A stretch of DNA of 64,000 nucleotides from Tricharina praecox. Taxonomy: Eukaryota. The DNA lies in assembly GCF_024521635.1 (NCBI RefSeq), contig NW_026250419.1:310001-374000 (forward strand), read 5' to 3'. The notes below the pieces were generated by a model. It made no database searches. It saw only the letters and a program-made list of their open reading frames with translations, and was not told where the DNA came from. Of this stretch, positions 1-64,000 are shown in pieces; within the stretch, counting starts at the first letter, position 1, and every line of letters starts with the position of its first letter. The position numbers and the translations under genes were made by a program.

Positions 1-252
1 GTAAACTATACACAACTCAACTCAAAGAAAATAACGACGACTTGACTTGACGACTACGCAGACAAAACATTTGTACGTCAATGCAGCGTGTACCAAAACC
101 GCACATCCCTCGACGCTCGCTCGCTCTCAAGCAACACCCCGCGCCCTCGTCACCTCGTAACATCTCCAGAAGCAGAAGAGAAAAAAACAGATCATACCCA
201 CCGCCTAGGCCAAGTTGCTTCCACCCCGCCATCCGCACAGCACTGACAGAAC

Positions 253-1004
253 CTACGCCATCAGCCTATTCCTCCTCCTCCAAGCGGCAATGAACTCAAT
301 CTTCTCCTTCACGCCCAGATTCAACCTCTTGCTCCTACCAATTCTAGCCAAGGCCTCACTCCCGCGCTCACACACGCCATCTAAATCCTCATCCTCGTCC
401 GCGTCGGCGACAGTATCCGAGCTCTCGCGCTCCCTCTCCTCCTCCTCGGAAGACCTGGACCTCCTGCGCTCGCCGCCGGCATCGTTATAGATCGTATCGC
501 CGATACGCACGCGAATGCAGTGAGTCGGGCGCGAGAGCAAGCTCCACACGAACTTCTGGTAGGCACCGGGCACGGGCGTGGTGATGTCCGCGGGGGTGTA
601 TTTCAGCGAGATCGGGAAGATCTTGACTTTTCTGGGAGCGGAGGCGAGGGCGGGGGTGAAGCGGAGGATTCCGCGGCCGTTGGTTGGTGTGGCCTCCGGG
701 AACACGAGGATCGTGCGTGTTGGGTTCTGCGAGAGCAGGTCGGAGAGTGAGATTAGGTTCGCGGTTGACGAGGGCCGCAGGGTCGGCGTCGAGAAGTAGC
801 GGAAGAGGAACGCGGGGAGAGATACCCGCTCGACGAGACGCGTGCTGGGGTATGAAGCTGTGAAGATCGGGTCGAAGATCGCGGAGAGGTAGATTGCGTC
901 CAGCGGGGAGGTGTAGCTGGACAGGATTATGTTGCCTGGGCCTGGGAAGCGCGTCGCTTGTCGTGCTAGAGATCTGTTTCTCCCCCGTGTCAGCATCCAG
1001 CCTC

Positions 1005-1059
<55 letters not shown>

Positions 1060-1458
1060 CACGCACACGCACACGAGGAGACGAGGGACATACCCGCGCT
1101 TCACACCCTCAACCTGTAAATCCACCCACCAGACTCCGCTCACGCCGAGTATACACCACAGCCACACCTTCCGGATAAACGAGCCCACGGGCAGCCAATT
1201 CACGATCAGCAGGTACGGTGCAACCACCGAGATGAAGAACGGTAGGCGGAAGAGGAATATGAAGAAGCCATATGTGCTCTGGAACCATGACTGTGGGCCG
1301 TGGATTGGTAGGAACGGCGCGATCTGGGTGCCTGCATGAAAAAACATATTAGCTATTACTCCAACCCCCGCCTCCCCTGCTGGCTGCCAGCTGCTATGGA
1401 TGGGGTCGGTCCGCTCCACCAACATACCCCGATCACGGAAGCCTGAGAACTTCTCCAT
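253..1458 (-). CDS. Lysophosphatidic acid acyltransferase, LOA1/VPS66-like (PlsC family), 3 exons
   Basis: Starts MEKFSGFRDRG-T-IAPFLP; motifs SYTSPLDAIYL and VFPEATPTNGRGIL; GT-AG introns about 1427-1332 and 1093-974, both in frame so the ORF track reads through them. Confidence 0.85.
1007..1074. repeat. (CA)n microsatellite in intron 2 of the acyltransferase gene
   Basis: Long acacac run seen directly. Confidence 0.95.
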
Positions 1459-1941
1459 TGTTGTGGGTGGGTGCGTGCGTGTGTATGGAAGCGCGATTGT
1501 TCGTGGTTGTGTTTGTGTTGTGTTTGTGCTCGAGATATGTATCCGTGTCGTGTTGATGGAGACAGGCGTGTGTGTGGGGAGTGTCAGTTGCGGATCATCC
1601 TGTAAGTAAAGTGGTTGGCTGTGTTGTCGTTTTGTTGCGTGTTCCTCCGCTCGCTCGTCCGTCCAGTGATCCCCTGCCGTCTGATCTGTCCGCCACGCAA
1701 GAGCCGCACCGAGCACTGCTGCACGCTCTGCACTGCATTGCCCGAATCTGCAGGTGCCCCCAGCTTGATTATCACATGCTCCTCTCCGCCTTTTCTGTAC
1801 TCTAGTCTTGTGTGGTTACCTGGCAACGGCAGGCACATTCCACACACCAAAAAAACAACAACCGGTACTCCAAGTACCGGTACCACTACCCCAGCGTCAT
1901 CCATTAGGTAACCCCTTCTACTCTCCCTTCCACTCCCCGCG

Positions 1942-3019
1942 ATGCCCCAGGCCGGCATGCTATACACGGCCCTGTCCACGAGCACGATCTGGACCGTCGG
2001 CCTCCTTAGCAAACTGTTCCTCTACGGCGCCGCGCGCACTACGGTGACAGGACTCCCTGCCTTCCTCTCGCTGCTCGAGTCCCGGCGCCGCTCGCTCGCC
2101 GCGGGAGAGCCGATCCCGCGCGGGCTATTGACAGGTGCGTAACCGACCACCACCACCACCGGCCGGCAAGACGCCTACTGAAGCCGCTCGCACAGCATCA
2201 AACCACAAGAGCGTGTAAGCCCCGCTCGCTCCTTTGCACGCCCGCTCCTTTGCTCACCGCCGCCTCCCCTCCCGCAGTTTCGACGACCCCCTAATCTGGG
2301 GCACCCTCCCCCTCTCCCACCTCCTCCTTGGCCCCGCCAACCACCGTCACGCGCTCGGCAGCGCCGACATCTGCTTCACGACTCTCCCCACATCGGTGCT
2401 CTTCCGTCTCGGCCAAGTCCACCAGACCTACCGGCTGCACAAGTCCCCCTTGGGCGGGCTATTCCAGCCGACGCTCAACGCGCTGCCGCAACTACTGGAC
2501 GGCGGCGCGTGGGTGCATATTTTCCCCGAGGGGAGGGTACATCAGCACGAGGCGCAGCAGATGCGCTACTTCAAGTGGGGTGTGGCGAGACTGCTGCTCG
2601 AGCCGCGCGTGCAGCCCACGTTCGTGCCAATGTTTGTGACCGGCCTGGAGCGGGTCATGGCGGAGGACCGGGGGTTTCCGCGGTTCTTGCCCCGGGTCGG
2701 GAAAAGGATTAGAGTCGTGTATGGTGCTGCGGTGGACGATGGGCGGTTTGCGGATTTGAGGGGAGAGTGGCGGGCGCTGTGTGAGCGGGAGGGCGCGGCA
2801 AGGATCGAGGATAGTGAAGTGCTCAGGACGGGACGGGAGGCGGTCGCGTTGAGGATTGAGGCTACGAGGAGGGTAAGGGAGGAGGTCCTCAAGTTGCGGA
2901 GATCACTGGGCTATCCCGACGAGGAGCCGGGTGCTGGTGATCCAGACACCTACCGGCTACCGGGCATGGACGCGAAGGAGGGGAGGCTCGCAGATGGCAC
3001 GTTGGTGAAGGATACGTAA
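1942..3019 (+). CDS. TAZ1: Tafazzin (monolysocardiolipin transacylase), 3 exons
   Basis: Spliced 1942-2134, 2196-2214, 2278-3019 gives TASNHKSVFDDPLIWG; also WVHIFPEGRVHQ and YFKWGVARL tafazzin motifs. Confidence 0.92.
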
Positions 3020-3425
3020 CGTTGTACACGTGCTCAAGTAGGTAGACAGAAAGAGCCTGGAGCTCTGGTGCCCCGCCACCAGCTTGGCGTCACAGCTTCT
3101 CTGTGAACATACATATAGGAAAACGAAAGGAAAAAAAACAAAGAACGAGTGGTATAGAGCAACAAATGAACCGATACAAGAGGATACAAGAGTAAAGTAA
3201 GTAAGTAAGCAGCGAGGAAATTATTAGGTACACTCTTCGCCTGTAACCTGGTCGAAGAGAAGGCCTAGTTAAGTGGAAGGGTATGAACGACATATAAAAC
3301 TAATCAACATCCAGCAATCCCACATCCCTATATTCGCTAAAACCCAAAAAAGAAAGAAAAAAAACTCCTCATAAAGACCTCCGACTCGGTGTCGCCGGCA
3401 AAGCTTGACTATGATTTCCGGCATT

Positions 3426-6116
3426 CTATACCTTGATCTGCTTCTTTGCAGTGCCGATGGTGGTGTTGTTGACCTTGGTCGCGAACTTGAGTGAAGTTAA
3501 AGTCTCACTCATGTGGGCCATCATCGGTGACACCATCACGAACATGAGACACTTGCTGTTGCCGCCCAGCGAGTATTGCAGGAGATAGGTGAGCTGGTCA
3601 ACGTATTAGCAAATTCCTAGCGCATCGATCAACTGGATGGGCAACTATACCTTAGAGTTCCTGTACGGGATGTGAGTACCCTCCTTGCCACTGCCCAGCG
3701 CCGCAATCACGTCTCCCAAGCAACTCAAACTCCTGTTGATGCTCTGGGTTTCCTTCAGCCTCTCACCCGCACTCTGACTGTGTGACAGCCTCTCACTACC
3801 CGCCAAATCGACCAAGTTGAGAGTTCCCTCGCTCCGTTGGCCAGTTGTATGGTTGACACCCTTGAGCTTGAGGATGAAGACACTGTGAGACCGCGAGGAT
3901 CTCTGGTTGGCCATGGTCGCGGCGACCGACCGGGTTTGTGAGGCGCGGCGGAGGATGGTGTCAACCTGGCCTGGGTCCTCGAGGACAACAGTCTCCACAT
4001 CTGTGATGGTAGTCTTCATCTCCTTGGGATCGTGACGGATCTCGTGCTTTCTCTTGTCCAAGTCGTCCGCCTTGCCCAAGAGATCGTTGATGCTCTCGTT
4101 GTAGACTTCGACAAAGTTTCCCTCCATGGTGTAGGTCCAGCCCTTGGATTCGAGACCCTTGGCCGTCTCGTAGATCTGATGCACTGCTCGAGGAATCATA
4201 CCGTCCGGAGAAGACATGGTGAACGTCTTTCCGGCACCGGTCTGACCATAACAGAAGATGCAGACATTGTATCCGTCCAAGGCACTCTGAATCAACTGAG
4301 AAATCTCTTCGAACACATCGGCATTCTGGTCCCTGGGACCAAACACCTTGTCGAACGAGAACGGATGCGTCTTGGTGAGTTCCTTGCCCAAAGCGCTCTT
4401 CTCGGCGGGTCCCACCACTTCGATCTCCTTTCCTTCCAATTCCGTATCCGGGAAGCGGATTTCGGCCGCGTTGTCGCTTTCGTGTGGGAGAGTTGGACGG
4501 ACTCTGCAGAACACACGGATGTTTCCCTTGAGCTCTTGAACCTGGTTGTGCAGTCTGCGTCTGATGATCTCCTCGTTGCGAAGCTTCTCTTCGACAATCG
4601 CCGTCTTCTCGTGCGCCTCTTTAAGCTGTAGCTCCAACGCAGCGAAATCATGTGCCTGAGACTGCCCTTGGTTTTCGAGCGCCTCAATCCGGGTCCGGAG
4701 AGCCCGAGTCGTAGACTCCATGCCGAGACTGAGCGAGTCGGATTCCGAGATTTTGTCCCGGAGTTGAATGTTGAGGTTGCGCTCCCGCTCAAGTTCGGCC
4801 ATCTTCGCCTCCAGCTCCATCTTCAAGCCCCTCGTCTCCCTTCCGGTACCATCCATCTGCATTTCCAACCTCTGTTTCTCCATAGCGATCTGGTTCTTCA
4901 TCTCCTGAATCTCTCTCGCCTTATTTCCCTTCTCGTCCATGAGCTCCATACGGAGCTTACGCTCCAACGAGTCCATTGCCTGCTGGTGGGCTCGCTTCAA
5001 GTCGCCTAGCTCATCCCTCGACCTCCGTTGAGCATCTTCCCGTTCAATACGGCGATCTCTTCGCTCGTCCTCGAGGGTACGTTCCAGTTCGGCCGCTTTC
5101 CGCCGGAAGGTATCGGCTTCGACCTTCGCTCTAGCCGCCTCGCTCTCCAACATGACCCGCTTTGTCTCCCACTGTACCTCTATCGCACACGACAACAGGG
5201 TTGAGCATCTGCCCGCTAAATCGAAAAACGACACGGGGGAACCTACCTTTGTCCTTGATCTGGGCCGACTCCTGCCGACTGTCAAAGTACATCGACTTCA
5301 ATTCCTTGATCTCGGCCTCGTGATGTGCCAGCTTCGATTGCAGCTCCGATTCTACCGGCATAGGGATCAGCATCGTACCACAGTACCACTCCACCTTCCA
5401 CCACCAACGGAACACGCGGCTGCAGGTCCCCACCTTTCATGCGGGGCGTCTTGAATCTCTCAAAAGCGCTCTCTGGGCCATCGTCGCCGTCAAACACCTC
5501 CTCGTCCTCCTGCATGCTCTGTGCACTAGACGGCCTGCGGGGAGCGGGGGTAGCATGTCTGAAGCCCAGCGAGCTGTTAGGCCTGGACGAGCCGGGCGGG
5601 CGACTCCCCCCGATGGCGCTTTTGACACCCGGCGCCGGCGTCTTCGCCATCGCCGCGAGGTTGCTGTTCGACCGCTTCGGCGCAAGCATCGGTCGGGTTT
5701 TGTCGAATTGCGCGGCGCGGTCCGCGAGCGTCGTGCGTTGGTTGCCATCTGTTAAGGTGCGTTTAGTGAACCGCTCCACATACATACATGCATGCATGCC
5801 GCAGCATGGTCGAGGGGGAGACGGGAGGTGGTGCGGATGCTGCTGCTGGTTACTCACTGGTGGTAGGCTTGTTGGCTTTGAAGGACGCGGTCAACGCCTT
5901 CGACGGCGGTGGCATCATCGTGTTGTTGTTGTTGTTTGGCTGCAATACTCTCCCAATGGGTGTTGGAGGGGGGATTCTGCTGCCGTGACTCGAGGTCGGT
6001 CGAGGGAGAGCGGATTGGATCTTGAATGAAGGGTTAGTTAGGGGCAAGTCGTGAGGACAGGGTGTTGGAGAGAGAGGGAGGGAGAGGGAGCTACGAACTG
6101 GTCGTTCGCCGGCCAT
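3426..6116 (-). CDS. KAR3: Kinesin-14 minus-end motor (KAR3/KlpA), about 6 exons
   Basis: Basic N-terminal tail, coiled coil, LQELKGNIRVFCRVRP-type neck, P-loop YGQTGAGKT, SSRSH and LVDLAGSE in a C-terminal motor; last exon ends TAG at 3426. Confidence 0.93.
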
Positions 6117-6696
6117 GACGGCTCGGTGTGAGGGGGGGGGGCTGAGGTCAGACGGATGAGTACTGGTTCAATTTTAGTTGGTGGTGCGGGCCGGGCTGCG
6201 GGTCGCTCGCTCGCTGCTGTATGTATGTACCTGGACACCTGCTGTTAAATGAGACCGGCAGTAGAGTTTGGTTCGTGTTGTCGACAAAGCGGCGTGTGGG
6301 TACCAGTGGCAGGTATGGATGGCTATTATTCACGGGGTAGATGTTGGTGGAAATCGATGATGAGGCCCGAGCAAAGTGGAGGGTTGTTGTGGTAAAGTAG
6401 TGGTGCGGGCGGCTTTCTGGAGGAGTAAACACAAAAGAGAAACACGCCTTGCCAACACCATGCTGGGACGGCACGTGCACGTTGCTAGTGGCAACGCAGG
6501 ATGCCCCCCCAGCCAACCAGCAACGGTCTGCGCGCATGCAGTTGAGTATTACCTATACACTTGAGCTGCTTGGAAACAGACACTCCTACAGACTGCAATT
6601 ATCGACGAATTCCAGCAGCAGCAGCATTCAAGCACGGACAGACACATAGACCGAGGGAAGAGATCAATCAATCAATTAATCACACGGCCGATCACC

Positions 6697-8018
6697 ATGT
6701 CGCACTCCAAACGCAACACATCTCTCGCATTCTTCACGTGAGAAATCCCATACCGCTGTTTCGCGGCCGGTGGTAATCGCTGACATGCCGGATTTACAGC
6801 TCGTACGAACGCTCCCTGCTCAAAGGCGACTACGGCAAGCAACGAACCCGACTCACGCGTGACTCGTTCAAAGCCTTCGATGCGTGCAACCTGTGCCTGG
6901 TGCGAGCGCGCGACCCCGTCGCCTGTCCCAAAGGCGAACTGTTCTGCCGCGAGTGCGCGGTCGAGAACCTGCTCTCGCAGCGGAAGGAGATCAAGCGCAT
7001 GCAGGTGGACCTGGACCGGCGAGCGAAGGAGGACGAGGAGCAGCGCGTGCTCGAGGATGAGGAGGCGAAGCAGCGCGCCGTGAAGGATTTTGAGCTCCTG
7101 CAGATGGGCCTCGAGATCAGGAATAGCAGGGAGAACAAGGGCAAGAGTGTGGTCGGCATGGCGCCGAAGGTCGTGGGAAGGGTGAATGGCAAGATTGTGC
7201 TCGAGGAGGACGAGGAGGAGGAGCCGGCGCAGGGAGACGAGGCCAACAGGAAGCCCGGGGGTGCCAAGAGGAAGTTCGAATTGGACGAGGAGGAGCTCAT
7301 GAGACTTGCACGCGACGAGCGAAAGAAGGCCAAGGCAGCCTTGTCGGAGGAGAAGGTGAGCGACAGCCTGCACCATCCTATATGTCCCCTTGCCTCGTTC
7401 TGACTCGGCTGCATACAGACCAAAGCATCTGCCACCAAGCTCCCGTCGTTCTGGGTCCCCAGCCTGACGCCTTCAGTAGCCAGTACGGACATCACACGGA
7501 AGACGCCGAAGCTGAGTCCTGTGTGCCCTGCGTCGACGAAGGACAACATCCACCACTACTCGCTCAAGACGCTGATATCGGTCAAATTCACGGAGGAGGC
7601 GGACGAGAAGACACAGTATGGTGATCCGCAGCGGATATGTCCGAGCTGCAAGAAGGTGCTGAGCAACAGCATGAAGGCCATGCGTCAGTAACATACCGCT
7701 CCCCCCACCGTCTGTCCGATACGTAGCTGCGGCTAACATGCAGACTCTGCAGTGGCGAAACCTTGTGGGCATGTGGTTTGTAAACCATGCGCGGACAAAT
7801 TCTTGACACCCACGTCCGACGACCCACACGACAAGACTGCGAGATTGGTGCAATGCTTTGTCTGCGAAGCAGATCTCACGAGCAAAGGAAAGCCGTCGAA
7901 GAAGGACAAGGACAAGATCCTCCCCGGCCTGGTGCTGATACAGAGCGACGGCACAGGGTTTTCTGCCGGAGGAGGAAACGTCACGACCGAGAGGGAAGGA
8001 ATAGCCTTCCAGTGCTGA
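6697..8018 (+). CDS. NOSIP-like RING/U-box protein (nitric oxide synthase-interacting protein homologue), 4 exons
   Basis: MSHSKRNTSLAFFT/SYER, RLTRDSFKAFDACNLCL, LPSFWVPSLTP, KPCGHVVCKPC, C-terminal GIAFQC; three canonical introns. Confidence 0.85.
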
Positions 8019-8420
8019 TTGCGTACCATAACCTATATATCTGCTTCCACTACGCGCTGGGGAGGGGGGAGGGGGAAGGAACCAACTGCATCATGACGAC
8101 GGAAGCAGTTGGCATGTATGATACTTTACGTTTCCGCACTAAAGATGCACTCCGAGGCCAGATAAATACTTAGAGATATTTTTAAAGTGCATTCTCCTAC
8201 GACTTCATATGTTCTGCACCCCACGTTAACTTACACTCCTCCTCTCACTGTGCCTCTCGGTGCCCCTCTATCTATCTATCGTACTGCTCCGCTTAGATTT
8301 ATCACCCACCGACCATCCACGACCCATCCCCCGTATATACCGGCCACATGCCAGATAGAGTACCCCTCACCCAACATACCGTAGCCACGCCGCACGCAAG
8401 CAAGCAACTCCGTAAATAGT

Positions 8421-8724
8421 GTTTTGTCAGATTAGATCAAGTAATTTTCCCGTCATCGCCGACTCTCCACGCACCACATCCCGTCGGACCACCCACCCGG
8501 CGCCGCACATCATCACCAGCACCCTCTCGCCCATCCCGCCTCCGAGCGCCTCTGTCAGTCCTCCGAAGAAGAGCGACGCGAAACACGCCCGGGATTCGGG
8601 ATAGGCAAGGCAGGGTAAGTGAGCGGCAGCGCAAGGAGCATCAAAGCATCGGGAGGAAGGACGGGAAGTGTGGCAGTAACGCGTGTGGGTGCGGCTCGAG
8701 TGCTCAGTTATCTTCATCCAAAAC
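8421..8724 (-). ncRNA. Box C/D guide RNA (scaRNA-like), predicted to target U2 snRNA G25
   Basis: Terminal complementarity GUUUUG/CAAAAC; C-like UGGAUGA (8720-8714); D' CUGA (8707-8704); long hairpin with C(UUCG)G; C' GCGAUGA (8459-8453); ACUUGAUCUAA (8442-8432) complementary to U2 UUAGAUCAAGU; D box CUGA (8430-8427). Confidence 0.75.
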
Positions 8725-9419
8725 GAGGAAGGAGATTTTTAAAGATTGTTTTTCTTTTTTGTTTCCTTCCTACGGGAAGAAGAAGAAGAAGAAGGAGAAG
8801 AGAAGAAGAAGAAGAAGAAGAAGGGAGGGAGGGCTGCTGGAGTAGGGATATGGCATGATGGGATGGGTAGGGTTAGCGCGGCTTGGGCTGGGTTGGGCTG
8901 GGTTTGGGTTTGGGTTGCTCCGTCGTCGCTGTCTGGGCCGCCGGGTACACCAGATTACCGGGGTGGCGGAAGGTGACCGGTGCCCAAACTCTTTTCCACG
9001 TCGAACGGACAAGACAAGAGAAAGCGACGGGGGCGAGGGGGACGAGCGAGGCGGGAGCTGAGAGGAGGTGGAGGAGGAGGAGGGGGAGGGGGAGAAGGCA
9101 AATGGAGAAGGCAAAGGGTGACACAGAGCACGGAGCTGTGGCCGGTCAAGCGAAGAGATGCAGAGAGAGAGAACACAGCGAAGAAGGGAATGCATACAAG
9201 GGAGGGGAGGGAGAGTCTGTGTCATGCCTGACAGAACAGAGACAAAGGTGAGTGAATGAGTAAGTGAGAAGGGATTCTGGATGCCCGTCATACGTTTTCG
9301 CGTCAACTTCGTTCCTCCGAATATCAGCACTTTGCATGCGGCTTAGTGAGGGGGAGGGAAAGGGCTGCGTAGGAGGGGGGTGGTAGTGGGTTGGTGGTGG
9401 GTTGGTCACTCAGCCAGCG

Positions 9420-9489
9420 GTGGTGGGTTGGTGGTGGTGGTGGTGATGGTGGTGGAGATGGTGGTGGTGGTGGTGGTGGTGGTGGTGGT
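9420..9489. repeat. (GGT)n trinucleotide tract
   Basis: Imperfect ggtggtggt run seen directly. Confidence 0.9.
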
Positions 9490-10052
9490 CGGGTTTATTC
9501 AGATTGCGCCTAGCTCGCCCTCGTACCTTCCCTTCCGTCCTTTGCTTCGAGGCTTTGCTTGGTTTACTTGCGCGGGAAAGTGAGTGTGTGTGGTTGACTC
9601 TGACATAAATAAGGCGTTTTCCCCCGACCTTGGACTTGTGCTGATTTTTTTCTTAACTCTGAACTGTCCTCTGCCCCACTAAATTCACCCCATTAGGCGA
9701 TTCGCTGCCTTTCTTTGTCCGGTCAATTGCCCGCTTCCGGCAGTCGTCTCTCTCCCGACGACCACACCGCCACAGCCCGCCGCAACTCGCATATCGACTC
9801 CACACATCCCTCCCAATCCAGCGATATTATCTCACTCACTCACCCACTCCCGTCTGTCGGCCAAAACGTCTCATTAAGCCGCCATCGCTGCTTCATCCCC
9901 ACAAAGAAACAAGACGTAAAGAAGAAGAAAGAAAGAAAGAAAGAGAGACAGTGTGTTGGAGTGAGAGAAAAGAAAAGAGAAGAAAGGAAAAAAGAAAGAA
10001 CAGAAAATAATAGAAGGGAGAGAGGGCGAAAAGAAAGAAGGCGAAAAAGGAA

Positions 10053-11387
10053 ATGTCCGAATACTATTACGATCCTGTCCACGCTTCAGCCCAAGCGACG
10101 ACTAGCCACCATCTTCAGCATCACCAACATCACCCACCTCCACTGTCATCCCTGTCGCCTCCTCCTCCACCCTCACAATCCCAGAGTGCTTTCGTGGATC
10201 TGTTCCCCCACGCCGCATCGCCCCCTCCACTCCAACACCACCACCAGCAGCAGCTACTGCATCACGGGCATCATCACCAGATACTTCAACATCAACACCG
10301 GCACCAGCAACAACTACAAATACAACAACAACAGCTACAGCTACACTTACAGCTACAGCACCAGCAACAACAGCAGCACCAGCAACAGCAACAACAACTC
10401 CAGCAACAGCAACAACAATTCCAGCAACAACTCCAGCAACAACAACAACTCCACTACCACAATAACAACAACGACAACAACGACAACAACTCCCAGCAGC
10501 TTCTCAACAACAACCAGAACAACTATCCCCTCGCATCCTCCTCCTCCCCTCCACCCACCCTCGCGATGCAAGCACCGCCACCGACCTCGCCACCGCCGGG
10601 TGCAAAACCTAAAGCCACCCGACGCCGTAGAAACGTCAAAACGGAAGTGGTTGACGATCCGAGCGACAGCAACAGCAGCTCTGGTAACAACCAAACTGCC
10701 TCACCCCCGGTTCCGTCAATTCCGTCTGCCAATGCTCCCCGCTACGTGCATATCAAAACTAAGTTCCCAGTGGCGAGGATCAAGCGCATAATGCAGGCCG
10801 ATGAAGACGTCGGGAAAGTCGCACAGGTTCGTCCACTCCCACATCGCAACTTTGTTTTATGCCCTCTTCCACCTTACCCTTCAATACCCACCCCCTTACC
10901 CCCCGTTCTGCCCTACTCTGTAGGCGCTCAACCACCTATTACAATACCCCTCGCTCGCCCTAATCTCCCTCATGCAGGGTATGGAATGCCCCCTCCATTT
11001 GGCGCTATCCATCTCCCGCTGTTCGGCTGGGTACCCGCGCCGACCCGTGGCTAATCAATCATGTTTCTGCGCCTCCAGGTAACTCCGGTCGTCGTCAACA
11101 AAGCCCTTGAATTGTTCATGATCTCTCTGTGCGACAAGGCGTCCGAAGAAGCCCGTCTGCGCAACAGCAAACGCATCACCGCCGGCCATCTCAAGCAGGC
11201 GATCCTTCACGTCGAGCAGTTCGATTTCCTCGCCGACATCATCCAGAAGATCGCCGACATCCCCGCTCCGTCGGCCGAAGGTGCCAACCTGACCAATAAC
11301 GGATCCGATAGCCCCGAGGATGTTCAGCCAGCAAAGAAGACCAGAAGGCCGAGACAGAAAAAGGTTAAAGATGAGGACGCGTTCTAG
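10053..11387 (+). CDS. BUR6: Negative cofactor 2 alpha subunit (BUR6/DRAP1/NctA-like histone fold) with polyQ/H/N N-terminus
   Basis: [38 protein letters not shown] histone fold; intron 10827-11078; start codon uncertain (10053 or a downstream ATG). Confidence 0.85.
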
Positions 11388-12191
11388 AATCTACAACAGT
11401 GAGAGACAGCAGCAGCAGCAGCAGCAACACGGTGTTAGAGGCGCGGGTCGGTCCGTGGTTTCTTTAGGTTCTTCTGCTAGTTCTCATAGACATCCGGCTC
11501 GACAAGTTTGGCATTGGATTAGGATACTTTTTTTCGAGGTCGATAGGGGCATTCTTTGATCTTGCGGGGGAGTCTGTTGGTGCTCCTGATGTGTCTTATC
11601 TGTTTTTTTCTTCTTTTCCTAACTTTGCGTGCTCGATCTGCTTTCCACGGGGTGTCACTTGCTTGGTTTGGTTTTGGTTTTAACGGAGGGTCTGCTTGAT
11701 TTTTCTTTTTTGTGCGTTTGCTTGCTCGTTTGCTTGCACGGCTGGGGGAGTCTCTGGGGGCATGGGTTTGGCATTTCTTTTCACACCTGGGGGTCAATTC
11801 TTTGTATTACTAGGGTTTCTTCTCTTCTGTTCTTCTCCTTCTTCTTCTCTTGGGATGGATGGGCGTGCGTGCTTTTTGCCGTGTGTCTGGCGCCGGGACA
11901 TGCGTGGTTCTTTCCTTTGAATACTACGTGCGGGCGGGTGGTGAGAGGCGGGTTCTGTTTGAGCCCTGACATGGCCTTTGCGGTTGAAAGCGTGACGGAC
12001 AGACAGCAGGTGATGTCGGGTGAAGTCAACCATTATATGTAGTAGTGAAGCACGGACCACGCGAAATGACGTATCGCTCGCTACTATGGAGCTAGAGTAG
12101 AGCAGAGCCGACCGCCGTCGTCTCATCCCACTTCCCCACAGCCAGCCAACCAACCAACCCCACAGCCAACGCCATCACCCCCATCTCCAAA

Positions 12192-13400
12192 ATGGTGCTC
12201 TCTTCGGCCACGACCGAAGACTCGAACTTCGGCTCCTCCGATAGCGATGATGCATACAACACCAGCTCGAGCGCGTACCCTCCGCACCCACCGATCACTC
12301 GAATTCTCGGGCTCTCCTCCGGGACCTTCTCGGACGCGGCGAAGGAGCGGTTCATCCAGCTGCAGCTCGCCGTAGCAGAGCGCGAGTTCGGCTTCCGGCC
12401 GTCAGCGGTGGAGCACGAGGGGCTCGCATACTACAACGCAGTCTTCTACGCGGCGGAGTCAAAAGGCTCGTTGTATGGGACGCTCGCGGGCGGGGCGATC
12501 GGCGCGCTGATGACGCGGCGGCAGCGCAACGTCGGCTTCCTCTTCCGCGGCATTGGCAATCGGCTAGGTGTCCAGCCCAAGTGGCAGCTCCTGGCTAGCA
12601 GGCTGACGAATTTTGCGTTTATTACGGCGGTTGGACGCCTCTGGGGGATCACGAGTTATGGTGTGCAGGCGTTTAATCAGACTGCGAAGATGCAGAGAGA
12701 GGATCCCAATATGAAACGGTACCTTGAGGCGAGGGATCGCTGGCTGGCGCAGAGGCAGAAGGAGGGGAGGGCGGGGGTTACGAGGGCCGTCATGCAGGTC
12801 GGCCAGGAGGCGCAGAGGGCGAGGGAGCGGCAGCAGCAGGACGAAGGGGATCCGCAGAGTCTCGGCGGGGTGGACTTCTACGAGGATAGGAAGCCGGCGG
12901 ATGGTAGTGCCAGCGGCGTGGTGGAAGATAGCGGCGAGACTAGGAGGATCAGCATGGAGGCGAAAGTGGGCGCGCGCAGGAAGAGGGAGGCGGATGCGGA
13001 AAACGTCAGGCAGCGCGCGAATGAACGGCACACCGATGATGATCCGTTCTTTGGCGATTCCGAGCAGACGCAGTCGGATGACTCCCGGGTTGTCAGGGCG
13101 AGGCAGAATAACAACTCTCAGGGCGGATCGGCGTGGGATCGCCTGCGCCGTGGTGAGCAGGGTGATGCCGCCAACAGGGACGATTCCACTGCTTCCGCGT
13201 GGCCGAGGAGATCGGCCATGAAGGGGTTTGAGCAGTCGGAGGCGAAGGAGGACTCGTTCTCGTTCAGTACGGGAGACCGCGAGAGGGCGAAGGAGGAGGC
13301 GCAGAGGTTGTTCGACGAGAGGGTTGAGAAGGAACGGCGTGGCGAGGGGAGGGATGGATTCGCCAAAGAGGTGAATCATAACAGGGAAGGCAGGCAGTGA
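12192..13400 (+). CDS. Hypothetical fungal protein with two hydrophobic segments and an acidic C-terminus
   Basis: 402-aa single-exon ORF with coding-like composition; SAWDRLR and AQRLFDERVEKER motifs. Confidence 0.7.
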   Translation: MVLSSATTEDSNFGSSDSDDAYNTSSSAYPPHPPITRILGLSSGTFSDAAKERFIQLQLAVAEREFGFRPSAVEHEGLAYYNAVFYAAESKGSLYGTLAGGAIGALMTRRQRNVGFLFRGIGNRLGVQPKWQLLASRLTNFAFITAVGRLWGITSYGVQAFNQTAKMQREDPNMKRYLEARDRWLAQRQKEGRAGVTRAVMQVGQEAQRARERQQQDEGDPQSLGGVDFYEDRKPADGSASGVVEDSGETRRISMEAKVGARRKREADAENVRQRANERHTDDDPFFGDSEQTQSDDSRVVRARQNNNSQGGSAWDRLRRGEQGDAANRDDSTASAWPRRSAMKGFEQSEAKEDSFSFSTGDRERAKEEAQRLFDERVEKERRGEGRDGFAKEVNHNREGRQ

Positions 13401-13790
13401 TGGACCGCATCTCTTACATGTAGAGTAAACTGTATTTTAGTTAACGAAACTGTACTTAAGTTTGTGTATCGGGGAGACAAATATCGTGAGCCATGGATGC
13501 TGATGAAAGGCTAAAGGATTAGTGAAAGCACGCCAGCCATAGTTTCCTTCAAAAGATGCCTCGGGACCAGCCCTTCGAAGTGATTTATATTCAACTCGAA
13601 CCAACCGATGTGAGAACCCATGATGACGTGCGTGCGGCTCCTTCGTAGAGTACTTCCACCCGTTGCTACAAATCCCTGCACACACGTCTTCCACGCTAGA
13701 CACCTTCCACCACGCGTTTTCGGATTTAACTCTCCCACCTTTACCTTTGACAACTCTCGTTCAGTTGTCTCTGTCTCGACTCCTCGAACG

Positions 13791-16020
13791 ATGACCCCGC
13801 GGATCTTCCCACCAATACCGATCCCCAGCAGCACGGATGCCGACCTCCTCCCGTCGGACATAATCTGCTTTGGCAGCGACGATGAATGCGATGAGGGTGC
13901 ACGGGACCGCCGCATCGTCATGATTGCTGAGAACTATCTGCGCGGCTATGGCGTGTACATGCACTCTGCGGTACTTAAGGGGCCCGTCGAGAAGAGTCCG
14001 TGGAGGGGGATGGAGAGGAAGAGGAAGAGGGAGAGGGAGTACCTCGGTGCTGCAGGTGAATGTAGCGCCGAAGAAGATGGAGAAACAGGAGGACCCCAGG
14101 ATCGTAGACTATTTTGCGAAGGCGAAGGTTGGGACTGGGAAGAGCGCGGAGAAGAGGGTGGGAACTACTACTACTACTACAATGGCAACCACAACTGCAA
14201 CTACAATGGCAACTACAACTACAGAACCCTCCTCCTCTTCCGGCTCCCCCAACTCCTCCGGTCCCTCCTCCGACTCACTACCACTCCCTCGAAACCTGCA
14301 GCCCGACCCGGCGCCCACCCAGCAGCTCCCAATACCCGTCAACATCACCGTCGACATCCGGATCGCCTCCTCGCCGCCTCCGTCGTCGCAACCTCGACGC
14401 AAACGAAAGCTCGAGGTCGAGATTGGAAACGGTCAGGAGAAGGAGGAGACGGAGAAGGAGACCAAGAAATATACCCCCATGATTATCGACTGGAAAAAGA
14501 AGCGGCCCAAGATCGATTTTGCCGCGCTCAGTCCGGTGGTCGCGAAGCGCCGTCGTAAGGAGAGTGACAAGAACAAGGACAGTGGGGCCGCGGGGAGGAG
14601 GAGTAGGAGCAGGAGGGTCACTGCTAGTGGCGAGAGGGAGATGCAAACGGAGGCGGGGGAGAAGGTCAAGGGAAAGGCTGGTGCGAAACGGAAGGAGACT
14701 CCTATAGAGGAGACGAAGGGAAAGGCTAGTGCGAAACGGAAGCAGACGCCTATGGACGAGACGATACATGTTGCCATGAATGCGGGGGAAGCAGGTCCTT
14801 CCGGGAGTGCGGATAAGGAGAAGAGGAGAGGAAGCAGAGGAGTCAGCGGTGGTGTCAATTCGCCGGACAGATCAGCACAAGCTACAGAAGAGAAGGAGAC
14901 GACGGTGGAGAAGGCCGCTGTCGGCAAACCGGCGGAACCGGAGGAGGAAAAGGCGCTACAGGCCTCCGCCCGGAATGCCGAAGGTGTCGACAATGGCGGG
15001 GAGAAGATGAGGACCGGGAGCGGGATTGGCATCTCCACACCTGCGAGGAAATCCACATCACCTTCCGTGGAGGATACAATCCAAGTAGCCTCGGTCTCAA
15101 GGAAATCATCACCGTCGAAGCCCGTTACCACCAACTCCCCCTCGAAGTCCCCGGAGCCTGCTACCTCGACAAACCCCCACGTAACACTCACCCATCCAGT
15201 GCAACCCACACCGCACCGAACCTCGAGCGAAACCCGCGAAACCGAAGAAATCTGCAGCCAAGTGATCAGCAACTACATCCAGCACATGGCGGCGCCACCA
15301 GAGACGCCTTATACATGGCAATCGACGCAGGCACAGCTGCTCGCCGCACAGGACGGCTTCTTCAACGCGATGGCCGACTCGCCGATCCGCTTCGATTACA
15401 CCACTCCCGAGGGCCGAAAGAAATCCCAGCTGAACAACAGTGCCACTCCAGACCTGTCATGGGGGATCCTACCATCAACCATGGCACACCCACCACTCCA
15501 GGTCGCACCCTCAACAATCGGCAAACCACCGCCCAGCACCTCCCCCTGGACAGCCTCTAAACCCCCACCACCTGCACCCGCACCCAAAACCCCAGGCGAC
15601 TTTCTACAAGACACTCCAGTCATCCGACCTCCGCCCCTACCCGCCACACCACTAAGCAACGGCTTCACCCTCTCCGCCCCGTCAACCAGCGAACTGACGC
15701 CCTTCGGCGCCTTCGCCACGCCCGCCTCCCTCCCCTCCTCCGCCTCGCAATCCCGCTGCGGCCAGCCCGCGCAGCCCCTGCTAAGCCTGAGCTTTGAAAA
15801 CTCCCCCGAGAACATCAACTCGCCAAGCCCTAGCGGCCTCAGCGGCCCCAGCTCGCCGTCCCCCGACGACTCGGTCCACGAGATGATGGGCATCATGGGC
15901 AGCGGCGTGTGGGACATCGATGAAGAGCTGAGGAAGATGGCGGGGAGCTCGACACCTACCTCTACTACGGGGAACAAGAAGAGGAGGCCGAGGCAGAGGC
16001 AGAAGGTGAGCGGAAAGTGA
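13791..16020 (+). CDS. Hypothetical low-complexity, probably nuclear protein; reading frame changes near 14010-14060
   Basis: N-terminal part (AENYLRGYGVYMHSAVLKGPVEKSPWRG) lies in one frame and the K/E/S/P-rich body ending GSGVWDIDEELRK...KKRRPR in another. Confidence 0.6.
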
Positions 16021-17094
16021 CGAGGTGATGCGTTTGATGATGCGTGCGTTTTCCTTTTCCTTTTCCTTTTCCTTTTCTCTTTTCCTTTTGATCAGATCAG
16101 GCGGTGGCGGCGGCGTTCGGGCTTGCTTTTAGAAAATTCATCTTTTTTTGTACATACAGCAATCAATAGAGGGAGGAGGGGTAAGTGGGGTACATGTGTG
16201 TAGTAGTAGATTTTCTGTACTTTTATTGGCGGGGTTTAAGGGGAGTGGATCATAAAGGATGGGATGGGATACCTACCAACGCGGGAAGAAATTCGGGTTG
16301 GTATGGTACACGGTGAAATAAGCAGTACTATATCATGTTACCTCGACCTTGAGAACAAAGACAGCCGATAACTGCCACGAGACGAGGAGAGGATCGCGAG
16401 AGAGCAGACCCCCACAATTCGCTGGTCACTTCTCGGAACGGAACGACGGAACGGGCCAACTCCGCGAACTCCGACTTTACCAGTCGTGTTCTGTGCGAGA
16501 AGGTGAGAGTGATATTCGTGACCCAACTACCACCGTAACCACTACCGCCGCTACCACCACCACCCCGCCGCCACGACCACCACTATGCCATGACCACCCC
16601 CACCACGACTACCAAGTTCCAACGACATGCCATGCGGAAAGCTTGCCACAACCAGCTAGGTAGATAATCAATCCCCAAGACCCAAGACCCAAGACCCAAT
16701 CCCCAAGACCCCAACTTCCCAAGACACTCGGCAAGGCACTCAGCGGCCGCCGAGGGCTTGCACTGTTGTATTGTACATAACCCCAAGACTCTCCGCTCGG
16801 CGCCGAGGGCTTGTCCACAACTGCAAGACTCCGCCGAGGTCTTGTAACGCCAGCTTGTAACCAGCCAAGAAGCATTAGATACATACTCAATTACTCGCTG
16901 TGCGCACGGCTCAGAAATCCACCAAGAGTTCCGCCGCGCCGTTTGGTATAATATGATATGTATGCCCCTAAATTCTCTCGCTTGCTCGCTCGCTGAGGTA
17001 GGTGCCCCCCGTTCCTCCCATCTATGATATAACCAACCAACCAGCCAACCAACCAACCGGACCCCGGGATAAAGTATCTACATTAAATAGGTAG

Positions 17095-17232
17095 AAGAAG
17101 AGAAGAGAACAGAAGAGAACAGAAGAGAACAGAAAGAGAACAGAAAGAGAACATAAAGAGAACAGAAGAAGAAAAGTGAAAAAGTGAAAAGAAGAAGAAA
17201 AGTGAAAAAGTGAAAAGAAGAGAAAGAAGAGA
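17095..17232. repeat. Purine-rich AGAAGAGAAC / AAAAGTG imperfect repeats
   Basis: Seen directly downstream of the GT34 stop codon. Confidence 0.8.
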
Positions 17233-17418
17233 ATACCCCAGGTACTTGATAGGTAGAAATGCACAAAGTAGGTAGGTAGGTATGAAGATGAAGAGTGCAT
17301 GCAATGGATGAATTGAAATACCCAGTGCCAGTGCCAGTGATAACGAAATGAAATACAAAGCTCTCGTAAAATTATGTACCAGAATCGAACTCCCCCCCTC
17401 CCCCCCTCCCATCAACAA

Positions 17419-19025
17419 CTAATTGGACGGCGGCGCGGCCTTGCTGAGCGGAGTAAGCGGCGTCAGCGGCGTCCGCAGTGCCATGAACTCCTTCCACTGC
17501 TCGTTGCACGTGTTCTCGACCCAGCAGCCGGCGAAATGTATCACGAGCTGTCCCTTCTCCCAGCTCATGATGGGGACATTCCTGAGCGGGTACGAGTTGA
17601 TGAGGGTTTGCGGGAACAGCGCCATGTGCTCGCGGACCACTTCATGTTCCTTGATCAGATGCATCTACAACGCAGTCATCCGTTAGCCACCCGGTTCGTG
17701 CCTGGATTACGTACAGGGGAAGCAAACACATACCATAGCATCCTGCTCCTGCGCGATCCAGTTCTCGCGGACAAACATGGGATCGGACCACATGTCGACG
17801 AACATGCGGGTGAACTCGCTCCGGCGGATCAGGAAGCTCCCCGCGTTCACGCCGTTCGGGTCCTGCGAGACGATCAGATCGACGTTGTTGGGGTTGATGG
17901 TCTTGAGCGTCCTGGAGCCGGAAAGGCCTCCGCCGGACCTGTTCATCTCGACGTCCAATTGGGCATTTTTCAAGATCGCTTCGTGGGAGAGGAGATGGCT
18001 CCGCAGGTCTATGTCCGGTGTCATAATGATTGCATCCAGATCCAGCCACCAGATCCATTTTGCCTGCGGATACAGGTTGAAAGTCTCGACGATGGCCGGA
18101 AGCTTGGCCCATACCGGGTGTGCGCTGCCGATGTCGTACTTGGAGATGTTGAGGAACTGATAGTGGTAGCCGTGGCGATCGGCGTATTCCTGGCGGTTGG
18201 GCGTGATGTCTTCGAGGATGTTCTCGATTCCGCCGTTGTGACCTTTACCGTCCGATGCGGCGAGCAGGACGATCTCGTCCGGCTTGGGGCCGTCGGGGGT
18301 GTGCACCATGTCCGCTGGGACCGAGAAGCTCCCAAGGCGAACCTTGATCTTCTTGTATTCGGCCAAAGCTTTCTGCTGAGCCTCCTATTCACGGGACACC
18401 TCTGGTGAGCAACCGAAATTGAATCATTTCCATTCCCGGAGGAGAGAGAAAAAAAAGGTGAAACAAACCTCCTTCTTCCGCTTGGACTCGGCAGCCTCCT
18501 TCTTCTTCCTCTCTTCTTCCTTCTTCTTCGCCTCCTGTTCTATCCGCTTCTTCTCTTCGGCCGACAGCATGTTGGGAGTTCCGGGCACATTGCCGGGCTG
18601 CAACACCGAGTTCGCCGCCAGTTGCTGGTGAGCGCCCTGGAGGCTCTCGTCCACCTCGCCCACCACCGCGTCCACCACCACGTCCACCGGCCCCTTTCCT
18701 CCTCCTCCTCCTCCTCCTCCTCCTGCCCCTCCAGCGACATTCGGGTTGAGTGATGTCGCATACGAACTCGACGAGAATTGTGAGAACGAGAAGTAACAGA
18801 GTGCGAGCGCGACCACGGCCAGTACCGCGAATCTGTTTCGTTGTGCCCCGTCAGTTTACTGCTACGTACGACAAGGCTGTGCTCGGAACTCTCTCTCCCT
18901 CCCTCCATCCCAAGGGATGAGAGTAGTGGATGCAGGGCGGCGGCGGCGGCGGGGAATGCGAAGGTACGGACATGAAGGGGGGAGGGGGGAGGAGGGGCGG
19001 CAAACTTTGTTATTAACCGTGACAT
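17419..19025 (-). CDS. Glycosyltransferase family 34 (GMA12/MNN10-like galactosyl/mannosyltransferase)
   Basis: Type II anchor FAVLAVVALALCYF; NRQEYADRHGY, WAKLPAI, WIWWLDLDAII (DxD), NAGSFLIR, EQDA, IHFAGCW; first exon uncertain. Confidence 0.9.
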
Positions 19026-21850
19026 TATTAGCGATTAGGTATATATACGGCCGAAGCGCAACGTGGACAATGCGTTGTAGATATGCGTAGGTAGTCCAAC
19101 CTTCCCCTACGCTGCCGATGGTTGGAGGGAGGAGTGCGTGATGCTTGATGAACGAGTCCTTTTTGTCTAGCTGGAGCGAGCGTGGAGTCCGATCGTATGT
19201 ATTACGGCCGTGTCGTGCATGTAGGGAGAGTGTAGGGCGAAGGCCGGAGTCGGGCCGGACGAAGGTGATATATAAAAATGGAAGCTAGGATGGTGGTAGT
19301 GGTATGTGGTAGTGGTGGTGGGTGGCAGTGGGTTGGTGTGGAGGCGGCGTGTATGTAATGTGGTGTGGAGGGCGAAGGGGTCTAGAAGAAACACTGCTGG
19401 CCCTTTGTTCGGTTGGCAAGCAGAGACTCTCGGATACGAACGGGGTTCACAGCTACTGGTGACTAGCGGGAGGGAAGGCCAAATAAAATAACACAAACTG
19501 TTACTTTTTGGTTATCCAGGTTCTCTGCTGCAGGAGAGGCAGGCAGCCGGCCCTTAAGAGTGCCTAGCACCCGATGGTAGGAGATTTGTGGCCTTGCCAC
19601 AAACACGCAGGCAGAAGCGCTAGCGCCTCGGTCTGTGCCTGCTCCCCCTTGGCGGCAATAATGCCATGATATCGAGGTGCAGTGTGCAGTGTGCAGAATG
19701 CTGAGGTGAGGTACAATACCGTGTTTACCAAGCCACTCAAGGGGCACCGGCACAGCCCGGTATCCGTCGTATAGCACATATCTGCAATCATAGCTACCCG
19801 TATGATGCTTCCTTGCTTGGGGCTTCGTGGTCGTATCCATCATGTCGTGGGGTGTCGTCGTACACACTATCCCCAACCCCGCAGACCGGTCGCGCTGTTC
19901 GCTTGTGTTTCGCCCTTTTCTTCGCTTGTCTATCGTCCTTTTCCTGCCCTTTTCTTCTTCGTCGTGGGACCTGCCACGTCCGGCGGAATACAGCCCGATT
20001 GTGGTGACAACCTCCGAGTCACCCGGTCTTCAGGAGAAGTGAGTAAATCCAATGCCGAGCCAGCTGCTGGCCGCTAAGCACTGCGTTGCCGATGAGCACG
20101 TGAGCATCTGGTGGATACATACTTTTTGATTACTTCTCTGCCTACATACTCAGCCATGTTCGGGCGAAAGCGCCTGGGAATCATGATGCCGGTAGGGGGT
20201 CAAGAGGACGCACATAAAGAGATAATTAGCCACAGTATGCAGTGGCGAGATTAAAAGGCAAGGCACGGTAGCTGCCATTCGTCGTTCCAATCATCGAGTC
20301 GTACATCCCGGGGGTGATTGTCGGGGATTCGAAACGAGAGCGAGCGAGAACACACAACGAAAGGGGAGGTTAGATAAACACATCCGAATCCGAAGCAAGT
20401 GCTGACGGAGCGTGTGACACAGCACATGACGACTTCACCGGACGGTTATGTATGTATGCGAGTAGAGTACAACGCGCGTATGCAATCGTGCTTTCTCTCG
20501 GTCCGCCAAACTCCTCCCTGCTCTGCAATATCTACCTACCTGGGTTCGCATTCCTCATGCCAGTGTGGTCTCTTCGCTACGAACCGTGGGCCGGTTGCAT
20601 TCCGTTGGCTGCGTCTGTCGCGTTTCGACTTGGCGTTTGTTTCGTACTCTGAATACCCATAGTACAGAAGTATCTGCTCAGAGCGGCCGGACTTATTCCC
20701 ACTCCCGAGTACCGGTATGTCTAGCCACCACAGGTCCACAACTTCCTGCCAGGCCTCCAGATCTTTTCACGACCCCATAGGCCACTTTCGATACGACGAT
20801 GCAGGCCATCGGGAAGACCTGGACATCCTGCGTCAACTCGTCGTACGATTGCGCGACTTCCGGGTGGTAGCTATGCATTCTATGTAGGCAGAGTGTCGAA
20901 AACATAATTGCTGGCGCATGTCGTGTCACTCGCACATTCCGCTGTCAAACAACACCTGCAACATTCCGTCGATATCGCAAATAAAACAGGAAGATCTCTC
21001 TCTCTCCGTCACATCGTGGCAATAGAGCTTTATCTCTTCCCCCACGGAGCTGTAGGAAAGGTCGAGTCCACGGGCTCGATGACCGACCTGTAAACCCAAC
21101 CCAACCAGGTCCGTTACACGGCGCGGTATGTATCTCCCATACCCCTCCGCCGTCTATCTATATCCTCGCTCCTCGACACCTCACTCGACCACTCGGCCGG
21201 AATAGTAGGATGCGAAGACCACAAGGGTAGGTGGTCCACCGGAACCGGTCAAACAGTTTGAGCCGACGGGATCCGCGCTTTGTGGCCGTAGGCCCGTAGG
21301 TAATATAGTAAGGTTTGTTCCATTCGGTTGGCGGTTCGGTGACCGTGTTTCTCGGCTCCGTTTTTTCGTGTGGGCGTTCACCGACCCGGACGGCTGGGTC
21401 GATGCGCCGGACTAGGCGGTGCAGCTATCCTATATACATACTCAAATCGTCAGCAGTGAGGCGGCCCGGTGAGTACATAGCTGGGTGATTTGCGTCCCGG
21501 TGGGTAGATAGCAGGGTGGTTTGCATCTCGGATGGCTGGCTGGCTTGTCAGCTCGTCTAGATGGTCCAATGAGTTCATCAATCTGGCCGATTTACCGAAC
21601 CGGTGCTAGTGAGTAGAGTTCCTCCAGGAGCAATGTCACGCTTGCTAGAAATTGGGTTAACTTCACATTTTGATGGCATCAATTCAGTAGGGCGTAGAAT
21701 ACAAGGCTCTCAAGTTCATTTGTAATGGCCAGCAGAGTCAGTAACAACAGCGACGTAGGCTGTAACAGGCGTAAAAAAAACAATAGTGGAGGACCCAATC
21801 ATGAAGGTAAGAAATGCTCATGCGCCGCCCACCCCAATGAAACGCACAAA

Positions 21851-23804
21851 TCAAGTTGCCGCCGCCGCCGGAGGAGGAGGAGGAGCACCAGCACTCTGAC
21901 CATTGCCCGCAGGACCTCCTGCCATACCTCCCCTAGGACCACCATCTCCTCTTCCGCCCCTTCCGCCGAACGGCTGACCTCTGCCACCGCGGTGTCCTCC
22001 GCGATGTCCTCCTCTTCCGAATGGTGGTCCGTGAACTCCAGCAGCGGGACCAGTGGGAGGAGTCGGGCTGGCGGGAACCTGTGGTGAGGCCGGAGCAGAG
22101 TTTCCTACTGCCATCATTCCTCCCCTGTGACCTCTCGGCCCTCTGTGTCTGCCTCCCCTCGGTCCGGTAGGTGTAGTGGGCGTGGTCGTTGCCGGGCCCT
22201 GCGGAATGCTTGTGTTGAGAGGGGCAAGAACAGGAGCAGAGGGACTGGCATTGACGCTGGAATTGCCAGAGGAGGTTTCACCCAGCGTGGATTCACGCTT
22301 CACTAGCATCGCCGCGGGGCTACCAGGGGCAAGGCCTGAGCTCTGGCTCCCGAGGATAGCGATCGGAGTTGAAGGTGCACTAGTACTGGTATTGGAAACG
22401 TTGGATTCTTCGCGCTCCAGCTTTGCAGCCCGTCGTTCGCGCCTAGAAGGGCGTTCGCGGGGCCTCTGCTGTGAACGGGAAGGCGAATCTGGAAGTTGCT
22501 GTGGTGTCCTGGGGGTAGTGGGCTCGGATCCAGTCACCGATGGTCCAAATGATGGGGTTGTAGGTGTTGTAACGAAAAGGGTCACGGGAGTAGTGGGAGT
22601 CGTCGAGGTTGGAGTCGCGGGCTCTGAGGGTGGAGCAGCCCTTCCGCGAGTACGCCGACCGCTGGCTGCCGTACCAATTCCCAGATCACGCTGAAGAATT
22701 GCAGCGACACCAGACATACCACCGCGCCGACGCTCGCGCTCTCTACGTCTGCCCTTTTCCCCAGTCTCTGGCTCCGGCGTGACTCCCTTTTCATCCGATT
22801 TCTGCGCAGCTTGGTTAGACGGACCTCTGGGCGCAGATGATGATACCGACGATGCCGCAATGTTCGACGCACCCTGCCGGACAAGACGGCTCGGACCCGA
22901 ATCGGCTCGCTTCAAAAGCGCCAGAGGCTCGATTGCTTTCGAGCCATCTAGCTTCTCCTTCTCCTTCCCCTTTAGCTTCGCCTTCTCCCTCGCCCGGCGG
23001 TCCCTCTTAGGGCGGCCGCTATCGGAGGGCGCTTTCTCGGTAGCCTTGCTCTTTGCCTTGTCTCCTGGTGAAGCCTTTTGACTGCGGATAAACTCAATGA
23101 GGGGTGTGGTCTTCGGCTTCTCATACGGCTCATTCGTGGGCAACGGAACCGAGAGCGGGTCGTTGGCCGGGATGGAAGCAGGTGCATTTGCGTCGAGTGT
23201 AGGCGGGATTGCGCCCTCTGCCCCCCCCTCCGCGCCGGCAGAAGCTGCAGTAGGGTTTAGTAATGCGAGGAAAGCTTGAAAATCGGGGTCGGATTCGATC
23301 GTCCCAGCCCTAGTATCGACGCGCTGGACCTTCTTTGGAGCCTTTTGGAATGGCGAGAACTCCATTTGGGGCAACGATGAGTTTCCCTTGCTGTCCGTGA
23401 AAATGCCATGCGCTCGGATGGCATTGTTAAGAGCTGCGACTTGCATCGGATCCTTCATCTTGATATAGCATCGCGATGGTGTCGGAGCTTTGTTACGACT
23501 GCGCAAAATAGCTCATCAGCTATGCTTTGCGTGAGTAAAGTACAGTGGAGAACACAAACTCTTCCGGGATTTTGCCCTGGTTCCAGCTGAAGAAGTCGCA
23601 AGTGTCGTCGTTGACGTAGTTGCTCATTACACCGCGGAATTCGGATTCCTTGAGTAGACTGGGAAGGTGGCGGATCACAACCTTCAGGCGAACGGTGGGT
23701 TGTTGGCCATTGCCGGTGCTGCTGCTTTCCTTGTCCTTGCTGTGTCTTCCACCTCTCGGTCGTATTCTCGTCGGCGTGGCTTGAGCGGGCGCTGAAGACG
23801 CCAT
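21851..23804 (-). CDS. UPF3: Nonsense-mediated decay factor Upf3
   Basis: RLKVVIRHLPSLL, QGKI, PSRCYI, FTDSKG, EFSPFQK, GTIESDPDFQAFL and KTTPLIEFIR match the Smg4/UPF3 domain; one intron about 23560-23499; RGG-rich tail. Confidence 0.88.
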
Positions 23805-24329
23805 TGCTATGAGCAGTTCGAAGTTTGCGTGAAGGGAAGGTATCGGGGTCGCAGAGTGAGAGGCAGGGTTGTGTGTAAGGTAGTGGAGGTGGGAGAGTGG
23901 TTGTTGTATGTTTGCGGCTTAGTCAAGTTTAGAGGAAGAAGTTGATATCATCATCCCCCGCGCTTGGGCTGAACGTTCTATCGAGTCCAACCTATTCTAC
24001 AACAATAGCAACGACAACGACACTACGACCCAACTATCGCAACCGAGCATCGCCACCAGAAGCAATCATCACCACAGTCCGCTCCAGTCGATCCTCTCTG
24101 CCACCACTTCTCAACTCACACGAAACACCCCCACCTGTCTCCCGCGAGACTCACCCCCCCAAAATCAGCAATCATATCCCTCAAACAGCTCCTCCCATCT
24201 TTCCTTCCTCGTTCCTCTACCTCGGAGTCCTCATCCTACTCCTCCGCCTACGCCTCGAAATCCGATATCTCATCATCGCTCTCATCACTCAATAACTTCA
24301 CCGTTGCCGCGCGCGCTGCCCCGAAGAAG

Positions 24330-25421
24330 ATGAGCATTGGCGACATGGGAGGGCCTGCACCCTCAAATTGTGGTGGACCCGACGAATGGCTGGAGATGGC
24401 AAAGAAATGCAAATACCTAAGCGAAGGCGACATGAAGCGGTTATGCGAGCTGGTGAAGGAGTGTCTGATGGAGGGTTTGCTCTCCCGAGAACCCTACAGC
24501 AGCCGCTGCTGTTGAGGCTGGCTAGTACTCACTCGTTCTGCGGTTACCCAGAATCCAACATCCAGCCAGTTTCGACGCCCGTCACCGTTTGCGGCGATAT
24601 CCACGGCCAGTTCTACGACCTACTAGAGCTCTTCCGCGTCGGTGGCGGCATGCCCGATAAGATAAACTACGTTTTCCTCGGCGACTTTGTGGACCGCGGG
24701 TACTTCTCCCTCGAGACGTTTACGCTGCTCATGTGCCTCAAGGCGAAGTATCCCGAACGCATCACGCTCGTGCGCGGCAACCACGAGAGTAGGCAAATCA
24801 CACAGGTGTATGGGTTCTACGAGGAGTGCCAGAACAAATACGGCAACGCGAGCGTCTGGAAGAGCTGCTGTCAAGTGTTCGACTTCCTTGCACTAGCCGC
24901 CATCATCGATGGAAGCGTGCTATGTGTTCATGGAGGCCTGAGCCCCGAGATAAGAACTTTGGATCAGATTCGAGTTGTCGCGCGTGCACAAGAGATCCCG
25001 CACGAGGGTGCGTTCTGTGATCTTGTGTGGAGCGATCCAGAGGATGTCGAGACATGGAATGTGTCACCGAGAGGAGCAGGCTGGTTGTTCGGTGACAAGG
25101 TCGCCACAGAGTTTAACCATGTCAACGGCCTGTCTCTGATAGCAAGGGCGCATCAACTTGTCAACGAGGGCTACAAGGTAGCTACCCCATGATGTTGTCG
25201 TGCAAGCTCGTAGGGCTAATACTGCGTAGTATCATTTCAAAAACAAGGACGTCGTGACCGTGTGGTCGGCACCAAACTATTGCTACCGCTGCGGAAACGT
25301 TGCTAGCATCATGCAACTGGAAGAGGACCTGACGCCACGGTTCACGATCTTCCAGGCCGTACCAGATGATCAGCGGATGGTGCCACAGGGACGGACTGGA
25401 AGGAGCGAGTATTTCTTGTAG
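24330..25421 (+). CDS. SIT4: PP6/SIT4-type Ser/Thr protein phosphatase catalytic subunit, 3 exons
   Basis: GDIHG, GDFVDRG and RGNHE motifs, PDEWLE N-terminus, [22 protein letters not shown]-terminal YFL. Confidence 0.93.
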
Positions 25422-26572
25422 TTGATCTTTCTTTGCGTTTTTTGGTGTGCGGTATATCTTTTTCTCATGAGATTTCTGGCGGTGGGTGGGGGCGGGCTAC
25501 TTTGTTTTTCGTGCTCAAATGTCTTTTTTTTGCTTTTGCTTTTGCGTGCTGTTGAACGGAGTTTGGCATCATGGACTGGACGACGACAGACGGACGACAA
25601 AGACGACTATGGACAGCTTTGCCACGATGAATATACGACGGCACTGGATACTTGAGTCTGTAGTTCACTAGACTTGTGGGGCAATGGTGTTCCTGTTGTG
25701 GTGGCGGGTTTTATGTGCATCACATACTACTTTTCTACATAGCGATGGGCGGTTTATGTGTTCTCGTTCTGTTTTTCTGTGCTTTGCTTTGGTGCTTTTG
25801 GTTACGTACGGTTGCGGTAGGTACTGGAGGCTTGCTTGGTTGTTTTGTGGATATGGGGATGGGGAAGTGTGTATCTCAGGGCGCGGAAGGTGTATTAAAT
25901 ACCTAGATCTTTTGTTCTGGATGTTGAAGGGCGTAGATAGCCTGCTTCCTGGATGGCCGGTTACGGTGCTTCCGGCCGGGGATTCTACTTGATTACTCAG
26001 CAACCGTGATTCTCCTCTCTAGGAATCTTCCGAGCTGAAAGCCAATCCGGCCGAAAGTAAGACTGTTGTGATATCTAGTGGTTGCTCCACCTTGCCAGGC
26101 CGCCCATAGTATTCTGCATAGACGAGTGACACGCTATGAAAACCTCCAAGCTGCAGCTTTCCCCACCCCAGCCCTTCCGCTCGAAATCACAAAGAACTCC
26201 TCACTTGACCACCCGATCCATCCACAAGCATCAATTCTCCGCAGCGGGTCCGTGCCACCGATTTTTAACCCCTAACCCACACTTCGATCTCCGCCGCCGC
26301 CGCTGCCGATCCCTGCAGATCCAGTCTTCGTGAGGGAGACACACCCATCTCCTTTGTCTCCACCGACAACGTCACCGCCTCCTTCAGCGCAGCAAACGGT
26401 TCGGATCCATATCAGCCCCAGCAACAAAAAGAAACCTCATTGTCAGAAAGAAATATGGCCATCTAGCCACCCACCGTCCGGTCAGTTCAGTGAAGCTCAC
26501 TTATAACCCGCCCCGCGACAGCCCGCGTCGCCACCCATTCAACCGGCTTCAGCTTTCAACGTACCGTAGACC

Positions 26573-27528
26573 ATGTCCGCAGCACCAGCCGCCGCCGCCG
26601 CAGCGGTCCTCACCTCCGCAGTTGAGCCCGCAGACCAGGAACCTACCATCAACAACAACACCACCGCCGCCGCCGCCGACCCCGACGCGGACCCCGCACC
26701 CTCCCCGCCTGCAACAACAAGCAACAGCACCACAACCAGAAAGCGGAAACACACACCCGCCGCCTCTGGCTCCGGGGTACCATCCACGCCCACCCCCGCC
26801 GAATTCGTGGGCCGCACGGTCTGGAGTAAACTGGACACAGTGAGCCATCCATCCCTCCTCCACCACCACCACCTCTCCGTCCTTCTTTCCTTCCGCCCCC
26901 CCTTCCTCTCCGCCTTCCCGCAGCCACGCTAATACCCGCACGCCATTAGCCGCTCCATGGCGCCATAGCGCGGATCACCAAGCGCTACCAAAAGCGGATC
27001 CAACGGGGCACGCGCAACCTCCCAGCGGAACGCGCATCCCTCGTCAAGGCGCAGAACTATGCGCGGCGCAACGGCGAGATCGCCGAGTTCCTGCGGGGCT
27101 ATGGAATAGCGGTCGAGAATCCTTCTCCGCCGCTGTCACCGGCGGCGGACGACGACGAGGATGAGGCGTCGCCTGCGGTCTCGCCGGTGCCGGAGAGACG
27201 GGAGAGTGGCAGGGGGAAGGGGAAGGAACTGCTGCGGGAGGGGGGGAAGACGAGGGAGGAGAAGACTAGGAAGCCGTCGGTGTTGGTGGAGACCCTGGAG
27301 GCGTCCCGGACGGCCGCAGTAAGTGCGAGGAATACGCTTACTGCATTGCGGTATGTAGCTTCGCATTGTGCAGACAGTGAGGGTGCAGTAGAGGCACAGA
27401 TTGCTATGGTCGAGAATTTTGCGATTGCTGCTGAGAGGTATGTGGGTGTTTTGATGGGGCAGATGCAGGCCAGTGCGGATGGTATCAGCGGAGAGAATGC
27501 GGCAGCCGTGGGTGTTGGGGATGGTTGA
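26573..27528 (+). CDS. Hypothetical protein, 2 exons
   Basis: Intron 26840-26949 (GTGAGC..GCTAAT..TAG) joins two ORFs in frame. Confidence 0.6.
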
Positions 27529-27876
27529 TGGACATGTGTATCATTTCGCTCAGATGTGGGTAGCTTCATATTGCACCCTCTTGTGGCGGTAGGCCAGTTG
27601 TATTTTTTTGTAGTGCGTTGGTAGGATACTCATGCAATATCACTCGCCTTACCGAATGCTTTTCCTTTTGGTGTGGAGTTGCGGATGGATTTCATTATAG
27701 CATATTTGTATCCAAAGGTCAAGGCTGATTAGCCGGAGAATATATCCAATGTTTGGTAGAACTCGGTCATAAATTATCATCTTCGGATACCCTCTTCATT
27801 CCTCTTCTTCCGTACACCCTGAAATCATAAACCTGCCCAAACCATAAGTCATTTTACCCGTGAAACATCATCCATT

Positions 27877-29244
27877 TTACAACTTCGACCCAGCATAAGA
27901 GCTGGCCTCATCAAACTGCTTTCCACCAGCAATAACCGCCACGGACCCCAGCTTCGTCCTCCTGGAGATTCTAACACCCGCCACGGCGGCCACAACCGCC
28001 GCAACGATAAGCACACCCAGGGTGACGACCGCACCAATAACACCAGCGACCTCCTTCGTCACAGCCCTCGTCTCTTGTTTGTATGGCAGACAGTAGTCCT
28101 CGGTAGAACTACAGAATGCACACCACTCCTCAACACTCTTGAGCGAGATCTTCTCCATTCCCGCTTTGAAGTCGGCCCACGACAGGGCAGCGGTGCTGCT
28201 GTCAAAGAGGCGGAAGCTCTCTGCAGGAGCATCAGTGCCGTTGCGGAAGAGGAAGCGGACCTTGAGCTCGCTTAGATCCCCCGGGAAGGCGTCGGTGTGC
28301 GAGTATAGCTCGAAGGCGAGGGTGGAGGCGTAGTCGGGCAGTCCGTAGAAGTTCGCGTTGACGGAGGGGAGGCCAGCGAGGGCGAAGAAGGATAGCATGG
28401 TGTCGTATGAGCCGATGTTGACGTTGAGGAGGTTCTTGGTGCCCTTGGAGTCGACAATCGCCTGCAATTGCTGTAGCACCTTGCTGGAGAAAGTGAGGCC
28501 GGAGACGGCGAGGGGGTCGTTGGCGGAGGAAATGGCGCCGGCTTTGGCCCATTCGGCGGAGTCGGCGAGGGTTCGCAGCTGGAAGAGCTCTTCTTGGGAT
28601 ATCGAGTTTGATATGGTCTTGTTGTGTACCATCCCGACGTTGACGTAATCGAAGATATTGTAGGCATTGCTGTAGGACAGCTTGCTCTTGGGAAGGACAC
28701 CAGCGAAGATGTTGTCGTAGAAGGAAAGGTAGAAGTCCTTCGTTGACGCTTCAAGGGCTTTAAACTCGGCCGTTGAGTTCCATCTGTCGGCAAGATCATC
28801 GTACGCAGGACATCCGTCGTCACCCTTAAGCCAGATGCTCGCCGGAGAGTCCGAAGGTATCGTGGCGAGAGGGACATATTGATATCCTGACAGCGGATGC
28901 TCAGATGTCTCATTGAGCGGAGGGTACAATCCCTGGAGGAAAACCTGACCAGACGTGACGAGGAGGGGCTGATCAGGTGTAGCGGCCGAGAACTGGGCGG
29001 AGTTGTAAACATCCTCACTGAGGTTTACAATCTGGTACCCGGAGACCGAATCGAGCCAGCGAGACCGCCAGTATGTACTGGAGTTGTAGAGCTGCTGCTG
29101 GCCGACGGCGGTGAGCGTTGTGGGTGGTGCTCCCTTCCATGTTCGGTCTCCGTGACGAGAGAATATCACGGCGCCTTTGACTGTGTCTGCATGGGCTGCG
29201 GCCAATTCGGCGGCCAGGAGGAGGACTGCGATTGATCGAAGCAT
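27877..29244 (-). CDS. Histidine acid phosphatase with signal peptide and C-terminal TM helix
   Basis: RHGDRT catalytic motif, hydrophobic N-terminus, VAGVIGAVVTLGV TM segment. Confidence 0.9.
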   Translation of the reverse strand: MLRSIAVLLLAAELAAAHADTVKGAVIFSRHGDRTWKGAPPTTLTAVGQQQLYNSSTYWRSRWLDSVSGYQIVNLSEDVYNSAQFSAATPDQPLLVTSGQVFLQGLYPPLNETSEHPLSGYQYVPLATIPSDSPASIWLKGDDGCPAYDDLADRWNSTAEFKALEASTKDFYLSFYDNIFAGVLPKSKLSYSNAYNIFDYVNVGMVHNKTISNSISQEELFQLRTLADSAEWAKAGAISSANDPLAVSGLTFSSKVLQQLQAIVDSKGTKNLLNVNIGSYDTMLSFFALAGLPSVNANFYGLPDYASTLAFELYSHTDAFPGDLSELKVRFLFRNGTDAPAESFRLFDSSTAALSWADFKAGMEKISLKSVEEWCAFCSSTEDYCLPYKQETRAVTKEVAGVIGAVVTLGVLIVAAVVAAVAGVRISRRTKLGSVAVIAGGKQFDEASSYAGSKL

Positions 29245-30900
29245 AGTGAAGATATAAAACGCCGGACTGAAAACTTTAGGCGCAAAGGACGTCGAACGTG
29301 GGGTATTTATGCCTTTTATGCTTCTCGCATATTGTTGATCACTACCGAAAGAGCCGTGCCTTCCCGAAAGTCAAAATGGGGGACGCTCTACTTCTTATCC
29401 AACTATAGACATTGCATTTGCACATAATTACCCAGAAGGGTAGATGCCCACGATTATGCCCAACAATGTCTCTTCGGAAGACCTAATAGCGGTGGTGTCT
29501 CGCGTGGAATCTGTAAGCCCCGCACCTTTGGCCCTTTAGCGCGACTCAATGCCGAAGGGCCTGTGGAATCGACAAGCCTATCGGTTGGTTTGCAGTGCCT
29601 TATCGATAAAAGTTCTTTTTCCCAGCGGCCAGCACCGGCACGGAAGGTCAAACTTCGCGACCCGCCGAGGCTATGACTGAGTGAGGTAAAACGGTAGTGT
29701 CAGGTAATATGTGATGCTTCCGTCGGAGTTTGACGGTGGACATCTCCTCGGAGGAACGATGGAAGGCAGACAGGGGTGAAACTTGGGAGGCCCCTCATTC
29801 CCCTCAATTGGCCATCTCTCACGATCGTCCGTATTGCGGCCCTCTTGATGGAAGGCTCAGTGCGATACTTGCTACATAGCACTCGGGAAACTTGCCGTCC
29901 ATAGCTTCTGCTCACGTGCGTACCTTTAGTTCACCTACCACTCTTGGCTCTTTCTCCACTCCAACCTGAAGACGTTCCTCGATACCTAGCTAATCCCACA
30001 TCGTGATCGACGCCGAATCGCGATCGGTGAGTCCGGCTTACTACTTTCTTGCGGTGCGGGTCGAGATTCTACATGGTTACTGGTCTCAAACCTAACACCC
30101 AGCCCCTGGCAGCTCGATCACGTGACATGCGACATATATCCTCACTCAGTCTTTACCGTGTATCTACTTTTCTGGGACAGGCCGGGGCGGAGGGCAGGGA
30201 AAGCCACATCGGGCCGCTCGATGCAAGTCGGATTGGACAGTGGCGTGGAAACGGGGGGTTGAACGGGGTGATAGTGCCATGATCTAGATAGGCCGCATGT
30301 AATTACTTGTAATTACTGATCAAACAAAAACAGAAATGAATATATCTGCTGCACGAAAGGACCCTTGTGTGGTTGCCATAGTCTGTACAGGCCGTATGCA
30401 ATTAAAAAACTGAACTGCTCTCTCTGAATATATCTGCTGTACCGGAGTGTGCACCATCACTAGAGTCGCCCCTTAAAACTTGGTGTGCTCACTGAAGTTG
30501 ACTGCTGGTATGTGTGGAGGAGGGCCTCCAGTGACCAAGGTCGGATGGCCCACGATGTTCCCGCTGAAGTGCTGGTGCTTGCACATCGCTGCCGGCTTCT
30601 CTAAAGTAAAACAAAGTGGTGGCTTGTGCTACCACGTCTGGGACCTTTTGAGCAAACAACCACAACAACCAGCTAACCTCCTCCTCGCTGCAACACAGCT
30701 TTTCTTTCTTCTCAACCTTCCATCAAACGTCCATCTCACTCCTTTCAATCTTTCTTTTTCTTTCCTCGCGACCACTAAAACTACCGCCCATCACCACTTT
30801 CCCGCAGAAGTCTCTCTCTTGCCCTTCCCTGCCCCCATATCCATCTCAATCAACAGCAAAGTCAACAATCTCCGTCATACCTCCCACCTTACCGCACGCC

Positions 30901-32454
30901 ATGGCCACCCAAGCTTACAGGGCCTCAATGCCGCAGGCTCCTCGCAAGTACGCTGTTCACGAGCTGCTCGCCATGAGGTTGACCCTGCCGTTCGTCTCAT
31001 GTCCTCTCCACAAGTTCACCAAAGATGCCTGGGCGTACGGCATCATCAAGACGCACTTTGCCAATCAACCGAACGTACGAAATCCTTCCTTCTAGCACCA
31101 TCATGCTTCCTTTCATCCCTTCTCCAAGATTATACTAGGTACTGACCTTAATAGACGGCCCGTTGGACCCCTCCGACTGAACTTGATCAGGAACGTCCTG
31201 AGCAGCACAAGCACCAGCCAGGAGGATACCTAGGTGGTGGAGGAGTGCGTAGTTCGCCTACGCCAGTTAAGACCGGTGAAACTGGCGGAGCGAGAGGAAG
31301 GGGAGGAGGACATGGCCATGTTGCACCTTCGGGATTGCCGTCCATCGAAACCCCGCAGATGCATCAGCAGCCCACCCTTCCTTATTCCGCTCCGGAATAC
31401 AGGTCGGAATACAAGCGTCATTTGTCTTCCCCTATGGCGACGACGCACACTCCTATGACTCCCATGCAGAGCCATATGGCACCGATGCAGTCTGCAAGGA
31501 CGAGCATAGGCGACCGAATCTCACCAGACTTCGAGCCGATGATGGGTAGCATGGATCCACTCCGTCAGGGAATCCTTCACAACATCGCCAGGTTCTACCC
31601 ACACCTCGCTGAAATATATGCGACTAGCTATCGTCAACTTCAATCGGCTACGCCGTCCCTAACCGCGCAAAATTTTCAGGCTCAGCAGCTCCTCGCAGCT
31701 CAGCAGCTCCAGGCCGCGCACCATTATCAGTCGCTCCAGTCGTCCGCGTTGTATTCCGGTTTTTCCCCATCCCAACCGGCAATGCCGACCTTTGAACAGA
31801 GGCTGGCGAGCATGTCTTTGGAATCCCCGATTTCGCAGCGCCGCATTAATCCTGTTGATCTTTCTGGTGGTTATCCAGCTGTCACGATTGGTGCTACCGG
31901 TTATGCTCGTGGACTCTCACAAGGATTTGTTCCAGGAGGAACTCTCAAGACCGTCCCCATGACTGCCTTGACCCCGACCCTGGAGATAGACGAGCCGAAG
32001 TGGGATGCTTCTACTGCTCCAGCTAGACCTCAGTTCGACCCTAGCGGACAGAAGTCTGGAGGCAGACGCGGCTTCAAAGGTCAGGCCGACACCAGCGAGC
32101 TCTTCCCACAGCCGACGCCCAAGAACACTGGATCTCGCGGTACCGGCAGGCAGTACGAGCAGTTTAACCCCAAAAATACCGGACCAGGTGGTACTAGCAA
32201 TGGCCGTCCCGAACAAAAACACAACACTCAACCCAACACTCCGCTCTCTCAAGATAAGGCCAACATCCAGGGTGCGCCAGCTACCGACAAAGGGAAGGCC
32301 AGGGAAGTCATTCCTGACGTCGCCGAAGAGATCTTGGTTCCGCCCCCTGCTATGCTTGGGTATTTATCCCCCTTTCGCCGAAAGCTGCGTTTACTGACCG
32401 TCATTCAGCGCTAGTTCCGCCAGAGAGCACCAGCTCGCATTCATCCAGGTTTGA
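30901..32454 (+). CDS. Hypothetical low-complexity protein with N-terminal YxxxxL-phi motif, 3 exons
   Basis: Introns 31075-31154 and 32360-32408 give a continuous frame; RKYAVHELLAMR near the N-terminus. Confidence 0.65.
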
Positions 32455-33758
32455 AATAGATCCCTATTATGGTGGGCTGGACTGACTGAGACCATTAGTT
32501 TATGAAAATGAAGAGCACTGCGAGGTCCAAGCATCAGCAGCAGCTGAAGGAGAACATGAATGCCACTTCCGCCGGCGGTTCCGACATGAGCTCGCATAGT
32601 GGTTACGGCTCTGGTTCTGCTGGGACTGTGTACTAAGTGCAAGCTTGGTGGCGACTCCAAAGTTTGAAGGTTCCTGTTGTTCCGTTGGTGTCTTCATTGT
32701 TTTCTGTCCTTTTGTTACGATTGACGCAAGGGGGGTAGGGAGTGGATTTTTTTGTTCGCGGGGATACCTGCAACTGTTGAAATACTCATGCCCTAGTACT
32801 GTCGGTGCCTTTGGCTGGGGGTTCGGGGGTGTAGAGATGATTCGATGGTTTGTTTCTTTGCGTTGGGGGTTCTCGGCAGAGAGCAGGGGGCAGCTTTTGT
32901 TCTAGCCTTCTACCGAGTGATCGCAATTGCTTTTCTTCATTGTTAACGTGGAAAAATGTACAATAGATACCACGACGTACATGCACTCATCTTCACTTCA
33001 CTCCACTTGACAAAACAAAACAATTGGTCGTCCGATTCGGATTAAACTCAAATTAACTGGAATTGAAATCTAAATGTGTATATATGATCAAAAATGTCCC
33101 TCGCATTCAAACCGACTTCCAGCACGGAGGAAATCTTAGGGGCCGGTCTGCAACGCGATGGTATATGTGGATCTTTATCCGCCAATTGTTTACCTCCGAC
33201 AACCATAGCTCACGAAAAGAATCGTGTGATTGCCGTGGTGATATTATTGGCGTTGAAAAGGGAAGTAATGGGAGAAGGGGGGATAAGGGGAAGAGTGGAG
33301 GGTTGCGCATGTGCTGAACGAGCTGGGAGATATCGATCTTGGATGAGGTATGGTTTGCTGAACTGGTAGGGTCGTTTGTTGATATGGAATGATAACATCC
33401 TCGTGTACACCGAATAGTCGTCTCGCCCAGCAGTGGTGAAGGCAGTGGTCCTGGTAATTAACATCCAACTCTACCATCACTGAAATCACACCGTTTCATC
33501 AGAGCACATCCGTTAATCCCGAAAAAAACCCAAACCTGAGTATATATCTCTATACTCAGCCCGCAAAACAACTCCGAAACCCCAATGTGCCGTGATGATG
33601 AGACGCAAATTATTTTTTTGCTTTCATACACCGGCGTGAGAGAAAGACAGCAGAAAACGTAGCCAACCCCTAATACCCAAACTAAAACTAGCGGTATGAA
33701 GCACCCTTTCTATTTTCCCACTGCTAGCCACGCCGCCTACCGCCGCTCATTTTGTCGT

Positions 33759-34411
33759 TTAAGCAGTGGTCTCGGTACCCTTGCCGCCCTTCCGCGTCAG
33801 GATAGCCTCACGGTCCTTGTCGAGCTTCAGCTTGGTGATGATGACCTTGCTCGGTGAAATGCCGACGGGAACCGACTGGCCGTTGACCTTCTCGCGGGTC
33901 ACACGCTCGACGTGCACGACGTACTTGAGACGGTAGACCGATGTGACCTTGCCCTCACGACCCTTGAGAGATCCACGAGTGATGATAACCTCGTCGTCCT
34001 TGCGGATGGGGATGGAGCGGACCTGGAGAGCAGCCGGATGCGTTAGGGACGATTGCGCTTCGAAGTGTACGGAGTAGACGGGGTGAAGAATAAGGAGAAA
34101 GGGTAGGTACTCCGTGCTTCTCACGCAGCTCCTTGGACAAAGGGGCCGACATGATGGTTCTGCGGACCGACGAAGGGGCCGAGAAGTGAGCCTTACGCGA
34201 CTTTCTGCGCGAAGAGGCGAGTCCTGATGCGAAAACACAGCTCCATCAGCATTTCCGTCTTTTTAAAGCTTTGCGTTCCCGCTCTTTGCACCCCAGCGCT
34301 CCATCTCTCCTCCGCGCTATTTGCCCTCGCTGCTCAATTCCACCACCGCAAAGAACCCAATCCTCCAAAGTAGCAGAATTTTGGTAACACACCGTTGTTG
34401 AGCTTAACCAT
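33759..34411 (-). CDS. RPL26: 60S ribosomal protein L26 (uL24), 3 exons
   Basis: [54 protein letters not shown]...KLKLDKDR. Confidence 0.97.
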
Positions 34412-34544
34412 TGCGTCGTTCGGTGGTCGGTCGTTCGGGGGAGGTTGCTGGGGTCTTCGGGGGGGTCGCGGAGTTGGCGTTGCGGCGTTGCGGGTGTTGA
34501 TTTTTCGTGAAATTGGAATGTGCTCTGTGGGGCGAAGCATGCGC

Positions 34545-34655
34545 CAGGCGGGTGACTACTGCGCACAACAAGCTTGGATTTGTGCGGGCGAGGGTTACAG
34601 ACCCTAATCTCCTGCAGTTATGTAACGAGCTAAAGTGAAGGGTACCCTAGCAGCC
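34545..34655 (-). promoter_or_regulatory. Possible ribosomal-protein promoter elements (AGGGT/ACCCT motifs, GTGACT)
   Basis: gagggttacagaccctaat, agggtaccctag and ggtgact lie 130-240 bp upstream of RPL26 and loosely resemble fungal Homol-E/Homol-D elements. Confidence 0.3.
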
Positions 34656-35113
34656 ATATTAGGTTAGCTGAGAAGGTTCCCGCCGAGCCTCATCGCGCTA
34701 CTGCGCTTTTGCTCGTGACCTTGGGATGAGAGCTCCGCCCACGTTTGTTTATCATATTTGCAGCTACCTTTTCACCAGTGTGCTTCAACGACTGCATATT
34801 TCACGTCAATAATCAGATAAAGCAAACACCCACGAACCAAAGCCAACAGATCAAATCTACGGTACTTCCCAGTAAGACATGTACGTATATTTTACTCCCG
34901 TGATTGGTGAAATTGTGCTGGGTTTATCTGGGTTGCATAAGCATGGCGGCAACAGAGTCGCGTACCGCTCATAGCTTTAACGAATAATGTCGATCGCACG
35001 CTGATTCCACGCTGATTCCGCCGCTACAGAACACCCTCAACTCCGTTCGGTTTGCTTCCCGTCTACCCCCGAACGTAGTGCGCACGCGCGCTTGTCGTCG
35101 GGAGTGAGCAGAA

Positions 35114-38100
35114 ATGTCTTTAGACAGCGACTTTTCCTACGACGCGTCGGCGCAAAATCTCAATCCTCGGCGTGCACCTGTTCCCTCTGGAGACCGGCCT
35201 CCGTATCCGCTACAGCAGTATGTGAGGCCGGAAATCACTCGACAAACTGGGAAATGGGGTTACAACGGTACTCCTTATCCGACTATGCAGGGATATCAAA
35301 GCCCAAACTTCGGCGGAGGTGTTGGTGTCGGCGATGCGACTGACCGTCATGGGCCGGGCACGGTGGATTATGGGCAGAGATACCCGGTGGCCCAAGAAGA
35401 CTACCCCAACGTAGCTACTGTGAGTGAAAGCCCCGATTCACAGCACGCGGGAAGCCGTGCTGACCTTCGTAGCAGCAACACCAGCCTCAAAAGTACGAGC
35501 AGCAGCAAACCTACCGTCCGCAACAGACAAGTCACGCACAGCAGTACTACACACAGGGACAGCCCGTCTCTACGTACACGGCCCCGACGTACACGGCCCA
35601 GGCCCTGCCTCCACAAACCTCGTCGGCCTACATGACTCCCGCGTACACGGCTTCTGCCCCGGCTACCCAAACGTCAGAGTACTACAAGCCGTCGCCTCCA
35701 CAGAGGGCACAATCGCTAGCCCGCCAGCCAAGTGTGGACAGTTTCGGGGGACAGCCCCCAGCACAGCAGAGGACGAATGTTGGGCAAGGGTTTCAGCAAA
35801 CTTCGGGCGTGGACCAGAGTTATCAGTACCCTAGTCGGATCCAACCTTCAGCGCTGGCATCTTCGTCGCAACAGTCCACCGTATTTCCACAGGCATCTGC
35901 GGGACATGCCCAAGGTGCTCGGTCAACGGCTCAGTTGGCACTGTTGGAACACAATCGGCAGGAACAACTCAAACTCTTCCAACAGCAGTCGCAGAGGGAC
36001 CAACAGTTGCAGGAGGAGAGGGAGCAGCAGTTATGGAGAGAGAAACAACAGAGGGAGCAGCAGCAGAGAGAGCGGCAGCAGAGAGACCAACAGCAGAGAG
36101 ACCAACAGCAGAGAGACCAACAGCTGAGAGAGCAGCAACAGAGAGAGCAGCAGCGGAAAGAGCAGCAGCGGAAAAAGCAGCAGCTGAGAGAGCAGCAACA
36201 GAGGGAGCAACAGCTGAGAGACCAACAGCCGAGAGACCAACAGCTGAGAGACCAACAGCTGAGAGACCAACAGCTGAGAGACCAACAGCTGAGAGACCAA
36301 CAGCTGAGAGAGAAGCAACAGAGGGAGCAGCAGCTGAGAGACCAACAACTACAGCGAGAGCAGCAGCTACAGAGAGAGAAAGAATGGGCGATTGAAAAAG
36401 CCCGGCACCAAGCCTCGATTGTGCAACCTCCCACCTCTTTGCCTCCTCCGATTATACCTGTCCCTCCGGCAGAGCAGGGACAAGCGAAGTCGCCGACGCC
36501 GGTGCTGCGCTCGAAGAGCGTGCCCGTACCACCGATGGTTAAGAAGCCTCAGAAGCCTCAGCCACGGCTATATCTCCCCGAGCCAGCTAAGCCTCGCGTT
36601 ACTCCCGGACCGGTCGTGCCTGCTTTCGGTACTTCACAAGCTCCTCAATCTATCCAGGCTTCTCAAGTTTCTCAGGCTCACGGAGCTCCTCAAGCTCCTC
36701 GGAGTCATCTTGCTCCCCAAGCGACTCATGTGCCTCAGGCTCCTCAGGCTAAGGCCCCCCGTACTGCTGGTGCTCCTCAAGCTCTCCAACCCCCTCGGAC
36801 CCCTCCGACTGCTCAATCTCATCCAGCTCCCCAAACCTCTCAAGACCGCCCGGTATCCCAAGCTCCCAAGGCTCCTCAGGCTGCTCGGAGTCATCCGACC
36901 CACCAAACGACTCAGGTGGTTCCGGCCCCTCCGCCTGTTCAAGCCGCAGCTATCCCAGTTTCCGAGAAGCAGCAGCAGCCCCAGCAACCAGTGATCGTGA
37001 CAGGCTCGTTGCCAGTGACAGGCGCTGCTGTTAGTGGAGTGCCTAAACAGGAACTAGATGTTCACGGATATCTTGCTATGCTCAGGACGAGTGACCCTAC
37101 TCTCTATAACTCAATTATTTCGGATGCCCTGAGGAATCAGTCACCACTCATTGAGACGCTACAAACCTTACAATTGCCTGTATCCACTCCCGTTGCACAG
37201 CCTGCTACCCCTAACCAGGCCGAAGCTCTGCAACTTGCCCCACAACAGCAACAGCAGCTTCAGCCTGTGCCTTCTCCCGCTGGGAAAATTGCTACTTCAC
37301 ACCAGCCACAACCTCCGCGACAGGTTCCGCGACAGGTTCCGCAACAGGCTCCACAACAGGCCCCGCAAAAGGCCCCGCAAAAGGCTCCGCAACAGGCTCC
37401 GCAACAGGCTCCGCAACAGGCTCCGCAACAAGCTCCGCAACAGGTTCCTCCGCAACAGGCTCTTCCGCTGCAGCAGGTTCCGTGGGCATCACAACCGCCA
37501 CAGATATCGCATTTGCGACCAGCTCAACCTTTGCAGCAGTCTCGGATTTCCGCCCCTGCGATCGGTGGTTCTGTTTGCCAGCCTTCTGCTCCAGGTCAAA
37601 CGCTCCAGGCACCACATGGAGTCACAACGCCATCGCAGAAGCGGCCACTGCCGGTCGCGGACATTGAGGTGCTCGCAGCAGCGGCATGTGCATTCCATCT
37701 GACCAAAGGGGTATCCGTTCTAGTCGAGACGATCAAGCAGTTGCTTCGGGACGCCAACGATTTCGACATCATGTGTGCATACTTCGACACTCTAGGGCAC
37801 TTGTACGATAGAGGTGAGTTGGCTCGGTACATGATAGCTTCTTTGGAGCAGGCTAAAAATGGAGGCTACACTCCGCCGGTTCCACCTCCCCGGGCGATAT
37901 ATCAGCAAGCCCCGTACGGGACACCTCCGCAACCTGCTCCAATAGTGCAGATAGATCAACTCCGGGGTCCAGGACATGCCGGAGATACCCCGAGCGGTGT
38001 TCGGAGCGGGAGGAGGGCTCAAGGAAGCTCGACAGTCGTAGTCACACCTCCATCAGGACCCGCGCAGATAAATTCTACGGCAGCCCAGCTGAAATGGGTA

Positions 38101-39777
38101 GTGCCTGCTGCGAATCCGAAACTAGAAGTGCACGTTGCACGTCATCCGCTATATGACTATTCCTCCGTTGCTCCCCCACGTCCGGCACCTGTATCAGTGC
38201 CATCACCATTGACATCAACAACAGCAATAACAGCAATGTCAGCACCACCCGAAAACATCGTGGTTCTCGACGACTCTCCCCCTCCGCCAGCAGCGGCCGA
38301 ATATTTGGCCCCGCCGGAGATGGCTTGCATGGATATCGACAATCACTCTCCCAGTAACGGTGGCGGCCAAGTGCACACTGATGGTATCACACTCTCCGGA
38401 CTAGGAACGGAGACCCCCCCAAGCATCGTCCCAGCTTTAAGCGGAGGAGGCCCTTCGCTGCGCGATCCAAACGCACAACATATTGGTTCGATGCAGTGGC
38501 CGCAGTTCAATCAGCCACTAGCCAAGGTGATCTCCAGAAAGAAAGCTGCAAGGGTGTCCAAATACGATCCAGCCACCATCGCGCGCGACATCCTGATAGC
38601 CGCACGCAGGCATCCAACCGAGCGTGGACTCAACGACCATCTGCTGCCTCTCAAGGAGAACTTAGGCCTCGATTGGAGCTGCGATCTCTCCACCATCAGA
38701 TGGGATCTCGTCGACCCAAACCCTATTCTTCTCGATGCTGCCGATGGAGAAGTTGAGATGGATGGTGCGCCTATTGCGTTGTCGACACCAGTCATCTCTA
38801 AGAAGCGAGCTCGCAACCATGCTCGTAGATCTGCACCGGGAGGCCAAGCTTCGGAAGTTGCCGCTACACCAAAAGTCCGTGGCATCAAAAATGCGGCTCC
38901 TGTACCACATAGCGCGCCGTCATACCGCGCTTCTTCGCGTCGTGCAACCAACTTTGAAACGCAACCCATCTTCATCGACTCATGTCCAGAGTCCTCAACT
39001 TCGCCGATGACCTCAGAACAGCCAGCCAAGCGACGCCGAACGCAGGACACAGCGAGCTCTTTCACTCCGTCGAATTCCCGCGCTCGCAAATTCAAGCGAT
39101 TCGGCTGCAAATGGAAGGACTGTGCTGCGGAACTCCACAATATCGACAATCTCAAGCGCCACCTCTTGACTCATAAGCAGGGCAGTTTTGACAGGGACCG
39201 GTTCACGTGCAACTGGCTCGGATGCGCTCGGCCACTTACAAAGAAGCAGAAAGCGATGGCCGGCGAACACCCACCGATATTGTTCGAGTTTGCAAGCGAG
39301 CAGGAATGGGCAGCCCACCTCGACGTTCATACCGATGCTGTTATGCAGAGTTTCGGAATGGGACCAGCAGTATTACTGTCAGGTTCGCTCCCTCTCCCTC
39401 TCCCTCTCCCTCTCCCGAACACAGAGCCGAACTAACAGAGAGAAGACCCGGAATCGGGTGTCTCGGATGTCGACTACCTCTCCGACCACGCCGGCAATCA
39501 GATCACGCCAATCGCTTCGGCCTCGACACCGCTCCACAAATTCTTGCCGCCGCCTGGATTCCCAATGACGAAGCTTTTCAAAATTGCCCATGGAATCAAC
39601 TCGCCGAAAACTGCGCGTGTGACGAAGGCGCAGCGCCAGCTGTGCGATCGCTATGGCACGCTGGGTGCTGGCACGTTAGGAGGCCAGATTGGCGATCTGC
39701 TGGATACCGACTGGCAGGCTCTACTCAACGACACGCACATGCGAATCGTCAAAAGTCCTTTCCAGAAGCCATCTTAG
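35114..39777 (+). CDS. Large Q/P-rich protein with C-terminal C2H2-type zinc fingers, 3 exons
   Basis: Introns about 35420-35472 and 39383-39446 join the ORFs in frame; CKWKDCAAELHNIDNLKRHLLTH and CNWLGC...WAAHLDVH; globular-looking YDPATIARDILIAARRHP block. Confidence 0.8.
36040..36380 (+). repeat. 15-nt coding minisatellite (QQLRD / QQQRE units)
   Basis: Tandem CAACAGCTGAGAGAC-type units. Confidence 0.9.
37310..37462 (+). repeat. 12-nt coding minisatellite (QAPQ units)
   Basis: Tandem CAGGCTCCGCAA-type units. Confidence 0.9.
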
Positions 39778-40357
39778 CACAGCCGTCATGATTGCACAAT
39801 GGAGATTTTTTAGGCGTTTGTCTTGGGGCGAAGTATTTGCTCGCTCCTCCGTTTTCTTCATTTGCTAGAGGCTACCATGTACTGTTGCGTTCTCTATATC
39901 CCGGGTTTGAAGATTCAAGTGCTTTTACCTTCAAATTTTGCATTCTTACTGTGCTCTGTATTCTGTGCTCGATTCTTTGTTAAATGGCGTTGATTGATTT
40001 CTTGTATTTCCACCAATCTTAGTGCATAGAGTGAGGTAGATACTTTCAAAAGGGGGGAGAGGGTCTCCCAAATGAGAACGGTTGCACTCTGCTGTTGCAT
40101 TGCTTGATCCCGGCTATCACTTCCTAACCAGAGCCCAAGCACCCCCCTCAATCACAACAACCACAACATATTCATCAAGACACTGTACCCATCGATCCAT
40201 CCTCCATTCTGCGCCGAGTACCTACAGTGCTGAGGGTGTTTGGTAGCTGGCTGGATGAGCACTCTCCCTTGTCGTCCACCTTCCCAGGAGAATCCCAAAA
40301 GAATCGACGTTGTGGACCGGTCTCTATTGTGTTTTATTATTATCACCTCGGGCTTCC

Positions 40358-43300
40358 ATGACACATTCGTCTTCTGCCGCCATGTTCTCCCGAGTGGCAA
40401 CGGTACGCCCTCCGTCTCATGGCATGGCGGATGCAGGTTGTTGTTGAAGCTGACGAAAACATGCACTGCAGCTCAAGAACCATCTCAAGCGGCACAGTCA
40501 GAAGCTAACTTCCGTAAAATTCGATGTTTGTCCGAAATGCGGGTATAACAGCACTGACGCCGATAACCCGACCTCTCTCCCGGGCGGAATCAATCCGAGT
40601 ATCCTCCTCGACAGCTCACCATCGCCGCAGATGCTACTCTCAGAGGGCAATGTCGTCATCTACGCCAACAAATGCGCTGCGAGAGTCCTGAGGGTCAGGC
40701 AATTGGATGACCTCGGAGAGGAAGAGTCAAATGTTGCGGTGGGCGGAGAGGAGCACTGGATTCCCCCGGAGTATGATGTGCAGCGGGATGAGAACTTGGA
40801 TGAGGAGGGCTTTGAGAAGCCTCTCGCCACGGGTCTGGAAGGACACACCCTTGACCAGTTGAATATTCTACTCGCGGACCCGGGCATACGGCAGTGGGTC
40901 TCCCTTATCCAGGTCTTTGAGAATATCAAGATCAGACTCCAAAAGCAAGAGGCGTGGAAGAACGGGACGGACGCTGCTGAGAGGGCGGAGATGTATGGAG
41001 AGGGCCCCAAGTACAACAGCTACGACTACTACGGTGAACAGGAGCAGTTAAAGCGGGGAGACGGTCTTCATTCGGATCTTGCCACGAGAGACACGGCTCC
41101 GGTTTGCATTGAACGAGATGATGGCAAGGAGATTCCTGCTACGATGTTCGTTGCGCTTGTTGATCCGTTCCACACCGGTTATTGCTACAGTACGGTGACG
41201 TTCATTCCAGGACTTCTGGATGAAGATGCTACATTTACTACACAGACGGCTACCGAGGACAAGCACCGACGCCGGAAGCGCGACATGTTGAGGAGAAAAC
41301 AGCACCATCATGCCGACGAAGAGAAAGAGCTCGTCGATCCCGCCAACCCATTGGCAGACTGTGCCGTAGGCCAGTCAGGGTTGAACATGATGCAGCGAGT
41401 AGCACACATCAAAGACAGGATCCTAGACCAGATGGATTATTGCTTTATTGCTTTGTCTCCGGATGGTGACATCGTGATCACGAATGCTGCAACCAAGGCG
41501 GTTCTGGGTCAAGAGACTTTACAGGCGAGCATAGGGTAGGAACCACCAGCCGGGGCATGGGAGAGATACGCTGACGATATTTGTGCAGTGAGGGGTTTGA
41601 ATGGATCGCTCGTCTTGATATTTGGCGACCAGATTTTTCGGAGCGGCTGCCTTTTGAAGAATGGGCTCTCAACAAACTCATCACCCACCGACAGCCATTA
41701 ACTCAGGTTATCGGCTTGTATGCGGGAACGATACCATTGGTAGTTGAATTGAGAGGGAAATGTTTGTACGAGAACCCAGAGAAGGAAGAGGGATTACTTG
41801 CGGCTTTGGCGATCGTCGTGGATCAGACTCAATGGTTCTGTTAACCTGGCTGAAATATTTGAAATATGAGTGTTTAGACTAACTTCAACAGGTTCTCAAA
41901 GGAGAAGCAGATGACAGACGTCCAGACCAGACAGGAGATGTTCATCTCCACCATCTCAAGGGAGCTCAAAACGTGGTACCCCAATCCTCCAGTACATTGG
42001 TACCGGTGTATACTGATGGCTGCATTAGACCCGTGGCCGGAATCATAGGGTTGCTGGAGCTTTTGTATGGCACAAGAGACAAGCTGAACGAGGAGCAAGT
42101 GAATTATATCCGTCAAATTTTCGGCTCACTCAATTCTCTCTGTAAATATCACGTTCTCCCATCCATAGCCATAATTAATGACTCGTTTAGTGCTCGTACT
42201 CCAGGACATCATCGACTTCAACAAGATTACCGCCGGCGAGGTTGTCATCGACCGGCGAACTTTCATCCTGCAGGATCTTGTGGAAGAGCTGGAGACATTG
42301 TTTTCGGAGAGCATGGCTAAAGACGGGATCCGTTTCGAAGTCGACACATCGGGAATCGACAAGAGTGCTTTTGGCGATGGTTCACGCTTAATGCTGGTGG
42401 GCGATGACAGCAAGATCCGGCGAATTGCTGTCAACATGTTGTCCAACGTCAGCCGTCTTCTCCCGAGAGATAATGTGTGATCATTTCTGACGTGTGATCA
42501 AGGCCTTCAAATTTACGGTCGAGGGAGAAGTGAGACTGAAGGTTTTCACTCAAAAAGTCATGAGAAATTCGCTGGAGGTCAAGTTTGAGATCCAGGTAAG
42601 GGCCATGTATAGGCGTTTGGGTGGTATTTCTGACAGATTTTTCTAGGACACTGGCCTTGGAATCTCCGACGAAGACCGACAGACGCTTTTTGCACCTTTA
42701 GACAAGACTTCTGCACAGGACTCAAAGACGATTGGAGTAGACGGCATTGGATTGAACATTGCTCGGAAGGTTAGTGAGATTTACGCAGATGCTTACCCAA
42801 GCGGCTAACACTGCGCCATTCAGTTCGTTTCTCTGCTGGCTGGTGACATTGGGTGCATGTCCATCCTCGATAGAGGTACCACGTTCTGGTTCACAGTACC
42901 ATGCGGTCGACCATCTCCCGAATCGGAGGTCGTATTTGGTCCAAAGGAGAAGACACTCTCGAAAACTCTTGGCATCGTCATTCACAGCAAAGACCTGGAA
43001 GACGAAGAAAATAAGATGGCATCCGAGTTCGCCAAGATCCACATTGAGGGCACTGTAGTGCTATTAGTTGAAGACAATTGGGCTCATCAGGTGGTCATGG
43101 GGAAACGGCTGGAGTCGATGGGATGCGAGGTGGTTAAGGCTCTGAACGGTCGAGATGCCATCAGTATCCTCAAGAAGAAGGATACCCATGTGGACCTCAT
43201 CTTCATGGACATACAGATGCCGTTGCTAGTCAGTCAAAACCCAGTGCTATTTATTCTTCGCCACATGATAGCTGACATAATAAATAGAACGGATTCGAGG

Positions 43301-43545
43301 CAACGAAGTTCATCAGGACGGACCCAGAAATGGTACGGTGGAAGAACCTTCCCATTATTGGAGTGACTGCGACAGAAGAGCTAGGAGATCGTGAAAAGGC
43401 CAAAGAGTATGGCCTGACCGACTTTACGGTCAAGCCACTCAATAATGAGATAACCAGAAAGTTCATCGAGGAAATTATGGATCCTGTCGCTGTGGTGAAG
43501 CGGAGAGGGACCGTTGGAGGAGCGTCTTTGGGGCCATTGGGGTAG
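40358..43545 (+). CDS. Hybrid histidine kinase-like protein (PAS-like, HisKA, HATPase, receiver) lacking the phospho-His; multi-exon
   Basis: ISRELKT/PVAGIIG H-box, NMLSN/AFKFT N-box, DTGLGI G1, DGIGLNIARK G2, GTTFWF, receiver VLLVEDN...DLIFMDIQMP...KPL; start codon uncertain. Confidence 0.85.
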
Positions 43546-44210
43546 GGCCTGAGTAAGAGTAGTGTATGGCATTTGCACAAGTACACGCCGAAGCCGTATG
43601 AAGTCGAAAAGAAAGAGACTTCGCTTTACGCATTTAAATTTTGAAGTCACTGGATCACTGGACTTCGTAATAATTATGATGTAGTCTGTGACGGCAATAC
43701 AATTCCCGCTAGTCAGAGCCACTACGCAGATGCTATTACGCAAGCGACTACCAAGCATGAGGCTCTTGGTTTACTTATGACCTCACCGGAACAAGCCCTC
43801 CAGACTCCAGAGTCCAGTTCCACATCTTCTACATACACCACCTATTCCCTCCATTTACTGCCTCCCGCTTGCCCGTCAGCAATCAAGAATATCCACGGAG
43901 TCGCTGAGGAAAGCCTGTATTGCCTGCATTGCAGAGATAATTCTGGAAACTGGATCCCCGCAGTTTTCGCCAACGGCTGCGCCAGTCGCTCTCTTATATT
44001 CGCCGCCGCCACACTCAGCCCCGGGTCCACCTCCGAACCCGAATCTACGCTCTCCTTTCCCTTGCAACCCGACTCCGACTATCCCGCCGAATAAGTCTCC
44101 TCCAGCCTTTCAACAAAGAAGCCCGTGTCCAGCGGCATGCGAACGGCTCCGTCACCCAACGCGTCAGCCTAAGATCCCGTTCGGCTCGGCGCAGCTTCAA
44201 AGACAACACC

Positions 44211-46400
44211 ATGAGCTATAACAACTACGGAGAAGCACCGCAGCAGCAGCAGCAGAGCTGGGGGGGGTACGTAAGGGCTGCTGCGCGGTATGCGACATCT
44301 ACAGCGTCGAGCACGACGGCGGACGGACAACCGAGGGAGCCCGGCGCGAGACGGAGGAAGCTGATACAGGCCGCCAGCGAGCTCAAGCAGAGCTACTATG
44401 CCGGATATAGGTCCAACAATGTGTCTGGGGAGAACCTGCCGGAGACGGGAGTGGTAACGGCGGATAATATGGAGCTATGGTTGTTTCCGAGTTATGCCCG
44501 TGAGCTGTCGGGGGAGGAGCGGAGACGGAAAGATGTCAATGAAGAACCCGCGTTCGCGAATTACGATGAGTTCTACCATGGCGACCTCGATTACGGCGAG
44601 GAGGATAACGTCTGCGAGGTCGATGTGAGAGGCTGGCTCTTTGCGTCACGGTCAGGGCCGCTGGGGAGGAAGGACAGGTGGCAGATGAGTGTTGTGAGAT
44701 GGATGTGCGGATTGTCGTCGCAGGCACCTAGTCAGTCCGAAGACAGTGATGGACCACCTCTGCAATCATCCAGTGCGTCAATCCGCTCAGAAGCTGGGTC
44801 TGAAGGCGGCGGTAGCTGGAGAAGTGCATTGTGGCGAAGCAATCCAGCTCAGGAGCCGCAGCCTACCATGACTCCCGCAGAACTACGAGCTGCCAACCTT
44901 GCGTTTGACGAAAGACTTGCGCCGTTCACTCATCAGGCGATTCCCAGGACCCCAGTTACCATTATCTTCTACAATAACACCAACAATACCCAGGCTCACG
45001 AACACACACTATACACCTCTGAGAATGGTCACTTTAGCGTCAGGGAGCGGTTGTCTTTCGTGCCGACCCACGCCGTTGTCCGTGTGTTAGCGTCACAAAC
45101 ATTGTCTATCACTGAAGAGGTCAAGATGCATTCCGCCGAAGGCATCTCGCTAATCTCGGACATCGATGACACGGTCAAACACTCCGGGATTGGAATTGGC
45201 CCACGTGAGATGGCAAGAGCAGCATTCACGATGCCGGTGCGCGATGTCATGGTTCCAGGTGTGGGTGATTGGTACAAGACGCTCGCTTCACCGCCTTACA
45301 ACGTTTCGGTTCATTACATCTCGAATTCTCCGTGGCAGTTGTACCCTGTGCTTAGGTCCTTCTTCAGCGAGGCCGGACTTCCGCCAGGGTCTTTCCACCT
45401 CAAACATTACAACGGTATGTTTCAGGGTGTTTTCGAGCCTGCTGCGGACCGCAAGAGAGGGACAGTAGAGCGCGTCATGTTGGATTTTCCTAGTCGGAAG
45501 TGGTTGCTTGTAGGAGATTCGGGCGAGGCGGATCTGGAAGTGTATACGGAGATGGCGGAACGATGGCCGGACAGGGTTATAGCCGTCTGCATCCGAGACG
45601 TCACGTCGCATCTCACACGAGACTATTCGGTCTTTGCCGGAGAACCCACCCAACCGGGATCCAATCTCATGAGCTTCGACGGCAATAATAGCAGCGGGAC
45701 ATTGCAGCGGCCTTCTCCTCTACGGGACGACTGGGCTGAAGATGAATCCCCCCTTCCGAATCCACGGCCGATCCCACGACCATCTCCTCATAGGAACGAC
45801 GCATCGACTTGCTCTTCAAACTCTAGTACATCAACGTTGAGCATCCGCAATAGCACGCCTCCTTCACGGCCCGAAAAACCACCAAGTCTCCGCAGTCCTC
45901 CGGTTCCAAAGAAGCCCACGGCACTCCAGCAACACCATTCCACTCCGAATGCAATTCTGCAATCGGCGCAAGATGCACAGGCAACTTCCAGTCGCGGCAC
46001 GGTTCCCCCACCACCGCCACCACCCCGTCGCTCCACCATATCGGCCGAACCATTGCCGCCGCCGCTACCACCACGTCGGGACACCTCCCATGACGTCAGG
46101 GCCGGCTTACCACTACGAAGAGTCATCACGGCGAACCCAGCACTGGAGGAAGTACGAACCGCAGCACCCCCTCGGCTCCAGCACCGGGTCGCAACCGCCA
46201 CGGGGATTAGCGCTGGTACAGACCTTCCGCAGCTCACAAAACGTCAGATCGAATGGGAGAGGCGGTGGGCAGTCGCCAGGGAAAGACTGGATCGCATCAA
46301 CGTCCGCCTGCTGTACTGGCGCGTTGGCACGGATCTGAAGGATATTACCGTCGGTTTGGTGGAGAAGGAACTGCGCGGTACTGTAGGGAGAAAGGAGTAG
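44211..46400 (+). CDS. APP1: Actin-patch phosphatidate phosphatase App1
   Basis: GISLISDIDDTVK (DxDxT), HYISNSPWQLY and LVGDSGEADLEVY motifs; Pro-rich PPPPPPRR tail. Confidence 0.9.
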   Translation: MSYNNYGEAPQQQQQSWGGYVRAAARYATSTASSTTADGQPREPGARRRKLIQAASELKQSYYAGYRSNNVSGENLPETGVVTADNMELWLFPSYARELSGEERRRKDVNEEPAFANYDEFYHGDLDYGEEDNVCEVDVRGWLFASRSGPLGRKDRWQMSVVRWMCGLSSQAPSQSEDSDGPPLQSSSASIRSEAGSEGGGSWRSALWRSNPAQEPQPTMTPAELRAANLAFDERLAPFTHQAIPRTPVTIIFYNNTNNTQAHEHTLYTSENGHFSVRERLSFVPTHAVVRVLASQTLSITEEVKMHSAEGISLISDIDDTVKHSGIGIGPREMARAAFTMPVRDVMVPGVGDWYKTLASPPYNVSVHYISNSPWQLYPVLRSFFSEAGLPPGSFHLKHYNGMFQGVFEPAADRKRGTVERVMLDFPSRKWLLVGDSGEADLEVYTEMAERWPDRVIAVCIRDVTSHLTRDYSVFAGEPTQPGSNLMSFDGNNSSGTLQRPSPLRDDWAEDESPLPNPRPIPRPSPHRNDASTCSSNSSTSTLSIRNSTPPSRPEKPPSLRSPPVPKKPTALQQHHSTPNAILQSAQDAQATSSRGTVPPPPPPPRRSTISAEPLPPPLPPRRDTSHDVRAGLPLRRVITANPALEEVRTAAPPRLQHRVATATGISAGTDLPQLTKRQIEWERRWAVARERLDRINVRLLYWRVGTDLKDITVGLVEKELRGTVGRKE

Positions 46401-47734
46401 GTATTGGGTGGACACGAATACTATACTCTACGCTTGTAAACTTTTTTGACGACGTTATGCTCCTTTATCCTGTTTGTTGGCGTTGTGATGTTTTGATATG
46501 CTTGCAGTGGGGCTAGGGTTATAGCTTCTTGTTATATGGCGCTGTGGCTGGCTGGCTTGATGATTGATTTGGTTTTGCATGTGTTGTATACCTCAGTACC
46601 TATTGGACAAGCAATGTTAGGAATATAGTAGGTATGTAATTGCGCGTTCACCATCTTTTTTTTTTTCTTCTCTCGGAAGCGGCATCTACCTACCTACCTG
46701 GTAGGTATCTAGTCCAGCGCTTTGGCACTTGGGACTCGTCAGGAAAGCTTGTATTAAGATACATATCGAGATCGTCATCTTCGGAACGGAGCCACTGCAT
46801 GCACTGGCCCTAGCGCGGTGATGAGATTCTGATGAGATTTCGAGTGATGGAAGACGTCGACGGGCGTCCAAATTAGGCCACTGCATGCATTGACCCTGGA
46901 GCGGTGATGAGGGTGGAAAGACAGCTAGGGGGTAGGAGAGAAAGGAACCACGTTTACGATCTTTAGGTAGGTAGTCTATGTAGGTAGGTAGGCTGAAACA
47001 GTGAAACCGGGACCCGCTGAGTTTGTAGGTACATACCAGTACATAGAGTACCTTTTTCGGTAGGTCCCGTAACGTCAAAGGGGAAGGGAGAGGGGGGCAG
47101 AGGGGGAGGACAGCCCTCCTGTACTAGCCCAAGTATCCGAGCTTTTTCCTTCCATTACGTAGGTAGAGCGGAGAACCAATTTAGCGGGTGCTGTGCGGTG
47201 CAGAGTGATTACCGGCATGTATTTACTCTACATATGATACGTATACGAGGCTGCGGGACGACGGGATGCCGCAAGAGGCGGTGGTGGTTGTACTCTAGTT
47301 GTGGTGGTTGTGGTGGGTGAAGGACCCAGCGAACTGAGACCTGAGTGTGCGGATACCTCGCTTGGGCCATCGTGCTTTGCTTTTATCCGCCGATCGCCAA
47401 ATTCCGGGTCTGCGCTCTAGTTACCGTATTCCACTACTATGTATGTAGGAGTTAGTGGGAAACGGGGGAGGGGGGCGAATCACGGCCCGCTTCCTTCCAG
47501 GCCGCCCATCCACTGCTGCTGCTGGTCCCGGTCCCGGTCCTGGCGACGCGTACGCGGTTTCAACAGGCGGCGTGCGGTATGTAGGCTGTAATGCTGTAGA
47601 ATAGAAGGTACATAGAAGGTAGACATGTAGCACGGGTGTCACGGAACGGAAATGGAAGACTACTACATCATGTTTATTACTACAGTATACCTGGCAGGGT
47701 GCCTAACTACTCCAAAGGCTTATTTTCTCGTAAA

Positions 47735-47772
47735 GAACAGCGAAACAGCGAAACAGCGAAACAGCGAAACAG
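47735..47772. repeat. (AAACAGCG)n octamer repeat
   Basis: About 4.5 tandem copies seen directly. Confidence 0.9.
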
Positions 47773-47938
47773 CTAACCACGGACGCCAATTATCCCCCCC
47801 CTATTATATCACAAAAAGAACCCGCACAGGTACAAGCGAGCAGGGGAAAAGAAAGAAGAAGATATGAAATTACAGTACACAGACAGCGAAGCCATCCAGC
47901 ACATTTTCCGTAACAGATACGTACGCCGATAGCCTAGT

Positions 47939-49300
47939 TTAGTAGCTCGAGCAGCTTATGCCCGCCGCGACAGCGCCCATATCGATCCACGCTCCCTGAG
48001 CACACGTAGCCCACTTGGTTCCGTTCTCGAGGCACTTGGTCTCGCCATCGACCGTGCACGCTCCGAGGGCGCTGTACCGGACGATCTTGCCGTTGCTGCA
48101 GGTGGTGCCCGAAGCCACAGCGCCCATGGGGACCCATGCGTCGTGGTCGCAGACGCTGAAGCTGGCGCCGTCGTCGGAGCACAGCATCGTGTTGGGCGTG
48201 CATTTTCCGGAGGCACTGATGACAGTGGGTGTGGAGACATAGGTGGCGGTGCGGGTGACAGTGGGTGCTGGGGCGTACTCGGTGATCGGGGTGACGGCTG
48301 GGGAGGTGGTGATGGCAGTGGTGTAGGCGCGAGTACGGGTGGTCATGGTCGAGGGGGTGTAGATAACGGTGGAAGTAGGGGTGGCGAGGTCTGCGGTGGT
48401 TCTATCCTCCACAACCGTGGTCTGGTCCGCTGTCACGACTATCTCTGGGTCTTCCACTTTGGAGCTTTCCTCCGCGCTGGAAAGCGAAGACATAGTCGTC
48501 GCAGTTGACTCGGTTGACGTGACGGATTTGCTACTGATAACGACCTCGCTGCCAGAGTCGGCGGGACATCCAAGGACTTCAGTTGCGGCCGTGCCACGGA
48601 GGCTGGCAACACCGTATTCGACCTGCTCACCAGGGTTGGGGTAGACAACATCAACATTCTCGTCAACGAGACAAGTGTCGCTGAAGATGTTGGCTCGGAA
48701 CATGGCTGGGAGGGACTCGAACGAGGTTTCGGAGGCCGCGTAGTCGTCATTCTCAATGTTGACCCGCGCACAGTTCATGTACATTTCCCTGTTTCCGGTC
48801 TTGTTGATCCAACTCCATGCGAAGAGGACGTCCTCGCCAGTGGGAACAGAGGTAGGAACGGTGAAGTCCCAGCTGGTCTGTACGGGGCAGTTGCCGATGA
48901 TGCTCTTGATCACCTTGAAGCTGGCTCCGTTGTCGTAGCTTAGCGACAGCTGGCAAGAACCACCGTTGTGAGGCGCCGAGCCAACGAGTCTGCTCACTGG
49001 TTAGTTATCTCGGCACATGAGGAACTCGGGGAGGGGAAAGATATGAACATACTCAATCGAATACGTCTGTCCCGCTTTGTAAGTTGCGGTGACATGACCA
49101 CCGGCGTGGTGGGCGTTCATGCACGGGTAGTCGGAGCCATCAATCGCCATCGGGCGCATCATGTCGTAGTCAACGGCCGAACCGGTGTTTGTGGTGTCGT
49201 ACTTGCTGCCAATCGGAAAAGGAGTCTTGAGTTCCATGTGCGCCAGCGCATTAGAGGTGAAGAGCGCGACAGCGACGGCGAGGGTGAGGATGCTCTGCAT
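47939..49300 (-). CDS. Lytic polysaccharide monooxygenase AA11 with S/T linker and two C-terminal Cys-rich modules
   Basis: Signal peptide followed by His1 (ALA/HMEL), YPC, GSAPHNGGSCQLSLSYD, WSWINKTGNREMYMNCA; one intron about 49052-48990. Confidence 0.9.
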
Positions 49301-50520
49301 TTTGATTGTAGTTGTTTGGTAGTTTCGGTAAGGAGGGTTGTAAAGAGATGTCGAGTGTTGAGCAAATGTGGTGAGGGAGTGTGGTTGGTAGTGACTGTAA
49401 AGGTCCAGACTTTAAGCCGCGATAGAGGGGGAGGGAAAGAGCAAGAGAGAAAGGCGGCGAACGAGTGAAGAAATAGAAGTGAATGTGGTGTTGGATTATC
49501 GTATATTGTTTGCCGCGGAATTTGAACGGGGAAGCTAGCTTCCTTATACTACGCCTACCTTACCCTTCCTCACTCTTAATCATCCCGGGCGTTTCATCCG
49601 AAAGGGTCAGATCGTTTAAAAAGGTAAGGGTGAAATAATCTAGACCCGTTCACTGAATGTCAATCGCATTGACATTCACCTCGGTGCACGCCGTATCCAT
49701 GGTTCCCCCTGCATCGATATTACTATTACTGCACATGTATATCGCCCCACAGACGTATCCGTACAGCTGGGGTGTACGCAGTTGTAGATCCCGGAAGTGA
49801 GGGGGGACAGCAGGAGGAATTGAGTGATTGTTCCAGCGAGTGCGAGGTAGTGCAGGTAGGAAGCCCTAGCGGCCAAATGCAGGGACACAGCCACGCTAAG
49901 AGGGCGCTTGCGCTTCGGTCACTTACCCCATCGAGCGACAGGTACCCCCGTGGGCTAAAGTTGGCAGAATCTCAAACTTATGTCAGCCCGCTCTAGTTAC
50001 CCGGTGCCTGTCACACTATAATAATCCGACTCTTCTTCCCCCTCATTCCCACTCCTCAGGTGTCCCCCCTCATCGAAGCTGCGTTTCTGTGCCACAAACC
50101 GACACTTCATCTACCCGATGCTCGTCGTCTCCGTCCCCTGCACATGAGAAATTCGGAGAAATCTTCAGTCACTACACCAGTCTTTGTGCTGGCTGCTCGC
50201 AAGGGCCTGGCGTGAATCACGTCTGCAACAGGCATCAGAAAACCAAGGGCCCTCTCTCAAAAAGAGGTCACCCTGTGGAAGTCTTTGCGAAGATTGTGGA
50301 TGATGCCATCTTAGTGCAATACGCAGCGTGCTCTTGTTTCTTTCTCCTCCGGGAGAGAGGAATGGGGGCATAATTCGATTCCGATTACTCCGATGAGGGG
50401 GGCACCTCACTTTTTTCTTCTTCTTCAGGTCGGTCACTACCTCTTCCCGCTGTGAGGAGTTCTACTAATTTGAGGGGGCGGTGATGGGTAGCGAACGGTG
50501 TCGGGGGAAGGCGACGGGCG

Positions 50521-50585
50521 GTGGACGGGGATGAGTACGAGGTGGACGGCGGGGAGTACGAGGTGGAGGGAGAGGAGTACGAGGA
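50521..50585. repeat. 21-nt minisatellite x3 (GTGGANGGNNNNGAGTACGAG)
   Basis: Three diverged tandem copies seen directly. Confidence 0.75.
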
Positions 50586-51325
50586 GGGGTCATGGTGGTG
50601 TATATGGACAAGGTTATAGGAAGACTCAAATTGAGTGGGTTTATAGTAGGTAGGTTAAACATGCCCGGGGTTCAGAACTTCAGAAGTTACCGCCTCCAGA
50701 TCTATCTTTGTCGATGCGTCATGGTTCATCGCCAGTGCCCACTGCCCACTGCCCACTGCCTGTCGTTCAAACCTCCGTCCTGAGACCTGTTGTCCCGAGT
50801 CCACGATCGCACTCAGCCCACTCAGCCCCGTCGTCAGCAAGCACGGATACCCGCCCCCTCCTACATACCCACCCCATGCCATAACCCACCCCATGCCATA
50901 ACCCACGGCCCTTGGTTCGTGTTCAAGTAGCGGCGCCGTACACCCGTCGGTGCCGCTTCCGCCCGCTTCCGCGCTGGCGCCCGGTGCGCGCCTTGTGCCT
51001 GGACAGTGATCCATGAACCTTATAGTAGTTAAACGCGTGCGTCAACCTCTTCATCCCGGCGCAACGTCCGTGCCACAAAGGAAGAGTGGCGTGTCGGCGG
51101 TGGTGGATGAGCAACGGTGACGGGCGGGGTGGGATGGGCTACATATGTAATGGCTGCCGGCACTTTTTTTTCTTTCGTCGTCATGGGATGGTGCCAATAT
51201 TGTGCCCGTTACTGTGCCTCCAGCTCGGGCCTCAAAGAATGACTGCAATCGATGAGGCATGGAAGTCTGACGAACGTGTTTGCAGTGAGGACCAAATTGT
51301 GCTTGAAACAAAACATCACATTGAA

Positions 51326-51433
51326 GGCAGGATGGCCGAGTTGGTTATGGCGCCAGGTTAAGGTCACCTTAATACAATCGTTCCGATTCCTGGTTCGGGA
51401 AACTGAGCGTGGGTTCAAGTCCCACTCCTGTCA
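51326..51433 (+). tRNA. tRNA-Leu(AAG) with a 24-nt intron (51364-51387)
   Basis: Acceptor stem GGCAGGA/TCCTGTC+A, A box TGGCCGAGTTGG, anticodon stem CCAGG/CCTGG with loop TT-AAG-G, variable arm TTCGG-GAAA-CTGAG, T arm GTGGG-TTCAAGT-CCCAC, downstream T-run terminator; intron CCTTAA pairs with the anticodon loop. Confidence 0.95.
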
Positions 51434-51699
51434 CGACTTCTTTTTTTCTCGCTCTTTTTATTTCCCATCACTTGGAGAGGCTTCATCCTTGCATTGATTT
51501 GATTTAATTTAATTCAATTCCCCCAGCGTCATGATCTACGGCAGCAGCGACGACCATCTCCGCCAATCCAAACCCCATCCGACATCTCGACAGCAAAGCG
51601 TTGATCGACAAAAACATGATAAAGAATATATACACCAGATTGACCCCTATCGCAGCAGTAGCACTCAAGGAATCGTCAGCAGTTATGATATCGTTGCCT

Positions 51700-53177
51700 T
51701 CAAAGTTCATCGGACGTCGTTTTGGGGGCACCAAGGTAGCTGAGAGCTCCTTTCATAGTCATAATGCTCATAACCTCGTAGAGGACATCTGCGGCCGCCA
51801 TAGTGGTCAGCTCCGCGTTAGTATCGTACGCGGGCGCGACCTCGACGATATCGGCACCGATGAGGTTCACGTCCTTAAGGCCGCGGATGATAGTCCTGAG
51901 CTCTCTGGTGGACCAGCCGCCGGTCTCGGGTGTTCCGGTGGCGGGCGCAAACGCCGGGTCGAGAGTGTCGATGTCGATGGACATGTACACGGGATCCGTC
52001 GTGCCGACGCGGTCAACGATCTTCTTGATGATGCCGTTGATGCCGATCTCGTCGATGGCGCGCGCTTCGACGATCTCGAAGCCGACGTAGCCGTCGTTTT
52101 CGTAGTCGCTGGGCCCCGAGAGCGTCGTGCGGATCCCGGCGTGGATGTTGGTGTCGTTGCGGAGGAGTCCTTCCTTCGCCGCGTGGTAGAAGTATGTGCC
52201 GTGGTTGATGGCCGCGACCTTGGTGGGCGCTCCGCCGAAGACTTTCGGCTTCCACGTGTCCAGGTGCGAGTCGAAGTGGATTACGGTTACGGGACCGTAG
52301 ACGCGGTTGATGGAGCGCAGGATGGGCAGGACGATCGTGTGGTCACCACCGAGGGTAATCTGGGGAAATTCCGGTCAGAGTTGCTTCGCTGGGTGTGCAA
52401 GCCGGTGGGAGGAGATTTACCACTCTGGGAAGGGTCTTTCCCTTGAGACTGGGACCGGGCTTTGAAGCATCGCTAGCAGGCTCACGCGAGATGAGAGAAT
52501 GATGGCCTTCCTCGATCTGCTTGATTGCATACTCGTTGTCGTACCTATTCTCCATTAGCCCCCATCCATCCATCCATCACCCTTGCTTCAAGAGAGGGGA
52601 ACTAACGAAGTAACCGGAATATCACCGCAGTCCAAAACTCTCGCCCAGGAGTTGAACGGATTCACCTCGAGTGGGACGTTATATCCTCCGCTAAAACCGA
52701 CACGATGTGAGCCTTCCATACCACGCACCGGTATAAGCCAACATGTGTGTACAAGATGACCAACGTACTATAGATTGAGGCGGCGAGAACCTTGACGGAT
52801 GCCGGAGGGCCCGAAGCGGGCGCCGGGACGGTACGAAGTGCCGGTGTCGAACGGCGCGCCAAGGAAGGCGATGTCGAACTTCTCCGCGTCCGAAGCCAGG
52901 CAGGGGAAGTAGGGGAGGCGGCCGAAAGTGGAGATGCCCGAGAAGACGGAGTCGGCCTGGCGGAATGGGGCGTTAATGGCCGTTATATATCACGGAAACG
53001 GACTGCGGGAAAATTTACCTGAGTTCCACCATCACCGGGAATGTTATTGTACCAGAAATGCTCTTTGTGCGGGCCCTGTGCGGCTAGGAACACGGAGGGG
53101 TCGCCGGCGTGTTCGTGGCCGAAAGCTGGGCCGGCCACGACAGTGGCCAGTAGGAGGAGGGTGGCGACCGAAAGCAT
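51700..53177 (-). CDS. Agmatinase-like ureohydrolase (arginase family) with signal peptide, 5 exons
   Basis: [34 protein letters not shown] and [19 protein letters not shown] metal-binding motifs are intact. Confidence 0.92.
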
Positions 53178-55133
53178 TGCGTACGAGCGGCAGTCAATTG
53201 CAAAAGTACTCTGAAGAAGAAAGCCTTGAGTGCCGGCTATGCAATGGTGAATTGGAACTGTCGGTTGGGCTGCGCGGGGAAGGACCTTTTATCGTGGCCA
53301 GCTCATCATGATACGAGCTCACGGCAACACAACAAACTTGCTGGATGGACATGCAATTCGAAGGTACATGCTTCCTTCCCTGGCTCCTTCCCTGGATCCC
53401 CGCCTTGCTGTCTGCTGTTGTACATACTTGCTGCAAGATCAGCTCTGCACCGACATGATATTAGGTAAATTGTGGTGAAGCGCAGCCTTCGAGGAGGAGG
53501 AATGGGCGAGGAAGCGCCATCGAGTTAGGTAACAGCGCTGGGCAGCGACGCCATCGCGCCAGCCAGCCAACCATCAAGCGACCGGCCTCGTCCATATGGG
53601 GCTCGTACATGTGTAGAGTTCGACGGTGACGTTCGAAATCGATTGGCTCGTTCCCGTCCTGTTCCTCCAGCGGGCAGCGGCGGGCGTAGGCCAGCATCCC
53701 AAAGGTTTAGTCCAGCTATCTCCAGAGTTTACGTCTTGCTCCATCGCCTATCCGAAGTTCCCCACTGATCAGCCATGTGGACAGGGTCGAGTCCCGGGGG
53801 ATCCAACCGAACTATATATCTTAGTGCTGGCTTGTTTAAGCATTCGATGTGTGGTTGCGGCAGCGCCGCCAGATCGGTAGCCCAAAAACGTGGCCGCTTT
53901 TAGTGTCCTTCCGACATCAACCCCACAGCCGCCGCGCGCCGCCGTGATACCGGACTCCGGGGACACGAGTGGTGGCTCACTGCCCCCCCCGTTGTATCGG
54001 ACTAAATCGGGAGGGGGTGGGAGGGTGGGGCGTGTGTGGGGGGCAGGGGGACTCGGCCGGCGGTTATCTCACTACATATCGGAAAAGCAAATATCAGGTG
54101 GTACAGATGTCATCGACCGCTACTTCTAGACTCATGAGACATACATGCAGCCAATCTTTTCCTGCGAATTCCCCCGCGGATGCTGCAGAGTATGATGTGT
54201 GTAGGCAATGCGGGTACACCACAGCCAACTTCCAAGACTTCAAGTAAGTAAGTCGTACGTACTCTATGATGCGCACGATACATGTTATTCCTTTGTTATT
54301 CCTTCTTCCCTTCCTTCCTCCCTTGATTCCTTAAACCTTCTGCCGTCCCGTCCGCCTTTCCATGCTCCCGTAAATGCACTTACATAATTACCCGAATCGA
54401 TTCGAGTGTATTTTTCCTTTCTTTCCTTTTCCTTTCCCCGTGCCATCGCAACTGCCCGATGGATGGATGGGATGGGATGGGATGTCTTTACGTTTTGCGA
54501 ATCGTCAATCCCTCTTACTCTATTAATTTTCGCGGGCTATTGCAGGTGCACACTGCAAGGCGCAGGCCGGGAGCCTACCTACCTCCACATATAAATTATA
54601 GTATGTACTACACACAAGGTAAGTATCATAGAGTAGATGATATGCCCGTGGGGGTGCCTTGATCGGGAGCTTTTTTTCCTCCTGCATGTAGGCTGTAGAT
54701 AAGTTTTTTCAAAGCGGCGGGAACTTGATACCGCCGTTGGACGTTGGCCCCATGTCATGTCTGTGGGCCGTGGCTGTGACCGTGGGACGATGCTTGCTTT
54801 GCTTGCTTGCGATTACCTTATAGCGACGGCAGCGCGGCGGCCGGTTTTCAATCGAAAGCTCCCTGGGTCGATAGGGATGGGTATGGGTATGTAGAAATCG
54901 TGCCATGGCTAAAAGCTCCCGATACTTCCTTTGACGGATAAGTGGAACTGTATGTGCTAGATCGTCATACGAAAGATGAGCTTCATGAGATGGATTGCTA
55001 TTTACTAAAGCTTTCCTTCCCGTACATACGTGAACGCAACCGCTATCTACTCTAGATCTAGACATCATGCATCACTACGTAAACTAACTGATAAGCGATA
55101 ACCCTATCTACGGTGAATTTCCATGCCATACCA

Positions 55134-56896
55134 CTACTCCTCCTCAGCCTGCTGAAACAGCCCACCGCTCTCAATCTGCTCCCCTTCGTCCATCCTCTCG
55201 AATGCCTTCTTGACCTGTAGATTCCAATCGCTGAACGCTACTAGCGCCCATTCCATAGCGCCCACTAGATACAGTGCGATGCACTGGCCGACCCACAAGC
55301 CCTCGAGTCCCCACCCGTTGAATGCGAGGTGTATTCCCAGCGGCAGGGCGCCAAAGTAGTAGCTGACGATGTTGACGATGGCGCCGGTGTGCTGTCTGCC
55401 CATGCCTCGTAGCGATCCACCGCATGAACCTACACAGTTACGATTCAACCTCGTCAATTCCATGTGTACATCTCCAAAACTAGGACTGAGAAAACAAACC
55501 ATTGAGCCCATCGGCAATCTGGAACAGTGCGACGAACGGCATGACCTCGGCGGTGAGGCGCACGACCTCCATGTCGTCGTTAAAGATGAGCGCGAACGAG
55601 TCCTTGACGCTCATCATGGCGGCCAGAACCACAGCACCGACGATGATGCTGAGCCACGCAGCCGTATTCGCAGCTCTCGCGGCCCCGCGCGCGTCTCGTG
55701 CTCCAAGGAGATTTCCGACCCGCGTGGAGGCGGCTACTCCGATGCCGAACGGGATCGTGTTCAGCACTTGGTCGGTTGTCATGATCACGCTCTGGGCGGC
55801 CAAGGGAACGGTTCCCAGGCGGCCGGCGGCGAGAGCAACGATTTCAAAGGCCCACTGGAGGGGGAGGGGAAAGGGCGGAAGTTTAGTCTGTTGCTGGTGC
55901 GAATGAAACTAACGGGGGAGGGGGGATGTGACATACCCATTCCGTACCCACCATGATCACGCCTAAGCCGGCCAGTCTGGCGAATGTCCCAAGATTGCTC
56001 AAGCAGCTTCTGTCCCATCCGCCCCAACTTTCCCATCCGCGTACGAACCGTGCATATCCGACGAGACAGCCGAATGAAATCCAATAAGTCAGTCCGGTGG
56101 CCAAAGGGGCGCCCACGAGCCCCATGTTGAAGGTGTACACAAAGAGGTAGTTGAGCAGAGCCGAGAGCGGAGACGTAAAGAGGAGGACATAGGTTCCAGC
56201 CCTCATGATCCCCTGGGCTTGCAGGAACTTCTTGGTGGCCTCGAAGAAAATGTAGCCCAGTCCACCGGGGATGAGACATCTCAGGAACAAAGCGCTGTCC
56301 CGGGAGATCCCCGGTTCCTGCCCGAGCTTCAAGAACAAGCCCTCCGAGAACCACCACAGGAAGCAGACAGGCACGTACATGGCGCCGAGCACGACGAACG
56401 ACCGCTGCAGCAGGATCCCCAGTTCGTGGGGATTCTTTGAGCCGGTGAACGACGAGGAGCAGAGAGTGTCCAGCGCCGTCGACCCACCCAGAGCTATCAG
56501 CCAAGCCGTGCACATGGCGAACATGTACGAGAACGCAGCCGCAGCCAGGTGCTCGGGACTCAACCTCCCCACCACGAGGACCGAGATGGTCTGCAACGAG
56601 TTTTGCAGCGTGTACGCCAGTATGACCGGCACGCTCATCTTGGTGAGAAGAATGAATTCCCGTACGACCAGCTTCATCCATGTCTCGTCCCCCGGATCTT
56701 CGATCGGAAAACACTCGCCGTCCTGCCGTGATACTATCGAGTTGGACGAATCCGTAGTGGGTTTCGGCAATAGTGAGGTGCGCTCGTTCGCTACGCTTTC
56801 GTCTCTGGTCCTTCGTATCCGTAGGAACCGGGGAACCCATGAACCGAGTGGCGATGCCGCCACGGGTGCCATCTCTTCCGCGGTGCTATCCGTCAT
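55134..56896 (-). CDS. MATE family multidrug transporter, 3 exons
   Basis: ALDTLCSSSFTG, LQRS, KKFLQAQG, MVGTEW/WAFEIV, RVGNLLGA, FQIADGLN, GSLRGMGRQ. Confidence 0.92.
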
Positions 56897-58784
56897 AGCT
56901 AACGGGGGGACGAGTTTTTGTTGTTACTGGTGGTGGTGCTATTGTTGTTGGTGTTGTGATTGCTCTTTCCCTCCAATGGCAAGGGACGTCTTGTCCTGTT
57001 GAGGTATGCGTGTATGTACTGGATGTTTCAATCCGGGATCCGTGAATAAGGGTATTTGAAAGGGTCTCAAGGGGAGGCGAGCATACAAGATGGATAGGGA
57101 GGGTGTGAAGAAAAAACAAAGCATTGCAGGGCAGTACCACCCGTAAGCAGAGGAGATCGGGTCCCGGAGTCCGGCCTCAGTGCAGGTAGAGTACCGTAGG
57201 TGGTACCTATGGAAGTCAGTACTACTTACCAAGGTACCCTAGCTCTTGATTTTTCAGACACTAGCACAAGATGTTACCCAATTGCTATACTCATGATGCC
57301 TGCCCTATTAGGTCATTCACGGAAGAGAGGTCCATCAGTCGATCACAGAAACAAGCCCGACAGCTCATACTGCATGCAGATAGGGCGCAAATCTGTCTCG
57401 CACAGTGCGTGAGCTCGGTAGGTGTTTAGGTGTGTAGGCATTTGGGTATACAGTCGCCTTGCCGCCGAGTGAGACAACCGCCACAACCACTAAGAACGCG
57501 TCGAATGACAAAAATCGTCATTCGTTCGTATGATAGGTGCATGCCATGAACATGCGTTGAGCACCGCACATGCGAGCAGCGGCAGCCTGTGGTATGTCGT
57601 AGATCAATTGTCGTTTCTAGTGGGCCCGGTCTCTACGGACTGGGCCCTACCCGATAAACCCTCGGATCGGATGCACCCTTATCGCCCCACCGGGCCACCC
57701 CCTCCCCGCACAAGAAACTTACCGGTCTCGGCACTTTACGTAACTTGAGAAGCGGTTGACTGGAACACCGTGACCTTCTGAGTTCCAGCGGCACTGTGGT
57801 ACCTACAGGCTACGACGGGACCATTTTGCCGTGGCGAGGAAAGCTTGGAGAGTGTGGCGCCTAATGCGGTTATCGCGCCAAGGCCTTGGTACATCCGAAT
57901 AAGTTTGCTTTTCCAAAAACACCCCTGACAGTGCCGGCCTTGCGTCCATATCCAAGAAAAAATTGAGTTCAAGGCTCAACGAGGTGTTGCTCGCAGGGCC
58001 ATGCACTGCCGTCCGTAACGGGGGGATTTCATTAATAATGAATCCAGTCAGACTCCAGAGTGGACACTGGACAGACAACTCTTTTTCTTCCAGCAGACTG
58101 CCGCTCCAACTTCCAAGCCCCCACAGCCGCCCCCACAGCCGCCCCCACACATTCTGGGGAACCCAGCAGTGCTGCTTTAACGATGTGGTTCGTTTCGTGG
58201 AAATGCAGCCTGCAGGTTTTCCATCAAGAAGGCGCTGCAGCAGAGATATGGGCTCGCTTCCTAGGCCTCTTTGAGCCGGTGCTCGTCTCGATCTGGTGGC
58301 CCACACGGTATGTCGTAGGTAGTAATCTGGATCGGTCATCTTGTTCATCTCATTCGTCCCGTTCGTATGGTACGTCTCGTTCATCCCGTCCATCTCGTTC
58401 CAGCTTTCCGGACGGCTAGTGAATGACTTGGAACGGAGGGGAAGCCTCCTCCTCCTCCTTCTCGACCGGACGAACCCACAGAGAGACCGTTAGGAACGGG
58501 TTGGTGTGTGTGTGATTGGGTGAGGGGGCAGTAACAGCCGCCGTCCGAATAGGCCGCGCGGTGAGTCTCTTGAGTCTCGATGGTTCATTTGCCGCGCCCA
58601 TCCAAGTGAAAAACAGCCAAGGCAAGGCATTCCACCACCACGGTCGACTGGTGCCGTCGAGCTGCTTGTGTCTGCACTCCTTTCTTTTCGATGAAGACGA
58701 CTTTGGCCCGGCAGTTGCGTGCCACTGTGATAGATGTTGGTGATATGTACAGTAAGACTTTTGCCCTTGCCAAGTGATGATTAG

Positions 58785-58894
58785 TTTTTTCTCTTCCACA
58801 ATGTCTCCTGGTTTCGGTGGTCGTGGGATGCCCATTGTCGGTTTTTTTCTTTCACGATGTCCCCCGGTGTCGGTGGTCGTGGGATATCCATTGT
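58785..58894. repeat. Diverged tandem duplication of a ~56-nt unit
   Basis: ATGTCTCCTGGTTTCGGTGGTCGTGGGATGCCCATTGT versus ATGTCCCCCGGTGTCGGTGGTCGTGGGATATCCATTGT. Confidence 0.8.
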
Positions 58895-59521
58895 ACAATC
58901 CGGGGCACGCACCTACTACATACCAGCTAGTTTCCTATGGTGCTCTACCCGCAGAGCGTCTAAACTGACTTGGTTATATCGCGCAAACACGATCAGCTCA
59001 GGGGGCGGAATGGCCATTAAGCGACAGTGCATAGTATGTATCATACACACTGATCTTGCCGTAGCAAAAACACCGTTCATTCTTTTCATATCCCCATGTA
59101 CTTACAGACCACACTAAGCGTCTACTGGCCTATATATGCATACGTCCTGATACCCATTCGGCTTCCTCAACCAATCAGGGCACTACAGCTAGAGAATCCT
59201 AGCACTTCTTGAACGCCGACAACACTCCTCCGCCCCCCCACGGAAACCCTGTATCAAGCCGCCGTCGCCGCCGCCGCTGCATCGCCCGTTCCATTCCCGA
59301 CGCCCACAGATCGTGGGATAGGTAATCGTTACATGCAGACTGTCCTGAAACTTGTATTCGACCGTACCTGACACTCGGAACATTCGGCTCTGCCTTTCTT
59401 TCTCGTGGGTCCACATGGAAACGTGGAGAGCACAAGGCGATAGCAATACTGCTTGGTATGTAGTATAGTAGTATATGCCGTCCGTTGTCTTATCTCCGCC
59501 CCTCCCCTTCCTCCTGCTCCT

Positions 59522-59553
<32 letters not shown>

Positions 59554-59767
59554 ATGTATATCACTGGTTCTTCTGGACCATCAGCGATATTGCCCCATCT
59601 CTTCGGCCTTTTAATCGCTCTGCCGAATCGCATACATACAACTCCAGTGTGCGGACAGTAATCGTATCGTCCTCAATCTCCTTACTAGAACCTCTCTGTG
59701 CCTCCCTTTCTCCCCCTTCTCGTCTAAACAACCGCCGCCTCCTCCGTCTCGCGGATCCGAGTCCAAT

Positions 59768-61538
59768 ATGGTTGAACCCACCGACGAGAAAGATACCGAT
59801 CCCACAACCCCCATCAAAGCCGACAATGTACACACCGGAGTTGCCCCATCCTACGAGCAGGACCAAGGCTATGTGCAAGAATACGCAGCACCCAAGGCCG
59901 GGATCGAACTTCGTCCCAGACCGACCTCGGACAGATTCGATCCGTTGAATTTTTCGCGATCGCAGAAGCTCATCTGCCTTGCCGTAGTCATGTACTTTTA
60001 CTTCTGGTTCACGGCGATAACCACCATCACCGTGCCGTCTTTCTTGCAGCTTCAGGAGCAGTACGGCATCTCCTACGCCCAGGTGAACTGGACCGTCGCT
60101 ATTCCGGCGCTCGGGCTCACGGTTGGCCCGTTGATCTGGTCGTCGCTCGCCGATATCTTTGGAAGAAGGCTCATCTTCATTGTTGGCACGGTGATCGCTT
60201 TCTTCTCGACCATCGGGGCTGCCCTCGCTCCAGATTACAGCTCATACATGGCCGCACGGTAATAGATTCTCCCCGCCCCCCGGTATCTTTCTATCCGAGT
60301 GCTGTAGCTGAAACGCAATGCAAATAGATTCTTCCAAGGGTTGGGCGTGAGCCCTGCGTCAACAGTCGGACTAGCTATCATCAACGATTTATTCTTTGAG
60401 CATGAGAGAGGCCAAAAGGTTGGACTGTGGGTGTTGGCCCTGGATATGGGACTGTTGGTCGGACCCCTCAGTAAGTCGGTCTCAAATCAGCAAGTCATCC
60501 GAACCGGAAATACTGACCGAAAGCACAGTCGGCGGTTTCATAACACTGGTCAACCAGTTTTGGGTCCAGTGGCTCACGGCCATCATCTTCGGCGTCCTGT
60601 TGGTCGCCGAAGTGTTCTTCTTGCCCGAGACGCTGTATCCGCGCAGCCTGATGCTCTCCCGGCTGCCTACCACTACCGATGGATCGGAGAAGGCACCGGA
60701 CCCCCAGCACGACGATTATCCCGCTCGCACTAGAGCTCTACCGTTCATCAACTTGAAGCCTGTTCCTGGTATGTACATGAGTCGCAACGTCAATGTTCCC
60801 AGGAACTCGACTAATGTCCACACAGGAGTTGGCGCCCAGAAGCCCTATGATGCTTTGTTCTATTTTTTCAAGACTTGGTCCTACCCGAACGTTGTTATTT
60901 CTGTCTTTTTTTATTCGTTTGCGTTTTACTGGTGGATCCTCTCGGTCGTGACTTATCTCCCAGTCGCCTATATCCAATACCAGCCGCAGATCCAAGGACT
61001 TCTCTTCCTCGGCCTCATCCTCGGAACACTATTCTCAGAAGTCCTATGCTCGGGCACGCTGAGCGACTTCATCGTCACCAAGCTAGCCAAGAAGAACAAC
61101 GACGTCCGCGTAGCCGAGATGCGTCTGTGGCTGATGTACCCGTCGATCCTGCTCGCGACCATCGGCCTGATCGCGTGGGGGATCTCGGTGGACAAAGGCT
61201 ACCACTGGTTCGTCGGGCAGGTCGCGTTGTTCCTCGTCGGTGCCGGGATTCAGATGGGCAACACTGCGGTCTCAACATACGTCGTCGACTGCTATCCGCA
61301 CCACGCAATGAGCATGATCACATTCTATGCGGTCCTCCTGAACGGCTCCGCCTTCGTCAACCCGTTCTTTATCGCCCCCTGGTGCGATACCGTCGGCTTC
61401 TCCTGGACGTTTGCTGTCCAGGGTCTCATCACGCTCCTCGTGATGGTGCCGGTGACAATGCTCTTGCAGGTCTTCGGGGAGAGGATGAGGACGTGGAGAG
61501 GGCCACCGAGCTGGGTGTCGCCTGAGTACTCCATCTGA
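59768..61538 (+). CDS. Major facilitator superfamily transporter (DHA1-like), 4 exons
   Basis: DPLNFSRSQK, SLADIFGRR, DLFFEHERG, LPETLY, AEMRL and YVVDCYP motifs; many TM helices. Confidence 0.9.
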
Positions 61539-63428
61539 GACTCTGAGAGGCTGTCAATTCAGTCCCGGTCATATTGGCGCTTCATTATTATTATTTTTGG
61601 TTTTGGTTTTCTTTTTGGCAAGCTTTTCCATTTAGCTTTTCATGTTGTAATTTATTTTTCCCGGTCTGGCATTGTGTTTTTGTTTTTGTTTTTGTTTTTG
61701 TTTTTTGGAAATTTTCTTTTTGTTTTTGTGTGGGGGTAGTGGGTGCGGGATGTCGTCGCCGTCCAACAGCATTTTGTGTGTGTCCTGTCCTCTGTCTCAG
61801 TCAGTTAGTTTTGGTCGATCAGCTCTCGTGGGATTTTTCAAGCGAAAGAGGGCAGGAAGAGGGGAGGAGCCTTAAACCTTTTTCAGGGATCGGATCCTAT
61901 TTGTACTTCAGGAGCTCAGGAAGAGGGAAGAGGGAGACGAGAATATTAGCCTCTTGTACGTAACAAATATTGTTAGGTTTGGGTATAAATCGGGACGGAT
62001 TTATAATAGCCGTTGTTAATTTTGGTTGCCTACAAATGTATGTGGTCCAAGGGAATACGGGAATACGAGGCCGTGAGGACCCGGTGCGGTAGTCAGACAT
62101 CGCGGTGCCACTGAAGAGGCGCCTACCTATCGGGTTTGTCCTTCTAGGTATGCCAACTTCCAGCCGTCAACTCCGAGACCCAGTCGATGCGATGCCAGAT
62201 GGACGTTCGTCATCTGAATCATCAGATGCAACGACAGGGATGGGCTGAACTGCGTTAATACGATTAATTCGGTACGGTACCCTGTGTATGATAACCATCA
62301 GTTACGTCGAACGAGTCCATAGCAATTATCGACATATCTCTCCCGAGCACTCGTGTAGGACAGCGATGGCTATGGATTGGAACGCAACATGAGGTGCCTT
62401 ACAGCTGCAATGGCAATGGTTGCAGCAACATCGATAGTTATCCGCGCCGCGCTTGGAATAGTCCGTTTCGTATGGAGTATATGGAGTGTCAATATCATAC
62501 CTATCTCGAAAACGCAATGCTCACCACTGGCTAATACCATTTTCTAAACGATTAACGACCAACAACGAACAACCACCTAGCACTCCTACCAGCCTTACTT
62601 TGTGTGAGGATGCAGGTAATTGGACAGTCGGATATACACGAGAACTTCGGCTCTGCTTGAGATGTGCTGCATACCGAACTCCAATTCCATAGGGAAAGAC
62701 CGTCAAAGCCGTGCCCGTTGACATTTGCTAGTTGCATTGCCGCTTCGAACTGCGACTCTGCGAGACATCGTCGGGTTTGGGGCGGCAGCAATGCACTTTC
62801 GTCATCCGGATTGCAAGCATCATCTGCATGAGGTGCAGTTAGCGACTGGGGTACTCCACTGCCGGGCTCCGAATATTTCCCCGGTACATACCGTACCTGC
62901 TTACATAGGGACGACGGACGTACCGCATGTCCAATTGAAGACCCTTCGTTCCAGCTTCCAGGCTTCCCGTTCCTTTCTAGCGACGTTCCTGACCGATCTG
63001 TTGGCCCTGCATCCAGCCGCCGCTCCGGCTCCGGCCATCCCATCCCATCACTGTTTGCTGCCATCGCCATCTCACGGGCATGACACTTGCAGGGATTTGC
63101 CCGGCCCGAACATCTGAGCTGTCTTGCGCACAAGCCCCAAGACCCAAGATCAAAACAAAGATGACGACAACAATATCATCGGTGGCTGGGGATCGGGCTT
63201 GGGAGCGCTTCCGATATTGGTACCCACTGAACTGACAGCCTCCTCCTCATCCTCATCTTCCTCCTCCTCCTTCACTTGTTCTCCTCTGCTTTTTCATTTG
63301 ACTCCATCCCCCATTCCTCTCCCTCCTCTCCCGAATCAAGCAACCCAGCTTCCTGTTTACGATCGTGTTTTCATTGCCGTTTCTATTTCCAGTCCAATAC
63401 CGTACTCGTTGATCCATATCGAATAAAC

Positions 63429-64000
63429 ATGCAGCTCCCCGCCTTCCTCCCCATCCTCCTCCTCTCCGCCCTCGTTGGTGTCCAAGCCTCACCACTGGCC
63501 GTTTTGCCCTACACCACCACAAGCCCGAGCTCCACGCCCAGCGTAGGGCCGCCCACACGGACACGGCCGACCTCCTTCGCCGGCCCCTCGGCCACGCCCC
63601 TCCGCGTACCCGCAGGCCTAAAACTCCGAGCCGCAGCCGCGGCCGCGGCGCCAGACCCGCAAGAAACGTGCGAAAACTCGGGCACCGGCAACACGGGATG
63701 CAACAACAGCGGCATCAACAACACGGGGACCAACAACTCCGGGATCAACAACTGCGGCACTGGGCAGTCGGGGATCGGCGAGGGGTGTGATGACGACGAC
63801 GATAGCACCGTCACTTTCGTCGGTGTTACCACCACTGTCAACGGCGGGGCTGTGGTCATTGCCGCTGCCGCGACGAATACAGACGCTACGGTTTATACCA
63901 CCATTCTGACTGGCGCTACAAGTACTGTCACCCTGATCGGTGATGGAAGGAACCGAAGGGTCGATTGTGCCTACTGGGAGGCTCAGGGGTACGTTTGCTC
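63429..64000 (+). CDS. Secreted S/T-rich protein with NxGxN pentapeptide repeats (truncated by the window end)
   Basis: ATG at 63429, signal peptide MQLPAFLPILLLSALVGVQA, frame open to the window end; absent from the ORF track because no stop codon is reached. Confidence 0.75.
   Translation, partial: MQLPAFLPILLLSALVGVQASPLAVLPYTTTSPSSTPSVGPPTRTRPTSFAGPSATPLRVPAGLKLRAAAAAAAPDPQETCENSGTGNTGCNNSGINNTGTNNSGINNCGTGQSGIGEGCDDDDDSTVTFVGVTTTVNGGAVVIAAAATNTDATVYTTILTGATSTVTLIGDGRNRRVDCAYWEAQGYVC

Follow-up and report, generated by a model that had tools for sequence, protein, structure and literature searches.

The minus strand of the window, by which we mean the whole 64-kb stretch of DNA analysed, probably carries at 8724-8421 a genuine gene for a box C/D guide RNA whose conserved guide is predicted to target U2 snRNA, a reading to which sequence comparison leads us to assign a probability of about 0.78. 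The predicted RNA measures about 304 nt (8421-8724, minus strand) and, judged by its relatives, belongs to a conserved family of fungal appearance. The RNA gene is placed between two plus-strand protein genes, of which the upstream neighbour encodes a zf-NOSIP domain (34.5 bits, cutoff 30) and the downstream neighbour a histone-fold CBFD_NFYB_HMF domain (26.6 bits, cutoff 21.4).

Direct reading of positions 8300-8850 found every element listed by an earlier sequence-only reading in its place on the minus strand. The arms of the internal hairpin are visible there as complementary segments, CUUGCCUAUCCCG (8609-8597) with CGGGAUGGGCGAG (8538-8526) and CCACACUUCCCGUC (8673-8660) with GACGGGAUGUGG (8485-8474). 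The guide together with box D (ACTTGATCTAANCTGA), searched with at most one mismatch, is present as a single copy in the 64 kb and matched in none of 100 shuffles. Folding of the whole 304-nt RNA gave -139.6 kcal/mol against a shuffle mean of -112.7 (z = -5.28); none of 100 dinucleotide shuffles folded as stably. The elements are collected in Table 1 in the register that the family comparison assigns to them.

Table 1. Elements of the predicted guide RNA, given in window positions and in the order in which they follow one another along the RNA.
Feature	Position	Strand	Remarks
Terminal stem, 5' half, GUUUUG	8719..8724	-	pairs with CAAAAC; 6 bp
G8718	8718	-	unpaired first loop nucleotide of the C/D K-turn, directly after GUUUUG
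Box C, AUGAAGA	8711..8717	-	family register; consensus AUGAUGA, window differs at position 5 (U to A)
C-to-D' spacer, 11 nt, UAACUGAGCAC	8700..8710	-	contains the conserved GAGC (8705-8702)
Box D', UCGA	8696..8699	-	GA opposite the second GA of GAUGA in the predicted K-turn
Internal hairpin, 238 nt	8458..8695	-	predicted fold; C-stem of the C'/D' K-turn extended to a long rod
Hairpin basal helix, GCCG/CGGC	8695-8692 / 8461-8458	-	covaries in the family
Apical UUCG loop	8567-8564	-	closed as C(UUCG)G, 8568-8563
3-nt loop (G8457-A8456-U8455) and sheared pair positions (G8454-A8453)		-	predicted C'/D' K-turn
Box C', AUGACGG	8450..8456	-	K-turn register; GAUGA core demanded by the scan pattern
A-rich spacer, GAAAAUU	8443..8449	-	C' to guide; U8443 could give an extra G.U with U2
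Guide, ACUUGAUCUAAU	8431..8442	-	11 Watson-Crick pairs with U2 UUAGAUCAAGU; C8435 = D+5
Box D, CUGA	8427..8430	-	read from the sequence; demanded by the scan pattern
Terminal stem, 3' half, CAAAAC	8421..8426	-	pairs with GUUUUG; covaries in the family

Relatives were collected by scanning metagenomes with the pattern GATGA-N(3-25)-ACTTGATCTAA-N-CTGA, which describes the C' core, a gap, the guide, one free base and the D box; guide, D box and GATGA are fixed by this pattern, so their invariance among the matches holds by construction. The scan yielded 101 loci, representing 76 distinct sequences with the window included. At the free base next to box D, U is the commonest letter among the 101 loci, as in the window, and A, G and C occur too. 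Sequences were assigned to the family when a C-box heptamer lay 90-291 nt upstream of box D, with GAGC or a one-letter variant of it no more than 16 nt away and with 5' and 3' flanks complementary to each other. A C-box-like heptamer, GAGC and a complementary terminal stem occur together in 61 of the 76 distinct sequences; the boxes thus recur in relatives, as they should if the RNA is genuine, and because the same architecture returns in so many distinct sequences its features exceed what chance would produce. The combination was missing from 15 sequences (L002, L004, L005, L014, L021, L023, L024, L030, L031, L055, L059, L072, L074, L088 and L100), five of which (L014, L023, L030, L031 and L055) have 3' halves that look family-like by eye, while the other ten resemble chance matches by eye, L059 for example being a tandem repeat.

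Removal of identical RNAs left 59 family members, in which box C and box D are separated by 90-291 nt (C-to-D length). With 291 nt the window copy exceeds all others; nearest to it stand L081 (276 nt) and then L025, L045 and L099 (263 nt), and the remaining members mostly measure 120-215 nt. In 33 of the 59, GAUGA and the guide lie 10 or 11 nt apart, whereas chance would spread this gap over the 3-25 nt that the pattern allows, which indicates that the matches did not arise by chance. The C box, which the scan pattern leaves free, reads AUGAUGA in 42 members, GUGAUGA in eight, AUGACGA in seven and AUGAAGA in two. This conserved C box and the covarying terminal stem described below uphold the proposal of a long box C/D guide RNA.

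Comparison with L025, from the nearest long relative clade, brackets the RNA from outside, since similarity starts at 8726 and stops at 8414 and is confined to that interval. The two ends of the RNA are 83% and 80% identical between the two sequences and the interior only 40-53%, so that the ends appear to be constrained in sequence and the interior not.

A canonical box C/D K-turn consists of a helix, three unpaired nucleotides, a G-A opposite a G-A, and then C-G pairs. In the window the same geometry can be read as a helix, a G-A-U loop, a G-A facing the G-A of D', and C-G pairs, and this fixes the boxes. For box C, the UGGAUGA proposed earlier is indeed present (8720-8714), and the family register lies 3 nt further downstream, at AUGAAGA (8717-8711). 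The same shift applies to C', where the GCGAUGA that had been named (8459-8453) shares the GAUGA core and the K-turn places the box 3 nt downstream, at AUGACGG (8456-8450). The earlier assignment of D' to CUGA (8707-8704) did not survive: relatives differ at this place, and covariation puts D' 8 nt downstream, at UCGA (8699-8696). With it falls the statement that box C and D' leave no room for a 5' guide, as 11 nt separate AUGAAGA from UCGA. Both D' and the C box of the window are off consensus.

Alternative assignments were considered and rejected. CUGA at 8707-8704 lies within the conserved GAGC, and relatives carry UUGA (L025), CCGA (L081), UAGA or AAGA in its place. A perfect GUGAUGA near 8513 is not kept as a heptamer in L081 (GUGAUGU) or in L025 and was discarded as a C box; a shorter RNA starting from it would have no complementary terminal stem, and the 5' end common to the family corresponds to 8724.

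The 11 nt between box C and D' probably do not guide a second methylation, as far as the family alignment can tell. GAGC is strongly conserved in the alignment described below (A1), with G, A and C as invariant columns and the second G conserved in at least 90%. Its distance from D' differs between members, however, which argues against a methylation guide of fixed register, and the family comparison found no guide of fixed register conserved in this spacer.

Covariation supports three helices. The first four positions of the terminal stem pair in 53, 54, 48 and 46 of the 59 members (counting GC, AU, CG, UA and GU), against 24, 10, 44 and 14 when the same stem is shifted by one. A GA directly 5' of a helix of at least 3 bp that abuts GAUGA occurs in 36 of 59 members, compared with 4-18 of 59 at six decoy anchors, and among these 36 the two flanking pairs of the K-turn are present in 32 (4n-4b) and 29 (5n-5b); members that lack the strict GA before the basal helix show AA there, or GAU, in which a U is added. 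The basal helix itself varies as GAC/GUC, GAU/AUC, GCC/GGC, GUCU/AGAC, GGCAU/AUGCC and GCCC/GGGC, the window copy having GCCG/CGGC.

We then measured a named structure of 12 pairs, made up of the terminal stem and the two K-turn helices, on alignment A1, which holds the 31 of 59 members with C-to-D lengths of at most 160 nt and omits L075 for its doubtful 90-nt assignment. The structure was 80.2% paired, compared with 65.8% in shuffles, and reached a covariation score of 0.471 against 0.234, values that none of 500 shuffles attained in either case; sliding the partners by 1-3 columns lowered pairing to 25-55%. The K-turn closing helix was 93.5% paired and the flanking helix 78.9%. Two-sided changes were seen at all 6 pairs of the terminal stem and in 10 of the 12 pairs overall, a count that 27 of 500 shuffles also attain. 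Run on the 31-sequence alignment with no structure given, RNAalifold returned 0 pairs, the helices being short and the centre poorly aligned, so our claims about structure rest on the named helices and their controls. On the five-sequence long clade it returned 82 pairs, 19 of them with compensatory changes, a fold on which we place little weight because the clade amounts to only three effectively independent sequences. Taken with the K-turn geometry, these comparisons suggest that D' UCGA and C' AUGACGG together make up a K-turn, which the 238-nt hairpin closes.

The hairpin was originally described as a stem of about 240 nt inserted between D' and C'. Its position stands, in that the hairpin of relatives sits exactly between the D'-type GA and C' and has a covarying basal helix. 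A hairpin is present as proposed; there is no foreign insert, and the window has the biggest form of a hairpin found between D' and C' in every family member, with lengths between about 40 and about 240 nt. The predicted fold of 8461-8695 contains 87 pairs (54 G-C, 19 A-U and 14 G.U). Most likely, the hairpin is a tolerated or accessory, lineage-specific expansion of the helix that closes the K-turn. An alternative, compatible with the U2-guide model, is that it forms a separate functional module, either a nuclear-body or other localisation signal or a Dicer substrate that yields small RNAs, and we regard this as unlikely. A precedent exists in the vertebrate intron-encoded C/D scaRNAs, in which the terminal stem of a long apical hairpin directs localisation to the Cajal body; among the snRNA C/D guides of vertebrates, mgU2-47 and the 330-nt U90 have a long mid-RNA hairpin as the window RNA does, and U90 is also close to it in size (available text of PMC4041459). 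The inner hairpin of the window is also much stabler than its shuffles (z = -4.8), and shorter members have an internal motif in common, GAARCC ... GGUUYC. Against a module stand the roughly threefold variation in length, an interior only 40-53% identical to that of the nearest long relative clade (L025), and inner-region stabilities that are far from uniform: z is -3.3 in L081, -0.3 in L025 and -0.2 in L099, with a median of -1.6 over all 59 members and values below -2 in just 24.

The known vertebrate signal also differs in kind. In mgU2-47 and U90 it consists of GU repeats that form a G.U/U.G wobble stem, according to the same part of PMC4041459, whereas GU or UG repeats of at least three units are absent from the window hairpin (8461-8695), G.U accounts for 14 of its 87 pairs, and it ends in C(UUCG)G. 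The wobble-stem Cajal-body signal is therefore not present in the window hairpin, whose apical loop is UUCG, and the term scaRNA-like, if applied to this RNA, should be taken to mean that it guides an snRNA and no more. With expansion of the closing helix as the preferred reading, the family exemplifies a C'/D' K-turn helix growing from tens to hundreds of nucleotides.

The assignment of U2 as target depends on the guide. Compared with the S. cerevisiae U2 sequence, the only U2 used here (as printed in the available part of PMC3177201), ACUUGAUCUAAU forms 11 Watson-Crick pairs with U23-U33 by hand count. Opposite C22, the base adjoining box D stays unpaired, and the fifth guide base upstream of box D pairs with G26, equivalent to human G25, as human numbering is lower by one; the earlier placement of D+5 on the G of UUAG is thereby supported. 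This nucleotide is a methylation site in other eukaryotes, human U2 Gm25 being tabulated as guided by scaRNA2 (in the portion of PMC7960923 at hand) and Arabidopsis U2 G26 being methylated, with no guide entered beside G26 in Table 3 of the portion of PMC8053127 at hand. Two fungal guides act nearby: in N. crassa, methylation of U2 A31 was detected by primer extension and attributed to CD29 (PMC2780460, in part), and in A. fumigatus Afu-191 is the predicted guide for Am32 (PMC2377427, in part). The literature searched contained no measurement of U2 methylation at G26/human G25 in any fungus. As an 11-mer is expected about once in 4 million per position, a chance match to U2 is unlikely.

If the RNA acts by the general box C/D mechanism, Snu13 and Nop56/Nop58 would bind the K-turns formed by its C/D and C'/D' motifs. 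The guide would pair with U2 nucleotides 23-33 in S. cerevisiae numbering, and fibrillarin (Nop1) would 2'-O-methylate G26, which lies opposite the fifth guide nucleotide counted upstream from box D. We take G26 (human G25) to be the start of U2/U6 helix Ia, adjoining the catalytic core; this portion of U2 base-pairs with U6 at the spliceosome's catalytic centre.

It is decidedly less probable that the RNA is a genuine box C/D RNA for which U2 is not the substrate, with the 12-mer instead pairing with rRNA, pre-rRNA or another snRNA, or with the RNA serving as a chaperone or in some other non-guide role. Such a reading would accord with the reported absence of 2'-O-methylated residues from S. 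cerevisiae U2 (PMC7960923, as far as available) and with a literature that holds no fungal methylation data for the site. The guide complement was compared with U2 alone; orphan long C/D RNAs do occur in fungi, N. crassa CD53 of 212 nt being one, and the U2-guide model leaves the conserved GAGC unexplained. What speaks against it is an exact 11-bp match directly upstream of box D whose D+5 position corresponds to a nucleotide that carries the methyl group in U2 of human and of Arabidopsis alike (by the excerpts cited above). Methylation of N. crassa A31 through a C/D guide further indicates that the machinery acts on this region of U2 in filamentous fungi, in keeping with the U2-guide model that we prefer.

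Four runs were compared for transcripts over 7400-9800. Two metatranscriptome libraries gave one contig each, at 8471-8713 and 8448-8638, and none elsewhere in this interval, the flanking genes included; these contigs show neither strand, ends, abundance nor protein association, and both libraries come from one study, which also includes a possible source sample. Transcriptome run X1 had no contig over 8094-8833, and X2 had a single contig running through 7417-9406, strand and processing being features that such contigs do not show. Contigs lying wholly inside the RNA are a hint of a stable RNA.

That there is no RNA gene at all, and that boxes and U2 complement arose by chance in structured intergenic DNA, has next to no probability left: the boxes are short and degenerate, and C and D' of the window are off consensus, but the reading is already contradicted by an architecture that 61 of the 76 distinct sequences share and whose three helices show compensatory changes, by similarity to L025 that stops at the predicted ends, and by RNA-library contigs that fall solely inside the RNA.

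Several features of the surroundings were recorded. The window also encodes nuclear RNase P RNA and one tRNA (both by Rfam gathering score), each away from the guide RNA, and a GT..AG intron at 7684-7752 is supported by spliced transcriptome contigs; RNase P RNA and the confirmed intron mark the window as eukaryotic. The protein-atlas clusters nearest to the window genes are eukaryotic and mostly from Ascomycota, which serves as a lead only. A (CTT)n repeat adjoins the RNA and could account for the small-share runs X8-X20 (0.03 of words). TTTAAA is located 26 nt upstream of the window C box, and no TATA-like element recurs at a fixed upstream place among the family relatives. By regular expression, and with no chance control, a 5'-splice-site-like motif upstream together with a branch point and YAG downstream was found in 12 of 57 relatives; the window copy has neither the upstream motif nor the downstream pair by the same search.

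The RNA family is probably uncatalogued, although its class, box C/D guide RNA, is known. The Rfam check that had been proposed turned up no family in Rfam 15, SCARNA2 included, that matches either the window region or 20 relatives. At gathering score no family falls on the RNA locus; a search of 8200-8950 with E up to 10 gave chance-level matches only, the best C/D match, to archaeal sR28, scoring 10.4 bits where the threshold is 39; and the 20 relatives gave 0 matches with E up to 0.1. The literature searched contained no fungal guide for U2 G26 and likewise no match to the guide sequence itself. The main text of 'The fungal snoRNAome', the part covered here, describes no U2 target of this kind (PMC5824354), and the available parts of the papers on N. 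crassa and A. fumigatus C/D RNAs report no guide for U2 G26 (PMC2780460, PMC2377427). It is the missing Rfam 15 match together with the missing description of a fungal guide that leads us to consider the family uncatalogued.

Known RNAs resemble the window RNA in part. Unusually long intergenic C/D RNAs are found in fungi, as with the window RNA, in N. crassa CD53 (212 nt) and in S. cerevisiae snR4 and snR45. SCARNA2 is a two-domain RNA. Like the window RNA, SCARNA2 (mgU2-25/61) is a long C/D RNA for the equivalent U2 nucleotide, Gm25, but it also guides U2 Gm11 and Cm61, whereas the window RNA has one conserved guide (PMC7960923, in the part available). By sequence, the window RNA looks like an unrelated or unrecognisably diverged RNA that does the job of SCARNA2. 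N. crassa CD29 and A. fumigatus Afu-191, which are similar to human SCARNA9, have D guides on the same U2 stretch positioned 5 nt further 3' (PMC2780460 and PMC2377427, in their available parts). As described there, they differ from the window RNA in measuring 92-101 nt, in having no long internal hairpin and in targeting A31 or A32 and not G26, and CD29 bears a second guide, for 5.8S rRNA (PMC2780460, same part). CD53 has no complementarity to rRNAs or snRNAs according to its authors, and snoStrip gave it no clear target, as far as the available text goes; the window family, unlike CD53 as described, has an exact U2 complement (judged against S. cerevisiae U2), and it is by this description only that we set the two apart.

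A broader reading, which we consider doubtful, starts from an uncatalogued, widespread fungal RNA family of which the window RNA would be the first to be described. Through it filamentous fungi would, in contrast to S. cerevisiae, methylate the U2 nucleotide at the start of U2/U6 helix Ia, a site modified in humans and plants too, and the hairpin, with its GAARCC/GGUUYC helix conserved in short members, would be a functional module; such a module could act in localisation, in assembly, or in a second U2 contact through GAGC. For the guide RNA gene itself, the preferred reading, the window offers an example of a genuine RNA gene inside seemingly empty intergenic DNA that Rfam 15 overlooks. If filamentous fungi have a conserved guide for this site, the modification should be ancestral and budding yeast should have lost it, and the conserved 3' signature of the family could serve as a template to find the guide for Arabidopsis U2 Gm26. 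With one small gene to delete, the role of a single methyl group in U2 would become accessible to a tractable genetic test.

The tetranucleotide GAGC, located between box C and box D' of the predicted U2 guide RNA, is conserved in an alignment of 31 shorter members of the family found by metagenome scanning (A1). Its first G, A and C are invariant and its second G is present in at least 90% of members. The distance from GAGC to D' differs between family members. Short members (e.g. L035, L041 and L097) also have in common a helix-like motif, GAARCC ... GGUUYC, within the hairpin that separates D' from C'. By eye only, a weak look-alike, CGAAUCC ... GGAGGCG, can be seen in the window hairpin near 8598-8592 and 8544-8538. 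One locus returned by the scan, L059, was rejected as a chance match on an unrelated contig; a 19-nt guide-like unit is present there as a tandem repeat (~701-740).

Features of the window and of the 31-member alignment
Feature	Position	Strand	Description
NOSIP-like gene intron, 69 nt, GT..AG	window 7684-7752	+	seen in spliced contigs
GAGC	window 8702-8705 and equivalent place in relatives		in the spacer separating box C from D'
(CTT)n/(GAA)n microsatellite	window 8746-8833		directly upstream of the guide RNA on its strand
Nuclear RNase P RNA	window 50072-50394	+	Rfam RF00009, 57.3 bits (threshold 28), full-length match
tRNA gene, 108 nt	window 51326-51433	+	RF00005, 46.9 bits
GAARCC ... GGUUYC	A1 columns ~84-92 and 125-140		hairpin of short members

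The window encodes two further structured RNAs, a nuclear RNase P RNA and a tRNA. The tRNA gene has an extended variable region and, 3' of the anticodon arm, a 29-nt insertion that is consistent with an intron. Spliced contigs from two transcriptome runs confirmed the intron of the NOSIP-like gene neighbouring the guide RNA. The contig over this gene from the first run (X1) stops at 8093, and that from the second (X2) has 26 nt inserted at window position 9392, inside a GGT/GGTGG-rich repeat region; the insertion probably reflects strain variation in a simple repeat.

The microsatellite preceding the guide RNA has comparable CTT-rich counterparts ahead of the RNA in L081 and L060. Neither an upstream nor a downstream splice-like motif is present in the flanks of the window copy. 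In some relatives (L007, L033, L035-L038, L047, L063, L064, L025 and L045), a GTAAG, GTATG or GTAAC resembling a 5' splice site lies ~50-60 nt upstream of the RNA, and CTAAT or CTAAC followed by YAG lies ~50-65 nt downstream. Both motifs were found in 12 of the 57 relatives examined, a raw count with no chance control. The occurrence of splice-like motifs on both flanks suggests that in the relatives named the copies of the RNA are intron-encoded.
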